Positions 1 to 64,000 of a DNA stretch of 64,000 nucleotides are shown piece by piece (position 1 is the first letter of the stretch; every line of letters starts with the position of its first letter). The stretch comes from Octopus vulgaris (taxonomy: Eukaryota). Made by a program: the position numbers and the translations under genes. The stretch is from assembly GCA_951406725.2 (NCBI GenBank), contig OX597822.1:109492001-109556000 (forward strand), given 5' to 3'. The notes beneath the pieces were generated by a model. That model made no database searches. It saw nothing but the letters and a program-made list of their open reading frames with translations, and was not told where the DNA came from.

Positions 1-860
1 TAATAAGAGGTTCGATATCTTAGTCTGGTTCCTCTGGGGTCGGTGTCTATGTTTGTTTTCGATTTCCTTGTATTTTTTGTTGTTGTGGTTTCGTTTTCAT
101 AATGTATTTTTTTCCATAGTTGTTTTCATAGTTACTGAACCACTCTTGTTCTTTTCCCCACATTCTTAGGAAGTTTTCTTCTTCCCGTTTTGAGTCTTCT
201 TTCCATAGTATTTGCAGGTTTTCATAACATTGATTGTCACTCTGCTCAGCGATATCAGCAATCATAACATCGGCAATTTTTTTACCTTCTGTTTGTGTCG
301 TATTTTTCGTGATCGCAGAAAAGCGATTTCTGCTCCTAGTCGGCATAAAGCTAAATTCGCGCGTATCATTGTCTCTTCCAGTGATTCACTTGGGTAGGAT
401 TGGGATTTCATTGCTTAGGTGTTGGCTATATTGCTGCATCGAATGCTTTTCCAATATACATGTTTCCGTGGAATAAGAAGTTTCTCCCAGAGTTATGGTT
501 TCAAGTGATTCTGTTGTTGTATATAAAGTATTGCTATATTCTTGTTGTTCGTCTCTTTTTTTAGAGCACCTTGTGTATTGGTATCATTCATAGTTTTATC
601 TGCATTGGTGAAGATTGTGTCAAGTCTTGAGATAAGTAAATTCAACTTAGATATTTCTGAGAGAAGTTCTCGGCTGCCAGTTTGATTGTTATCCATTTAT
701 TCTGGCGTCTTGTACAACTAAGGAGATATGAATAGAGTGTTAGGTCTGGTGTACAGAAATTGAATATTGAGAAAAAAAAGTCGTCAGAATTTGGGGAAAA
801 AATCTTTTTATTTCTTCATTACTATTAGCGCTTTCGTTCGTTTCTCGAACTCGTTAAATT
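1..860 (-). mobile_element. Probable 5' portion of a decayed retroelement (likely PLE): hammerhead-like motif followed by broken N-terminal ORF
   Basis: Non-microsatellite protein-like ORF pieces at 696-493 and 346-47 on minus, preceded on the same strand by a degenerate hammerhead at 857-824. No diagnostic domain is visible. Confidence 0.45.
824..859 (-). ncRNA. Degenerate minimal hammerhead ribozyme
   Basis: Minus strand reads TTAACGA-GTTCG-AGAAA-CGAAC-GAAA-GCGC-TA: perfect 5-bp stem II, GAAA and palindromic stem III. The first core box is mutated relative to CTGACGA. Confidence 0.55.
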
Positions 861-996
861 TGATAATGTGAATGTACAAACAGCTTGTTCATTTATACAA
901 AACATATGTTTTATGGGTGTTTTGTTTAGAAGAAGAGAACATTGTTTTTCTTTGGGGGGGGGGGAGTGAGGTTCCATGACAATGGAGATAGATAGA

Positions 997-1066
<70 letters not shown>

Positions 1067-1531
1067 TTCAGTAATTTATCTGTGACCAAGCTGAAGGATT
1101 TTAGTAGACCATATTTTTAAATATTAAAACATTTTTTTAAAGCCAAGTACTTATTCTATCAGGCACTTTTGCCGAACCGACAAAGAAAATGTGTATATAT
1201 ACACATATATAAATATGAGTGTGTATGCGTGTTCGACTGTGATATGTATTTTTTTGTTTGTCGTATGTATATGCTTTTTTTATTAGTTTACACACACATC
1301 TCTAATACAATTGAAATATAACTGGAATAACGTCGTCTTTGGAGAGCATTCTTTTTTGATATAACACTCAGGAAAAGTGAACCTCACAAATTAACATTAT
1401 TTATACATCGCGATATAATATATTCATTACAATACGGGCATATTTCAACAGTGCTTCTGTGCGATCAGAGGACTTGAATCGACAAATGAATACACACAAA
1501 CACATACAAAAACACATATGTTATTTATATA

Positions 1532-1751
1532 TACTCTTTTACTCTTTTACTCTTTTACTTGTTTCAGTCATTTGACTGCGGCCATGCTGGAGTACCGCCT
1601 TTAATCGAGCAACTCGACCCCGGGACTTGTTGTTTTGTAAGCCCAGTACTTATTCTATCGGTCTCTTTTGCCGAACCGCTAAGTAACGGGGACATAAACA
1701 CACCAGCATCGGTTGTCAAGCAATGCTAGGGGGACAAACACAGACACACGA

Positions 1752-1782
<31 letters not shown>

Positions 1783-1812
1783 AATATATACGATGGGCTT
1801 CTTTAAGTTTCC
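1532..1812 (-). mobile_element. SINE family A, 3' part
   Basis: (ACTCTTTT)n tail plus gtttcagtcatttgactgcggccatgctggag; reverse complement of the 30571-31013 copy. Confidence 0.85.
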
Positions 1813-2175
1813 TTTCAGTTTATATATATATATATATATATAAAACAAAGGATGTGTGTGTATGTAGTAGGTGTGTATTTCTATAGTTTTCAACCGATTT
1901 TCATCACAGTTAACCACACATTCCTTACGTGCAAAGGATCATCACTCGATATAACATTTTGCCCAAAGCTCTAGCATAAAGCGAAAAACCGGGAAAGACG
2001 GTGTTTCACACGGGTTTTTCTCTAAAGATCTCTGCAGTTTTCAACCACTTCCCTCCCCTTTCTCTCTCTGTGTTAATTTCTCTCTTCTATCTCTTCTTCT
2101 CATTCTCTCATTCTATTACACATATTCTTTCACACTATCTGTAATAGTCCCTTCACTTTCTATCTCTCCCTCCCT

Positions 2176-2211
<36 letters not shown>

Positions 2212-2254
2212 TGAAGCTCACTCACACACTAACTTCTGCCTACAAATCCGTGTG

Positions 2255-2962
2255 CTTCACTTAGTCTTGCGTAAAAATCTCTGTTGTTACGGATTTTGTA
2301 CGCTCTCCCTGAAAATTAAGTTAGCTACTTTTGAATTTTGTTCACCGAGTGTGTTTAAATTCGGTTTTGCCACATCTGCGTAACAACTGACTTCAGCATA
2401 TTTCAATTTTGTCGTGCGTAAATATTTTTGTATTTACGGTATTTGTACGTTCTCCCTACAACATTACTTATTTTATATTTCTTGCACTCCGTCTATTTAG
2501 ATACACTATTTCAACTCCCCTTCTATCGAAATACGTTGTGCGTGCGGTTGTGCACGCTTACGTAAGACCGCTACGGGCGACATAAAGCCGATAAGCCCTC
2601 ATCACTAATCAATGAGATTTTATCCACGCCATTGAGCGGTTGTGCGTTAGAAAAATCTATCCTAAAGCGGCTCAGATTTTTCTATTCAATGTATTGTCTT
2701 CTACTGCTCTAAACGAGGTTTGTAAGTTCTGTCTACAAGTTTACTTCCTTGTATTTAAATTAGTCATGCGTAAAGACCTTTGTTGTTACGATTCTTGTAT
2801 GTTATCCCAGAAAAATAATTTAGTTATCTATCATATTTGTTCACCCATGTGAGTAAATTCAGTTTTGCCACATATGCCGAAAAATGGACTTCAGTGTATT
2901 TCAAACTTTTGTCGTGTGTGCATATCTTTTTTTTCTTTACGGTATCTGTGCGTTCTCACAAC
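2255..2962 (+). repeat. Diverged ~205-bp direct repeat pair (2255-2462 and 2757-2962), probably inside an old Helitron-like element
   Basis: Collinear blocks ttagtc.tgcgtaaa...tgttgttacg...ttgttcacc...aaattc.gttttgccacat.tgc...gacttcag...ttgtcgtg occur in both copies. Confidence 0.6.
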
Positions 2963-3359
2963 AAAGGATGTCTGTGTGTCTTTGTGTGTAGTACGTTTAC
3001 ATTTCTACAAATTTCCTCTCCGTATGTTTTGCGATGTCGATCAACAAATTGCGGGCCAAATGCCCTCTATGGCAGGACTTCACTTGGAGAAGTCGTGTTT
3101 CTCAATCGGGCAATTTTAGGTAGCCTGCTCCAGTGGATTTCTATCTCATTCTGAAAAACATTTTATATATACACATGCTGATATATGGCCTACGTTGGAC
3201 TCCGCATTCGCATAATCACCGAAACTCGAGCTTAACTATAGTCTGTCCATAGCACTTACTCAGAATTACCTGACACCTTTGTGTCTTATTGACATATTAC
3301 CTCTCATAACCTCTTTCTCTCTCTTTCACGCTCTGTCTTTCTCTCTCCCTCTTTCTCTC

Positions 3360-3419
<60 letters not shown>

Positions 3420-3595
3420 TATATATATCTATGTGTGCATTTTCAATGTGTACAAATAACACTGAAAAATAATATATATAGTTACCCGGGTTACTTATAA
3501 AGGTAGAAATTCCAGGGTTAAGTGAAATGTTTTTTGTATAACATAAATAAATTAAGAAATGGAGTCAAACGCAGATGTTAGTCAAACCATTTATA

Positions 3596-3682
3596 CTTGC
3601 AACACATTTTTCGAACGAAGCATTGAGATTATTCCAGAGGGAATAAAAATGATATAAAGCAATGCAATCATCTCGTCAGGGT
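3596..3682 (-). ncRNA. Degenerate hammerhead in PLE pLTR (long stem II)
   Basis: Minus strand CTGACGA (3679-3673), ~60 nt, then GAAA (3612-3609) AATGTGTT; homologous to the 6431 and 13390 copies. Confidence 0.5.
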
Positions 3683-4568
3683 AAAAAAAGGGAAACAAAA
3701 CACATTAAGAAGTCGTTTTAATTACCGCGTTTAAGATAAAGGGGAACATTGGCAAGTTCATTTTAGAAAACCGTTAATAAATTTAACGTCATAGGTAATT
3801 TAGAAAAGGAGTTGAAAGTGAGAAATTAACAGAAAATTGATAGTGAAAAAATATAGTGTGATAGATGAATGAGAATAAAGCTTAAAACGTGGAAATAGAT
3901 ATATGTGGTGGAAATAAAATGTAACAAGACAGTTAAAGGTCTCATTTTATAGATTGAAAGAAATTACTTATAGGAACTAAAGGTATCTTTTGGCTAATGT
4001 TTACAACGATAAACGTGTTCTTTAAACATGTTTACAATACTTTTTTCCAAAATGCATGAGAAACGTTATCTTCGTTACAGAGCGGACAAGAAGATTTACC
4101 TTTCTCATATGGGAAGGATCTAGATAGAATTTTCCATTCTAAATCGAATTGTTTATTATGTTCCTTTAGAGAAAAATCAATTTACTAAGGTTAGTAATGT
4201 TGAATTTCTTGATGTCTAAATATAGAGTAATGGTTAGATATTATTTTCGACAACTACGATAATGTGCTACCAATGTTAAAGAATAAAGACATCAAGAACG
4301 GTGATATTTTTCATTGATAAACAGAGTTACTAGTCGTAGTATTACTGCAAAGGACACGAATACGATTCTAAATTATATCTGGAGTTTTATTATTGATATT
4401 ATAATAGTCCAAAGAATAGTTAGCTTTAATAATATCACTGTTATTATTTTCATTAAGTTCGTTTGTATTTAACAACTTATTGTTACGTGAAGAGATGATT
4501 TGTGAAAGGTTCTTGGTGTTTGAAAACCCTAACCTAGTTCGGTGTGAATTGATAATGGCATGGTATCT

Positions 4569-4765
4569 AGAGCTGGTAGAAACGTTAGCACGCCGGGCGA
4601 AATGCTTAGCGGTATTTCGTCTGCCGTTACGTTCTGAGTTCAAATTCCGCCAAGGTCGACTTTGCCTTTCATCCTTTCGAGGTAATGTAATCGACTTAAT
4701 ACCTATTTCTGTCCTTGTTTGTCCCCACTGTGTTTAGCCCCTTGTGGGTAATAAAGAAATAGGTA
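4569..4765 (+). mobile_element. SINE family B
   Basis: gagctggtagaaacgttagcacgccgggcgaaatg...gagttcaaattcc (B-box)...tttagccccttgtggg; matches the 28453 copy. Confidence 0.85.
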
Positions 4766-5367
4766 TCTGGAATTTTTTGGAAAATTCTTATATATCACGA
4801 AACTGGAGAGTGAGGTTAGATTTGATCAGATTACCACATGGAATGATCAACCGCATAGTTTTACTAGGACACATTTTCTTATTAGAGTAATTATCTTTAA
4901 AAGTCCTAGACTTATTTTTTATTATAATGGGTTATAAAGTATGAATGGTTAGAAATACGGTTACATCCCTTTCGTATAAAGGGTTGTTAAGTACGGTTAT
5001 CTCCCGTACGCAGCAAAATTACATTTTTCGATTTAGCGTTGTTATTCGAACTAACATCTATATTGTTATAACCGTTATGACGGGTTTTCATGTCCCGATT
5101 GATAGAGTAAGAATTAATGTCAATAGGGCTAATATACGTAATTCTTCTTTCTTTATAGTCTGCTTTAAGTAGGGCAGAGTTATAAAATCTGGCTTTATCG
5201 TTGAAGATATCAATATTAGCAGATAATCTAGAAAGTTTAAGTGAGATATTACTAACTAAATTCCTTGTAATAGGCTATGGATGATTGCTGAAAGAGCGAA
5301 TGTATTTTAAATGTGCTGAGGGTTTATCGCATGGAAAATATGAATCATTACATACGTTAAGGGTAAT

Positions 5368-5949
5368 CATCATCATCATCATTGTTCGACCGTGGTCGAG
5401 ACAATGGAATTTACTATGTTACGCCAGACTTCACGGTCCATCATAGCATTACGGAGGTCCTGTTGCTGGATGCCTGTATCCCTGGAGATTACATCAGGGT
5501 AGGAGAGTGTGCGCCCTCTGGTATTGGGAGTAGATGGCTTCCAGAGGAGAAGAGTAGAAATTACTTCTTTTTCAGCTCTACAACAATGTCCAGCAAACTG
5601 GACTCTCCTACCTTTCACAAGAGATGACACAAGTGGTAATTTCCCATATATTTTAATTTTGGTTGGGTGGCGCTTCCAGGAGAGATTTTGAGCTCTCATA
5701 AGGAGGCGAGTGTAGGTTCCATCCAACCACCTCTCAAGCTTCTTTGATAACGCCCAGGTTTCTGATCCATATAGTAGAATTGGTTCGACCGTGGCTTTGA
5801 ATATTTCAAGTTTGAAGTCTCTACTTAGATGTGATGACCAGATCTTATGCATGTCATTACAGGCTGACCAGGCCATACCCTTTCTAGCTAGAAAGTCTTT
5901 TCCGGATGATGATATGTATGACCCAAGATATTTATAATCAGAAACCATA
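5368..5949 (-). mobile_element. 5'-truncated RTE-clade LINE, uninterrupted 189-aa RT C-terminus, (GAT)n tail, 11-bp TSD
   Basis: ORF 5948-5379 with YKYLGS, ILLYGSETW and RRVQFAGHC motifs. TSD TTAAGGGTAAT at 5357-5367 and 5950-5960. Confidence 0.92.
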
Positions 5950-6430
5950 TTAAGGGTAATACTTGGCTTTAGTTATATCATCATCGGAAATAATGTTTCA
6001 GCCCATGTTTCGGAACCATTTAACCGATCTATTCTCAACCCTTATTAATTTTTGGTTTGTTTTTGCCAATGGTTACAACGATAAACACGTTCTTTAAACG
6101 TGTTTACAAGAATATTCTCCGAGAATAGGATGAGAAATTGTTCTTCGTTAGAGAGCGGACAAAGAGATTTACATATGTCATACGGGAAGGATCAAGATAC
6201 AATTTTCCATTCCAAATAGAATTGCTTATTATGTTCCTTTAGAGACCGAAATTAATTTACTGATGCCAGTATTGCTGCATTTATTGATATATCTAAATGT
6301 AGATTAATAGTTAGATATTCTTTTCGACATCTGAGATGATGAGCTACCAATGTAAAAAAAAACAAGACATGAAGAATGAAGAACGGAAATACATTTTCAT
6401 TCATAAACACACTTTCTAGACTTAAAATCC

Positions 6431-6519
6431 TTTCCCTGACAAGATGATTGCGTTGTTTTACATCACTTTTATTCCATCCAGAATAACCTCAATGCTTTCT
6501 TCGAAACATATGTTAGAAG
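6431..6519 (+). ncRNA. Degenerate hammerhead in inverted PLE pLTR
   Basis: tttcc-CTGACAA(6436-42)...GAAA(6503-06)-CATATG-TT-agaag; G8 is mutated. Confidence 0.55.
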
Positions 6520-6743
6520 TACGAATTGTTTCAATAACATTTGTGTTTGACTCAATTTCGAAATGTATATATATATATATGTGTGTCTGTGTGTGTGTGT
6601 GTACATATATATAAACATATATATATACATATATATATAAACAGATATATATATATGCATATATATAGAGAGATATATATACATACATATATAGATAGAT
6701 AGATGTATGTATGGATATATATATATATATGTGTGTGTGTATG

Positions 6744-6787
<44 letters not shown>

Positions 6788-6878
6788 CATAAATATGTAT
6801 ATACCATATATATATATATACATATATGTATGTAATATATATATGTATATATATATATACATATATGTATGTAATATG

Positions 6879-6933
<55 letters not shown>

Positions 6934-7573
6934 GTATATGTATGTATATATATGTGTGTGTGTGTACAGATATATGTGTATATGTACATAATCACACATA
7001 TACGCTTAAAATTGCGCCGGAGCTCTAACAGTTTTCTATTTTCCTTATCTACGTTATTCGTTTACCGATTTCACTAGGTTAACTGGTGATATGACGCTCA
7101 TTGTTTAAATACATCAAAAGTAGAACTGCTGTGAACAACTTAACTATCGCACCCAAGACTTATGATAAGATACAGCGCTTTCTGATGCACATATGAAAGT
7201 TTAAATACTTTATATATTTAAGTGTGTATATGTGTTTGTGTGTTTGTTTTTATTATATGCAGATAAATAGATATAATATGCAGTTGAAGAACGAGATAAT
7301 ATTTATTCAAAAGGCTGTACTTTATGAATGTTTCGTTAGTAGATATTTCTGAGATGAGAAGAAATTAAAATTTCCAAATAATCGATGATTTGAAATTTTT
7401 CTCCTCACACAAAGTCAATATTTCCACTTGAAATAAATAAATAAAATTTTAAATGAAAATGTCGTCTTCATGTTAAATAGTCTGATGTATTGTAATATTT
7501 TTCTACTGCAACCAATCAATCTCTTTCTCGTTTTCTCTCATTCTCTCTCACTCTCTTTCTCTTTATATATATT

Positions 7574-8147
<574 letters not shown>

Positions 8148-8436
8148 TATATCTCTTATATGAAATCCCTTCTGTCTGTCTGTGTGAGTCTTCTCGGATC
8201 TCGGGTATCCTCCATCCGATTGCGGTCAAATTTGTTATGTCGATACCGACGGTATATAGATACCGAGGTACAAAAATCGGTTCCAGATGAGAATGCGATC
8301 GATAATGCCATTTTTGTCCTGCTTTTCTTCCGTCAACCTCTACGTAACTGCACCATTGGACGGGAGAGCGTTTTGCATAAATATATGTAAATAACTTACT
8401 TGGGAATCGATGCCTGCACAATTAAATAATGATATA

Positions 8437-8484
<48 letters not shown>

Positions 8485-8524
8485 TATGTGTATATATATA
8501 TATATATGTGTGTATATACCTATA

Positions 8525-8694
8525 GGGGTAGGAGTGGATGTGTGGTAAGTAGCTTGCTTACCAACCACATGGTTCCGGGTTCTGTCCCACTGCGTGGCAC
8601 ATTGGGCAGTGTCTTCTACTATAGCCTCAGGCCGATCAAAGCCATGTGAGTGGATTTGGTAGACGGAAACTGAAAGAAGCCCGTCATATATATG

Positions 8695-8767
<73 letters not shown>

Positions 8768-8987
8768 TTGGGTGTCTGTATTTCTCCCAACAAGGTCACT
8801 TGACAACGGAAGCTGGTGCGTTTACGTCCCCGTAACCCAGCGGTTCGGCAAAAGATACCGATAGGATGAGTACGAGGTTTACAAAGAATAAGTCTTTGGG
8901 CCAATTTGCTCGACTAAAGGGGATGCTCCAGCATGGCCACAGTCAAATAACTGAAACAAGTAAGAGTAAGTAAAAGAGTAAAAGAGT
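8525..8987 (+). mobile_element. SINE family A, full length, internal (TA)n(TG)n
   Basis: tRNA-like head gtggatgtgtggtaagtagcttgc...ggttccgggttc and tail (GTAAAAGA)n. Confidence 0.9.
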
Positions 8988-9186
8988 GTATTTGGTATTT
9001 TTTCCTCTACTTTTCTCTCGTGTGTTTAAAACTTTTTCACTCGTTGGTGGTGTCATGCACTCAGTGTGTATTTTTTTATTTATATACATACGTATATCTA
9101 TATGTATATGTATTTATATACAGCTATATAATGTATATATACATACATACACACACTATACACATATATATATATATAGATATACT

Positions 9187-9245
<59 letters not shown>

Positions 9246-10560
9246 CTAGAGAGAGAGAAAATGAAAGGTAGAGGGATTGAGAAAGAGAAGGTACAAGGAA
9301 AACAGAGGAGTAAATTTTCGAAAATGTTAAAGAGAGACGCTTGTGTATGTTAGGTTTCCGTTTGTAGATTCTCGTGTATATCTATAAGCTTGTCTATAAA
9401 CACCATAATCACATATTTACCATTACGTTCGTTTGAGATTATATTGTTTATAGCAAATTCTGAACGCTGCAAATTGTTAACACTTTCATCAGAAATTTAC
9501 GTCTGTGTAACTATTCTATTTAATGTTTAACGATAAACTTACGTATAAAACCAAACTTCTAAGCACAGTTCTGTGAGCAATAATACAAAACGATTTATGT
9601 AAGATATGTTCATCACATATTTTCCAATATTCAAATTAAAACATTCAGTTCGATGATTTTTAACTTACTTCAAAAAATTATTTTCACAGTGTAATTTTAT
9701 GCCTATTAAATTCGAAGAAACTAGTTATTTACCCACTATTTTACGACATAAATTCCGGGTAAATGTAAAGCTTATTATTATACCGCGGCAACTTTCCCAA
9801 TATGAAAAACAAAATCGATTTTAAATTATTATTTCCTATAAAATATTCTACATAACGTACAAGTTGTGTATGTTAAATATTTATTTAATATTTTGCAGTG
9901 TGACATGCGCAGAAGGAGGTAGAATTTTTAGCATAAAATGTTAAAAGCTATAACACAACTACATTGTTTTATACCAATATATTCGGACATATCATACTTT
10001 ATATTTTATACCATAATATATTCTTTTTGTTGAAAGATGCATTTTATACAGAAACATTTCCTCATAAGAGTGATATGAATTGACGTTACATATAGACGCA
10101 TTGTGACAAGGGCTGAGCGCGTTAGCTCAATTTTTGCTGTAGAAAAGCATTGTACAATATATTCTACACAAAATGTTATGCCGCAATGGAACATGCTGTT
10201 GTTTTTCATAGTAGAATAATATTTGTATGTTCTCTCGATTCTTATTGTAATAATATGGGATTTGCTAAACCATATCTACATATCTTACAGTAAACCTGCC
10301 TCGTTAATTGACACAAAAATATAGAGTAAAACAATAATGGCAAACATTGTTAGCGCAAAGTTTAAATAAAATCTTGGTACTTCTCTGTTATCAAACTGTC
10401 ACAAGTTTAATGATATAAGGTATAGCATTGGCCTAAAAATTACAAACCGCTTGCAACAAAGGAATATTTCAAATCATCTATGTATATGTGTGCGAATGTG
10501 TCTTTGTGCATGTATGTGTGTGTGCAATTAAATACATAGCGCACAGGTAGATGTATTTGT

Positions 10561-10617
<57 letters not shown>

Positions 10618-11004
10618 TACACATACACACATATATATATAATAAATTAAGGTTCAGTAGGATATAAAATACCACTTGCTAAAATCAGCGCCATGGCTCC
10701 AAAACAACCAGAAACTCACAATAAAGATGCACACATATTATATAAATGTATATGTGTGTGGATGTATGTATGTACGTATGTATGTATTTATGTATGTATA
10801 AATGTATGTATGTACAAAATGTTGGAATTGAAAATAAATAGATGAATATTACAATACAGGAATTACTGGAAATGTGACCGAAGTCAGTTGGTCATTAGTA
10901 AACCTAATATATTTTTCAGCGTTGCTAAAACAAAATAGCATCATGCATATATAGATAGATTACTAGGTGGATAGATTACTAGAGGAATAGATAGATAGAT
11001 ACCT

Positions 11005-11250
11005 TTTATCATTTATTTGTTTCAGTCATTAGACGGTAGCCATGCTGAGGAACCGCCGTAGTTGAATGAATCGACCCCAGTGTTTATTATTTTAAAGCCA
11101 GGTTCTTATACTATCACTCTCTTACTGATCAGCATTTAGTTACATGGATGTCAACACACCAACACCGGTTGTCAAGCGGATGTCAGGAACTAAGACAGAC
11201 ACAAAGACACATATATATATAGATGTATACATCTTTCAGTTTCCTTCAAC
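11005..11250 (-). mobile_element. SINE family A, old 3' fragment
   Basis: ttgtttcagtcatt...gccatgctg...tcgaccccag...ggttgtcaagc. Confidence 0.7.
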
Positions 11251-11559
11251 CACATATATTTATCGAATGTAAATATCCGTCGAATGTAAATAACGTAAAT
11301 AATATAAATAATGCACATATATTTGTGTGCGTATGTGTGTACCAATCCGTTTAGTCATAGATATTTGTCAAAATGGAGTGTGAAAATTTTTTGATACGTA
11401 TACTTGATTTTAATAATTTACTATAGATATATTGTATCATATACCTTACCATCATTACAAAAACTGATAACCTGCTAGCAATGTATTCTTCGAACCAGCT
11501 GTTAATATGCGATTAGTTATCAACATTGGGTTATAGAAGCTTTCACGTACCCAAATGTA

Positions 11560-12018
11560 GCCGGAAATGTCCTCTGTAGCACGAACCTGTTGTAGTCTAA
11601 GCTTCCTCAGCTAGAAGCCACTGGATGCGACCCTCAGCAATCTCTCTATCGACCGGCGCAGCAAAATTTGTGTCTCACTTGCTCACGGAAGATCAAAAGC
11701 AGTCACGACTGAATGCGTGTCATGAGCAATTGGAAGTTGATCTGGACCCTTTTCCGAAGATCATCACCGGTGAAGAAATATGGTACTACGGAATTTAAAG
11801 TTGTGGAAGAGGTGAAGAAAAAAAAAAACAACGGAGACTTTAAAACGCATCACTTCGTAAGAGCTCCAGCACTGCTTCGAATAGTTGGAAATGAGTGTGA
11901 ACTAATGCATTGCTTCAAATAGAGAATGCTTCGAAGCCAAAAAAAAGTGTAAACATGTAAAACTAAGTGAATAAAATAACATTGGAAAATTCCGGTTTCT
12001 TTTGGGTACCACCCCGTA
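11560..12018 (+). mobile_element. mariner transposase remnant (internally deleted)
   Basis: Translates AAKFVSHLLTEDQKQSRLNAC...KIITGEEIWYY (WVPHxL and TGDE-like motifs); TIR-like end ...tttgggtaccaccccgTA. Confidence 0.75.
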
Positions 12019-12648
12019 TTTATCGGAATATGATATAAAATATTGTCTGTATCATCTCTTTTTTTAAAATCCCAACATACACTGGATAAACTGTATTATC
12101 CGTGATGTATGCCTCTGTGATTTATAATGACAGCCTCTCATCTCATTGTGGTTGATTCACTTATTATGAATGAACTTTTTTTTATTATATTTGAACTGCT
12201 GCTCGCTTTTCATGAAGCAATAAACTCGTATTTAAAGGGATGCATTTACATTCAAGTGTTTGTTTTTACCACGAATTTTTTTGTTACTGCTTTGCCTTTG
12301 TTTACTTCTTTTTTACTTTCAAATTTCTGTATGGCAGTTATTGTTGATTACTGTCCACATTAACTTTGTGTGGTTCTTATCAACACTACCCTAATATGAC
12401 ATATATGACTGTATTAGTATTTAACCGAATTATACCTATCTGGAAGCACCATGTTCAAAATACACTTCAAATATTTACGTTCTGCTACATCACCAGTTTT
12501 ATTATATTAACTGTTCTATTGTCGTCACAAAAAAAAAACTAGACGTTGATTGTCTATTTCAATAAGAGGTATCAGAATGATAGCCCTGTGTTTCGTGTGT
12601 TGTTGCATGTAATTTTGTCAAATGTATTTTAAGACTGTTTTGCTTTTC

Positions 12649-12696
<48 letters not shown>

Positions 12697-13275
12697 GTTT
12701 GCGTGTGCACAATTTTCGTATCTCCGAATATTATCAAACAATAACAATGCAGTGAGATGTACAGCTATTACTATTACATTTTTACGTATTTCTTTCAACG
12801 AAAAGTGTAGCTCTCTTTGCGGGTTGTCTCAGTATCATGTAATTCTGTTTATATAGACAACCAGAGCATCGTGTTTACCAGATTATAACAATTAGATATG
12901 ACGTTATTGAATTCATAACACAACTTACATTACATGTTATTGAATACATTATACTTAATCAGACCCATTTGATCTAAAACTACAAATTGTCAGAATGTGT
13001 CCATCTCTGCCTATCTTCTTTTACTTAGTTACTTCTCAGATATTGCTGAGAAGAATGCATGCAATTCCAGGCAATGGACCACTGGTTTAATGCGATTACC
13101 ACCAACATTTTGAATAAAACTTTTCTTTGAAAAACTTATTCAATAAATCAGTAGTTAGTTAACAAAGCTGAAAGCTGTGGCATTAATATTCTTGAAAGTA
13201 TAAACTGTAAATTCAATGAGTATTTCCTCACATTAGTAAATCTTTTTACGCCGAACAGTATGTTTCCGTACGTAA

Positions 13276-13320
<45 letters not shown>

Positions 13321-13384
13321 TATCATGTTTATCATGTAGGCAGTCATCGTAATTGTTATAATGTCTTGTTGTTGAGAGAGGCTC

Positions 13385-13495
13385 TCTTTCTTTCCTGATG
13401 AGAAGATTGCATCTTACACCGTTTATTCCTATGGAATAAAACCATATAGTCGAAAGTAAAGGAATTTTATTAACATATACGTTCATCTCCATTTA
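13385..13495 (+). ncRNA. Solo PLE pLTR fragment with hammerhead-like motif
   Basis: ctttc-CTGATGA(13395-401)...GTC(13449-51)-gaaag gives a perfect 5-bp stem I. G12 is lost. Homologous to 3540-3680 and 6430-6560. Confidence 0.6.
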
Positions 13496-13654
13496 TTTAT
13501 TTATTCATGTATAACACGCAAATTAATGCACATTAACCCGGAGATTCTACCTTTGGATAGGTCGCTTCAACTGTGTTTCTGACGTGAATTTGCTACCCTG
13601 GTAACGGTCCATTCAATTTTCCATGTTATCGGTAAACATAGGATAATTCATTCA

Positions 13655-13702
<48 letters not shown>

Positions 13703-15593
13703 GAGAGGCCTAATAACAACAAATATAGAAAAATATCTTTCTCTGTGAAATTCATCGATACATATTTTGTTACATTAAGAAATAATTAGTTTTGCACTAT
13801 AACTAATTTACACCCCACAAGAAGGACCCATTAATGTTGAGCTAATTATTTTATAGGAGCCACTTAATGTTTAGTGGAAGAATACTGAGAAGCCCCATTC
13901 TATGTGTATGTTATTAAAATCACCAAAGAAAAATAAATTAGTACAGTGTGTTGTAATTAGCATTTATGTATCGTTCTTAATGTGAAGCAGAAAATGTTAC
14001 CTTAAAATTATAAACTAATTGAACACTTTTGAATACTGTAAAGAATGAGCGTTACAATTTCGATTATACAGCATGCGTATCGCAACCAATAGTTTCATTT
14101 AATACGGAGTTATACGAGACATTTTTATTTTTTTATGGGGATAAACGGTTTTCGCTGTTTTTTTGGCAACTCGCAGCAACAGAAAACAAAAATGTCTCTT
14201 CAGATTTTATTGCTCAAACGAAATGCAAGTATACTTAGAATTATAAATATATAAAGTAACTCCAATGTTTTTTATCTCGAATGCTAAATAAAGGAGCCGT
14301 TGCAATGTTCGGTGAAATTCAGTATAAGTGACATCAACTATGGTTGAGCAAGGATCTTTCAAATACTTTAAAAACTCTATCTAAATAACAATATAAATAA
14401 TAGATTTGACCAAAGGTATAAAAGTTGTGTATATAATCCTCTTCCTGGGTTTGGTTTATAAATATTTCCATCCTGAAAACGGTGTATAATGAAAGATTCG
14501 TTTACTATGCTGTTTGAGGTGAGTCGTACAATGTCCGTATTCGTACTGAATGGATATCACTGATTCCTTTGATCCTATACATTACGGATATTGTTGATTC
14601 AGAAGTGAAGAAAGTAAATGTTTAGTGCAATAACTAATTTACATCATGGTTAGTCACAGCGTCGCTTTTATCATAGATTAATATATTGGGAAACCGATTT
14701 TTGATACTTAAGCGATATATTAATTTCCATTATATCCTCGTAGGAGCACCAACATGTACAGGGACACGAATCATGTGATAAAGAAGATTTTAAATTCACT
14801 TATAAAAGGTACCATTCATGGATCTGTGATTAATGATAAAAAAAGACCATTAATATTGCAATTCTCAAATTATCTCACAATTCCACACATATAAACACAC
14901 CAAAGTGATATATTCTGCAACTGTGGGACAAGCCTGTTTTAGTTCAGGCTTCCGCCTCTAGAAATATTGTAATCCTGATATTATCTCATAACTCCATATT
15001 CGGTTTCAGTTCCGTAAGAATTTACATATGAAGGGAAAAACTATACTAATCATCCGAATTATTAAAGTTAAACTCTTTCTAGTTACCAAACTTTATCCAT
15101 CTTAATTATTCCGATTATAGATCTATTTCTTTGAGACGTATCATCAATGTATACTAGGACCTATAGCATGTTTAGAAACCGCAGTCAAATGACTGAAACA
15201 AGTAAAAGAGTAAACGAGTAATGGTATGTTTTAAAATATTGTTTTTCGTTTCCCATAGATGAATGGTCCGTGCCTGTCTTTTGCAGAAGTTTTTTGTCTG
15301 AGAACTTAAACGCACTTAGACTATTCCCCAAGAACAATTCCAAGTTGTCTAGGAATATGGATAAATGTGAACTATAGAGAGATGATCTACGAAGCAAATA
15401 GGGTATTAATAGGGTGAATTTGGCAAAGGAAGACAGTTGGAGGTCTAGGTTCAATGAAGTTACTAGATAATGCGGGGTGCTAAAAAGCCACATTTCCAAT
15501 CTAGACTTTGCAATTATGCGGCAAATCGCATCATGCCTGTCAGGAATGATGCATTTTAGAGTACAATGAAATAAATATTTATAGATATAGATA

Positions 15594-15842
15594 TAGGCGC
15601 AGGAGTGGCTGTGAGGTAAATAGCTTGCTTACCAACCACATGGTTCCGGGTTCACTCCCACTGCGTGGAACCTTGGGCAAGTGTGCTGGTGTGCTTACGT
15701 CCTCGTAAATTAGCAGATCGGCAAAAAGAGTCCAATAGAATAAGTACTAGGTTTACAAAGAATAAGTCCTGTGGTCGATTTGCCCTACTAAAGGCGGTGC
15801 TCCAGCATGGCTGCATTCAAATGACTGAAACAAGTAAAAGAG
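15594..15842 (+). mobile_element. SINE family A with central deletion
   Basis: Head aggcgcaggagtggctgtg...gggcaagtgt is joined directly to the 3' domain gctggtgtg...aaacaagtaaaagag. Confidence 0.85.
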
Positions 15843-18800
15843 AGAAAAACAAAAAGAGAGATAGCAAACGCCGCCTCAGATCTGAGAATATCTTAGATTT
15901 GTATATTTTACGTTATATTTACAAAGGATTAGTAGTTGCACGCGAACTTTAATATTTTCCTCTTTGGAACATTATTTGCTGTCATGTGGAACGATATTCT
16001 GTATTAATGGAGCTTAGACACCTCGGTATCAGTTTCAGTATTTGTAGTTTATGTCTTGAAGAGGGTCATATTGTTTTATTGATATCTACTGTGTCAGTTA
16101 ATTAGCAATATTAAAGGAGACAAAACTGTTTTCAAACCATCGGGAGATAGTTTGTTTTCTTTTGTTCTTGGATTTAATAGTGACTCTGTGTAGTGTGCCT
16201 TGATTAAATGTTCTGCATTCCTGATGAATACATTTTATTAATAAGCATATAAAAAAAATTAGAATTTCTGAAAGCAACTGAAGACTGGAACTAAAGTGTA
16301 TTTTCCTAGCAGATAATATAATCGCTAGAGAGATTTAATGAACACTAAAACCATTCCGTAATTCATGAAGCGCAAAGCATTGAAAGCGACGGCTTATTTG
16401 AAACAGGTCTGTAATCTTACGATAAGTTATAAATTGATGTTTACCTTATAATACGATGATGAAAAAACAAATTTCTTTCAAGGATGTTTTAAATTTCTTT
16501 TTGCGTGTGTTTCTTTCTAATAGATTGTGTATTTCACATTATTTAAATTTCCTTGGAAAATAAAATAGGTATTATGTTCACATAGATCATATTATCTGAC
16601 AATATAGATCTATTTATGAAATTTCTTTCAAATAAACAAATAAGTTTTGCATTCAATAATAATTCATGAACTTGTCTGTCTTTCTCTTCAATACAACGAC
16701 ACACCATATTCTCGACGACTATACATCAAAGAAACATCGAGATAATCTGAATGCAATGTTATTCTTTATTCTTCGTGAAGTAATTGATGTTTTCACCCAC
16801 CCACACACTCACGTATACACCCTCGTATGCACAGACTTACATACGCTTATAAGCACACACGCATATACATACATACATATGCACATATGTATGTGCATAA
16901 CTGAAGTATATGTACACAATCATAAGTGTATGTGTGCGTTTAATGAATTACGGCAGCGAAGACTTGAAATGCGTTTATATATGTGGGTGTCTGTATATCT
17001 ATCTAAATGGGGATGAAGAAATGTACGTGCAAGTGCCTATGTGTACCTGTGACTGTTACTGTTGCAGTGGATCGTTAACGATAGACAGTTTATGTTGTTC
17101 TTCATTTGATGTAAATTAATTCGAAATTGAATTCCTTATCAGTTTCAGACAATTGAGGTATTTGTAAAAAAAAAAACGAAAAAAAAACCGTTGTTTATTG
17201 CATTTATATTTCTAACTCACTTAATTCATGATACTTCAGTTATACAGAGATTTGAGAGTTTAAGCAATATTGAAATATGATATAATACCTATAAACACCA
17301 ACAATATGAACACGATGTCTGTTGATATTAAACTTCAAATTACGATTGTTTTAATAAACTGTCGCTTGCATGTAAATAAGCCTCTCACCGTTTCCCCAAT
17401 CGACATTGATTACACTTAATTGTTTTTCTAGACATAAATAAATGTATATATATATTGGAGTTGGCGAAGTAGTAGAACTTATCCGACAACAATTTCTGAC
17501 ACATTCCAGAGGTAAGGCGCCGAATCCTAATGCTATAGATATGGCATTCTAGTTGCAACCCCCTCTGGTCACTCTGGCATTAAACAGATTCACATAACCG
17601 TACAAATTGCGCCTACCATCCTGTGGGGTGGAATGACGTCATACTCTGGGTAAACACACCCACCGGTCGCCATTTTCACATCTTTGTGATATCACACTAC
17701 CATGAATATTTAGATCTAACTTTGCTTATTTTATCAATCTCTATGTAGATAATGGTCGTGTTTTCTCTTTTTTTTTGTAATCAATATTTATATTCTAGTC
17801 TACACACACAACACGGCACATTATTTTACAAGCTTTAGTCACTGACAAAATTGCTAATACATTTTCATACAGAAAACCATACAGATACGCGCGTGTGTTA
17901 GCAAAATAAAAAATGTTTCAATACATTTGACTGGGTAACTATTTAACACGTAAATTCATACATTCAGTGTTAAGCGTTCTGTTATACAGACACTTTTGAC
18001 CATACCTGTATATTTTCCTGGCTTATTAAGATGATCAAAATGTTCTCGAAATATATTTGGCAATACGTTGTTACAGTTTAAATCAGTTGCTTAGGTGACG
18101 TCCATTGTAAAGGAAACTTGTTTACCAAAGAGTTATTACAGCACAGTGTACATTTGTTTACCTTAATACACAATAAGATGCAGCGTATGATTTAGTTATA
18201 TAAATGGACCAAATTATCTCACAGCAAAGCTTGCAAGTGACATGTGCATTGATCCTTCTCTCAGACATAGCAAATTTGAAAGAAATGGCCAAATGTTTAC
18301 AAACCTTCTAAGATACTGCCAACTCTCCCTGACAGTCACTGAATTCCCTATTGTTCACTTATGCAGAATAACGATTTCAATAAAGAAGTGATTAAGACGT
18401 AATAAATCTTGGACATAGCTTTCATTTGCACTCAGCACACTTTAACATTACAACACAATTCCTCAGCATTTTTAACTGGATACATCATATCCAATTGCGT
18501 AGTACACCGAAGAAGCTTATTAGAACGTATGGATACAAATTAGCCAAAATTAATTATTATTTTTTTAAAATAGTGATTAAGAAATATAAGAGAGATAATG
18601 ATCCGCAATCCTTTCTTCAACTGAAACTAAAATGTTTCCTTTTAAAGAAACAAATGGTTTGGTTTTGGATGAAAGTGACCGGTGCCTACTACACGACAGT
18701 AGCCAGTTCTCTCTGCTTAATGCAACACAGTATTATGGCCAGCGACGTGTATGAGCGCAGTATTTAACATCTATTAGCAGAGAACCTGCAGTCCTCTGAA

Positions 18801-20059
18801 AAGCTGAAGTGTTGCAAATACCAATGGCAGAAATTCGAAATGTCTTTGAGCACTACAGTGTAGAGTTCGTGTCAAAGTAAAATGGACGGTTTTCCTTGGT
18901 ATCCGATATATGTGATATCTTTCTGTACGGTCTGAGCGGATATCACATGCGACACTATTAGGTTCGTGTAATAGATGGCTGGTTTAGCTGCACTTGTAAT
19001 GATTATTCCTTGTTAAAATAGTTATTATATGAACGACAGAAACAATCTTAACGGATCAATGAATATAGAAGAAAATCGAAAAAGTATAACAACCCAAAGC
19101 GTTTGAAACGAAATACATGAAACTATTAGGCATAATATTGATAGCATTAATGTTCTATGATCCATTAATATAGATCGGCAATCACACAAGCACAAATCTC
19201 GCTTCATCCATCTATTTTCATGAATAATAAGATATTCCAGCCATACGACGTAGTTACATGCAGTTTTGTAACTGGAAAGTTTTGTTATAGAAGGACATTG
19301 ATCTCATTCACAACTTTGACCTAATACATAATCGTATTGTTCTCCCTAATCAACATTTGTCTTTGTAGAATATTGGTCCTGTTGAATTTACAAGTTGCGG
19401 CAGCTGAATACGTATTTCACTGTTGAATGCATTATCCATATTAATATTCGACGTAACCTTTTCAAGTAATATTTATGGCTATGCAGACATATCGAAAGGC
19501 AGCAATGTTTGAGTTTCAGGATTCCATTATCTTTATCCACTTTGATAACCAACTGGAAGAAACAGGTAGTCAATAAACCTATCATTTGGAGAATTTAGTG
19601 TATACGAGAGAACGAGAGAACAGATGCCGCAAAACCCATTAAAAATTATTCGGAAAATAATCCCTTCATGTCATATGTTATACTCACCTCCCTATCTCTA
19701 TGCGGAAAGGCTTCGGTGATTTTACTACGCATGTTTGTATATGTATAGATATATATGTATTGGGTTGCGTAAATATTTGTGAGTTTGTGTGTATACATTT
19801 ATATACGTATATGTGTATATGTATGGATGTTTATGTATGCCTGTATGTATGTAGACAAGAAAAATGACCCCATTTACTAGAATAGTGATAAGGGTAAACC
19901 GGGTGACAATATAGGAATAGTTAATAAGAGAAGAGACTTGAACAATAACACCAGCATAACAGACAATGTAGTGGGGAATTGTAATACAGTAAGGTTTACG
20001 CTATCGAGGGAAGAAAACTTCAACACAAGTATCAACCCCTACACGGAGCTGACTGACCC

Positions 20060-21235
20060 AAAACTTACACCACTATTATTGAGTAACTCAACAACTCAAA
20101 TGTGGACGTAATATACCTTGACTTTGCAAAAGCTTTTGATAAAGTGGATCATGGTATGATGTGCCACAAACTGCGTGATCTTGGCATAGCTGGAAAACTT
20201 GGAGAGTAGATACATGACTTTCTTAAAGATAGAAGTCAGTAGTGGCCAGGGGAGCCATCTCAAAGAAAGCACAAATAGTAAACAGTCTTCTACGGGGCAC
20301 TAACTTGAGACCACTGATTTTCCTAGTGGCCCTCTCAGATATGCCCTAAGCTACACGGATAGCCACCCTTGTCAGTTATGCAGATGATACGAAAGTTTTG
20401 CAGAAAATACAGAACCCCAGCAATGTTGCACACCTGCAGCAGGAGTTGAATTCAACTTAGAGATGGGCTAAGGACAATAATATGCAGTTTAACGCTGAAT
20501 AATTCCAAGCTCTGCACTACCAGCGTCCAGAACTGAAAATAAAACCGGGTCCACTGGTCCACAGGGGATTACAATATCCGAGCCTAAATCAGCGAGGGAC
20601 CTGGGTATTGACTGGAATGATGATACATCTTTCCAAGTGCACAATATCAGGATGGCGACAAAGTGCAGATAACTGGCTGGATGGATACTGAGATTTTCGA
20701 GAGCAGAGAGGACACCATGGTGTTCCTATGGAGGACATTCGTCCTCAGCCGCCTGAAGAACTGCTCACAGCTATGGTTATCCAATAGTGTAAAATTAACA
20801 GAGGGCCTTGAAGGAATTAAGCGAAGCTTCACAAAGAAGATCGTCTACTAGGAAATGCTGAGACAGCTACGACTCTACTCCCTGGAGAGACGGCGGGACA
20901 GGTATGCGGCAATATACATCTGGAAGATCCTGGAAATATTGTGCCAAATTTTCGTATCGAAAGCTACAACCATGCCAGAACGGGTCGACATTGCACAGTG
21001 CCAAAGATCCCATGAATGCCAGCGCGCTTCATGACCAGTTACTGCAACAACCTTGGTTTCAGGAGCTCACAGCATTTTAATATTCTCTCAAACACCTACA
21101 CAAGGTGGATGTAGTTATTTTCAAATCAAAACTGGACCTCTTCGTTCCGAGACTGCCAGACGAAAGTAGCTCGTGTCGAGAGGTGTATATTGAGGGTAGC
21201 GACATCAAATTCTCTTATTCACCAAATGCCACATA
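20060..21235 (+). mobile_element. Decayed CR1/L2-group LINE, RT and C-terminus
   Basis: VDVIYLDFAKAFDKVDHG, SYADDTK (~20374-20395), RDLGI and LYSLERRRDRY motifs, with stops and frameshifts. Confidence 0.9.
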
Positions 21236-21689
21236 TTACAGGCGGCTCTGAATAATAACAATATTACAAAAAGTCAGTGTCCCAGCATGACCGCAGTTCT
21301 GAGCTGAAATTATAAATAATATATGTGTGTGTGTGTGTTTGTGTGTATATGTGTCTGTGTGTGTGTGTCTGTGTGTGTGTGTGAGTGTATGTGCGAGTGT
21401 GTGTGTGTATGTATTTGTATGTAAGTATGACACAACATTTGAACAGACAAGATTCGAACTCAGAAAGTAAAGAGCTTGTATAAATATAAGTCCCACACAC
21501 TCACAAAATTGGTTTTCGACCACCACCATTTTATGCCGTATAAATAATAAATGATACAAACTGCTTGACCTCCTCTTAAACCAGACAGAACAGGGGAAAT
21601 GTGCAAACATTTGAGGACAGCTGATTTGATCGAGTTGACTTAGTATAAACATATATACATGTATTCATTTACATATATCTAAATACATA

Positions 21690-21740
<51 letters not shown>

Positions 21741-21894
21741 CATAAGGGACTAAAGCCATCTGAATATGGCTAGGGACAGGGCAGGGTGGTGGGGGTGTTA
21801 CTGTTGCATTTAGCCCCAGGCGAACATCGACGTCACCAGAAGGCTCGACACCGTCACGGTGCCCTTAACCTGCAAAGGGAGGTAATTCCCCGAT

Positions 21895-21968
21895 GAAGCG
21901 GAAACCACACACGGACCATGGTTTCAAGGTGTATTGCCTATCATCGGCGTGTGGTAGGCCTCCGCTTC
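21895..21968 (-). ncRNA. Type I hammerhead ribozyme (identical copy, minus strand)
   Basis: Exact reverse complement of 22613-22686; predicted cut between 21914 and 21913. Confidence 0.85.
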
Positions 21969-22254
21969 CTCGACGAATTCTCACTCTGCAGGATTTTCTT
22001 ATATAGATTTTCAAGCAAAATACATTTGCTGATTTCGAAAATCTGTTCGAAAGCAATAATAATTCTCTAAAAGGGATATAGACAGTAACTGCTCGATAAC
22101 ATAAGGGACTAAAGCCATCTGAATATGGCTAGGGACAGGGCAGGGTGGTGGGGGTGTTACTGTTGCATTTAGCCCCAGGCGAACATCGACGTCACCAGAA
22201 AGGCTCGACACCGTCACGGTGCCCTTAACCTGCAAAGGGAGGTAATTCCCCGAT

Positions 22255-22328
22255 GAAGCGGAAACCACACACGGACCATGGTTTCAAGGTGTATTGCCTA
22301 TCATCGGCGTGTGGTAGGCCTCCGCTTC
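22255..22328 (-). ncRNA. Type I hammerhead ribozyme (identical copy, minus strand)
   Basis: Exact reverse complement of 22613-22686; predicted cut between 22274 and 22273, 360 nt from the other minus-strand site. Confidence 0.85.
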
Positions 22329-22612
22329 CTCGACGAATTCTCACTCTGCAGGATAAGGGCACCGTGACGGTGTCGAGCCTTTCTGGTGACGTCGATGTTC
22401 GCCTGGGGCTAAATGCAACAGTAACACCCCCACCACCCTGCCCTGTCCCTAGCCATATTCAGATGGCTTTAGTCCCTTATGTTATCGAGCAGTTACTGTC
22501 TATATCCCTTTTAGAGAATTATTATTGCTTTCGAACAGATTTTCGAAATCAGCAAATGTATTTTGCTTGAAAATCTATATAAGAAAATCCTGCAGAGTGA
22601 GAATTCGTCGAG

Positions 22613-22686
22613 GAAGCGGAGGCCTACCACACGCCGATGATAGGCAATACACCTTGAAACCATGGTCCGTGTGTGGTTTCCGCTTC
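22613..22686 (+). ncRNA. Type I hammerhead ribozyme, U4C core variant
   Basis: Stem I CACACG 22628-33 / CGTGTG 22668-73. Core CCGATGA 22634-40. Stem II AGG/CCT with loop CAATACA. GAAA 22656-59. Palindromic stem III CCATGG. GTC 22665-67, predicted cut after 22667. A UAC internal loop is followed by distal stem GAAGCGGAGGCC / GGTTTCCGCTTC. Confidence 0.85.
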
Positions 22687-22888
22687 ATCGGGGAATTACC
22701 TCCCTTTGCAGGTTAAGGGCACCGTGACGGTGTCGAGCCTTTCTGGTGACGTCGATGTTCGCCTGGGGCTAAATGCAACAGTAACACCCCCACCACCCTG
22801 CCCTGTCCCTAGCCATATTCAGATGGCTTTAGTCCCTTATGTTAGCGAGCAGTTACTGTCTATATCCCTTTTAGAGAATTATTATTGC

Positions 22889-22919
<31 letters not shown>

Positions 22920-23006
22920 GTGTGTGTGTGTGTGAGTGTGTGTGTATATATACTTATATGTATGAATATATATATATGTGGGTGCCTGTGTGTGTGTATG
23001 TGTATA

Positions 23007-23379
23007 TCTCTCTCTATATAAACGGCAGTTTGTCTGTGCGTGTTTCTGTGTGTCTGTTTGCTTGTACCCTCACCCTGACCACGGCTTTCAACCGATTCTG
23101 ATGAAACTTGACACACACATAGCCCAATGTCATAATTCAAAACTAACGCAGCGAAAATTTTGAAAAGTTCCCCCAGTTCTGAAAAAAATCGATAAATTTC
23201 ACATGGGGTCCAGAATCAGAAACACAAACTGTCTAGGGGACGCAACTCCACCTTTTTAACTAAAAAAAATTTACCATCATTTTTTCCCATTTGTTTGCTA
23301 TTTTTTGGCTATAACTCTCTAAAAATGCTTTATAGTTATTTCCCTTACAAACCTGAGCAACGCCGGGCGATACTGCTAG
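23007..23379 (+). mobile_element. Non-autonomous Helitron
   Basis: 5' A|TC, 3' GC-rich hairpin cctgagcaacgccggg then CTAG|T; 3' end shared with the 32597 and 37625 copies. Confidence 0.8.
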
Positions 23380-24307
23380 TTTATATATATATCGATATTA
23401 ATGATACAACAATTGTTTCTTTTCAGGAACAAAAAAAGTTTAATAAGACTGCTATAGAAGTCCTATTAAACATAATACACCCCTGAAATGGCCATAGGGA
23501 TAAGTAAACAGGATTTCCTTCTTAAATATAAGGCTTACTTTACCTGAATAAGATTTCTAAACGATGAACCTTATTTTACTATATTTACATGATTTATATA
23601 TTATATATTTTTTTATATGCTCCTATATGTATATATATTTACATATGTTTTATATATTTTTATATGCTTATAATTTTATATATTACTTTATATACTACTT
23701 TTATATATTACTTACATTATATTTTACTTTCTACGTCCTTTTATAAATGTATTTTCATTGAATCGCTAAAATATTAATTCTAAATTTTTAATGATAAGAA
23801 TTTTTCTCGCACCATACCATATTATTATTATTATTACGTGCTGTACATATGAATTTTGTTCCATCTTGCGGGTTATATATTTATTCTATAATTAAATGTT
23901 CGAATTATGAAATGATATGCGGATGACCTTGCATTTGTTTGTTCAATGATTTTAGTTTGATATTTATATATATATATATATATTTACTGTAGATTCAGCT
24001 CAGAGCTGCGGCCATGCTGATGCACCACCGTGAAATATATGTATATATACATATAAGTATATATATGTGTATATATATATACGTGTAGATATAGAAATAT
24101 AGCTATATGGGCGTGTATATATATACATTCATATATATATATATATATATATATACATTCATATATACATATATATATATATATATATACATTCATATAT
24201 ATATATATATACATACATACACACATACACATATATGCATGTATGTATATATATTTATGTATGTATACACACACAGACGCAGACACACAAACATACACAT
24301 GTTTATA

Positions 24308-25545
24308 TACAGAGTTGGACACGCCAAGCACCAAATCATCATAATTTTTAAATATCTATAAAAGTGTCAAAAGCTTTTATATTTTTATGTTTTTTTTTAT
24401 TTATTATAAGTGCTGCTCAATATGTTTTGCAAAAATTGCTGTTTCTTTTCAGGTATTATCAGGAAAAGTTAATGTAAATTCATTAAAATGAGAGATCTAT
24501 CGGGGTTTCATATAGGTCAAATGCTTCGCGCTCGTATGACAGGCGCTAGCGTTATGAAAACAGCCGAAATGTCTGATGTATGTAGAAATATTTTCTCGAA
24601 AGTAATGACAGCCTTTGAGAAAGATGGGAAAATGTTATCGTAGAAACAATACTCCGGAAGAGAACCAAAGCTTTCAGATAGGGACCGTCGGACTCTTATG
24701 CGAATTCTTAGAAAGCATCACAAAAGTACAGCTCCCATAATTACTGCAGAGTTTATGACCACCTCGAGGACCTAGTTTCCACAAAAGCTGTTCGTCGGGA
24801 GCTGCACAAATCCGGATTTCACGGGAGGGCTGCAATCAGAAAAACACTACTTCCAAAATCAAACTTTGCAAAGCGTTTACAGCGGAGTAATAACTTACAG
24901 AATTGGTCCCTTGAGGAATGGAAGAATGTTTGACCTTATTTTCGACCACCGGACGGGTATGCGTATGGAGAACGTAAAGAAGAATTTCCCAGATTGCAAT
25001 CTTCCAACTATTAAACAGTGTGAGAGATCTGTGATGATCTGGGGAGTTATATTTTGGACATCCGCCGGCCTAATGGTTTCCGTTCATGGCGGAATTAATA
25101 GTCAGGTATATTTAAGCATTTTATTTGACCAAATTCATCCTATATTTGCGGAACTGTTTCTGGAGGGAAACGCAATCTTTTAGGATGATAATGCACCAAT
25201 TCACACAGCTAAAGCTGTTACTGAATGCCACGAGGAACATTCTAGTGAAGCTGAACATCAGTCCCCATATCTCAATATTATTGAACATTTATGGTGCATT
25301 TCAGAAAACCAAGTAATCAGTCGATATCCTCCACCATCGTCGCTACAAGAGCTGGAGACTGTTAAATCTGCAGAATGGACAAAAATACCTTTGGAAACAA
25401 TTCAAACGTTGTACGAGTCAATACCTCCTAGAATTCAAGCTCGTAATTACTGCGAAAGGAGGTCCTACCCCTTATTAAATTAAATAAATTTTGTTTCAAA
25501 TTTTAAGATGTTTTCATTGTTTTGTCCCCCCCCCCCCCTTGCATG
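24308..25545 (+). mobile_element. Tc1-family transposon, decayed transposase (ATG 24488 to ~25478)
   Basis: SGREPKLSDRDRR, VMIWG, DDNAPIH and SPYLNIIEHLW motifs with stops and frameshifts; degenerate TIRs. Confidence 0.88.
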
Positions 25546-26680
25546 TATTCATTTACATATATGTATGTGTATGTGTTTCTCTGTGTGTGTGTATGTATAT
25601 GTATTTATATACGGCTCTTTTGACGTGCAGGGCGCCCTGTATTTATCTTGTAACACTGTTATTTGTGTCTTCTATTTTTTATCTGCATCCGCCTCTCTCA
25701 ATAAAATCGGAACAATCGACGTTGTTTTAAAATAATAATTTCCTGCCTTGCTCCAGCTCCAAACTTGCACAAATTGATAGATACGAACAAAGCCATTCGA
25801 TTAAATGTTTACTGTTTCACTATGGCGACCACCTTTATCGATGACTTACAATAATATTTCAATGTGGCAAATTGTTACTCTTTCCGAGTCCTCTCTTTGA
25901 ATTGGTAAATATGAATTTTTGTTCCACAAAAACACCTTGATTTATAATGGTAATTACGTAATTATATTTGATAAATTTGTTTCTAGTTTTCCCCTTTCTA
26001 GAAAGAAAACGTGTTATTCTCATATAGGAACGAAAATACACTATATAAATACGGTGCTTTCATAATTTTGTTCATCCTCATAATTCGGCTCATCGTCATA
26101 AATTTAATGTTGTTGCTTTAATATTATAGCACAAAATATTGCATTTTAGTTTCTAGATTCCGAATGAAAACCTTAACGAAATGGAAGCCAGTCTTTTGTA
26201 TTTTTAGCTTGCAATCATCATTTTCTTAAAATCCAAACAACTTTTGATTACATAGTGTTTACGCGTCACATGACAATTATCAAATTATAGTTACTTGAGA
26301 TGACATTGAATTAGCATTTGCACACAGTTTTGGCAATTAATCGCTTGTTACTGATTATACTTATTTTTTCCTTTATGATATTATTGTAATATGATTCGTT
26401 ATTCTAAAACAAGGTTGTGTTTTGTTGGTAAACACGTAAACTGGTTTTCGTCTTTGCTCATGTTTTTCTATATTGAATTGGCAGCAAACTAAATCTTTTA
26501 TAATATTTATTTGTATTCTTGCCTCTTATATTTGTATACTGTTGGAACATCTTTATTTGCTATTATAAAACTGGCAAACGGCCAGCGATTGACAATGTGT
26601 TGGAAATGCACAATGATTTTCACCCCTGAATAGGCCTTCTCCCATGCAACCGTACATGCATAATAAAAGAGGGAGATGAT

Positions 26681-26745
26681 GAAGAAGAAGAAGAAGAAGA
26701 AGAAGAAGAAGAAGAAGAAGAAGAAGAAGAAGAAGAAGAAGAAGG
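26681..26745. repeat. (GAA)n trinucleotide microsatellite
   Basis: About 21 perfect GAA units. Confidence 0.97.
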
Positions 26746-28111
26746 AAGAGCAAATATGTAAACTGGAAAGTAGACAGAAAGGAGAAAGTAGAGTGTGTGA
26801 GCGAGGAATCGAAGACAAGTAGAAAAATACGTCGTTCTTGTTCAAGGGTGATGTGGTAGTTTGGGTGGATGCGATGATGATGATGTTGTTGATAATGATG
26901 GTGATTTCATCAACAAACATTCTATAACGAATGATAGGAACTCACTTCACACACAGCTTCATGCCGTGTTTAATGAAGCAGCTGTTAATGTGAGTATATT
27001 CTGGTTAATAACATAACCCAAAGTGAAAATGCAACTGTCACCTTCCCACGTAATGCAAATCAAATCCGTTTTCCTTTCTCTCTTGTGGCTACGAAATACC
27101 CGGTTGTGCAGTGCACAATTTTTGGTTGATTAACTACCAGCGAGTATTTGGCCCAACAATACTTTTTTCAAGTGACACCTATAAAGTAAGATGGGAATGC
27201 AGATACGGTCCACCTATCTATACATTCTAAAATCTCGAATACCGTCTCGACTGAAAGTACTTAATCACACAGGGAGACTGAAGGTCAGGGACAATATACC
27301 ACAGGGAAACCTATTTTATGGGGTTTCTATATTGGTTGAAGTTCCGTTAAGGGAACCATTTAATTATGTCAGCCTTTTAAATGATGCTGCCTGGTCGGTC
27401 AAAACATTTAATTGGTACAGCATTGAGCAAATATAAACTCCCGCTATTTTGAAATCTGTCGTTGAAATAGTTGATCGACTTATCTCTTGTCGCAATAAAG
27501 GACAAAATGTTTTGTTGCTAAGTAAAACACAGACTAATCGGCCTGCTAGACAATGTCTTTAAAATATATCTCCATCACGTAAACGCCCATGACAAAGCTT
27601 TTCGATATTCTAAGCTATTTCGTCTATAAATGCAGAAAAAAAAAATGAATATATTTGTAATATATTCTGACTTTCGACCATTTATTTTCATTTAGTTCCA
27701 GTAATCCTGAATCTCGAATAGCATTTCATAAATAATTAGAGCGCAGGTATTCACTCTCAATAAATCTAACATATCAAAATATCCTGGAGTAATTCACTTT
27801 TCTTCTAATTATTTTCCATTTCTTATACTCCGCTTCACAGTATCGACAAATACTCTAAACTCTATTTCTATCACTTATATCAATTATCTAGATTGCTGGC
27901 AAAGAATCCATAAAGCAGATTTGTTTATGAATGTAGACGATAAACCTTCCATTTTATCGCTTTTCATTGGCCCTAGAACCACAAAATATAAATTTTAACT
28001 AGACTAATTTTGAATGTAGATACTAATGAGGTCCAGTTATGTATTTAAAGGAATTTTCTCCAATCTATTTACGATTTTGCCAATCCAGAATCCTGATATA
28101 TGAAATTATAT

Positions 28112-28412
28112 TGTTTGTTCATTCTCCAGCCACGCCAGGCTCATAAGGGCCGGTTTCCCGGTTTCCTTGGCGTATAGGTTCCCCGCCTAGCCGGGATAGC
28201 GGCCCGTCGCAGGTGAGCGGCAAGATGCAGGCGGAAAGAGTGAGAGAAAGTTGTGGCGAAGGAGTCGGCAGCCGTTCGCCATTACCTTCTGCCACAGCAG
28301 TGTGGAGCCTAGGTGTTTCGCTCGTAAACACACACATCGCTCGGTCTGAGATTGGAACCCGCGATCCCTCGGCCGCGAGTACGTTGCTCTAAACACTAGG
28401 CCAGGTGCTTCC
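28112..28412 (-). mobile_element. SINE family D (tRNA-derived)
   Basis: Reverse complement of 62348-62635; flanked by atgaaat(t/g)atatt TSD-like repeats. Confidence 0.85.
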
Positions 28413-28452
28413 ACATGAAATGATATTACATGAAGAATATTAACTCCAATAC

Positions 28453-28686
28453 AAAGGCGGTGAGCTGGCATAACGTTAGCACGCCGGGCGAAATGCGTAG
28501 CCGTATTTCGTCTGCCGTTTCGTTCTGAGTTCAAATTCCGCCGAGGTCGACTTTGCCTTTCATCCTTTCGGGGTCGATGAATTAAGTACCATTTACGCAC
28601 TGGAGGCGATGTAATCGACTTAATCACTCTGTCTGTCCTTGTTTGTCCCCTCTGTCTTTAGCCCCTTGTGGGTAGTAAAGAAATAT
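28453..28686 (+). mobile_element. SINE family B, full length with 15-bp TSD
   Basis: TSD ATATTAACTCCAATA at 28437-28451 and 28687-28701. Confidence 0.92.
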
Positions 28687-28774
28687 ATATTAACTCCAAT
28701 ATAGATCCTTAAACACCAAATGTGTTTTGTCATTCTCACTCTCTATATATTTTACATTACTTGTATAGTTTTAT

Positions 28775-29010
28775 ACCTATTTCTTTACTATCAACAAGGG
28801 GCTAAACATTGAGAGGACAAACAAGGACAGACAAACGGATTAAGACAATTATATCGACCCCAGTGCGTAACTGGTACTTAATTTATCGACCCCGAAAGGA
28901 TGAAAGGCAAAGTCGACCTCGGCGGAATTTGATCTCACAACATAACGGCAGACAAAATACCGCTAAGCGTTTCGCCCGGCGTGCTAACGTTTCTTCCAGC
29001 TCGTCGCCTT
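28775..29010 (-). mobile_element. SINE family B, full length, inverted relative to neighbour
   Basis: Reverse complement of 28453-28686. Confidence 0.9.
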
Positions 29011-30414
29011 TTAGTTTTATACCAGTGTGGAATGTATTCACTCTTTCTCAAAAGAAATGAGATTTGCGTGTTCATGTTTATAAAGAGTTTGTAATGTTAC
29101 TGCTACATTTCTGTTAGATTTACATACTAACTTTAACCTGCTGCAATTCTCTTCTAAGCAAAGTGCCTCACCGAAACTAAACATACTTAAACTTCCAAAA
29201 GGCACCGTGTGTATATGATGTAGGAATCGCTTATGTATTCCATTTCATTACATCATTCTCCTACCTTTTTTATTGATACCTCATACGTTTCAATCCACTA
29301 AGCTAATTTAATGACTCTTCTATGCGCCTTCCCACGAGTTAATCTACTTCCTATTCTCCTGTTGCAAACAGATTCAAATCATGTACGCATAAGACGATAC
29401 ACACTACCTCACTTTTCTCATATACCTTATATTTGCATATCCCTAAGGTCTTTTTAAAGTGTTTTAAAGTATCTTGCAAAGCAAAGGTTTATATTTTGCG
29501 TGCTTGAAAGCTGCATTAATATATATACATTGATTCAAAATTGATTATTTATTTCATGGCATTGAGATATAAGCTGGAGTTATCAGATATCAATAAATAA
29601 CTTTGTAAAAATTATTGACAAAACTGCCTTTAATGATTTTCCAATATACTTTTCCGTGAAGTAATTTATGCTATAGACATTTTCCTCCTGGTGACTGCAA
29701 GGTATCAACCAAGGCTGTTTCTGTGAATTGATAAGATAATTTACAATGCTAATACTTGGCAAAGCCGTGACATAATCTCCATGACGACGAACAAAATCTC
29801 CGACGATAATTTTAGTATATAATGCAATTTGTAAACGATTGCGTTGTAGCTGACAATTTTCAACGACCTCGTTAGTGTGGTTCTGAATACAAGACTGATA
29901 GGAGGTTAACTGTGACTGGATTGGGAACAAATATTTTAAACAGGTTCCTCAGCAAATCGTTAACATACCGGTAGGTTGCAAAACACGCTGGGTCATCGAC
30001 AAACAGACATACATGTAGACACACACACACACACACATTCGTATTTTGCTTAACTCTTATGTTTTGCGATATAGGTGTTTCGGCACCCACAATCACAATT
30101 AGTGACGATAACATTTTTCCTTTATCGTATTTTATTGCGCTTAACTGTTTATATTAATGTTTGATATAATCATTAGCATTTCTTGAAATCAGTCATAAAT
30201 TTTTGTGGTAATATATATATAAATATATAAATATATTATATGGGTAATAAGTTAGAGGTGTTTAAAACATCTAAAGGCTGGTTAAATCCAAAGGCGCTCC
30301 CGGTGATTAGCTGCGTAGGTAGAGTCCTTGATAAAAGGTATACAGTAGCAGGTAATTCAGCGGGCAAACCGTAGTTTATTTTATATGCAAGAAGACAATG
30401 GAGGAAAAATAAGT

Positions 30415-30510
30415 AACGCTGCGATGGACTGGCATCCCATCCAGCTGGGGGGACACATACGCCACGGAAACCAAGGAAACCGGGCCCGTGAGTCTGGCTA
30501 GGTTTTTAAA
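30415..30510 (+). mobile_element. SINE 3' fragment sharing tail with family D
   Basis: gctgcgatggactggcatcccatccag...ggaaaccgggccc.tgag. Confidence 0.6.
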
Positions 30511-30570
30511 AAGGGGATTTCATTTATTTTAAGTATATTAAAGGAGCATTTATTTATTTTAAGTATATTA

Positions 30571-30727
30571 AGGAGTGGCTGTGTGGTAAGTAGCTTGCTA
30601 ACCAGCCACATGATTCCGGGTTCAGTCCCACTGCGTGGCATCTTGGGCAAGTGTCTTCTACTATAGCCTCGGGCCGACCAATGCCTTGTGAGTGAATTTG
30701 GTAGACGGAAACTGAAAGAAGCCTGTC

Positions 30728-30781
<54 letters not shown>

Positions 30782-31013
30782 ATGTATATTTGTGTGTATG
30801 TTTGTGTTTGTCCCCCTAGCATTGCTTGACAACCGATGCTGGTGTGTTTACGTCCCCGTCACATAGCGGTTCGGCAAAAGAGACCGATAGAATAAGTACT
30901 GGGCTTACAAAGAATAAGTCCCGGGGTCGAGTTGCTCGATTAAAGGCGGTGCTCCAGCATGGCCGCAGTCAAATGACTGAAACAAGTAAAAGAGTAAAGA
31001 GTAAAAGAGTAAA
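30571..31013 (+). mobile_element. SINE family A, near full length
   Basis: tRNA-like head, internal (TA)n(TG)n and (GTAAAAGA)n tail. Confidence 0.92.
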
Positions 31014-31452
31014 GGATTTATAAGTCAATGATGTTCGCTGCCGTGATAGCAGTGCGATTCAATCACTTTTTAAAATTACCATTACAGATTTTAGAGCTAG
31101 CACTGAGATTTACCAGATTTCGTATACGAATTACATCTACGTAAATAATATAAGCAAAGATGCAAAAACAGATAACGGGTGTATATGCATATTCCCGAAG
31201 TTCTTGATTTTTGTTCAGCATCACGTCCGAACATATTATTTAGATAGCCACTATCTATATAAGCATTGCCTCTTTAGTTGCTTCTTTGGAGGCATAAGGA
31301 TTAAAGGATTTCACTGTAAACGCAAATTATGTTTCTTGCTGGGAGGTTAGTACATCCGGAATATTAGATCAACGTTGGAGAAAATACGCTTAAATCTGAA
31401 ATGACTTCGGTCACACACCTTCTAAGATTAGGCTAGTTTGCAAGTGAACCAT

Positions 31453-31871
31453 ATCTATTTCTCTACTACCCACAAGGGGCTAAACACAGAAGGGACAAAC
31501 AAGGACAGACAAACGGATTAAGTTGATTATATCGACCCCAGTGCGTAACTGGTACTTACTTAATCGACCCTGAAAGGATGAAAGGCAAAGTCGACCTCGG
31601 CGGAATTTGAACTCAGAACGTAGCGGCGGACGAAATACCTATTTCTTTATTACCCACAAGGGGCTAAACACAGAGGGGACAAACAAGGACAGACATAGGT
31701 ATTAAGTCGATTACATCGACTCCAGTGCGTAACTGGTACTTAATTTATCGACCCCGAAAGGAAGAAAGGCAAAGTCGACCTCGGCGGAATTTGAACTCAC
31801 AACGTAACGCAGACGAAATACCGCTAAGCATTTCGCCCGGCGTGCTAACGTTTCTGCCAGCTCGCCGCCTT
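31453..31871 (-). mobile_element. SINE family B 1.8-mer inside one TSD
   Basis: Full copy 31871-31637 plus 5'-truncated copy 31639-31453; TSD GCAA(G/A)TGAACCATA at 31440-53 and 31874-87. Confidence 0.88.
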
Positions 31872-32596
31872 TCGCAAATGAACCATACCCTCGACGGAAG
31901 CGTCGGTTGATGTTCATGAATATAAATACACACAAATACAATTTGAAAATTCGAAAAGTCGTGAAAATCATATAGAATCCACCCTGAACGTTTGGATATC
32001 TGGTAACTTTCGGGGGGTTGTAGTGAACCATACGTGATTATAAAATTAAAATTGTAACTCCCCTGAGATCAAGTACCATCAAAGAAACAGCTATATTTAA
32101 TTTAAATATTTAGAAAAACCAATAAAATATCAGCCACAATTTTAATAACATTAGCTTTTTTTAAAATTATTACGTTCTAAACATCTTTTGGAAAATATAT
32201 GCTTGAAAACATATTTTTAAAATTATTTCAAAGTTATTAAATATGAAATAATATTAAACTGTGTACATTAAATATTTTACAGACCATAAAATAGGTGTTT
32301 TAAACTACATATAAGTTATTTTGTTAACGGTTGAAAAAAACTCTGCTCAGAATTCAGATTATTTAATAAGCTGAATAACTCTACTATGTGACGTATGCTT
32401 TGAAGAAACAACGTAGATTATGACTTTTTTCTTAATATTATTAAGATAACCAGAATTGAGTTCTATGCTTATTTCTTTTCATTTGTCTAGCTCTGAAACG
32501 TCTAGCGTCTTACTAAGTTGAGAACACAGATTTAGTGGTGAGTCGGTTTGACGTCTAGTTTTCGCATTCAAGGGATCCACATAGTGATCTCTCATA

Positions 32597-32997
32597 TCTT
32601 TATATATAAAAGAGAGGTTGTGTGCTGTCTCGCTCCTACGATTTAGATTCCTAACTACTCCCACATTTTGCGGTGCTGTTTAACCAAAACCGGGTATCTT
32701 ATAGTCGTGATTCATATCGAGCCCTTCTGGGTATTAGCGCGCGTCTACGATGAGTTTACGATTTAAAAAAAAATTACCATCATTTTTTCCCATTTTAATG
32801 CATTTTTTAGCTATTATATAATGGAAGTAACTCTCTAAAAATGTCTACGATGAGTCAACGATTTTCAGAAAAAAATTACCATCATTTTTTTTTCCATTTT
32901 TAATTCATTTTTTTGCTATTTTTTGCTATAACTCTCTAAAAATGCTTATATAGTTATTCCCCTTACAAACCCGAGCAACGCCGGGCGATACTGCTAG
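32597..32997 (+). mobile_element. Non-autonomous Helitron
   Basis: A|TCTTTATATATAAAAG...cccgagcaacgccgggcgatactgCTAG|T, with an internal ~110-bp duplication. Confidence 0.88.
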
Positions 32998-33339
32998 TTG
33001 TTTATATTTGAACAGAAGTCTAAGTGCAAGCCATAAAAGGAGACGCACACCTTCACAAGCGCGAGCACAAATGCTCTCTACCGATAGAAGAGTAAATGAT
33101 ACTGTTATAAAGCTCGCTTCATGTGTATAGCTCAGTGTGGTTTGGGGGTTAGAACCAGACCCAAGAAAATCATAAGAAATGGAGGAAAAACAAAATGCTT
33201 TTGCATGGCAAAGAATTACCTCAGAGCATCACTTTGCTCTTGTATTTTACATAATATCAGCATCGGAAAGATAAACCGCAACATAACTTCGAACGTGAAC
33301 TCAGGCAAGAACAGTTTAAAAATTTTATATATATATTCA

Positions 33340-33723
33340 TACACGCACACTCGTACACACGCACACTCGTACACACGCACACACGTACACACGCACACTC
33401 GTACACACGCACACTCGTACACACGCACACTCGTACACACGCACACTCGTACACACGCACATACACAAACACACACACACGCACACACGCACACACGCAC
33501 ACACTCGTACACGTACACACACGCACACACTCGTACACGTACACACACGCACACTCGTACACGTATACACACACGTACTCGTACACACACACACACGTAC
33601 TCGTACACGTACACACACACACGTACACACACACGTACATACACACACGTACTCATACACGTACACACACACACGTACACACTCGTACACGTGCTCGCAC
33701 ACACACATACACACACACACACA
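33340..33723. repeat. Compound minisatellite derived from (AC)n, ~16-bp unit ACACACGCACACTCGT
   Basis: Direct reading; units degrade toward ACACGT variants at the 3' end. Confidence 0.9.
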
Positions 33724-33981
33724 TATGAAGCAAGAGACTGTGACTTCGAGTTCCTTTCAATATTTTCGTGGCAAAAGTATAACTAAGAAGCTCTCAACTT
33801 CAGGGTATTAAATCATCATTCTGTTAAATGTCAACTCGTTTTAAGTATATAAAATGACATAATACGTCTACACACGCAAACATACATACATATATACAAA
33901 GACAGACACACACAAATAAATAAAATGATGTATTAGTAGATTATACCATAGCAATAATTCACCCTCCTCAGGTAAAATTTT

Positions 33982-34189
33982 AAACACGTACGTTTCGAAT
34001 TCTATATCATTGTACAATAGGAAAAACCAAAGATATTACTGGGATATCACTGGGCAGATTCAAAATCGTAGCCAGTTTTGACATCTTTATTCCTAGAAAT
34101 TCGTTACACTTCTTTGATATCTTTTGTAAGGTTGATTTATCACGTATTCATTTTGATGGCTCTTTGATAGTTTATCATCAGGTTTTACC
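33982..34189 (-). ncRNA. Possible degenerate hammerhead with ~180-nt stem II region
   Basis: Minus strand ggtaaaac-CTGATGA(34181-75)...GAAA(33996-93)-CGTACG-T-gttt; N17 appears to be missing. Confidence 0.3.
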
Positions 34190-34454
34190 TTGCCGCTTTA
34201 TACCTGTTTAAATTAATGCCTGGTGCTGATTGAGTTATCCTATGATATAATATATAATTATTCTATGATAACATATACGAAAAATAGCTGCACCCAATTT
34301 GAAACACCGTTCATGTTCATGTATTTATGCATGTATGTGTGTGTATATATGTGCACATGTGCACACACACGCACGCATACACACACACATACATGCATAT
34401 ACACACACATACACACACACACACATACACATATATATATATATCTATATATAT

Positions 34455-35512
34455 ATGGTGTCCCACAAAAATGTACACACACTTTGAATAATTGTAAAGT
34501 AGGTGTTTATTAAAACACATTTCATTTTCAAACTTTAATAGAATTGTTTTGTCAACGTTTGTTTTCAAACTGACGTCCGTTCTGGTCCAGGCACTGCTGA
34601 CAACGCAAAGCAATGGAACCGGAAACATCACGAACCAATTCCTTTGGTATTTGTGTGCATTGTTGTTCAATAGCTATTCTCAAATCAGTGACTGTTGCAG
34701 GCTTCATAATGTAGAATTTGCCTTTTGGGTATCCCCATAAAAATGTGTATTAGCTTGAGGTCTGATGAACGAGAAGGGTATTCAACAAACGCCTTTGTCC
34801 AATCCACCTGTTTGGCAGGTTCTCATCAAGGAAGGATTTAACATAGCGATGATAGTGTGTTGTATGATGCATCATGCTGAAAATAAATCTCCTCAACTTC
34901 AATGTCTTCTCTAATGCGTTAGACACATGATTCTGGAATACATGCCTCATGACTCGCTTGCTGCACAGATTTTTCTAGGACTATGGTGATACGTTTCCAG
35001 TACGTATTCTTGCTTTGTTGGGGTTGTTGATGTTCGTGTTCTTCTGAAATGCTTCTTCTCACAATACCAGAGGGTGCACACTCTCCTACCCTGATGTAAT
35101 CTCCAGGGATACAGGCATCCAGCAACAGGACCTTCGTAATGCCATGATAGACCGTGAAGTCTGGCGTAGCATGGTAAATTCCAGTGTCTCGACCACGGTC
35201 GAACAATGATGATGATGATGATGATGGAATGCTTCTCGTGGGCCTTCTTAATAGTTCCATCGGCTTTAAACATATCTCTAATTCGAGTGAAGGTGTGTCA
35301 CATTGGTGGATATGTTTCACACTCCTTCCTAAACTGTCTTTGCACTTCAACTGCGTTTTTACACTTCCAGTAGCATTTTAGAATGAATATCACTTCTTCA
35401 AAGCTTAGTAAGACATGCCATCATTAATCCCAATGTGTTTCATCTTAAAAAAGAAAAGAAACATCGAGCTATCAGCCGCTTGAGTGTATATACATTTTTT
35501 GGGACACCTCGT
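34455..35512 (-). mobile_element. Tc1/mariner-superfamily transposon remnant with TIRs
   Basis: TIRs ggtgtcccacaaaaatgtacacacact / agtgtatatacattttttgggacacc; HYHRYVKSFLDENLPNRWIG transposase motif on minus. Confidence 0.82.
35070..35227 (+). mobile_element. RTE LINE 3' tip, same family as 5368-5949, nested in the Tc1/mariner element
   Basis: High similarity to the reverse complement of 5368-5520; (GAT)n tail. Confidence 0.9.
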
Positions 35513-35793
35513 ATACATGTGTGTGTAGGTGCGCGCGCGCGGCGAGTGTGTATACTTTGTGTAAGTTGGGTGTTTTATATGTCTACTTATATACATCTTT
35601 TTATTTCATATATTTCATATACTTTATATATCGATCTGCCCCTATACTTAATTCTCGACCCCATCAAGTTTAAATCTCTCGAGCACTGCTAAGTGTATTA
35701 TATACGGTAAATATGTAGATCTCATGCATGAACTATATATTTCTGTGCGTGTGTGGGTGTGTACATAGATAGAAAGACTTACAGCGACAGATA

Positions 35794-36038
<245 letters not shown>

Positions 36039-37118
36039 ACATCTCTGTGTATTCTTGTACAAGTGCTAGGCTTTGTGTGGGTTCGCTAAATCAGCATCTC
36101 TAAAATGTGTCTACATATATTATTCATTTAATTGTTTAATCATTCTTAATCAGTCGGGAGTGAAAATTATACGTTCCTATCGTTTTATGATCCAGCAATT
36201 TTTCTGATTTCGCTAATATATTCCTAAATAGATGATATACATTATTCAGTTCTCGCGTCACCCCTTGCGTATATATAAGCGTCTTCATTAATAGGCAATG
36301 AAGAAATCAGATTTCCAAATCTTCAGATTGAAGAATATTGTGCTTGGCTGCGTGTCAGACATATATTAACTTTATTTAGTCTTAATTTATGAATATCATT
36401 AATTTCTCACAAGATTAAACCAAGGTACTCATTCATATTCAGTTTTACTATGAACAGTATGTATTAGGATAGCAAGCAGATTCATAAATAATGCATTTTT
36501 ATGGTGTAATCCTATATTACTGTCAAAACATCATTAGGGGAAAACCAGTAAGTAATCTTTTCTACATCGAATATTTTCATACGTGCAAAACGGGTAATAT
36601 GTTTTAATTGCGAACGAGTTTTATTATAACTAAACTTCAACGGAAAAGCTATATTTAAAACCACATGTATTTGCAGAGAGCACCACATACGTACGCATAG
36701 AGATAAAAACATATATAGAAAACATGTATGAATGCGCTTTATTAAACTTTTAATACTTTTGATATTTAAAAAAAATAAAATAATAATAATAAAGATAAAT
36801 AAATATATCAATTAATTAATTAATTAATTAATAAAATGATATATAAATATAAAATATACATACATACATATATACATATATTTGTATATATATATATAAA
36901 AGTTATAAGTATAAATTATTTAAATAATTTTTTATTTTTAACTTCTATATTTTTAAATTAATTTTATGCATTGGCTTATGTTTTTCACTGTTTGATTTGC
37001 CTAATAGTGGTTTTATCTCTAATTTAATATAATATAATATATTTATACTATAAAATTGGAGTTAATCCTAAATCTAATTTTTCCCTCTAAGTTTGGATTT
37101 ATTCCCTAATATTATTAT

Positions 37119-37220
<102 letters not shown>

Positions 37221-37624
37221 TGTATGTATGTATGTATTAGAAGGTTTGGAGATGAAGTACAGGTATTTTATATTAGAAGAAATGATGTACTCAGAAATTC
37301 GGATGGTTTTATATTTACAGATATTTATTTGTATATTACATGTTTTTATATATCATATAACTTATATTATATATCAGCGCTTTCGTCCATTCTGGTCGAT
37401 TTTTCAAATTGTGTCCATTCCAGTGGATTTTTCTAATTGAACCAAGTTCCTGTGAAAGAATTTTGACCCTTTTATATAGTGTTATTGAGTGTGTAGTGGT
37501 GGGGAGGAATAAAAGATAGTACAAGAAGTTGATGAAAGGGGAGAAAGTGAGAGAGAATATGTGTGTATGTGTGTGCGTGTGTGTGTGTTCGTATCTGAAA
37601 GTAGTGTTAGAGAAAAACACTATA

Positions 37625-38018
37625 TCTTTATATATAAAAGTAAGGTTGTGTGTCTGTCTCCTACGATTTAGATTCCTAACTACTCCAACATTTTGCGGTG
37701 CAGTTTAACCAAAACCGGGTATCTTATAGTCGTGATTCATATCAAGCTCTTCTGGGTATTAGCGCGTGTCTACGATGAGTCTACGATTTAAAAAATAATT
37801 TACCATCATTTTTTCCATTTTAATGCATTTTTTCGCTATTATATAAGGGAAACAACTCTCTAAAATGTCTACGATGAGTCAACGATTTTTTAAAAAAAAT
37901 TACCATCATTTATTTCCATTTTTACTGCATTTTTTGCTAATTTTTGGCTATAACTCTCTAAAAATGCTTTATAGTTATTTCCCTTACAAACCCGAGCAAC
38001 GCCGGGCGATACTGCTAG
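37625..38018 (+). mobile_element. Non-autonomous Helitron (same family as 32597-32997)
   Basis: Collinear high-identity copy with A|TC ... CTAG|T ends. Confidence 0.88.
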
Positions 38019-38383
38019 TATATATATATGAGTGATTTTATTATCCAGAAGACCCAACGTGACAGGTAGCGCTATGTAAGTACTATGGAAGGACACTTGT
38101 CATGAGCAACGCTTGGAATCTACGTCTCCACACTTTCCATTTGCGATAAGAAAGTATGAAATCCTATTTGAATTTACATACCACGGACAGGAAGCATTCC
38201 TACCACTTCTGAACACCACTTTCCTTTGATAATGAAACTGCCACTATAAAATCTTTATACATTTTTATTTTTATTTCTATATCCATTCCTTATATCCCTA
38301 TACACCTCTTATTTGCTTCCTTTCCCAATATAATTTCTCATATGGAACTCTAATATTTCCCTCTATTTAACTATCGCACATCA

Positions 38384-38429
38384 TCTCTGATAAAGAAATA
38401 TCCCTAATATCCCAGAAACAGCTGTAAGA
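38384..38429 (+). ncRNA. Degenerate minimal hammerhead at probable PLE 3' end
   Basis: tct-CTGATAA(38387-93)...GAAA(38415-18)-CAGCTG-TA-aga; palindromic stem III; G8 is mutated. Confidence 0.6.
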
Positions 38430-38503
38430 CTAACTTTCTCTTAATAAATGTCCGGAAAATTCCACACAGCCTTGGTTTTGTTGTCTCATTTTATTTAACA
38501 CAC

Positions 38504-38594
<91 letters not shown>

Positions 38595-38652
38595 TTATAC
38601 ACACACGCATACATATATATATATACATGTGTATACACACACACACACATAC

Positions 38653-38725
<73 letters not shown>

Positions 38726-39477
38726 TGCAGCGTCGAAGGTGTTTATAAGCCATTTAAGAAACACACAAAAACCGTTAGATTCACTTCAACACTAAAATTT
38801 AATTTGTCAAAATATTGTCGTCGCTTTGAGACCGCGACCTGTTCATTGACAAAACTTCGGGCTGCATTTTCCCTTTTTCCAACCTTCCACGCTGCAATTG
38901 TTTTCGTTCCAGCACACGATCTCAGATCAGGTCACTTACTAAGCAAGTACATCTCTGTAATATATATATATATATATACGAGCCCACAGACCCACAGATT
39001 ATATATATATATATATATATAAGTGCATGTGTGTGTTTGTATGTGTGTGTACATATATAAGAAATCAGAATATGATAAAAAGAACGTAAAAAGCGAAAAT
39101 CAAACAAAGCACGACATACGGAAAATAGACGATAACATAACAGACTGTAAACAGAACAGAAACGGCATTCACTGACCACCCGCAGCAGATTTCCTCTTCA
39201 CTCGGTTTCTGGAAAGTTATAATTTCGCACACCTTCATACCAAGACTATTTGAATCCTGTAGGTGCCAGAGATTTCAGCTAAACACATTAAACCTTTCAC
39301 TAACGTCACGTTCGTCCGATAGCCGAAAGACCCTTTCTGTTTATCTGTATTTATTTATTTATCTGTTTGTAAATGTACAATTATTTCCCGTCTGTTGTGT
39401 AGCCGAAAGCCGTTCTTTTGTATTCTAGCTTTCTCGGTTTTCCTTTTCGCGTTCTTGTTTTATTTTTTTGTATACAT

Positions 39478-39643
39478 AGGCGCAGGAGTGGCTGTGTGGT
39501 AAGTAGCTTGCTTACCAACCAAATGGTTCCGGGTTCAGTCCCACTGCGTGGCATGTTGGTCAAGTGCCTTCTATTGTAGCCTCAGGCTGATCAAAGCCTT
39601 GTGATTGGATTTGGTAGACGGAAACTGAAAGAAGCCTGTCGTA

Positions 39644-39714
<71 letters not shown>

Positions 39715-39795
39715 GTGTGTGTATGTTTGTGTGTCTGTGTTTGTCCCTCTAGCATTGCTTGACAACCGATACTGGTTTGTTTACGTCGCCGTCAC
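39478..39795 (+). mobile_element. SINE family A, 3'-truncated
   Basis: Head and internal microsatellite are present; the tail is replaced by a PLE fragment. Confidence 0.88.
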
Positions 39796-39799
39796 TATG

Positions 39800-40035
39800 C
39801 ATACATAGGTACCTTCGAATATCAATTCAAAATCCATGATCGCAACCACATCTCGTCATTCCGAAAAATAAATGGACAACATACAACTTCACTGGCAGAC
39901 CTAATATGGGGACGGAAAGAATCGAAAATTAAATACGAAACGGAATGGTCAATAATAAAAAAAAATGCACACTCATGTAATTTGCTACGCAGCAAATGTG
40001 GCCTTTATGGCGAGGAAGCATTGAGTATTCAGCAT
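39800..40035 (+). mobile_element. PLE GIY-YIG endonuclease fragment
   Basis: RNHISSFRK...TSLADLIWGRKESKIKYETEWSIIKK...KCGLYGEEAL. Confidence 0.7.
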
Positions 40036-40115
40036 ACATACACAAATACAGATATGTTGTATATTTACTCATATGTAATTTGAAGAATGAGAACCTTTGG
40101 ATTAACTGAAATTTC

Positions 40116-40506
40116 CTCTTACTCTTTTACTTGTTTCAGTCATTTGACTGCTGCCATGCTGGAGCACCGCCTTTAGTCGAGTAAATCGACCCCGGGACTT
40201 ATTCTTTGTAAGCCCAGTACTTATTCTATCGGTCTCTTTTTGCCGAACCGCTAAGTGACGGGGACGTAAACACACCAGCATCGGTTGTCAAGCAATGCTA
40301 AGGGGACAAACACACACACATATATACATATATATACATATATACGACTGGCTTCTTTCAGTTTCCGTCTACCAAATACACTCACAAGGCATTGGTCGGC
40401 CCGGGGCTATAGCAGAAAACACTTGCCCAATATGCCACGCAGTGGGACTGAACCCGGAACCATGCGGTTGGTTAGCAAGCTACTTACCACACAGCCACTC
40501 CTGTGC
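40116..40506 (-). mobile_element. SINE family A, full length
   Basis: Reverse complement of 30571-31013. Confidence 0.92.
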
Positions 40507-40946
40507 AACTATATCACAAACATACCTGTTGATATACTTCAAATGAAAATGTAACATTGAAACTATTAAACATTGAAACTATTGAAACTATTACACTGCG
40601 CTTCTTGAACGTAAGCTCATGTAGGAGTGGATCTTTATTTAACAGGAAGTAATGTCTGCAATTGAGAAATGTTGATATTGTTAGATTTCCTCAGTGATAC
40701 GGTTAAACGTCCATATCATCATTAGACGTAATCGTTCAGAAGAAATAATTGACACCGATTAGGAATATTTACAATGTGGCTGACACAAATCAAATTACTT
40801 TGGAAGTGCTTTGCACCATGATAAATAACTGCATGTAGAGTATCGCCTACATTATACGACAATTATAATTGCAATTAGAAGACACAATCGGTCTTGTGAA
40901 AATATGAATATGTCATACATTTAGCATTTGATAAATTGTACAAATG

Positions 40947-41000
<54 letters not shown>

Positions 41001-41175
41001 GGTATATATCCACCACACACGCACAGACATACACACAAACAACACACGCAACACTCTCACGCACGCAGAGAGACACACAGAGAAACACATAGACACCCAT
41101 ACACACACACACTTATACATATCAATATATATGTATACATGATGTTGTATATGTTTTATATAATATATATGTATA

Positions 41176-43065
41176 CTAGCTGAAGGAACCGGCGTTGCCC
41201 CGGTTGGTGCTCTTCTTATTCAGATTAGTAAAATATAAACTCGTGTTGTAAATCCATAGCCTTAACATAATCGTGTTTGCTTGTAATGTAAGATTACTGT
41301 ATTTCACAGGAAATAACAATCACTTTTAATACTCAATGGCTTTAAACTTCTGTAAATTACATGCACATATTATTTATGTAAATGCTTCTTCATATACGCT
41401 GTTTTATGTCTTGCCCTAGTTATCACTGAGAATCTAGAGATTTTTTTTTAATCTCTAACTCTGGAACATCCAACATACAGCTGACCATGTGAGCTGCACG
41501 TTTGAAGAATATTAAGTCCCACCACCTTTAGAGATTAACTTTGTGCTTTGTTGATAGACACTGCAAGGATCAAGTATAAAGAAAACTGCTGTCTCTTGAA
41601 GTGAAATGGGAGAGGATTTGAGATGAGAGTGATCCTTGGAATGAAAACATTCTCCCACACCATATTGCCTGTAGATATTGTTGCTTACTTAGTTAGTTAG
41701 TTAGTTAATTTGGCTCAAAAGCAAATAGCAAGGCCATGTAGGGGGACATGGAGTTAAGTACAGGGTGGTGTTCATGTAAAGAGTTCAGGCCACTTGAGGT
41801 CCAGGGAGGCTTTGAACAAAGCGGTCGTCGGCATCTTCACCATCTCGTCTGGCAGCTTGTTCCACGGATCCGCAACCCGGACGGAGAAAGCTCCTCTCCT
41901 TCGATTGAGATGAAATCGTCGCAGGTAGAGCTTTTCGGAATGACCCCGCAGCCGACGCTCCGGAGCAGGAGTGAAGAACAGCTGTTTCGAGAGGTTACAC
42001 TTCCCGCTTATGATGTTGTGGGCGAGAATGAGATCACCACGGCGGCGGCGTTTTTCAAGAGAATAAAGGTCGAGCGTCCTCAGCCTTTCTTCGTAGGACA
42101 CATTTTTGAGACCATGAACCATGCGGGTAGCCAGCCTTCTAACACAAGGGGCATAGCTGTTTTAACAAGCAGCCTTGTTCCATTGCAGAGCCTGGGTGCA
42201 TCAAGGTTTCTTAACAGTATTATGGGAGCACTTGTTTTCATGATCAGAATGCGTTGTAGAAATCATGGTGGTTGAAGTGACTCGAGGAACTCAACAGGGT
42301 AATGTGTTGCCTATTCTTGATTAGTGACAGTGTCAATTGATTTCTATGAAGATTCAGTTCCTGAAAGAGCTGAGACAACAAATTTAGATTCGGCTTGTAG
42401 ACAGCATCATTCTTTGGTGCCATAATTGCTCTTTCACATAGCCACTTTTGTAGTTTTTGGCAATGTTAGGAAAGACTTTGCTCTTCAGTTCTTGAAGCGT
42501 TACAGTCATATTGTTCCATGGGAGATGGTGCCGACTATGTTCTGGATCCTCTAGAAGTTTCCTATTTCCTATATCAAGTAATTTCTTTAAAACCTCGGCA
42601 GCTAATGGGTCGCCGTGAGTGTGAACCCTGATGTAAGTTGTCAGAGTAAGCTGCTTGACATGTTGCCAGATATATGAAGACTTGATAGAAAGTCTCAGAT
42701 GGTCTGCTTTTGTTCCTCTAGGAATGACAGGCAGTGTTTGCCTAAAGTCACCAACCATGAGGAAGGTGGTACTACCCATATGTCTTCTTATTGTTTGTGA
42801 AGTTTTGAAGTGTTCTATCAACGGCTTCAAAGGTTGTCTTATGGGACATTGTTGACTCGTCTCAGACAATGAGTTTGGCATCTGGAAGGAGCTTTGCTAA
42901 CTCCGTAATCTTTGATATGTTGCATAAAGGGAATTCATTTTGGATCAGGTTCAGAGGCAGCTTGAATGTTAAATTGGCTGTTCTTCCACCTGTTGGGGTG
43001 TGACTGCAATTCCAGAGGATGCAACAGCCAAAGCAATCTTCTTCTGTTTCACCTTGGCAAACACG
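41176..43065 (-). mobile_element. Decayed autonomous Helitron 3' part (PIF1-like helicase)
   Basis: VASSGIA, GGRTA, GDFRQTLPVIPRG, INKAQ and HGQLYVGCSRV motifs on minus; terminal hairpin accggggcaacgccggt then CTAG|T at 41179-41176. Confidence 0.9.
41688..42138 (-). mobile_element. CR1-group LINE 3' fragment nested in the Helitron, (TAAC)n tail
   Basis: Uninterrupted ORF SYEERLRTLDLYSLEKRRRRGDLI...FSVRVADPWNKLP. Confidence 0.9.
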
Positions 43066-43166
43066 AATTAAAAATGTGGGAAGAAATTAAAGTTCAACAG
43101 TATTTTTTCAAAATACAATAAATATATAAAGATACTGTGACGCGGTTTTCTTTACTCTACAAAAGT

Positions 43167-43550
43167 GGAGGCGCAATGGCCCAGTGGTTAGGGCAGCGGA
43201 CTCGCGGTCGTAGGATCGCGGTTTCGATTCCCAAACCGGGCGTTGTGAGTGTTTATTGGGCGAAAACACCTAAAAGTTTATGAGGCTCCGGCAGGGATGG
43301 TGGTGATCCCTGCTGTACTCTTTCACCACAACTTTCTCTCACTCTTACTTCCTGTTTCTGTTGTACATGTATTTCAAAAGGCCGGCCCTGTCACTCTCTG
43401 TGTCACGCTGAATAATCCCGAGAACTACGTTAAGGGTACACGCGTTTGTGGAATGCTCAGCCACTTACACGTTAATTTCACGAGCAGGTTGTTCCGTTGA
43501 TTCGGATCAACCGGAACTCTCGTCGTCGTACCGAAGGAGTGCTTCCATCC
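43167..43550 (+). mobile_element. SINE family C (tRNA-Arg-like head) with TSD
   Basis: A-box tggcccagtggt and B-box gtttcgattccc; TSD ACTCTACA(A/C)AAGT on both sides. Confidence 0.9.
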
Positions 43551-44559
43551 ACTCTACACAAGTTTAAATTGTATTGTTATTTTGCATTGGATAGCATTAT
43601 TTCGATATACAGATACAGGATGGCACAACCATTTACAAGGAAATTTACAACAGGAGATTATTATCTATTTCATAGAATTATAAAACTGGAATACACGGTT
43701 TGGAAAGAGTTCCCAGCAGCTTCAAGTTAATCGGGTATTTTCACTGAGTAGTCAAATGGCTGTTACTAAGAAAGATATGAATGTCAATTTCTCCAAAAGA
43801 ATCCCTGGAATTAGTCTAACCTATATACATATGTTAATCCCTTACTTATGACAATATAACAGAGTGAACATCCCTGGCGAATAATACTATTATAAATATA
43901 TGACAGATTGTTATGATCATGGATAATTCGTGGTGGTATGATTCTACATTATGTTAGTAGTTACATATATATCAAATGGAAAAACCAGTAATCCATTATA
44001 GCATTCTTGCAATTTTTCCCATTTTGTTCCTGCTGTGATACGGATGAAAGACCTTGTTTTCGTTACAGCTAAATGACTACGTATGCCGTTGTACTAACAT
44101 TTCATATTATGCGTCTTTTCGCTTTTCATTTAACTGTCAGAGTCAGAAATAGATGCAATCTGATGCCCGCTGCTGAAGTAATATTTTAGTCCAAATGCCA
44201 TTCTGCACATGGCTTTTATTCATATGCTCTACTTTAAAATAAATTAATCTCCTGCTAATGAGAAGTTTGAGATAGATGTTTAGTAGGATTTCTATGGATA
44301 TAAAGTTCTTAACCGACTTCATAGCGATATATGAGACAAAGTGGATAGTTACCTGTTTCTAACGTATATCATAAGAACGCATGTACACATCTGCGTGTGT
44401 ACATGTGTGTATTTTTATACTCATGGTTATAAACATAGGTAATATATCGTAGATAACATAGAATCATTGAAGTTGATATAAAATGTGTGGGGCAAACTAT
44501 GATCTGTTTTACATCCTCTAGTCACTAATTAAATATATACCCTATATTCACAAAAGAAA

Positions 44560-44960
44560 TTGGACAATATTATTTTCCTGCGCGGAAAACTTTGTATATA
44601 TGACAGAAAATATAAATCTAATATAAACTACAGTAATGTGCGGAATCTTAGAAACTCTAATATTACACAGTAGTATGGAATCCCGATAAAAAGGAAAGCA
44701 ATACATTAACACTGGGTGAAGTTAAATGCTTTGAATTACACTGCATTAAGACCTCGAACGTAAGATCTCTACCCTGATGATAGAGGCTCATCTCATCCTA
44801 TGTTATATACATCAATACGGTCGCATAGTTTGATGCACTAAATCTGACAACATTACTACAAATCGCCGATTCCCTATAAACAGCTGTTGGGCTTATAGTA
44901 CCTTTGTTTCACCTTTTCTGTGTCATTTGTACTCTCTGTAAATTAGACCTATTAATATAA
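44560..44960 (+). mobile_element. Old PLE 3' end with degenerate hammerhead
   Basis: ILETLIL...INTG endonuclease-tail-like peptide, then cc-CTGATGA(44774-80)...tAAA-CAGCTG-TT-gg (44877-90). Confidence 0.45.
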
Positions 44961-45258
44961 ATAAATACCTATATATTTATACATAAACATTCATTATCTG
45001 AAAGCTTCCACCACGAATTGCATGTATACAGGTATACATATATACAGATTTGGTATTTTATACATTTAATATATTTGATCGGTATGATTTGTTTATCCGC
45101 ACACATGCTACTATACCTCATGAGCTCGATCCCTCTTTTTTACTTTCTTGCCTTTATGGGACTGACCCCTTTCAAAACATCAGAGTCCCAGTGTGAAATT
45201 TTTAAAGCAATACTTAGTGACCTCTATATGGAGAATATCTGGATTTCATCTGTAAAAG

Positions 45259-45292
<34 letters not shown>

Positions 45293-45439
45293 CGTTACAG
45301 ATGAGATCCAAATATTCTCCAATAGACGTCACTATATAAGGAATATATATATATATATATATATTATATGTATGTATGTGTGTATGCATTATATTCATAA
45401 CTGGTTTCAGCCAACGCTTAGTATTAAGTTGGCCAGAAA

Positions 45440-46060
45440 ATCCCTTCTGTGGCTTTTTCTAGCACAACTTTGGTTCATCCAGCATGCCAGATGAAAAATT
45501 ATCCAAATGTTATTTGAAAATCTCCACGTCTACAGAGCGCGAACTCAGGTTGTTTGGCAGGTTGAACATTTCTGAGCCTTTCGGACAGAAGTTGTTACAG
45601 TGCTGAGTTCTTATTCTAGATAAAAAAAGATGGGACCTCTTTTGGTACTATGAAATTCTGTCCAGTTCCCTGGTTGGTATATCTATCAGTTTAAAATTCG
45701 GGAGCTAGGCTTTGTAGAATCTTACACGTGTATATCACTGAATGTATTTTGCATCTTTTGAAATGGAAGTCGGGCCTCAGTTACTTAAGCTTCACCCAGT
45801 ATTTCATGTGTGGCACCGACTGAAACTTATTTATGTAGTACGTTGGGTTGCTTCGAATATTGCTGTTAGTTTCCATTTTTATGGTGAACCGAGTCCAGAA
45901 TATTAATCCAGGCAACTGAACACGACTGTCCTCCATAGGAGCTGTATGATATGATTTTTCATGATTCTGGGTGATTTTAGAATCCAACCAGTCATTTACT
46001 TGCAAAGTGTAACCAACTTGGTTATATCCACTTGGAACGTTACATCTTTACTGATGTAAA
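45440..46060 (-). mobile_element. Old CR1/L2-group LINE 3' fragment
   Basis: Minus translation LPNNLSSRSVDVEIFK*HLDNFSSGMLDEP resembles the CR1/L2 ORF2 C-terminus. Confidence 0.55.
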
Positions 46061-46240
46061 TTCTCAAATAACACACCGGCTCTCATTTAAGAATTGTAAT
46101 ACTCCCTCTTGATTTGACCCGATTGCAGTGTGGATATATATATATATATGGAACCATTGTTGCAAGACAGTGATTATTTATGGGCAGAATTTAGGTTAGT
46201 TGAAATACGTTTGTCACATATTTCAACTACTAAACACACA

Positions 46241-46282
<42 letters not shown>

Positions 46283-46422
46283 TGTGTGTTTGCGTGCGTG
46301 TGTATGTATGTATATTGAAATATAAACAACTGGGAACACTTACAAGTAGCAGTTAAAGCCATCGGCACAAAGTAGTGTTTATGTATGAGCAGAATTTAGA
46401 TTAGTAGAAATATATGTGTATG

Positions 46423-46454
<32 letters not shown>

Positions 46455-46456
46455 TG

Positions 46457-46522
<66 letters not shown>

Positions 46523-48469
46523 TATAAAAATTATATTATAAAAAGGGACAAGAACGTGAAATACTCAAAGAGACGACACAAAAAACGGACGGGGCATTCG
46601 AAGCCTTTAATCTTCAGTCAGGAACTGGATCATCATAGCAAATTTCGGCTGATTAATTCTGATATTGCTCTAAAACGGCCTGTCCCAATGAAAAACTAAG
46701 CAGCGAGCATTAGATTTCTTGGAAAAAGGATCGAATGTAAACGAAACAAGGACAGAAAAACGGACGAAGCCACACGAATATAAATACAAAAAAAAAACAA
46801 AAATAAAAATAAAAACAAGAATGGTAATAACAGGACAATCCACAAGAGTAAGCAATAGATAGAGAAACAGACAGAAACAAGGGAAATGCCACTTGTATTT
46901 GAACACTATGTAAATATTCTTTAAAAATCTTTTCTTTTAATTTTCCAAAATGTTACTGTTTTCCATACTTACTGTTGAAAGAGTCCCAATTACTGAAACC
47001 GATTGAAATGCTTTTTTATAATGTTATTTTAGCAGTTTCTATCTTGACTTTTTCACACACAAACACACACACACACTCAGACACACACACATACACACAC
47101 TCACAGACACACACATATATATATATATATATTGAAATATAAACAATTGAGAACGTGTACAAGTAACAGTTAAAACACCATTCCTGCGTTGATTCAAATC
47201 ATCAAATCATCAATCGAAATACAAGATATGGCAGCCAAATCCTCCTCATGTTACGCTGACAATGCATAAAACTGTTATGTCAGATAATATTCTCGAAGAA
47301 AGACTACTGTTTTTCCAAAAAAAAAAAGAACAATCACGGAAAAAAGACATTTGTTCATATATTTGCAAATTTATTTGAATTACATTTGAAATGTGGCTGA
47401 CCACTAAAAATAAAGTCTATCGAAAATTGCCAACCTGCAATGTAAAGTTCATATACATTGGACACGATATGCACAGTTACCAAATTGCAATGCTTCTTGC
47501 GATATATGCAGCTATTAATAAAATTTCAAAATAATTGCCATGATTTCACCATAATGCCAATTCCTAAACGCATTCTCCCCATAACTGCATTGAAGAAATA
47601 TTTCAGTAAGTGTAACTGCTAAAAATGTCAAATCGGGAATTAGATTTAGCACATTTATATTTTACGGCTTCCGACCAGGAGACACTGGGAACAGAGTCCA
47701 CAAAATTCAATTACATAAATGTAACGTTTATATATTCTGCTTTATTGAAGGTTCCAACATAAGTCTTTGCAATTTTTACCAGAAAAGTCATTGTGGTCCC
47801 ACTCATCATCATCTTTTTCTTTAACTGTTATAACACGCACCAATACGAGATTGCAGACAATCGGCTGATAACTATTAAACCGTTTTATTTTGTACCGGCC
47901 ATTTATTCAAGATAGCATGAAATGAAATGCAAACTATAACACATTTTAGTCCTCTGTAGCCGTAGTGATTTAGCCGGCACATTTAAAATCCAGATATGTG
48001 TGTGGATGCATGTGTGTGTATATGATTGGGTGTGTATCTGCTTGTGCTAGCGAGAACGTGTAAGGCTGTATGTGTGTACGCATATATATATGAGAGAGAA
48101 AGCTAAGTTTTCCGAATTAACACCGCAAGCTAGTTACTCTGCCAAACTTCGTATACATGCGTAGAAATACACACACAGGCGCGCATGACCACATTCACAT
48201 ATGTGCAGTGTGTGTGCGTGTTTATTTGCATGGACGTATACGATGTAAAGTAGAACTTATGATGTGAATTTGTAAAATAGATTTATGTCTCTAAAATATG
48301 TAAGTCAGTTGAAAGTAATCACCTGAACAGTAGAAAGCTACTTATATACCATACAATTACTGGCGTCGAAAAAGTTTTACGTAAAGCTTGATGGACAAGA
48401 TTCATAACATATATCAAATGGCTGACGGTAGTAAACAAAAGGAGAGGAAATCTAGTAACATTTATGACT

Positions 48470-48496
48470 CTCTCTCTCTCTCTATCTATATATCTG

Positions 48497-48578
<82 letters not shown>

Positions 48579-48595
48579 AAACTATATATCTATCT
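48470..48595. repeat. (TATC)n microsatellite
   Basis: Direct reading. Confidence 0.95.
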
Positions 48596-50061
48596 GGCTG
48601 TTTGTACATCTGCCTGTCTGTGTGTCTCTTTGTCTATCTACACAGTGATGACTATATATAGACAGAGGGATTTCAAAGTGTATGTGTGAAGATATGAAGT
48701 GGAATGTAAGATGTCGTTAGATGCGTAAATGTGACGATTGTTCATGTGACAGTAAGTTGTTTAATTATATACAGGAAAAAGAAATAAAGGGACAAATCCT
48801 GCCCCTTGAGAACGCTTTATTACTTAGCAAATATTAATGTTCGGATACACCTATCAGCATGCATTATAAAAGTGTTATACTAAGTAAAATAAAATATTAG
48901 AATATTTTTGATTTTAATTTCTTTTTGATTTTAATTTATGCAAAGACCAAGTTGTTTGTAGACGCGTATGATATTCGTATATTGTTTCTTTGTTTATTTT
49001 TGTAGTGTCTATTTTCCTCCTCTAAATTTAATTGTTACAATTTTATTTACTCCACTATAGAAAAGAGTCATCAAACATTTTCATGAAATTCAGACGCACG
49101 CGCACACACGCACACACAGACACGCATACAGGCGAACACATAGATGCCAACATTAATCTTGATCTAGATAGAGACATAGAGAAACTCAAACCTATAGATG
49201 CAGCCATATAGACATCACCTACAAACACATAATATGTATAAGAATGCGCATAGATATATATATTAGCACACAGACACAAAGACGCATACACATAAAACAA
49301 CCAAACACACTCACCGAACCACATAGACACACATATATACCCTAAAACTAGCTCTAAACCTAAGGCCGACCAAAGTCGTGTGAGTGGATTTCGTAGACAG
49401 AAACTGAAAGAAATTTGTCGTGTGTATACATACATATATATATATATATACATGCATACATATATACATACATGCATGTGAGTGTTTGTATGCATGTATA
49501 TATATGTGTGTGTTTGTGTGTGTATGTGTATGTGTTTATCTGTGTGTGTAAATGAATAGAAAATGGAGATATGTGTAACACCAAAATGAAAAAAATTATA
49601 TTTAAGTTTATTAACAGAACACGATATTATATTATATTCATATAATTGTCTAGCATACTGTAATAAATCATAATATTAAATACATCCAGTCTCTACGTTA
49701 AAATTCAATATAAATTAATATGGTCATTTTAAACTTCCTAATGACTTCCACATCATTAAAATAATTATGCTTTTCCTGCAGAAAAATTACTTTTTTGTTA
49801 AAGGAATATAACATATAATGTTTCTAATATATATATATATGAAATACCTATACAGACACACATACATGCATACATAGGTACATATAATACATATATACAC
49901 ACATATACACATACATAGATGCATACACATAACAATACATAATACGAATATGTATTCATCTACCGATATACAAGACTTAAACATAACAAAAAAATAATAA
50001 AAAAAAACCAGATAACGCATGTACAGATGCCAATGCATACACATACACACTAACACACCTC

Positions 50062-50103
<42 letters not shown>

Positions 50104-50560
50104 GCATACATATATATGTATATATATATATATATATATATACATACACATATACATACATATACCCTGACACTATATAGTTAAAAATATATATATATTC
50201 AGATAAATATATATAAATATAAATGTATCTATAAAATAAAAGTAAAATAAAATAAAGAATATATTTATAATTATAATTTTTTTTTTCAAATTTAAAACAC
50301 ATAAGTATTTAAATAATTATAGCTAATATAAAATTATAATTTATATATAATGGAAATTAAATAAGCGTTATTATACGATAATTTACTCACAATATACTTT
50401 TGGATTAATAAATATTTAATATTATATTCCTCCATAAAATATTAAGTATATGATTCTAATCTATTTACTAAATAGTAGCAATAATAATAGTATACAATTA
50501 TACACATATACTTACAAGCATACATCTACATATGGACAGAAAAAAACACACACAAACACT

Positions 50561-50609
<49 letters not shown>

Positions 50610-50759
50610 TCTAATGCTTCTAAAGCTTATATAATAATATAACATTTAATTATCTCACAAAGGATATCTAACAAAGTTTAATACCAAATAGACCTCTAAA
50701 TAATCAATTCAACTTAATTATAAATTCTAAACACATATTTTGAAGAGTATTTTTAAGAG

Positions 50760-53045
50760 GGAACTATTTCTTTTTTGTCGCTAAGAACTTCCTTTTTTGA
50801 TGTTAAAATTTTATTTTTCTTCACACATATTTTACATCTATTATGAGAAATTTTATAGGATCTAGCCAGACTAATTTATTATTATCCTTCAACTCTCATA
50901 TAAATTTACTTAAAACTGGAGCTACACAACCTATTTCTGTTTCTACATGTGTATTCTTCGTTTGCAACACGCCACATATCGAAATTTTCGGTTTACCCAA
51001 AATTAAAATTACTATTTCCTTCAGATTCTGCCCGACATCTGCATTTAAGTTTTTTGTGGATACAAACATACAATCACAAATTCTAGCTACACGATTTTGA
51101 TTTCGTTCATTATTAGACTTAGTAATTAAAGTATTATTAGTTTTATTACTATAAAATGTATCTAATTTATTGTTACTGATCGAAGAGATAATTGTAAAAA
51201 TGTTTTTAGATAGTGAAAAACCAATTCTAACCGTTTTATTATTAATTATTTTATTATACTTATTTACCTTATTGACATATTTAGATATAGATTTGTAAAA
51301 AGATTTAACTTAATTAGTTTTTATTTATTTATATATTTTTTTTTTGCAAAAGGATTAACAAACCGAATATTTTAGTTGAGTGGGGATGCTAGATTCCCTT
51401 GTTCGGAAATATAAGGACACAGACAACGTCGTATAGCCAGCTGGAGAGGATGTCTCCTGGGGCTAAATTGCAGCAACATTAGTCCTAAACCAGGACTGCT
51501 ATTTTATGTTGGTAAGCAATCTTTGCTACAGAGTATCATCCTTATTTTTAGCAGATTTACTAAATTTACACAATCCGTTGTGTATTGATTTAGAATTATT
51601 AAATTTGTGACTGCTTTTATCCTTTCTACTATATACAATCTTATATATATATATATATATATCGCTTTATTAAAAGCTTCATTATAGTATTCAGCATTAT
51701 TACTGAAAATTCTCCCATTAGAACATAAAAATGAAATTAGACCGGAAATTAGACGTGTAATTACTTTAGGATGATTACTATTAAAATCAACATACTTGAA
51801 GTTTGTATTAGGTTTATGATATGGTCTATATTTGGCTGTAACAAGATTAACATCTATGTAATTAAGAGAAATATGTTCATTTTAATGAGAAGTTAATAAA
51901 CGAAATCTTTTAAAAATCTATGCCGTTTTTTTTTTCATATACAAATCTAATTTCTTATTGGGTAAGGTATTAATTAAAAACAGCGCATCATCCCTTAATA
52001 GTCCACCTTTTAAGAGACACACAGACAGGCAGATGTACAAACAGTCAGAATATTCAGAATATTCAAAAGTTCAGAATATTCACTACATAAATGAAGCAGA
52101 ATGTATATCCCTGCAATATGAGGAACCAGACCAGAATCAGTCGTATTTTTTGCTAACCCAGTATTTATTACCAAATAAAATTACTGAATTATTTTAATTT
52201 TCTAAAATTATTTTAATTTCTCTTAAATTAAGTTTAGATCTATTGTTAGCAAGAAAAAGTGTCTGATTAAGAACTATAGGATTTATAGATGGATAATAAT
52301 TATCAATATCTATTAAATTTACTTTTATTTTCATTATCTATTCCAACAAAACAATTCATAGCATCCATAGATCAAGTTTCAATTTTCTAAGTGTTGTTAA
52401 ATATTCATCTAAAATACTTTTTACATGATTTACCTATTTCAGATCACCTTGAGCAAATCAATCTAACTGTACGTTTTGAATAGAATTTATCCTCAATATC
52501 TTTTAGAGTTATTCTAGGCCTCATAGGCAAAACTGGCTCTGTCCCTTCATCAAGATTATAATCCTCCATAATCTGCGAACATTCCAAGTTAATACACCGT
52601 AGAAAACTATACTTACTACCTTATACCTACTACTTATTTCATTTTTGATAAGGTCGTAGTATTTTAAAATACCAATATTATACAAGTTACTGGTTTTATC
52701 AGACATATTTTGTTTAAGGTCAGATACCAAATTCTTCAGATTCCATAACTGTTCATTCCCCCTAGATGATACTTAATGAATTTACTTTTTCTCTATAGGC
52801 AATATATCATCCTCAAATGCCGTGGCGGAAATGTTTTGGGTTTTTTTGTTTTTTTTTTTTATAAAGACATTCAACACCTTCCTTTTCAGAATCAAATCCT
52901 TGTTCAAATTCCTTCTCATAATAAAAGGTCTTCCAACCTATCCTTTGTATAAATTCAGTAGCCTTGGTAATTAGATCCGTCATACAATCCTTTTAAGTGG
53001 TTTATTAAACGTCAATTAGTAATTTCTCCATTTTACCAGCGAAAA
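50760..53045 (-). mobile_element. Decayed Penelope-like element (RT N-half and GIY-YIG remnants)
   Basis: SDKTSNLY, RITLKD..RTVRLICSR*SEIGKSCKSILD, IDIDNYYPSI and LSKFI*ELKDNN blocks on minus. Confidence 0.75.
51410..51480 (+). other. Diverged relative of the structured non-ribozyme domain of the 360-bp unit
   Basis: ataaggacac...gtc gtatagccagctggagaggatgtctcctggggctaaattgcagcaaca aligns to ataagggcac...gtcgagcctttctggtga...atgttcgcctggggctaaatgcaacagtaaca. Confidence 0.55.
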
Positions 53046-53176
53046 ACAGTATAAATATGATCATACATGTAATATTTTTAATTAAACCCAGTACAACAAA
53101 AATACGAATGAAAACATACATTTTTTAAAAAATTACATGAGTATATATTAAATTTATAATAGAATAGAATATATAA

Positions 53177-53521
53177 AGGTTAAAGACCCCCTTCGGTCAT
53201 GAGTGACGATGGGTTTGCACCTAGAGAGTTACCCTCTGAGGCACAAGTCTGGGCAAGGTTTTTTTTTTATGGAAGACCAGTAGTCGCCCATGCATACCGG
53301 CCTCCCCTCTCCACGCCACCAGTGTTATCCAAGGGAAAGACAAAGGTCGATACAGCTTGGCACCCGTGACGTCGCAACTCATTTCCACAGCTGAGTGAAT
53401 TGGAGCAACGTGAAATAAAGTGTCTTGCTCAAGAACACAACACGCAGCCCGGTCCGGGATTCGAGCTCACAACCTCACGATCGTAAGTTCGACGCTCTAA
53501 TCACTGAGCCATGCGCCTTCA
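53177..53521 (-). mobile_element. SINE family E (tRNA-derived)
   Basis: Minus head gaaggcgcatggctcagtgattagagcg...gagctcgaatccc (A/B boxes), tail ...gggggtctttaacctt. Confidence 0.85.
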
Positions 53522-53528
53522 CAATATA

Positions 53529-53696
<168 letters not shown>

Positions 53697-53955
53697 GTTA
53701 GCACAAGCCTTGAGGATGCGATCATTCATTCATTGATTGCACAGACTGGGGTTCATCGACATGTCTTTCTTCTGTATTCCGTACCAAATACACGCGTAAT
53801 CAATGATCTAGATATAGATAACTTAATTTTCTTCAAATCATATTCTGTAACGTTATCATTAAAATAAACACATGCATATTGGTTCTCTAATTCTAGTTCT
53901 TAAAAAAAACACTGAAAATGAGATGGCAACTACATTGATTAATTTACATTGAGTC

Positions 53956-54007
<52 letters not shown>

Positions 54008-54435
54008 ATAGAAGATACGGACTACAAAAATTATTAAATACATAAAATAAATAAACTCTAAACAATATATATATAATAAAGCTAAAATACAAAAGAGGAA
54101 ATATCAATAGATACCGCATGGAATATGTTTCCGTATTATTGCTTACAAACATATGTTCGCACTTATTACTGTTAATAAATTCTGATGCACACGTTTCTGA
54201 TATATAAAAATTATTTACTATATTTTAATCATTTTTTTTTTCTTTTTAGGCTGACGATTCGTGCTCGTTGTCCAATGATTCTCAGAAAGTATCCTATGGA
54301 TGAAGCTATTTGCCATCTTAGTCTCGGGAGCTGTATGTATAAATATTACAAGTTGTCATATAGATTATGTGTCTCTCGCTCACAATTTTTGTTTGAATTT
54401 CTTTATATTCTTTATTTGGCAATCCATAACTATAT

Positions 54436-54497
<62 letters not shown>

Positions 54498-54540
54498 TTC
54501 TGAATTTTTTAGGAATACGAGTGCTTGCATGTGTGTGAGC

Positions 54541-54585
<45 letters not shown>

Positions 54586-54602
54586 GGAAGGCAGAATATA
54601 AA

Positions 54603-54805
54603 ATGGCGATCTTGCAGAATCACTACCGCCCCAGGTCAATTGCTTAGCAGCATTTCGTCCGTCTTTTCGAACTAAGTTCAAAATTCGCCAAGGTCGCCTT
54701 TACCTAACATCCTTTCGGTTCCGATAAAATAAACACCAGATGAGAACTAGGGTCGACTTACCTCTTCCAGGAAATTGCTGGAGTTGGCCTGAAAATTGGA
54801 AACTA
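54603..54805 (+). mobile_element. Old SINE family B relative
   Basis: ggcga.ct.gcagaatc...gcttagcagcatttcgtc...agttcaaa...ggtcg. Confidence 0.65.
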
Positions 54806-54811
54806 ATATGC

Positions 54812-54843
<32 letters not shown>

Positions 54844-54861
54844 GTATATGTATATATATAC

Positions 54862-54892
<31 letters not shown>

Positions 54893-54893
54893 A

Positions 54894-54929
<36 letters not shown>

Positions 54930-55049
54930 GTTGGTTGTCTACTCCTTATGCACAGTTTGACCACCTCTTGAAACTAGACCATACAACCACCATGGCATCT
55001 GATGAGGCTTTTTAAAGCAGATAATATTTTGAAATGGCACCCATATAGA

Positions 55050-55850
55050 TTGCACATCCCAGTTGCACCTCGAAGATTTTCTGATAAGTTCTCATCTTTG
55101 TGATTTTGAGCCCTCTGTTAGATTTTCAGACCTTCTGGCACATATTGCATTGAAAGGTGTGCACAGGTATATAGGGAGGATATTTAGTGGAGGTTCGTTT
55201 TCCATGGATTCTCAACTATGTATATATATATATACTTGTAGATTTCAGCGGTCCCGCATAGCGAATGAATGGAAAGAAAGAGTTTGTGTGGGTACTGGGA
55301 AGTGATCACTGCTAGTGTGTGTGGATTGCTGTGGTGTAGGTATAAAATGAAGAGAGGAGGTGAGGTTGGCATCAGATGAAGAGAGGATGCAAGTTGAACC
55401 CATGTGGTGCAAGGCGGTCATGCAGTTTATGAGCTCGTTTGAGGGCGGAAAGGTGTAGGTTGCGGAAGATGTGCGAAGTGGAGGGGACAGTGTCGCAGGA
55501 ATGTTCGTAGAATGGTGAGTTGGAGGGGCAGGGTAGAGAGGTGGTAGCTGATGGGAAATGAGGTAGCTGATGAGCGGGTTCGAGGAGAGAGAGAGCAGAT
55601 GCACAGTCCACAGATGATGCCCTGGCAAGGGCGGTGTGGATAAGGGTGAATGCATATACACATAGGATGAAGTGGCGTACCATGTGTTGAGACTGAGTCT
55701 CAAAGTCATGGTTGTCACTGCAGAGCCTGCGCAGACAGAGGTATTGTTAGTAGGGCATGGAGAACTTGTTGTGGGTATGGTAGGAGAAGGAAGAGTTAAG
55801 GTAGGAGTGTGAGTCAGTGTGTTGTTACTGGATAGAGGTTGTGAGAGCGG
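55050..55850 (-). mobile_element. PLE GIY-YIG endonuclease / 3' UTR remnant
   Basis: Minus: EHSCDTVP...KRAHKLHDRLAPHGFN resembles the PLE endonuclease end (xLxTLAPxGLN); purine-skewed plus strand. Confidence 0.5.
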
Positions 55851-55933
55851 AGTGGTGTATCGAAGTTGCCACGCTGTAGGACTGAACCCAGTACCATGTG
55901 GGTGGTAAGCAACCTATTTACCACACAGAAACG

Positions 55934-55988
<55 letters not shown>

Positions 55989-56802
55989 TGTTCGTTTTAT
56001 GCCCAAGTTATTTATTAGCCTATTGAATACTGAATTGAAGAAATATGTTTCATTATTTAGCAGAGTACACATTTATTAATTTTAACTGGAAAACATATTA
56101 GGAGTGCCTCTCCGGGTACTCTTATTCATCAGGTTATTAATGGGGAGCAAACCGAAATTTATAGACATACGTAGGTCTGTGGGTCTGCACTTGAAGGTTC
56201 GAGTTTTGTTATTAATGATGTTGATTTCATGACCATAAGCTTATGGCTATAACTCCTGGATACTGAGATGTGTTGTGTTCTGGAACAAAACACACCACTT
56301 AACTTTAGTTTAGTAAGCTGAGAAAAGTAAGTTTGCAAAGCCGGTATCCCGTCGAGGAGAGGGAAATTTATACTCCACATAATCTGCTCCCCGGCACACA
56401 AAGCCGAGACACCGGCTTTATGTACCTATTGCTCGGGAATAACCGTTGTTGTTATACACACACACACACACATATACATTCTGTTAGTAATTGACTATAC
56501 ATGTACGTTTATACAAACACGAATATAACACACACGCACACACAGTTACACATACACAGTCACACACACACGTACTCTCCTATACTTTTAATCTGTGAAA
56601 GCTATAAAATTACTCCATGACCGAGAGCTTCGCGATGCGTATGTGTACATACGTCTGTGCATATGATGTATAAATATGTGGACATTAGTGGAAAAGTATG
56701 TCTAAATTGTTGATTTATTATCATTATTAGCAGATCGATACTTTTGACGAAATATGTTCTAGCTAATTAAGTCTTCATGTCCATTGATAAAGATAATTTA
56801 TC

Positions 56803-57008
56803 AGCATCTCCGTTATAGCTGGAATGGTTGGTGGTAGCTATCCCGAGACGAAGGCAGATAAATAGCTAGCATCTAAGTTTCAGCCGGAACGATTGGTGGC
56901 GTCTATCCGGAGACGAGGGGAAGGTAGATAAATAGATAGCGTCTCTGTTACAACCGGAATGGTTGGTGGTAGCTTTCAGGAGGCCTGACGAAGGCAGATA
57001 AATAGATA
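56803..57008. repeat. Three diverged tandem copies of a ~65-70-bp unit
   Basis: agc(a/g)tct...ggaa(t/c)g(g/a)ttggtgg...gaagg(c/t)agataaatag repeated three times. Confidence 0.85.
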
Positions 57009-57279
57009 GGAACGATGATAGGGAGTTTTATAGAAATATAGATAGCATAATGTTTAGATATACTCGTATATGTGAGGGAGACTTTCACTATTGTGTAAAT
57101 TATTCCCGTTGAATGGAAAGATTGACTATGAAATATGCATCGGCTTAACAATCCTGTCTGCAACTGCACAGACAAGGAACATAGGCAAATTCAGGGTAAG
57201 GGATATCGCGTTTAATGTGGATAGGGTAGTTAAAAGGAAAACTCAATTTAAGATTGGGAGTCGTTATGTGTTTAGAAAG

Positions 57280-58045
57280 CTGTGGTTATGACATTGTGAA
57301 CGACGTGGCTAACGAAGAATGGCGTGTAGAATGTTTGTGTTTGTTTACGAGATGAAAGAGGTGAATTTCAGGCAAGGGTGGAAGGTGCTGCGAAATGTCT
57401 TGCAAGTGTTGATATCTTCGCCTGAAAATGATTTGGCACTCGTTCAGAAATTTGATTAGCGTCTGTATAGAACTGATATGGCTCCGGTTAACTGTGAGGT
57501 GCAAACAATGAAAGTGTTAACGTAACTGGGACCGATTCTCGTTTCTGTAGCAGCTGCCAATATTCATTGAATGACAATGCTCGAGAAAGATAAGCATTAA
57601 ATGTTGAACGTGGGATCGGGTTGGCGGAGACATGTGCCAGAGGACGGGTGCACGTATCGGGTCGTGTACAACATAGTACAACATTTGAGGAATATTGGAT
57701 GTTTAGCTGACAGCAAACTGCTGCGGAAGTCAGTGCAGTAAAAATAGACGTGAGAAAGAATAGACGTGATGGACCAGAAGAGATGAAAAATCAACTGAAA
57801 CTTGAAAGGGTGTGGTTGGATTGATCCATGTCATATACGAAGCAAGGTAGCGGGAAGAGGCGTTGGTGGTCTACGACAGAGAAGAGGTTTCCTGGGTAGA
57901 TAAAAGCGAAGATGAAGGAGCACTCAAGCCTGTGAAGTGTATGGATGTGTGTAAGTTAATAGGATGTAGAGACGCTGAGTTTCTGGAAACTGATAAAAAT
58001 GATGACATATCTGGTGTGGGGAGGGTTAGTAGGATAAGTTTTCAC
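57280..58045 (-). mobile_element. Highly decayed PLE RT remnant
   Basis: Minus pieces NLHTSIH..GLSA, TLLRI and IFRRRY resemble PLE RT (LYTSIP..GL.AL; TLLRL; F..RGYP). Confidence 0.4.
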
Positions 58046-58716
58046 ACTTATTGGAAAACAATATATATGTGTGTGTATGTGTGTGTGTATGTGTGTGTGT
58101 GTGTGTGTGTGTGTCTACATATATAAGTTGTGTGTGTTTATGATTATTCTGTTTTGTGAGAGAGAGCTTAATCTGGTGTAAGGGTTACCATAAAAATATG
58201 CTCTATCCGTACGTGATACAACGTCGGTCATTTTATATATTTCTCATTATAAGATTATAGATATAAATTAATTCTGATTCATTTCCTGTGGATCTCATTT
58301 AGAATTCAAGTATACATCTATAAACATAACCCCTGATTAATATGTAAGCACATAAACAGTAGTCGTATATGGCCGGTTGCATATGTGTTTATGTACATAT
58401 TTCACATATTCTCTGATCGTTCTGTCTGATATAATAACATTTAATTATATTCACAATTTAATTGAATTTTTTATTTATTTTGTATTAACTCTCATCCTTT
58501 CATCTGTTATTTGTTTCAAAGACAACTCATTCTACAACATTGTCTGATTAATCCGATTGAATATATGATTGTAGTTCAAATAAGGATATTGCCGTAGGAG
58601 TTTAAAGTGTTTAAGCTCCCCAACTATCGTGCAATGCGAGGTGTCTCTAAATGTAAACAATGTTTCGAAACTCCTTGCCTACCCATCGCCGCACTGCGCT
58701 ACTGTCTGCGTTGCTT

Positions 58717-58717
<1 letters not shown>

Positions 58718-58805
<88 letters not shown>

Positions 58806-58814
58806 TTATCTATA

Positions 58815-58882
<68 letters not shown>

Positions 58883-58905
58883 AATCTATCTCTCTATCTA
58901 TCTCT
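58718..58905. repeat. (TATC)n microsatellite
   Basis: Direct reading. Confidence 0.95.
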
Positions 58906-59096
58906 ATATATAAATATATATGTATATATATACTAAGCAATAAAGGGTTTGGCAACGAATTGCCTTACCACATACCGAATTTAGAAATAGCAGTCAAAGA
59001 GTTATAGCTATTTCTTCTACGAATGAGGCTTTTACATGCCGAAGACTACTTGGTGTAATTGATAATTATTCCAAATTAATTAATTTCACCCTTCAT

Positions 59097-59159
<63 letters not shown>

Positions 59160-61478
59160 TCATATATGTGTGTGTGTTTGTGTGTGTGTGTGTAAAGTCA
59201 ATCATTAGTCTGATGGGTGATACATCATCTCATGTCAGTGAGTTAGCGATGAGATTGTCGCAAATTGAAAATTGAAGGAATGGAAGACGCAATGTGGTTG
59301 TGTGATATTCTACAGAACTTCCAACGTGGCTAAAGACCTCTGAGCAGCTGTCCCATGAATTGAAGTTAGATAAAAAAAAAATGTCCATAGGGAGAACCCC
59401 AAATCAAGTCGACTTTCCACGAGAACGAATGAAGATCACAAAAAAACCCGTCATTAAACTTCGAAACTTCAGACGCACGACGTTGCTCCAAGTTTGTGCC
59501 ATGCCTGATGATTAGCAAAAAGATATAGTCATAGACTGTTTGTGGTGGTGTCTTTGTACACTTTATCATGAGATGTTGTTTTACTTCTGCAGATGATCAA
59601 AAATTCATTTTGAATGGATTCCCTGGTGTATTTCAGAAAGGTAGAGCAACAGAAGAGAGCTGTAGCATGGACGAAATAATCCTAGATTGTGTATCACAAA
59701 ACGCATTTATTCATTCACTTCTCCTCGTGACATTTTTGCAAGATGTAGAGTTTTTGTACTCCAGCTAATCTCTTTATATCTAAACTCTCCCGGCTAGTTT
59801 TTTCTTGTAAATTTGAAATTTTCCCCCGATAGGCTGGCGATTTCGAAGGAAGAAAATTATTTCGTAGAAATGCACACTACTTTTGGAGAAGTATTACATG
59901 AGGAATTTCAAAACAAGAAAGAATTTTGAAAGATATGCAAAAAGACAGTAAATACAACTAGAATTGGCCTTGATATTTAATTAAATGTTTATTAAAGCAA
60001 AAAGTCGGCTTCTAATAATTATAATTTATGTAACGTTTTGGACAGCCCTTATAATCATATTGAATTCTTGAAGTCATGACGATCAATTGTCTTGCGGCTA
60101 GCGCTTACTTCATTAACAGCACAGCATTGTATGCATTCACAATTCATATAAAATTAACAATGGTATTCTCGACGTAAAAGTGCAAACAATTCTTCAAAAT
60201 ATATTTTAAAGATGTGGCTGACGGATGGAATCAGTGAATATTTTCTGTGACTGTGATGAGAGTAAATAATTAGTGTCCAAACATACGGTATAGCAGGTAG
60301 ACCTTGTGTCTGACACAAATCGAGCTCGCAAATAATACAGTGATGTATTGTACAACTCGCATTTTATAATTGAAGTCACACCCAACAATGATTACTTACT
60401 TTGATCTACCTTCTATCTGTCTGTCAATTATTAGTTATGTCATAATAGTTTTCTTTACTTATTTTCTCCATTTTTTTTTTTTATCTGTTGATTCATATGT
60501 GTAGTCTGTATGAAAGGGATCTTTGTTCTCATATAAGCCTTTTCAAAAACTTCCATTTATTGATTCTCTCCCGGCGGTCATTTTTTTATAATATTTCTAC
60601 AAATATTATTCATCATATTTCGGTAGACGTCCCTGTCTTGATAAGGAAATACACGTTTACAAAGACATATTTAATACTATGTTTAGAAACGCAGGTGTAA
60701 GGAAATACATATCACCCATGTTTAGAAGCATGAACTGTATAAAATTATGCGAACTTTATAAACACATACAACCAATAACTGTATAAATCTATACTCACTG
60801 TATAAATATTTAATAATTATATTTTTGTATATAAATAATATCAACATATTTTAATATTGCGTTTTTGGATTTGGTTTGCAATATTCTTTATATAAATTTG
60901 TGTGTTGAAATAAGAAATAAGTGGAAATTTTACCGGTGAGTGTGTTAAATAATAAGGCACTAAAAGAGAATGACTCTCCCCAGACACAACATTTTTTAAC
61001 ATGTATCAATATAGGAGGAATTTATCAACATATAACTGAAACTTATTTTAACCACCGCGTATGGAAAGCAAAGTCGGCCACGGCAGAATTTGAACTCAAA
61101 ACGAAAGGAAGATCGAATTTACTATTAAATATTAACTGTATTATAACGAAGAATATTTCATCCGGTGAAGTGAGTGAAACTCTATGAAGTACACAGGAAT
61201 ATATCAATTGAATCAAATATTGTCTTCATTGTCAAAAAATGCCAAATGATTTTGTCAGTACATCTTAAATAGACAAGAAGACAGGCAATACCGAAATATA
61301 ACTTCACGAAAATATTCTTTAGATACATCAGCTAACGTATGCCAAATATATCGATTTATACCAGGCTTTAACAATGTTAAAATATAGGAATATTTTTGAA
61401 GTGCCTTACCACGTATCATCACTTCATGGCTTTAAATTTATATTGGGATAAACAAATATATGACAAGTATATAAGGAA

Positions 61479-61510
<32 letters not shown>

Positions 61511-61511
61511 A

Positions 61512-61549
<38 letters not shown>

Positions 61550-61580
61550 TATAACATATGTGTGTATGTGTGCATAGGTG

Positions 61581-61641
<61 letters not shown>

Positions 61642-62347
61642 ATCTATGTATGTATGTATGTAATTATGTGTGTGTGCATTAAATGCGTTCTGTGTGACGG
61701 AAGCAGTATTAGTTTCAAATAACCACAGTGTTTTATATTTAAAGCAGATACTTCGTTGAAACCCTACTAAACATTAAGTTTCGTTCCAAGATATAGTGGT
61801 GAAAACATAGAAATACAGATATTGCCGTATCAGCCATGCTGTAATTGCTCGTGTCAGATATCCAGCTTCCGTGAGGTGATATCCACTGGTCAACACGAGT
61901 CAGGAAAAAAATTCAATCACAACTGTTACAGTAAAATTGTGATTTAGAAATTAGTGTTGTCTATGTTATGTGGTAGGCTGGATAAATATTCGCTATGGGT
62001 AACAGAAATGGTATTAGTTTAAAAGCCTATTAACTGCCGATATTTGTAGCGAGATAGCATCTTTTAAAAAAATCATAGTTAAAAAAAAAATAAAACCAAT
62101 GTTATCAATAATAGCCAAACTTCGTCTAGCAACTGCGGTGGCTTTGCTAAATGTGGATTTCTGATTATTTGCGATTTTTTTTCCTGCTTTTTGTAATAAC
62201 AATTGCATATACGCCACTGGACGAATTTCATTAAGTGTTTTCTGTGGCACATGGCGAATATCCTTTTCAGCCTGCAGGTTACTTGCGTAGTGGCTACTTT
62301 TTCAATCGCTATTTTACCATACCAGTAGCAGCTAGCTATTTCTTAGG

Positions 62348-62635
62348 GAAGGCACATGGCCTAGTGGTTAGAGCGGCGGACTCGCGGTCGTGGGATAGCG
62401 GGTTCGAATCTCAGACCGGACGATATGTGTGTTTATGAGCGAAACACCTAAGCTCCACGCGGCTCCAGCAGAAGGTAATGGCGAAACTTCTGCTGACTCT
62501 TTCGCCACAACTTTCTCCCTCACTCTTTCCTCCTGCATCTTGCAGCTCCCGTCCAGGTGGGGGAACCTATACGCCAAGAAACCGGGAAACCGGCCCTTAT
62601 GAGCCAGACATGGCTCGAGAAGGAACAAAACAACG
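62348..62635 (+). mobile_element. SINE family D (tRNA-Arg-like head) with TSD
   Basis: tggcctagtggttagagcggcggactcgcggtc...ggttcgaatc; TTTCTTAG on both sides. Confidence 0.9.
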
Positions 62636-64000
62636 TTTTCTTAGCATGCGATTTACCAATGAATTACCAGTTACTGACACAACCCAAAGGAGCCAAAACC
62701 GTTCCTGAACGATTTTCTCTTTCTACCGATATATTTTTGTGTTGGTTAACACCATATGCCTGATGCAATGTCGTGTTGACTACAACAGATGATAGGCTTT
62801 CAACAATGTATCTGCTTCAAATATGAAACGCAAATTGCTATCCAATAATGTTCATTTAGGTAAGCAACGATAAATCCTATCGTCTGAATCTGAATGTTAA
62901 TTAATATCAATTGCACAAGAAATTCATCAGCATATAGAAAGTGATTAAGAGGTGAACATAACTATATGAATTATTACAATGTAATTCACCTGTATTAGCT
63001 TCTCTCAAATTGTATCATCATATTTCACACGTACAAAATTATATTGCTTTATGGATTTATATCAAACAAATCGCTATATAACATGATATCTAAAAGATAT
63101 AAGGATATAAGTGCTGTAAACGACTTTTATCAGCATATATGTAACCTATTTCCACTAATGGCATCTTTTAATACGTCTGGCAACCGCATCGAAGTGTGTA
63201 GAAATATCTTCATTATTGATATAAAGTATGTTTATCTAGAAATCAACATAACTTAACTGCGTAAATGCGAGAAATTCATTGCAATATAGTGTCATAGGTC
63301 GACTGTACCAAGAGGTATCTCTACTACTTATATATTTATATATGTAGGTTAAGTCGTGATAACAAATTTTAGTCCTCCCGATATGTTTAAACGGTATAGA
63401 TACACAGCATATATATAACAAAATATGTTAGATGTTATGCTATATATGACATGCATCATTCAACGAAATATAAATATGTGTCACAGATGTACAATTTATT
63501 AACTTTTTATCCGTCGTCTGTGTAGATGATATCTTTATTAATATATACATCTATATAAGTATGAATTCTTTATCAATATATATTTCTCACATTCTACTCT
63601 CAGCATATTTCAAGTTTATGTTACATATGTCTATATGTGAAGTATATGTCGTTATATTTCGGTCTCATGATATAATATTTCCATTACAATAATATTGCAT
63701 CACTTTCCTATTAGGTCCACTATTATCAGCATAGAGTTACATCTGAGAGGCGGATTAGTACTAATACTTTTAGCATGAGTACTACATACATGTGAATAAA
63801 TGGTTCTTTTTATTTCCAAATCAAAAGTATTTATCCGTAACAAAATAAAGTTTCAGGATTGATAGAGTGTATCAATTCAAGGTAATAACAAGGGACCGTA
63901 CATATTATTACACAGGTGCGTCTGCTACAGTTTGGAAATCTAGATTACATTATCATTTTCAGCCGTTTTTGTATAGAAGATCATATCATTCTACGAATCT

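Follow-up and report, generated by a model that had tools for sequence, protein, structure and literature searches.

We found that a short repeat array in the genome of Octopus vulgaris belongs to a family of non-LTR retrozymes whose insertions carry the footprint of Penelope-like elements (PLEs), very probably because the family is mobilised in the manner of PLEs. The array occupies positions 21737-22889 of the window, the whole 64,000-nt stretch of contig OX597822.1 analysed here (assembly GCA_951406725.2, positions 109,492,001 to 109,556,000 of the forward strand). It measures 3.20 units of 360 nt and lies between two (TA)n tracts, in agreement with the roughly 3.2 units counted by an initial annotation made from the letters alone. 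One correction applies to the order of the units: the array is not head-to-tail throughout, since a 618-nt arm abuts an inverted 536-nt arm, and a plain head-to-tail array is ruled out by the two back-to-back arms meeting at 22354. We numbered the unit (U) as the reverse complement of window 21914-22273, u1 being the base directly after the predicted GUC cut, and use 'sense' for the strand that bears the conserved hammerhead. The locus is made up as follows.

21702-21736: left (TA)n target flank
21737-22354, minus strand as hammerhead sense: left arm, 618 nt, 1.72 units, from u280 round to u178
22347-22354, no strand: head-to-head arm junction, with 6-nt microhomology, one mismatch and one shared base
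22354-22889, plus strand as hammerhead sense: right arm, 536 nt, 1.49 units, from u47 round to u222
22846-22889, plus strand: 44-nt 'tail' (u179-u222), lying between the two fixed ends and found at this outer end alone
22890-22919: right (TA)n target flank

The left arm is 5'-truncated at u280 and has its outer end at u178, a fixed end that we call 'short'; the right arm, inverted relative to the left, starts on the inside at u47 and stops on the outside at u222, the fixed 'tail' end. The two sites joined at the arm junction pair with each other in the predicted RNA rod. The initial annotation had overlooked the inverted arm, the pair of fixed ends and the preference for (TA)n, which tell us more than any other feature of the locus. 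No long direct terminal repeats of the LTR kind were found at the locus or in the clean two-armed loci described below. The unit is non-coding: subfamily unit lengths vary irrespective of frame, and the only frame of 120 or more codons that overlaps the locus extends out into the TA repeat. Autonomous PLE coding capacity was sought by tblastn with two PLE proteins, neither of which matched the window. In the left arm, the first unit lacks a TATA-like motif (at u269, a candidate promoter element), and read-through from either flank would give a hairpin of more than 500 bp; on both counts it is doubtful that this particular locus serves as an RNA source. Three other repeats were seen in the window. 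A profile match (E 5.7e-10) at 51375-51478 marks a decayed fragment of an older relative within this retrozyme lineage, an abundant SINE-like repeat at 31451-31822 consists of two tandem 184-nt copies in which a motif scan found no hammerhead, and the stretch at about 19850-21250, just left of the locus, looks by eye like a decayed LINE reverse-transcriptase remnant.

Three type I hammerhead folds, identical in sequence, are distributed over the two arms.

22321-22262, minus strand: hammerhead 1, predicted cut between 22274 and 22273
21961-21902, minus strand: hammerhead 2, predicted cut between 21914 and 21913
22620-22679, plus strand, in the inverted arm: hammerhead 3, predicted cut between 22667 and 22668
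21914-22273, minus strand: predicted 360-nt monomer, lying between two predicted hammerhead cut sites

The initial annotation had described these three folds correctly, together with the two minus-strand GUC sites that lie 360 nt apart and bound 22273-21914, and the four hairpin arm pairs that it named are all present in the unit. Each fold has a 6-bp stem I, a 3x1 internal loop and a 5-bp distal stem; helix II has 3 bp, a U-U opposition at its base and a 7-nt loop, and is followed by GAAA; helix III is palindromic (an 8-bp palindrome, which suits a dimer) and is followed by GUC. The core, CCGAUGA, is a U4C variant, and neither this substitution nor the U-U opposition figured in the initial annotation. 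The monomer, with a GC content of 46.9%, is predicted to fold into a branched rod of -122.8 kcal/mol (z = -5.3), a stability reached by 0 of 100 shuffles. An Rfam comparison, which the annotation had proposed as a check, found no hammerhead at the gathering score in the window and none at E<=10 in 21700-22920; we attribute the miss to the variant core and not to the absence of a hammerhead.

For a covariation analysis we aligned 27 rows, namely the window and 26 of 45 stretches, excluding junction-cut and near-duplicate rows. The 18 hammerhead pairs were paired in 96.9% of cases, against 17-54% in slid controls; two-sided changes occurred in 6 pairs, 4 of them in the distal stem past the 3x1 internal loop; and the covariation score was reached by 0 of 500 shuffles, all figures to be read with the rows being related to one another and found by the core pattern, and with the structure drawn from the same rows. 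Independently of this alignment, the 3-8 core pair alternates between C-G, U-G and U-A among subfamilies. Helix III takes the form of four different palindromes among subfamilies and is palindromic in 137 of 158 distinct copies. In a variant from coded organism B, one change falls at the free core position N7 and another turns a stem I G-U pair into A-U. As judged from the sequences, which covary even among subfamilies as little as about 58% identical, the sense type I hammerhead is kept by selection. Three published cases bear on its activity, the first two speaking against it: U4C is reported to make cutting much slower in vitro while still permitting viroid infectivity (PMC3088659), one of nine Xenopus retrozyme dimers cleaved in vitro and the other eight did not (10.64898/2026.07.22.740005), and the axolotl HHR_Amex2 shares the U-U opposition at the base of helix II with the octopus unit, yet cleaves (PMC7229834).

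The unit is widely dispersed. A search of the genome (2.8 Gb, 227 contigs) gave at least 234 matches with 40 of 711 candidates scored, spread over many contigs and many of them identical, and among the matches listed at least 47 reached full score across all 360 nt. Pattern searches for the young hammerhead gave 789 exact copies; a relaxed hammerhead pattern gave 1438 matches, a U3-core pattern 230 and a hairpin pattern of a sister subfamily 567, each with 0 in the reversed control; exact junctions of the tail end with TA numbered 221, with a control of 0. Fourteen further representatives, mutually less than 96% identical, range from 0.96 down to 0.58 identity to U, with subfamily units 347-362 nt long; folded as circles with 12 shuffles each, 13 of the 14 gave a sense fold with z < -3. 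Arms reach 15 units, and the largest insertion found (L185) is an 8.3-kb palindrome-like array. These counts bear out the suggestion in the initial annotation that further copies would exist, and they support a young, dispersed and apparently recently active non-LTR retrozyme family. Three blocks of the unit (u98-u118, u143-u161 and u184-u220) are conserved across subfamilies at 58% identity; they lie around the two fixed ends, include the helix enclosing the short end, and are candidates for a protein-binding site.

The arrangement seen at this locus is the rule in the family. We assembled 44 complete records, 42 of them distinct (L001 equals L003, and L163 equals L164), from a sample that was not random: 30 loci were chosen by their tail end, so that this end but not the opposite one is given by that choice, and 30 by identity to the query. 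Both orientations occur in 35 of the 42 distinct loci, comprising 32 clean two-armed inversions and 3 inversions with an extra segment, and the other 7 have a single orientation. Of the 32 clean two-armed loci, 29 pair a short outer end (mostly u178) with a tail end (mostly u222), the exceptions being L023, L024 and L027. Inner ends are scattered, and in most loci the arms are joined blunt or through an overlap of 1-7 nt. The same short/tail pairing was found in 17 of 19 inverted loci picked by the U3-core and sister-hairpin patterns and in 7 of 14 from older subfamilies; the remaining inverted loci in both pattern-chosen sets have one unclassed end each, and none has two like ends. (TA)n lies at 72 of the 88 flanks of the 44 records, some of which were chosen for a TA flank, and also at loci that were not so chosen. 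Flank duplications of 8-12 bp were recognised by eye at two non-TA loci, L030 and L158.

Two ideas about how the arms are joined were set aside. Fold-back copying of one arm from the other is rejected as a general route, because either arm can be the longer (the tail arm is longer in only 13 of the 29 short/tail loci). For junctions driven by RNA stems, the microhomology excess is mild: over 31 junctions the best 10-nt match averaged 3.84 against 3.25 +/- 0.23, and 12 of 2000 random sets were as high. Unrelated sequence has been captured at or near the arm junction in two loci (L127:970-1232 and L131:280-948), the second of which is a seeming patchwork of unit pieces and other repeats.

Inverted 5'-truncated copies, a 30-40 bp tail on one side and a preference for (TA)n have been reported for PLEs (PMC8557442; PMC3846280). 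A purified PLE protein was found to cut AT-rich DNA on both strands and to extend each of them, its reverse transcriptase (RT) starting at two internal sites, which delimit the tail (PMC11167929). The retrozyme tail, at 44 nt, is somewhat above the 30-40 nt usually given. On the strength of this match we consider PLE-type mobilisation of the retrozyme family very probable, and 'viroid-like', the term used in the initial annotation, overstated: our data indicate an element that parasitises Penelope-like retrotransposons. A dispersed minisatellite or foldback element, amplified at the DNA level by unequal crossing over or, MITE-like, through its inverted ends, with the hammerhead as a relic, would also have tandem units and outer inverted ends, and local tandem amplification is the model put forward in a recent preprint (10.64898/2026.07.22.740005). 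However, such an origin is extremely unlikely in view of ends offset by a fixed 44 nt, random inner ends and (TA)n targets as for PLEs, a hammerhead with compensatory change, and short dispersed arrays that are homogeneous across an inversion.

The genome contains PLEs that could supply the machinery. The genome holds at least 6136 GIY-YIG candidates, with 150 scored, and an open 781-codon frame for RT and GIY-YIG nuclease was present in 14 of 20 regions examined. This frame has a CxxxxCxxC motif ahead of the nuclease, as given for PLEs of the Neptune/Nematis type (PMC8557442). The 781-codon family inserts into (TA)n targets. In its elements the hammerhead cut site comes first, then the short end after about 70 nt, the tail end after roughly another 39 nt, and finally the body; the three inverted autonomous PLE copies inspected (L066, L079 and L074) all have short and tail ends in (TA)n. 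The very young PLE family of L061-L072, L079 and L080, which has the open 781-codon frame, an upstream frame of up to 479 codons, a U3-A8 hammerhead and two fixed ends in (TA)n targets, is a candidate active element. One PLE copy, at L074:1812-4992, has 775-nt inverted arms and a hammerhead that likewise carries a U4C core.

No sequence kinship between the unit and PLEs was detected among 70 PLE loci by blastn, nhmmer or tail alignment. Neither blastn of the unit against 50 GIY-YIG loci nor blastn of 60 young loci against six PLE cores revealed an autonomous parent, and nhmmer over the 70 loci together with the tail alignments matched only separate retrozyme copies. At L102:886-1745 an old retrozyme copy is joined on its 5' side to a PLE RT fragment, in the same orientation and without a TA tract. 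Tracing this type of join through 20 loci again matched only separate retrozyme copies, and L102 is possibly a template-switch chimera, a single case.

The sequence variants within the arrays bear on the nature of the template. Over 37 two-armed loci, a comparison of variants relative to U at sites present in both arms gave 36 shared and 14 discordant cases, whereas permuted arm pairs gave a mean of 0.096 and a maximum of 0.28 in 2000 permutations. Seventeen loci were uninformative, and 9 of the 20 informative ones were fully concordant. None of the subfamily-defining variants differs between arms, while G25A is one-sided between arms in three loci. In L185 one five-site haplotype runs throughout approximately 15 + 8-9 copies, and in L187 a variant found at no other locus fills both arms (7 + 3 copies). 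That both arms carry one haplotype suggests that both target ends were primed on one template, at u178 and at u222, and the uniformity of long arrays suggests that one unit was copied repeatedly, most simply as a circle. One master locus expressed per germ cell could mimic part of the haplotype sharing. Weighing these points, we think a monomer circle as template, with two primings on one molecule, rather probable.

A different template within the same family and the same PLE machinery would be an uncut linear multimer transcribed from a donor array, with cutting rare or occurring elsewhere and no circular intermediate. PLE insertion in vitro does not need hammerhead cleavage: mutants inserted normally and unprocessed RNA was the main template (PMC11167929). 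Such a template is also in keeping with the weakened core (U4C and U-U), and internal priming requires no free 3' end, so that fixed ends are expected of it too. Minority variants recur at intervals within an arm in L014, L022 and L188, which fits a multimeric template (dimer or trimer) or later local duplication. However, minority variants mostly occur once and are not repeated from one locus to another, the new variants that fill all units of both arms in L185 and L187 imply a single-unit bottleneck in the lineage, and the hammerhead has been kept with compensatory changes in many subfamilies. We regard the uncut linear multimer as unlikely.

Our preferred model is a non-LTR retrozyme that acts as a miniature non-coding PLE with a repeatedly copied monomer template, and we judge it likely. 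According to this model, multimeric transcripts would cleave themselves into 360-nt monomers, most likely as double hammerheads formed through the palindromic helix III, and a host ligase would close the monomer into a circle. The RT-endonuclease of a PLE would cut both strands of a (TA)n tract and prime the two target 3' ends on a single RNA, each at one of its two internal start sites, which lie 44 nt apart. From there each polymerase would go round the template a random number of times, and joining of the cDNA ends, blunt or through an overlap of 1-7 nt, would give an inverted array.

The strand opposite to the ribozyme carries a hammerhead-like motif of its own, whose function is doubtful. 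It occurs three times at the locus.

22250-22316, plus strand: opposite-polarity hammerhead-like motif
21890-21956, plus strand: opposite-polarity hammerhead-like motif
22691-22625, minus strand: opposite-polarity hammerhead-like motif

This motif has a full core, a 4-nt linker for helix II, GAAA, a 7-bp helix III closed by A-U, GUA and a 2-bp stem I. The strict motif arose in 0 of 20000 shuffles and a loose one in 135 of 20000, a null that ignores that this strand is the complement of a hammerhead-bearing, self-complementary rod. The 16-nt stretch bearing the core is constant in 16 of 30 distinct close variants, while the sequence it pairs with changes; the other 14 lack the core, which is also absent or incomplete in the more distant subfamilies listed, so that it is confined to the youngest clade. 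The distal stem I is broken in sister variants. To fold, the motif requires about 20 kcal/mol, and the sense ribozyme 7.

The youngest clade stands at the end of a trend. A tree of 34 of 36 picked loci displays a ladder of growing complementarity between the sense core and u7-24, with duplex energies of -5 to -12, -9.3, -13.1, -14.1 and then -18.9 kcal/mol, although L257 is off the trend at -11.5 kcal/mol and support for several inner branches is weak. The core of the youngest clade is perfectly complementary, over 7+7 nt, to the bases immediately beyond its own predicted cut site. An off-switch in cis, in which this anti-core would block the ribozyme, is not favoured, as the required fold of the circle is less stable than its minimum by about 21 kcal/mol. 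Template-switch correction is a mechanism that acts on imperfect inverted repeats. It would account for both the complementarity trend and the U4C change with no need of a function, and the antisense motif is probably a by-product.

Two further readings give the antisense motif a role. The youngest clade could be an ambisense replicon in the manner of the Avsunviroidae or the carnation retroviroid-like element, with plus and minus multimers each processed by a hammerhead of their own polarity and the DNA copies being by-products. The full core, the A-U closed helix III, the GUA and the 2-bp stem I of the motif, its rarity in shuffles and the constancy of its 16-nt stretch in 16 of the 30 close variants speak for this reading, which is nevertheless very unlikely: the motif lacks helix II and is costly to fold, its stem I and core are lost in the relatives described above, the shuffle test has the bias just given, and the arrays are homogeneous, unlike an RNA quasispecies. 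CarSV and the Avsunviroidae (10.1101/2022.07.19.500677) likewise comprise a small hammerhead circle with a DNA counterpart and cores on both strands, which in octopus would apply to the youngest clade and to a predicted circle; the second octopus motif differs in lacking helix II and in not being conserved, and we saw no sign of RNA-to-RNA replication. With a chance that we put as slim, the retrozyme of the youngest clade may instead be turning ambisense while remaining a PLE passenger, processing both polarities, for example if the motif cuts as a dimer. If true, this would be an intermediate between a retrozyme and a viroid-like replicon caught in the act.

Twenty of the 24 sequencing runs listed, representing six coded organisms, also contain the stretch or part of it, as contigs that come without strand or end information and from runs none of which is recorded as RNA. 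Two of the four runs compared (X1 and X14) each have a 390-nt contig running right round the unit, a result that tandem DNA gives as well, and X1 also contains a genomic end junction with TA.

Non-LTR retrozymes have been described in coral, mussel and axolotl, with PLEs proposed as their mobilisers (PMC7229834; PMC7761336; PMC4209133), and a 2026 preprint by Li, Clavereau and Pollet links vertebrate retrozymes to PLE terminal repeats (10.64898/2026.07.22.740005). The animal retrozymes of PMC7229834 and of the preprint resemble the octopus family in their non-coding tandem units of 150-450 bp (350-390 in mussel) with GC below 50%, and in their type I hammerhead with an internal loop 1, short palindromic helix III and stable fold. 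They differ in three respects. Inverted arms, a tail and microsatellite targets are the rule in octopus and are not described in the main text of these papers; a PLE terminal-repeat match is recorded for 21 of 57 Xenopus families, whereas the octopus unit has none among 70 PLE loci; and circles have been shown for the animal retrozymes, whereas the octopus family is known here from its DNA.

Endonuclease-positive PLEs (PMC8557442; PMC3846280; PMC11167929; PMC4209133) share with the octopus family a hammerhead followed by two fixed ends, a one-sided tail, an inverted 5'-truncated copy, (TA)n or AT-rich targets and flank duplications. The octopus unit differs from them in having no reading frame, a canonical instead of a minimal hammerhead and a 44-nt tail, and in being so short that each arm spans many turns. 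The non-autonomous Chlamys elements such as MRC1 (PMC8557442) are likewise non-coding PLE passengers with multicopy head-to-tail insertions; these are found in green algae, belong to a clade without canonical hammerheads and have a 3' end resembling that of their autonomous partners.

In the literature searched, mostly open papers, we found no description of a retrozyme from octopus or any other cephalopod. The main texts of PMC7229834 and 10.64898/2026.07.22.740005 do not contain 'octopus', nor 'inverted' as applied to insertions, and that of the latter does not use 'tail' for insertions; in a 2026 octopus repeat annotation the words 'ribozyme' and 'retrozyme' are absent from text and supplement (PMC13282606). 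Retrozymes are already known from another mollusc, the mussel (PMC7229834), and what is new is that retrozyme insertions carry the PLE footprint.

The octopus family would extend retrozymes to cephalopods, a host group for which we found no earlier report. The movement of animal retrozymes, with a PLE as partner and a circle as template, has so far been proposed from co-occurrence and terminal-repeat similarity, whereas in octopus hundreds of near-identical copies bear an insertion footprint that itself agrees with the PLE mechanism. The short length and polymorphism of the unit let these copies inform on an open point of PLE biology as well: two RT start sites used one per arm, on a template of a single haplotype, suggest that one RNA is primed twice. 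With intact PLE frames and their passenger present in one genome, the ideas of a circular template and of double priming may be tested in a reconstituted reaction.
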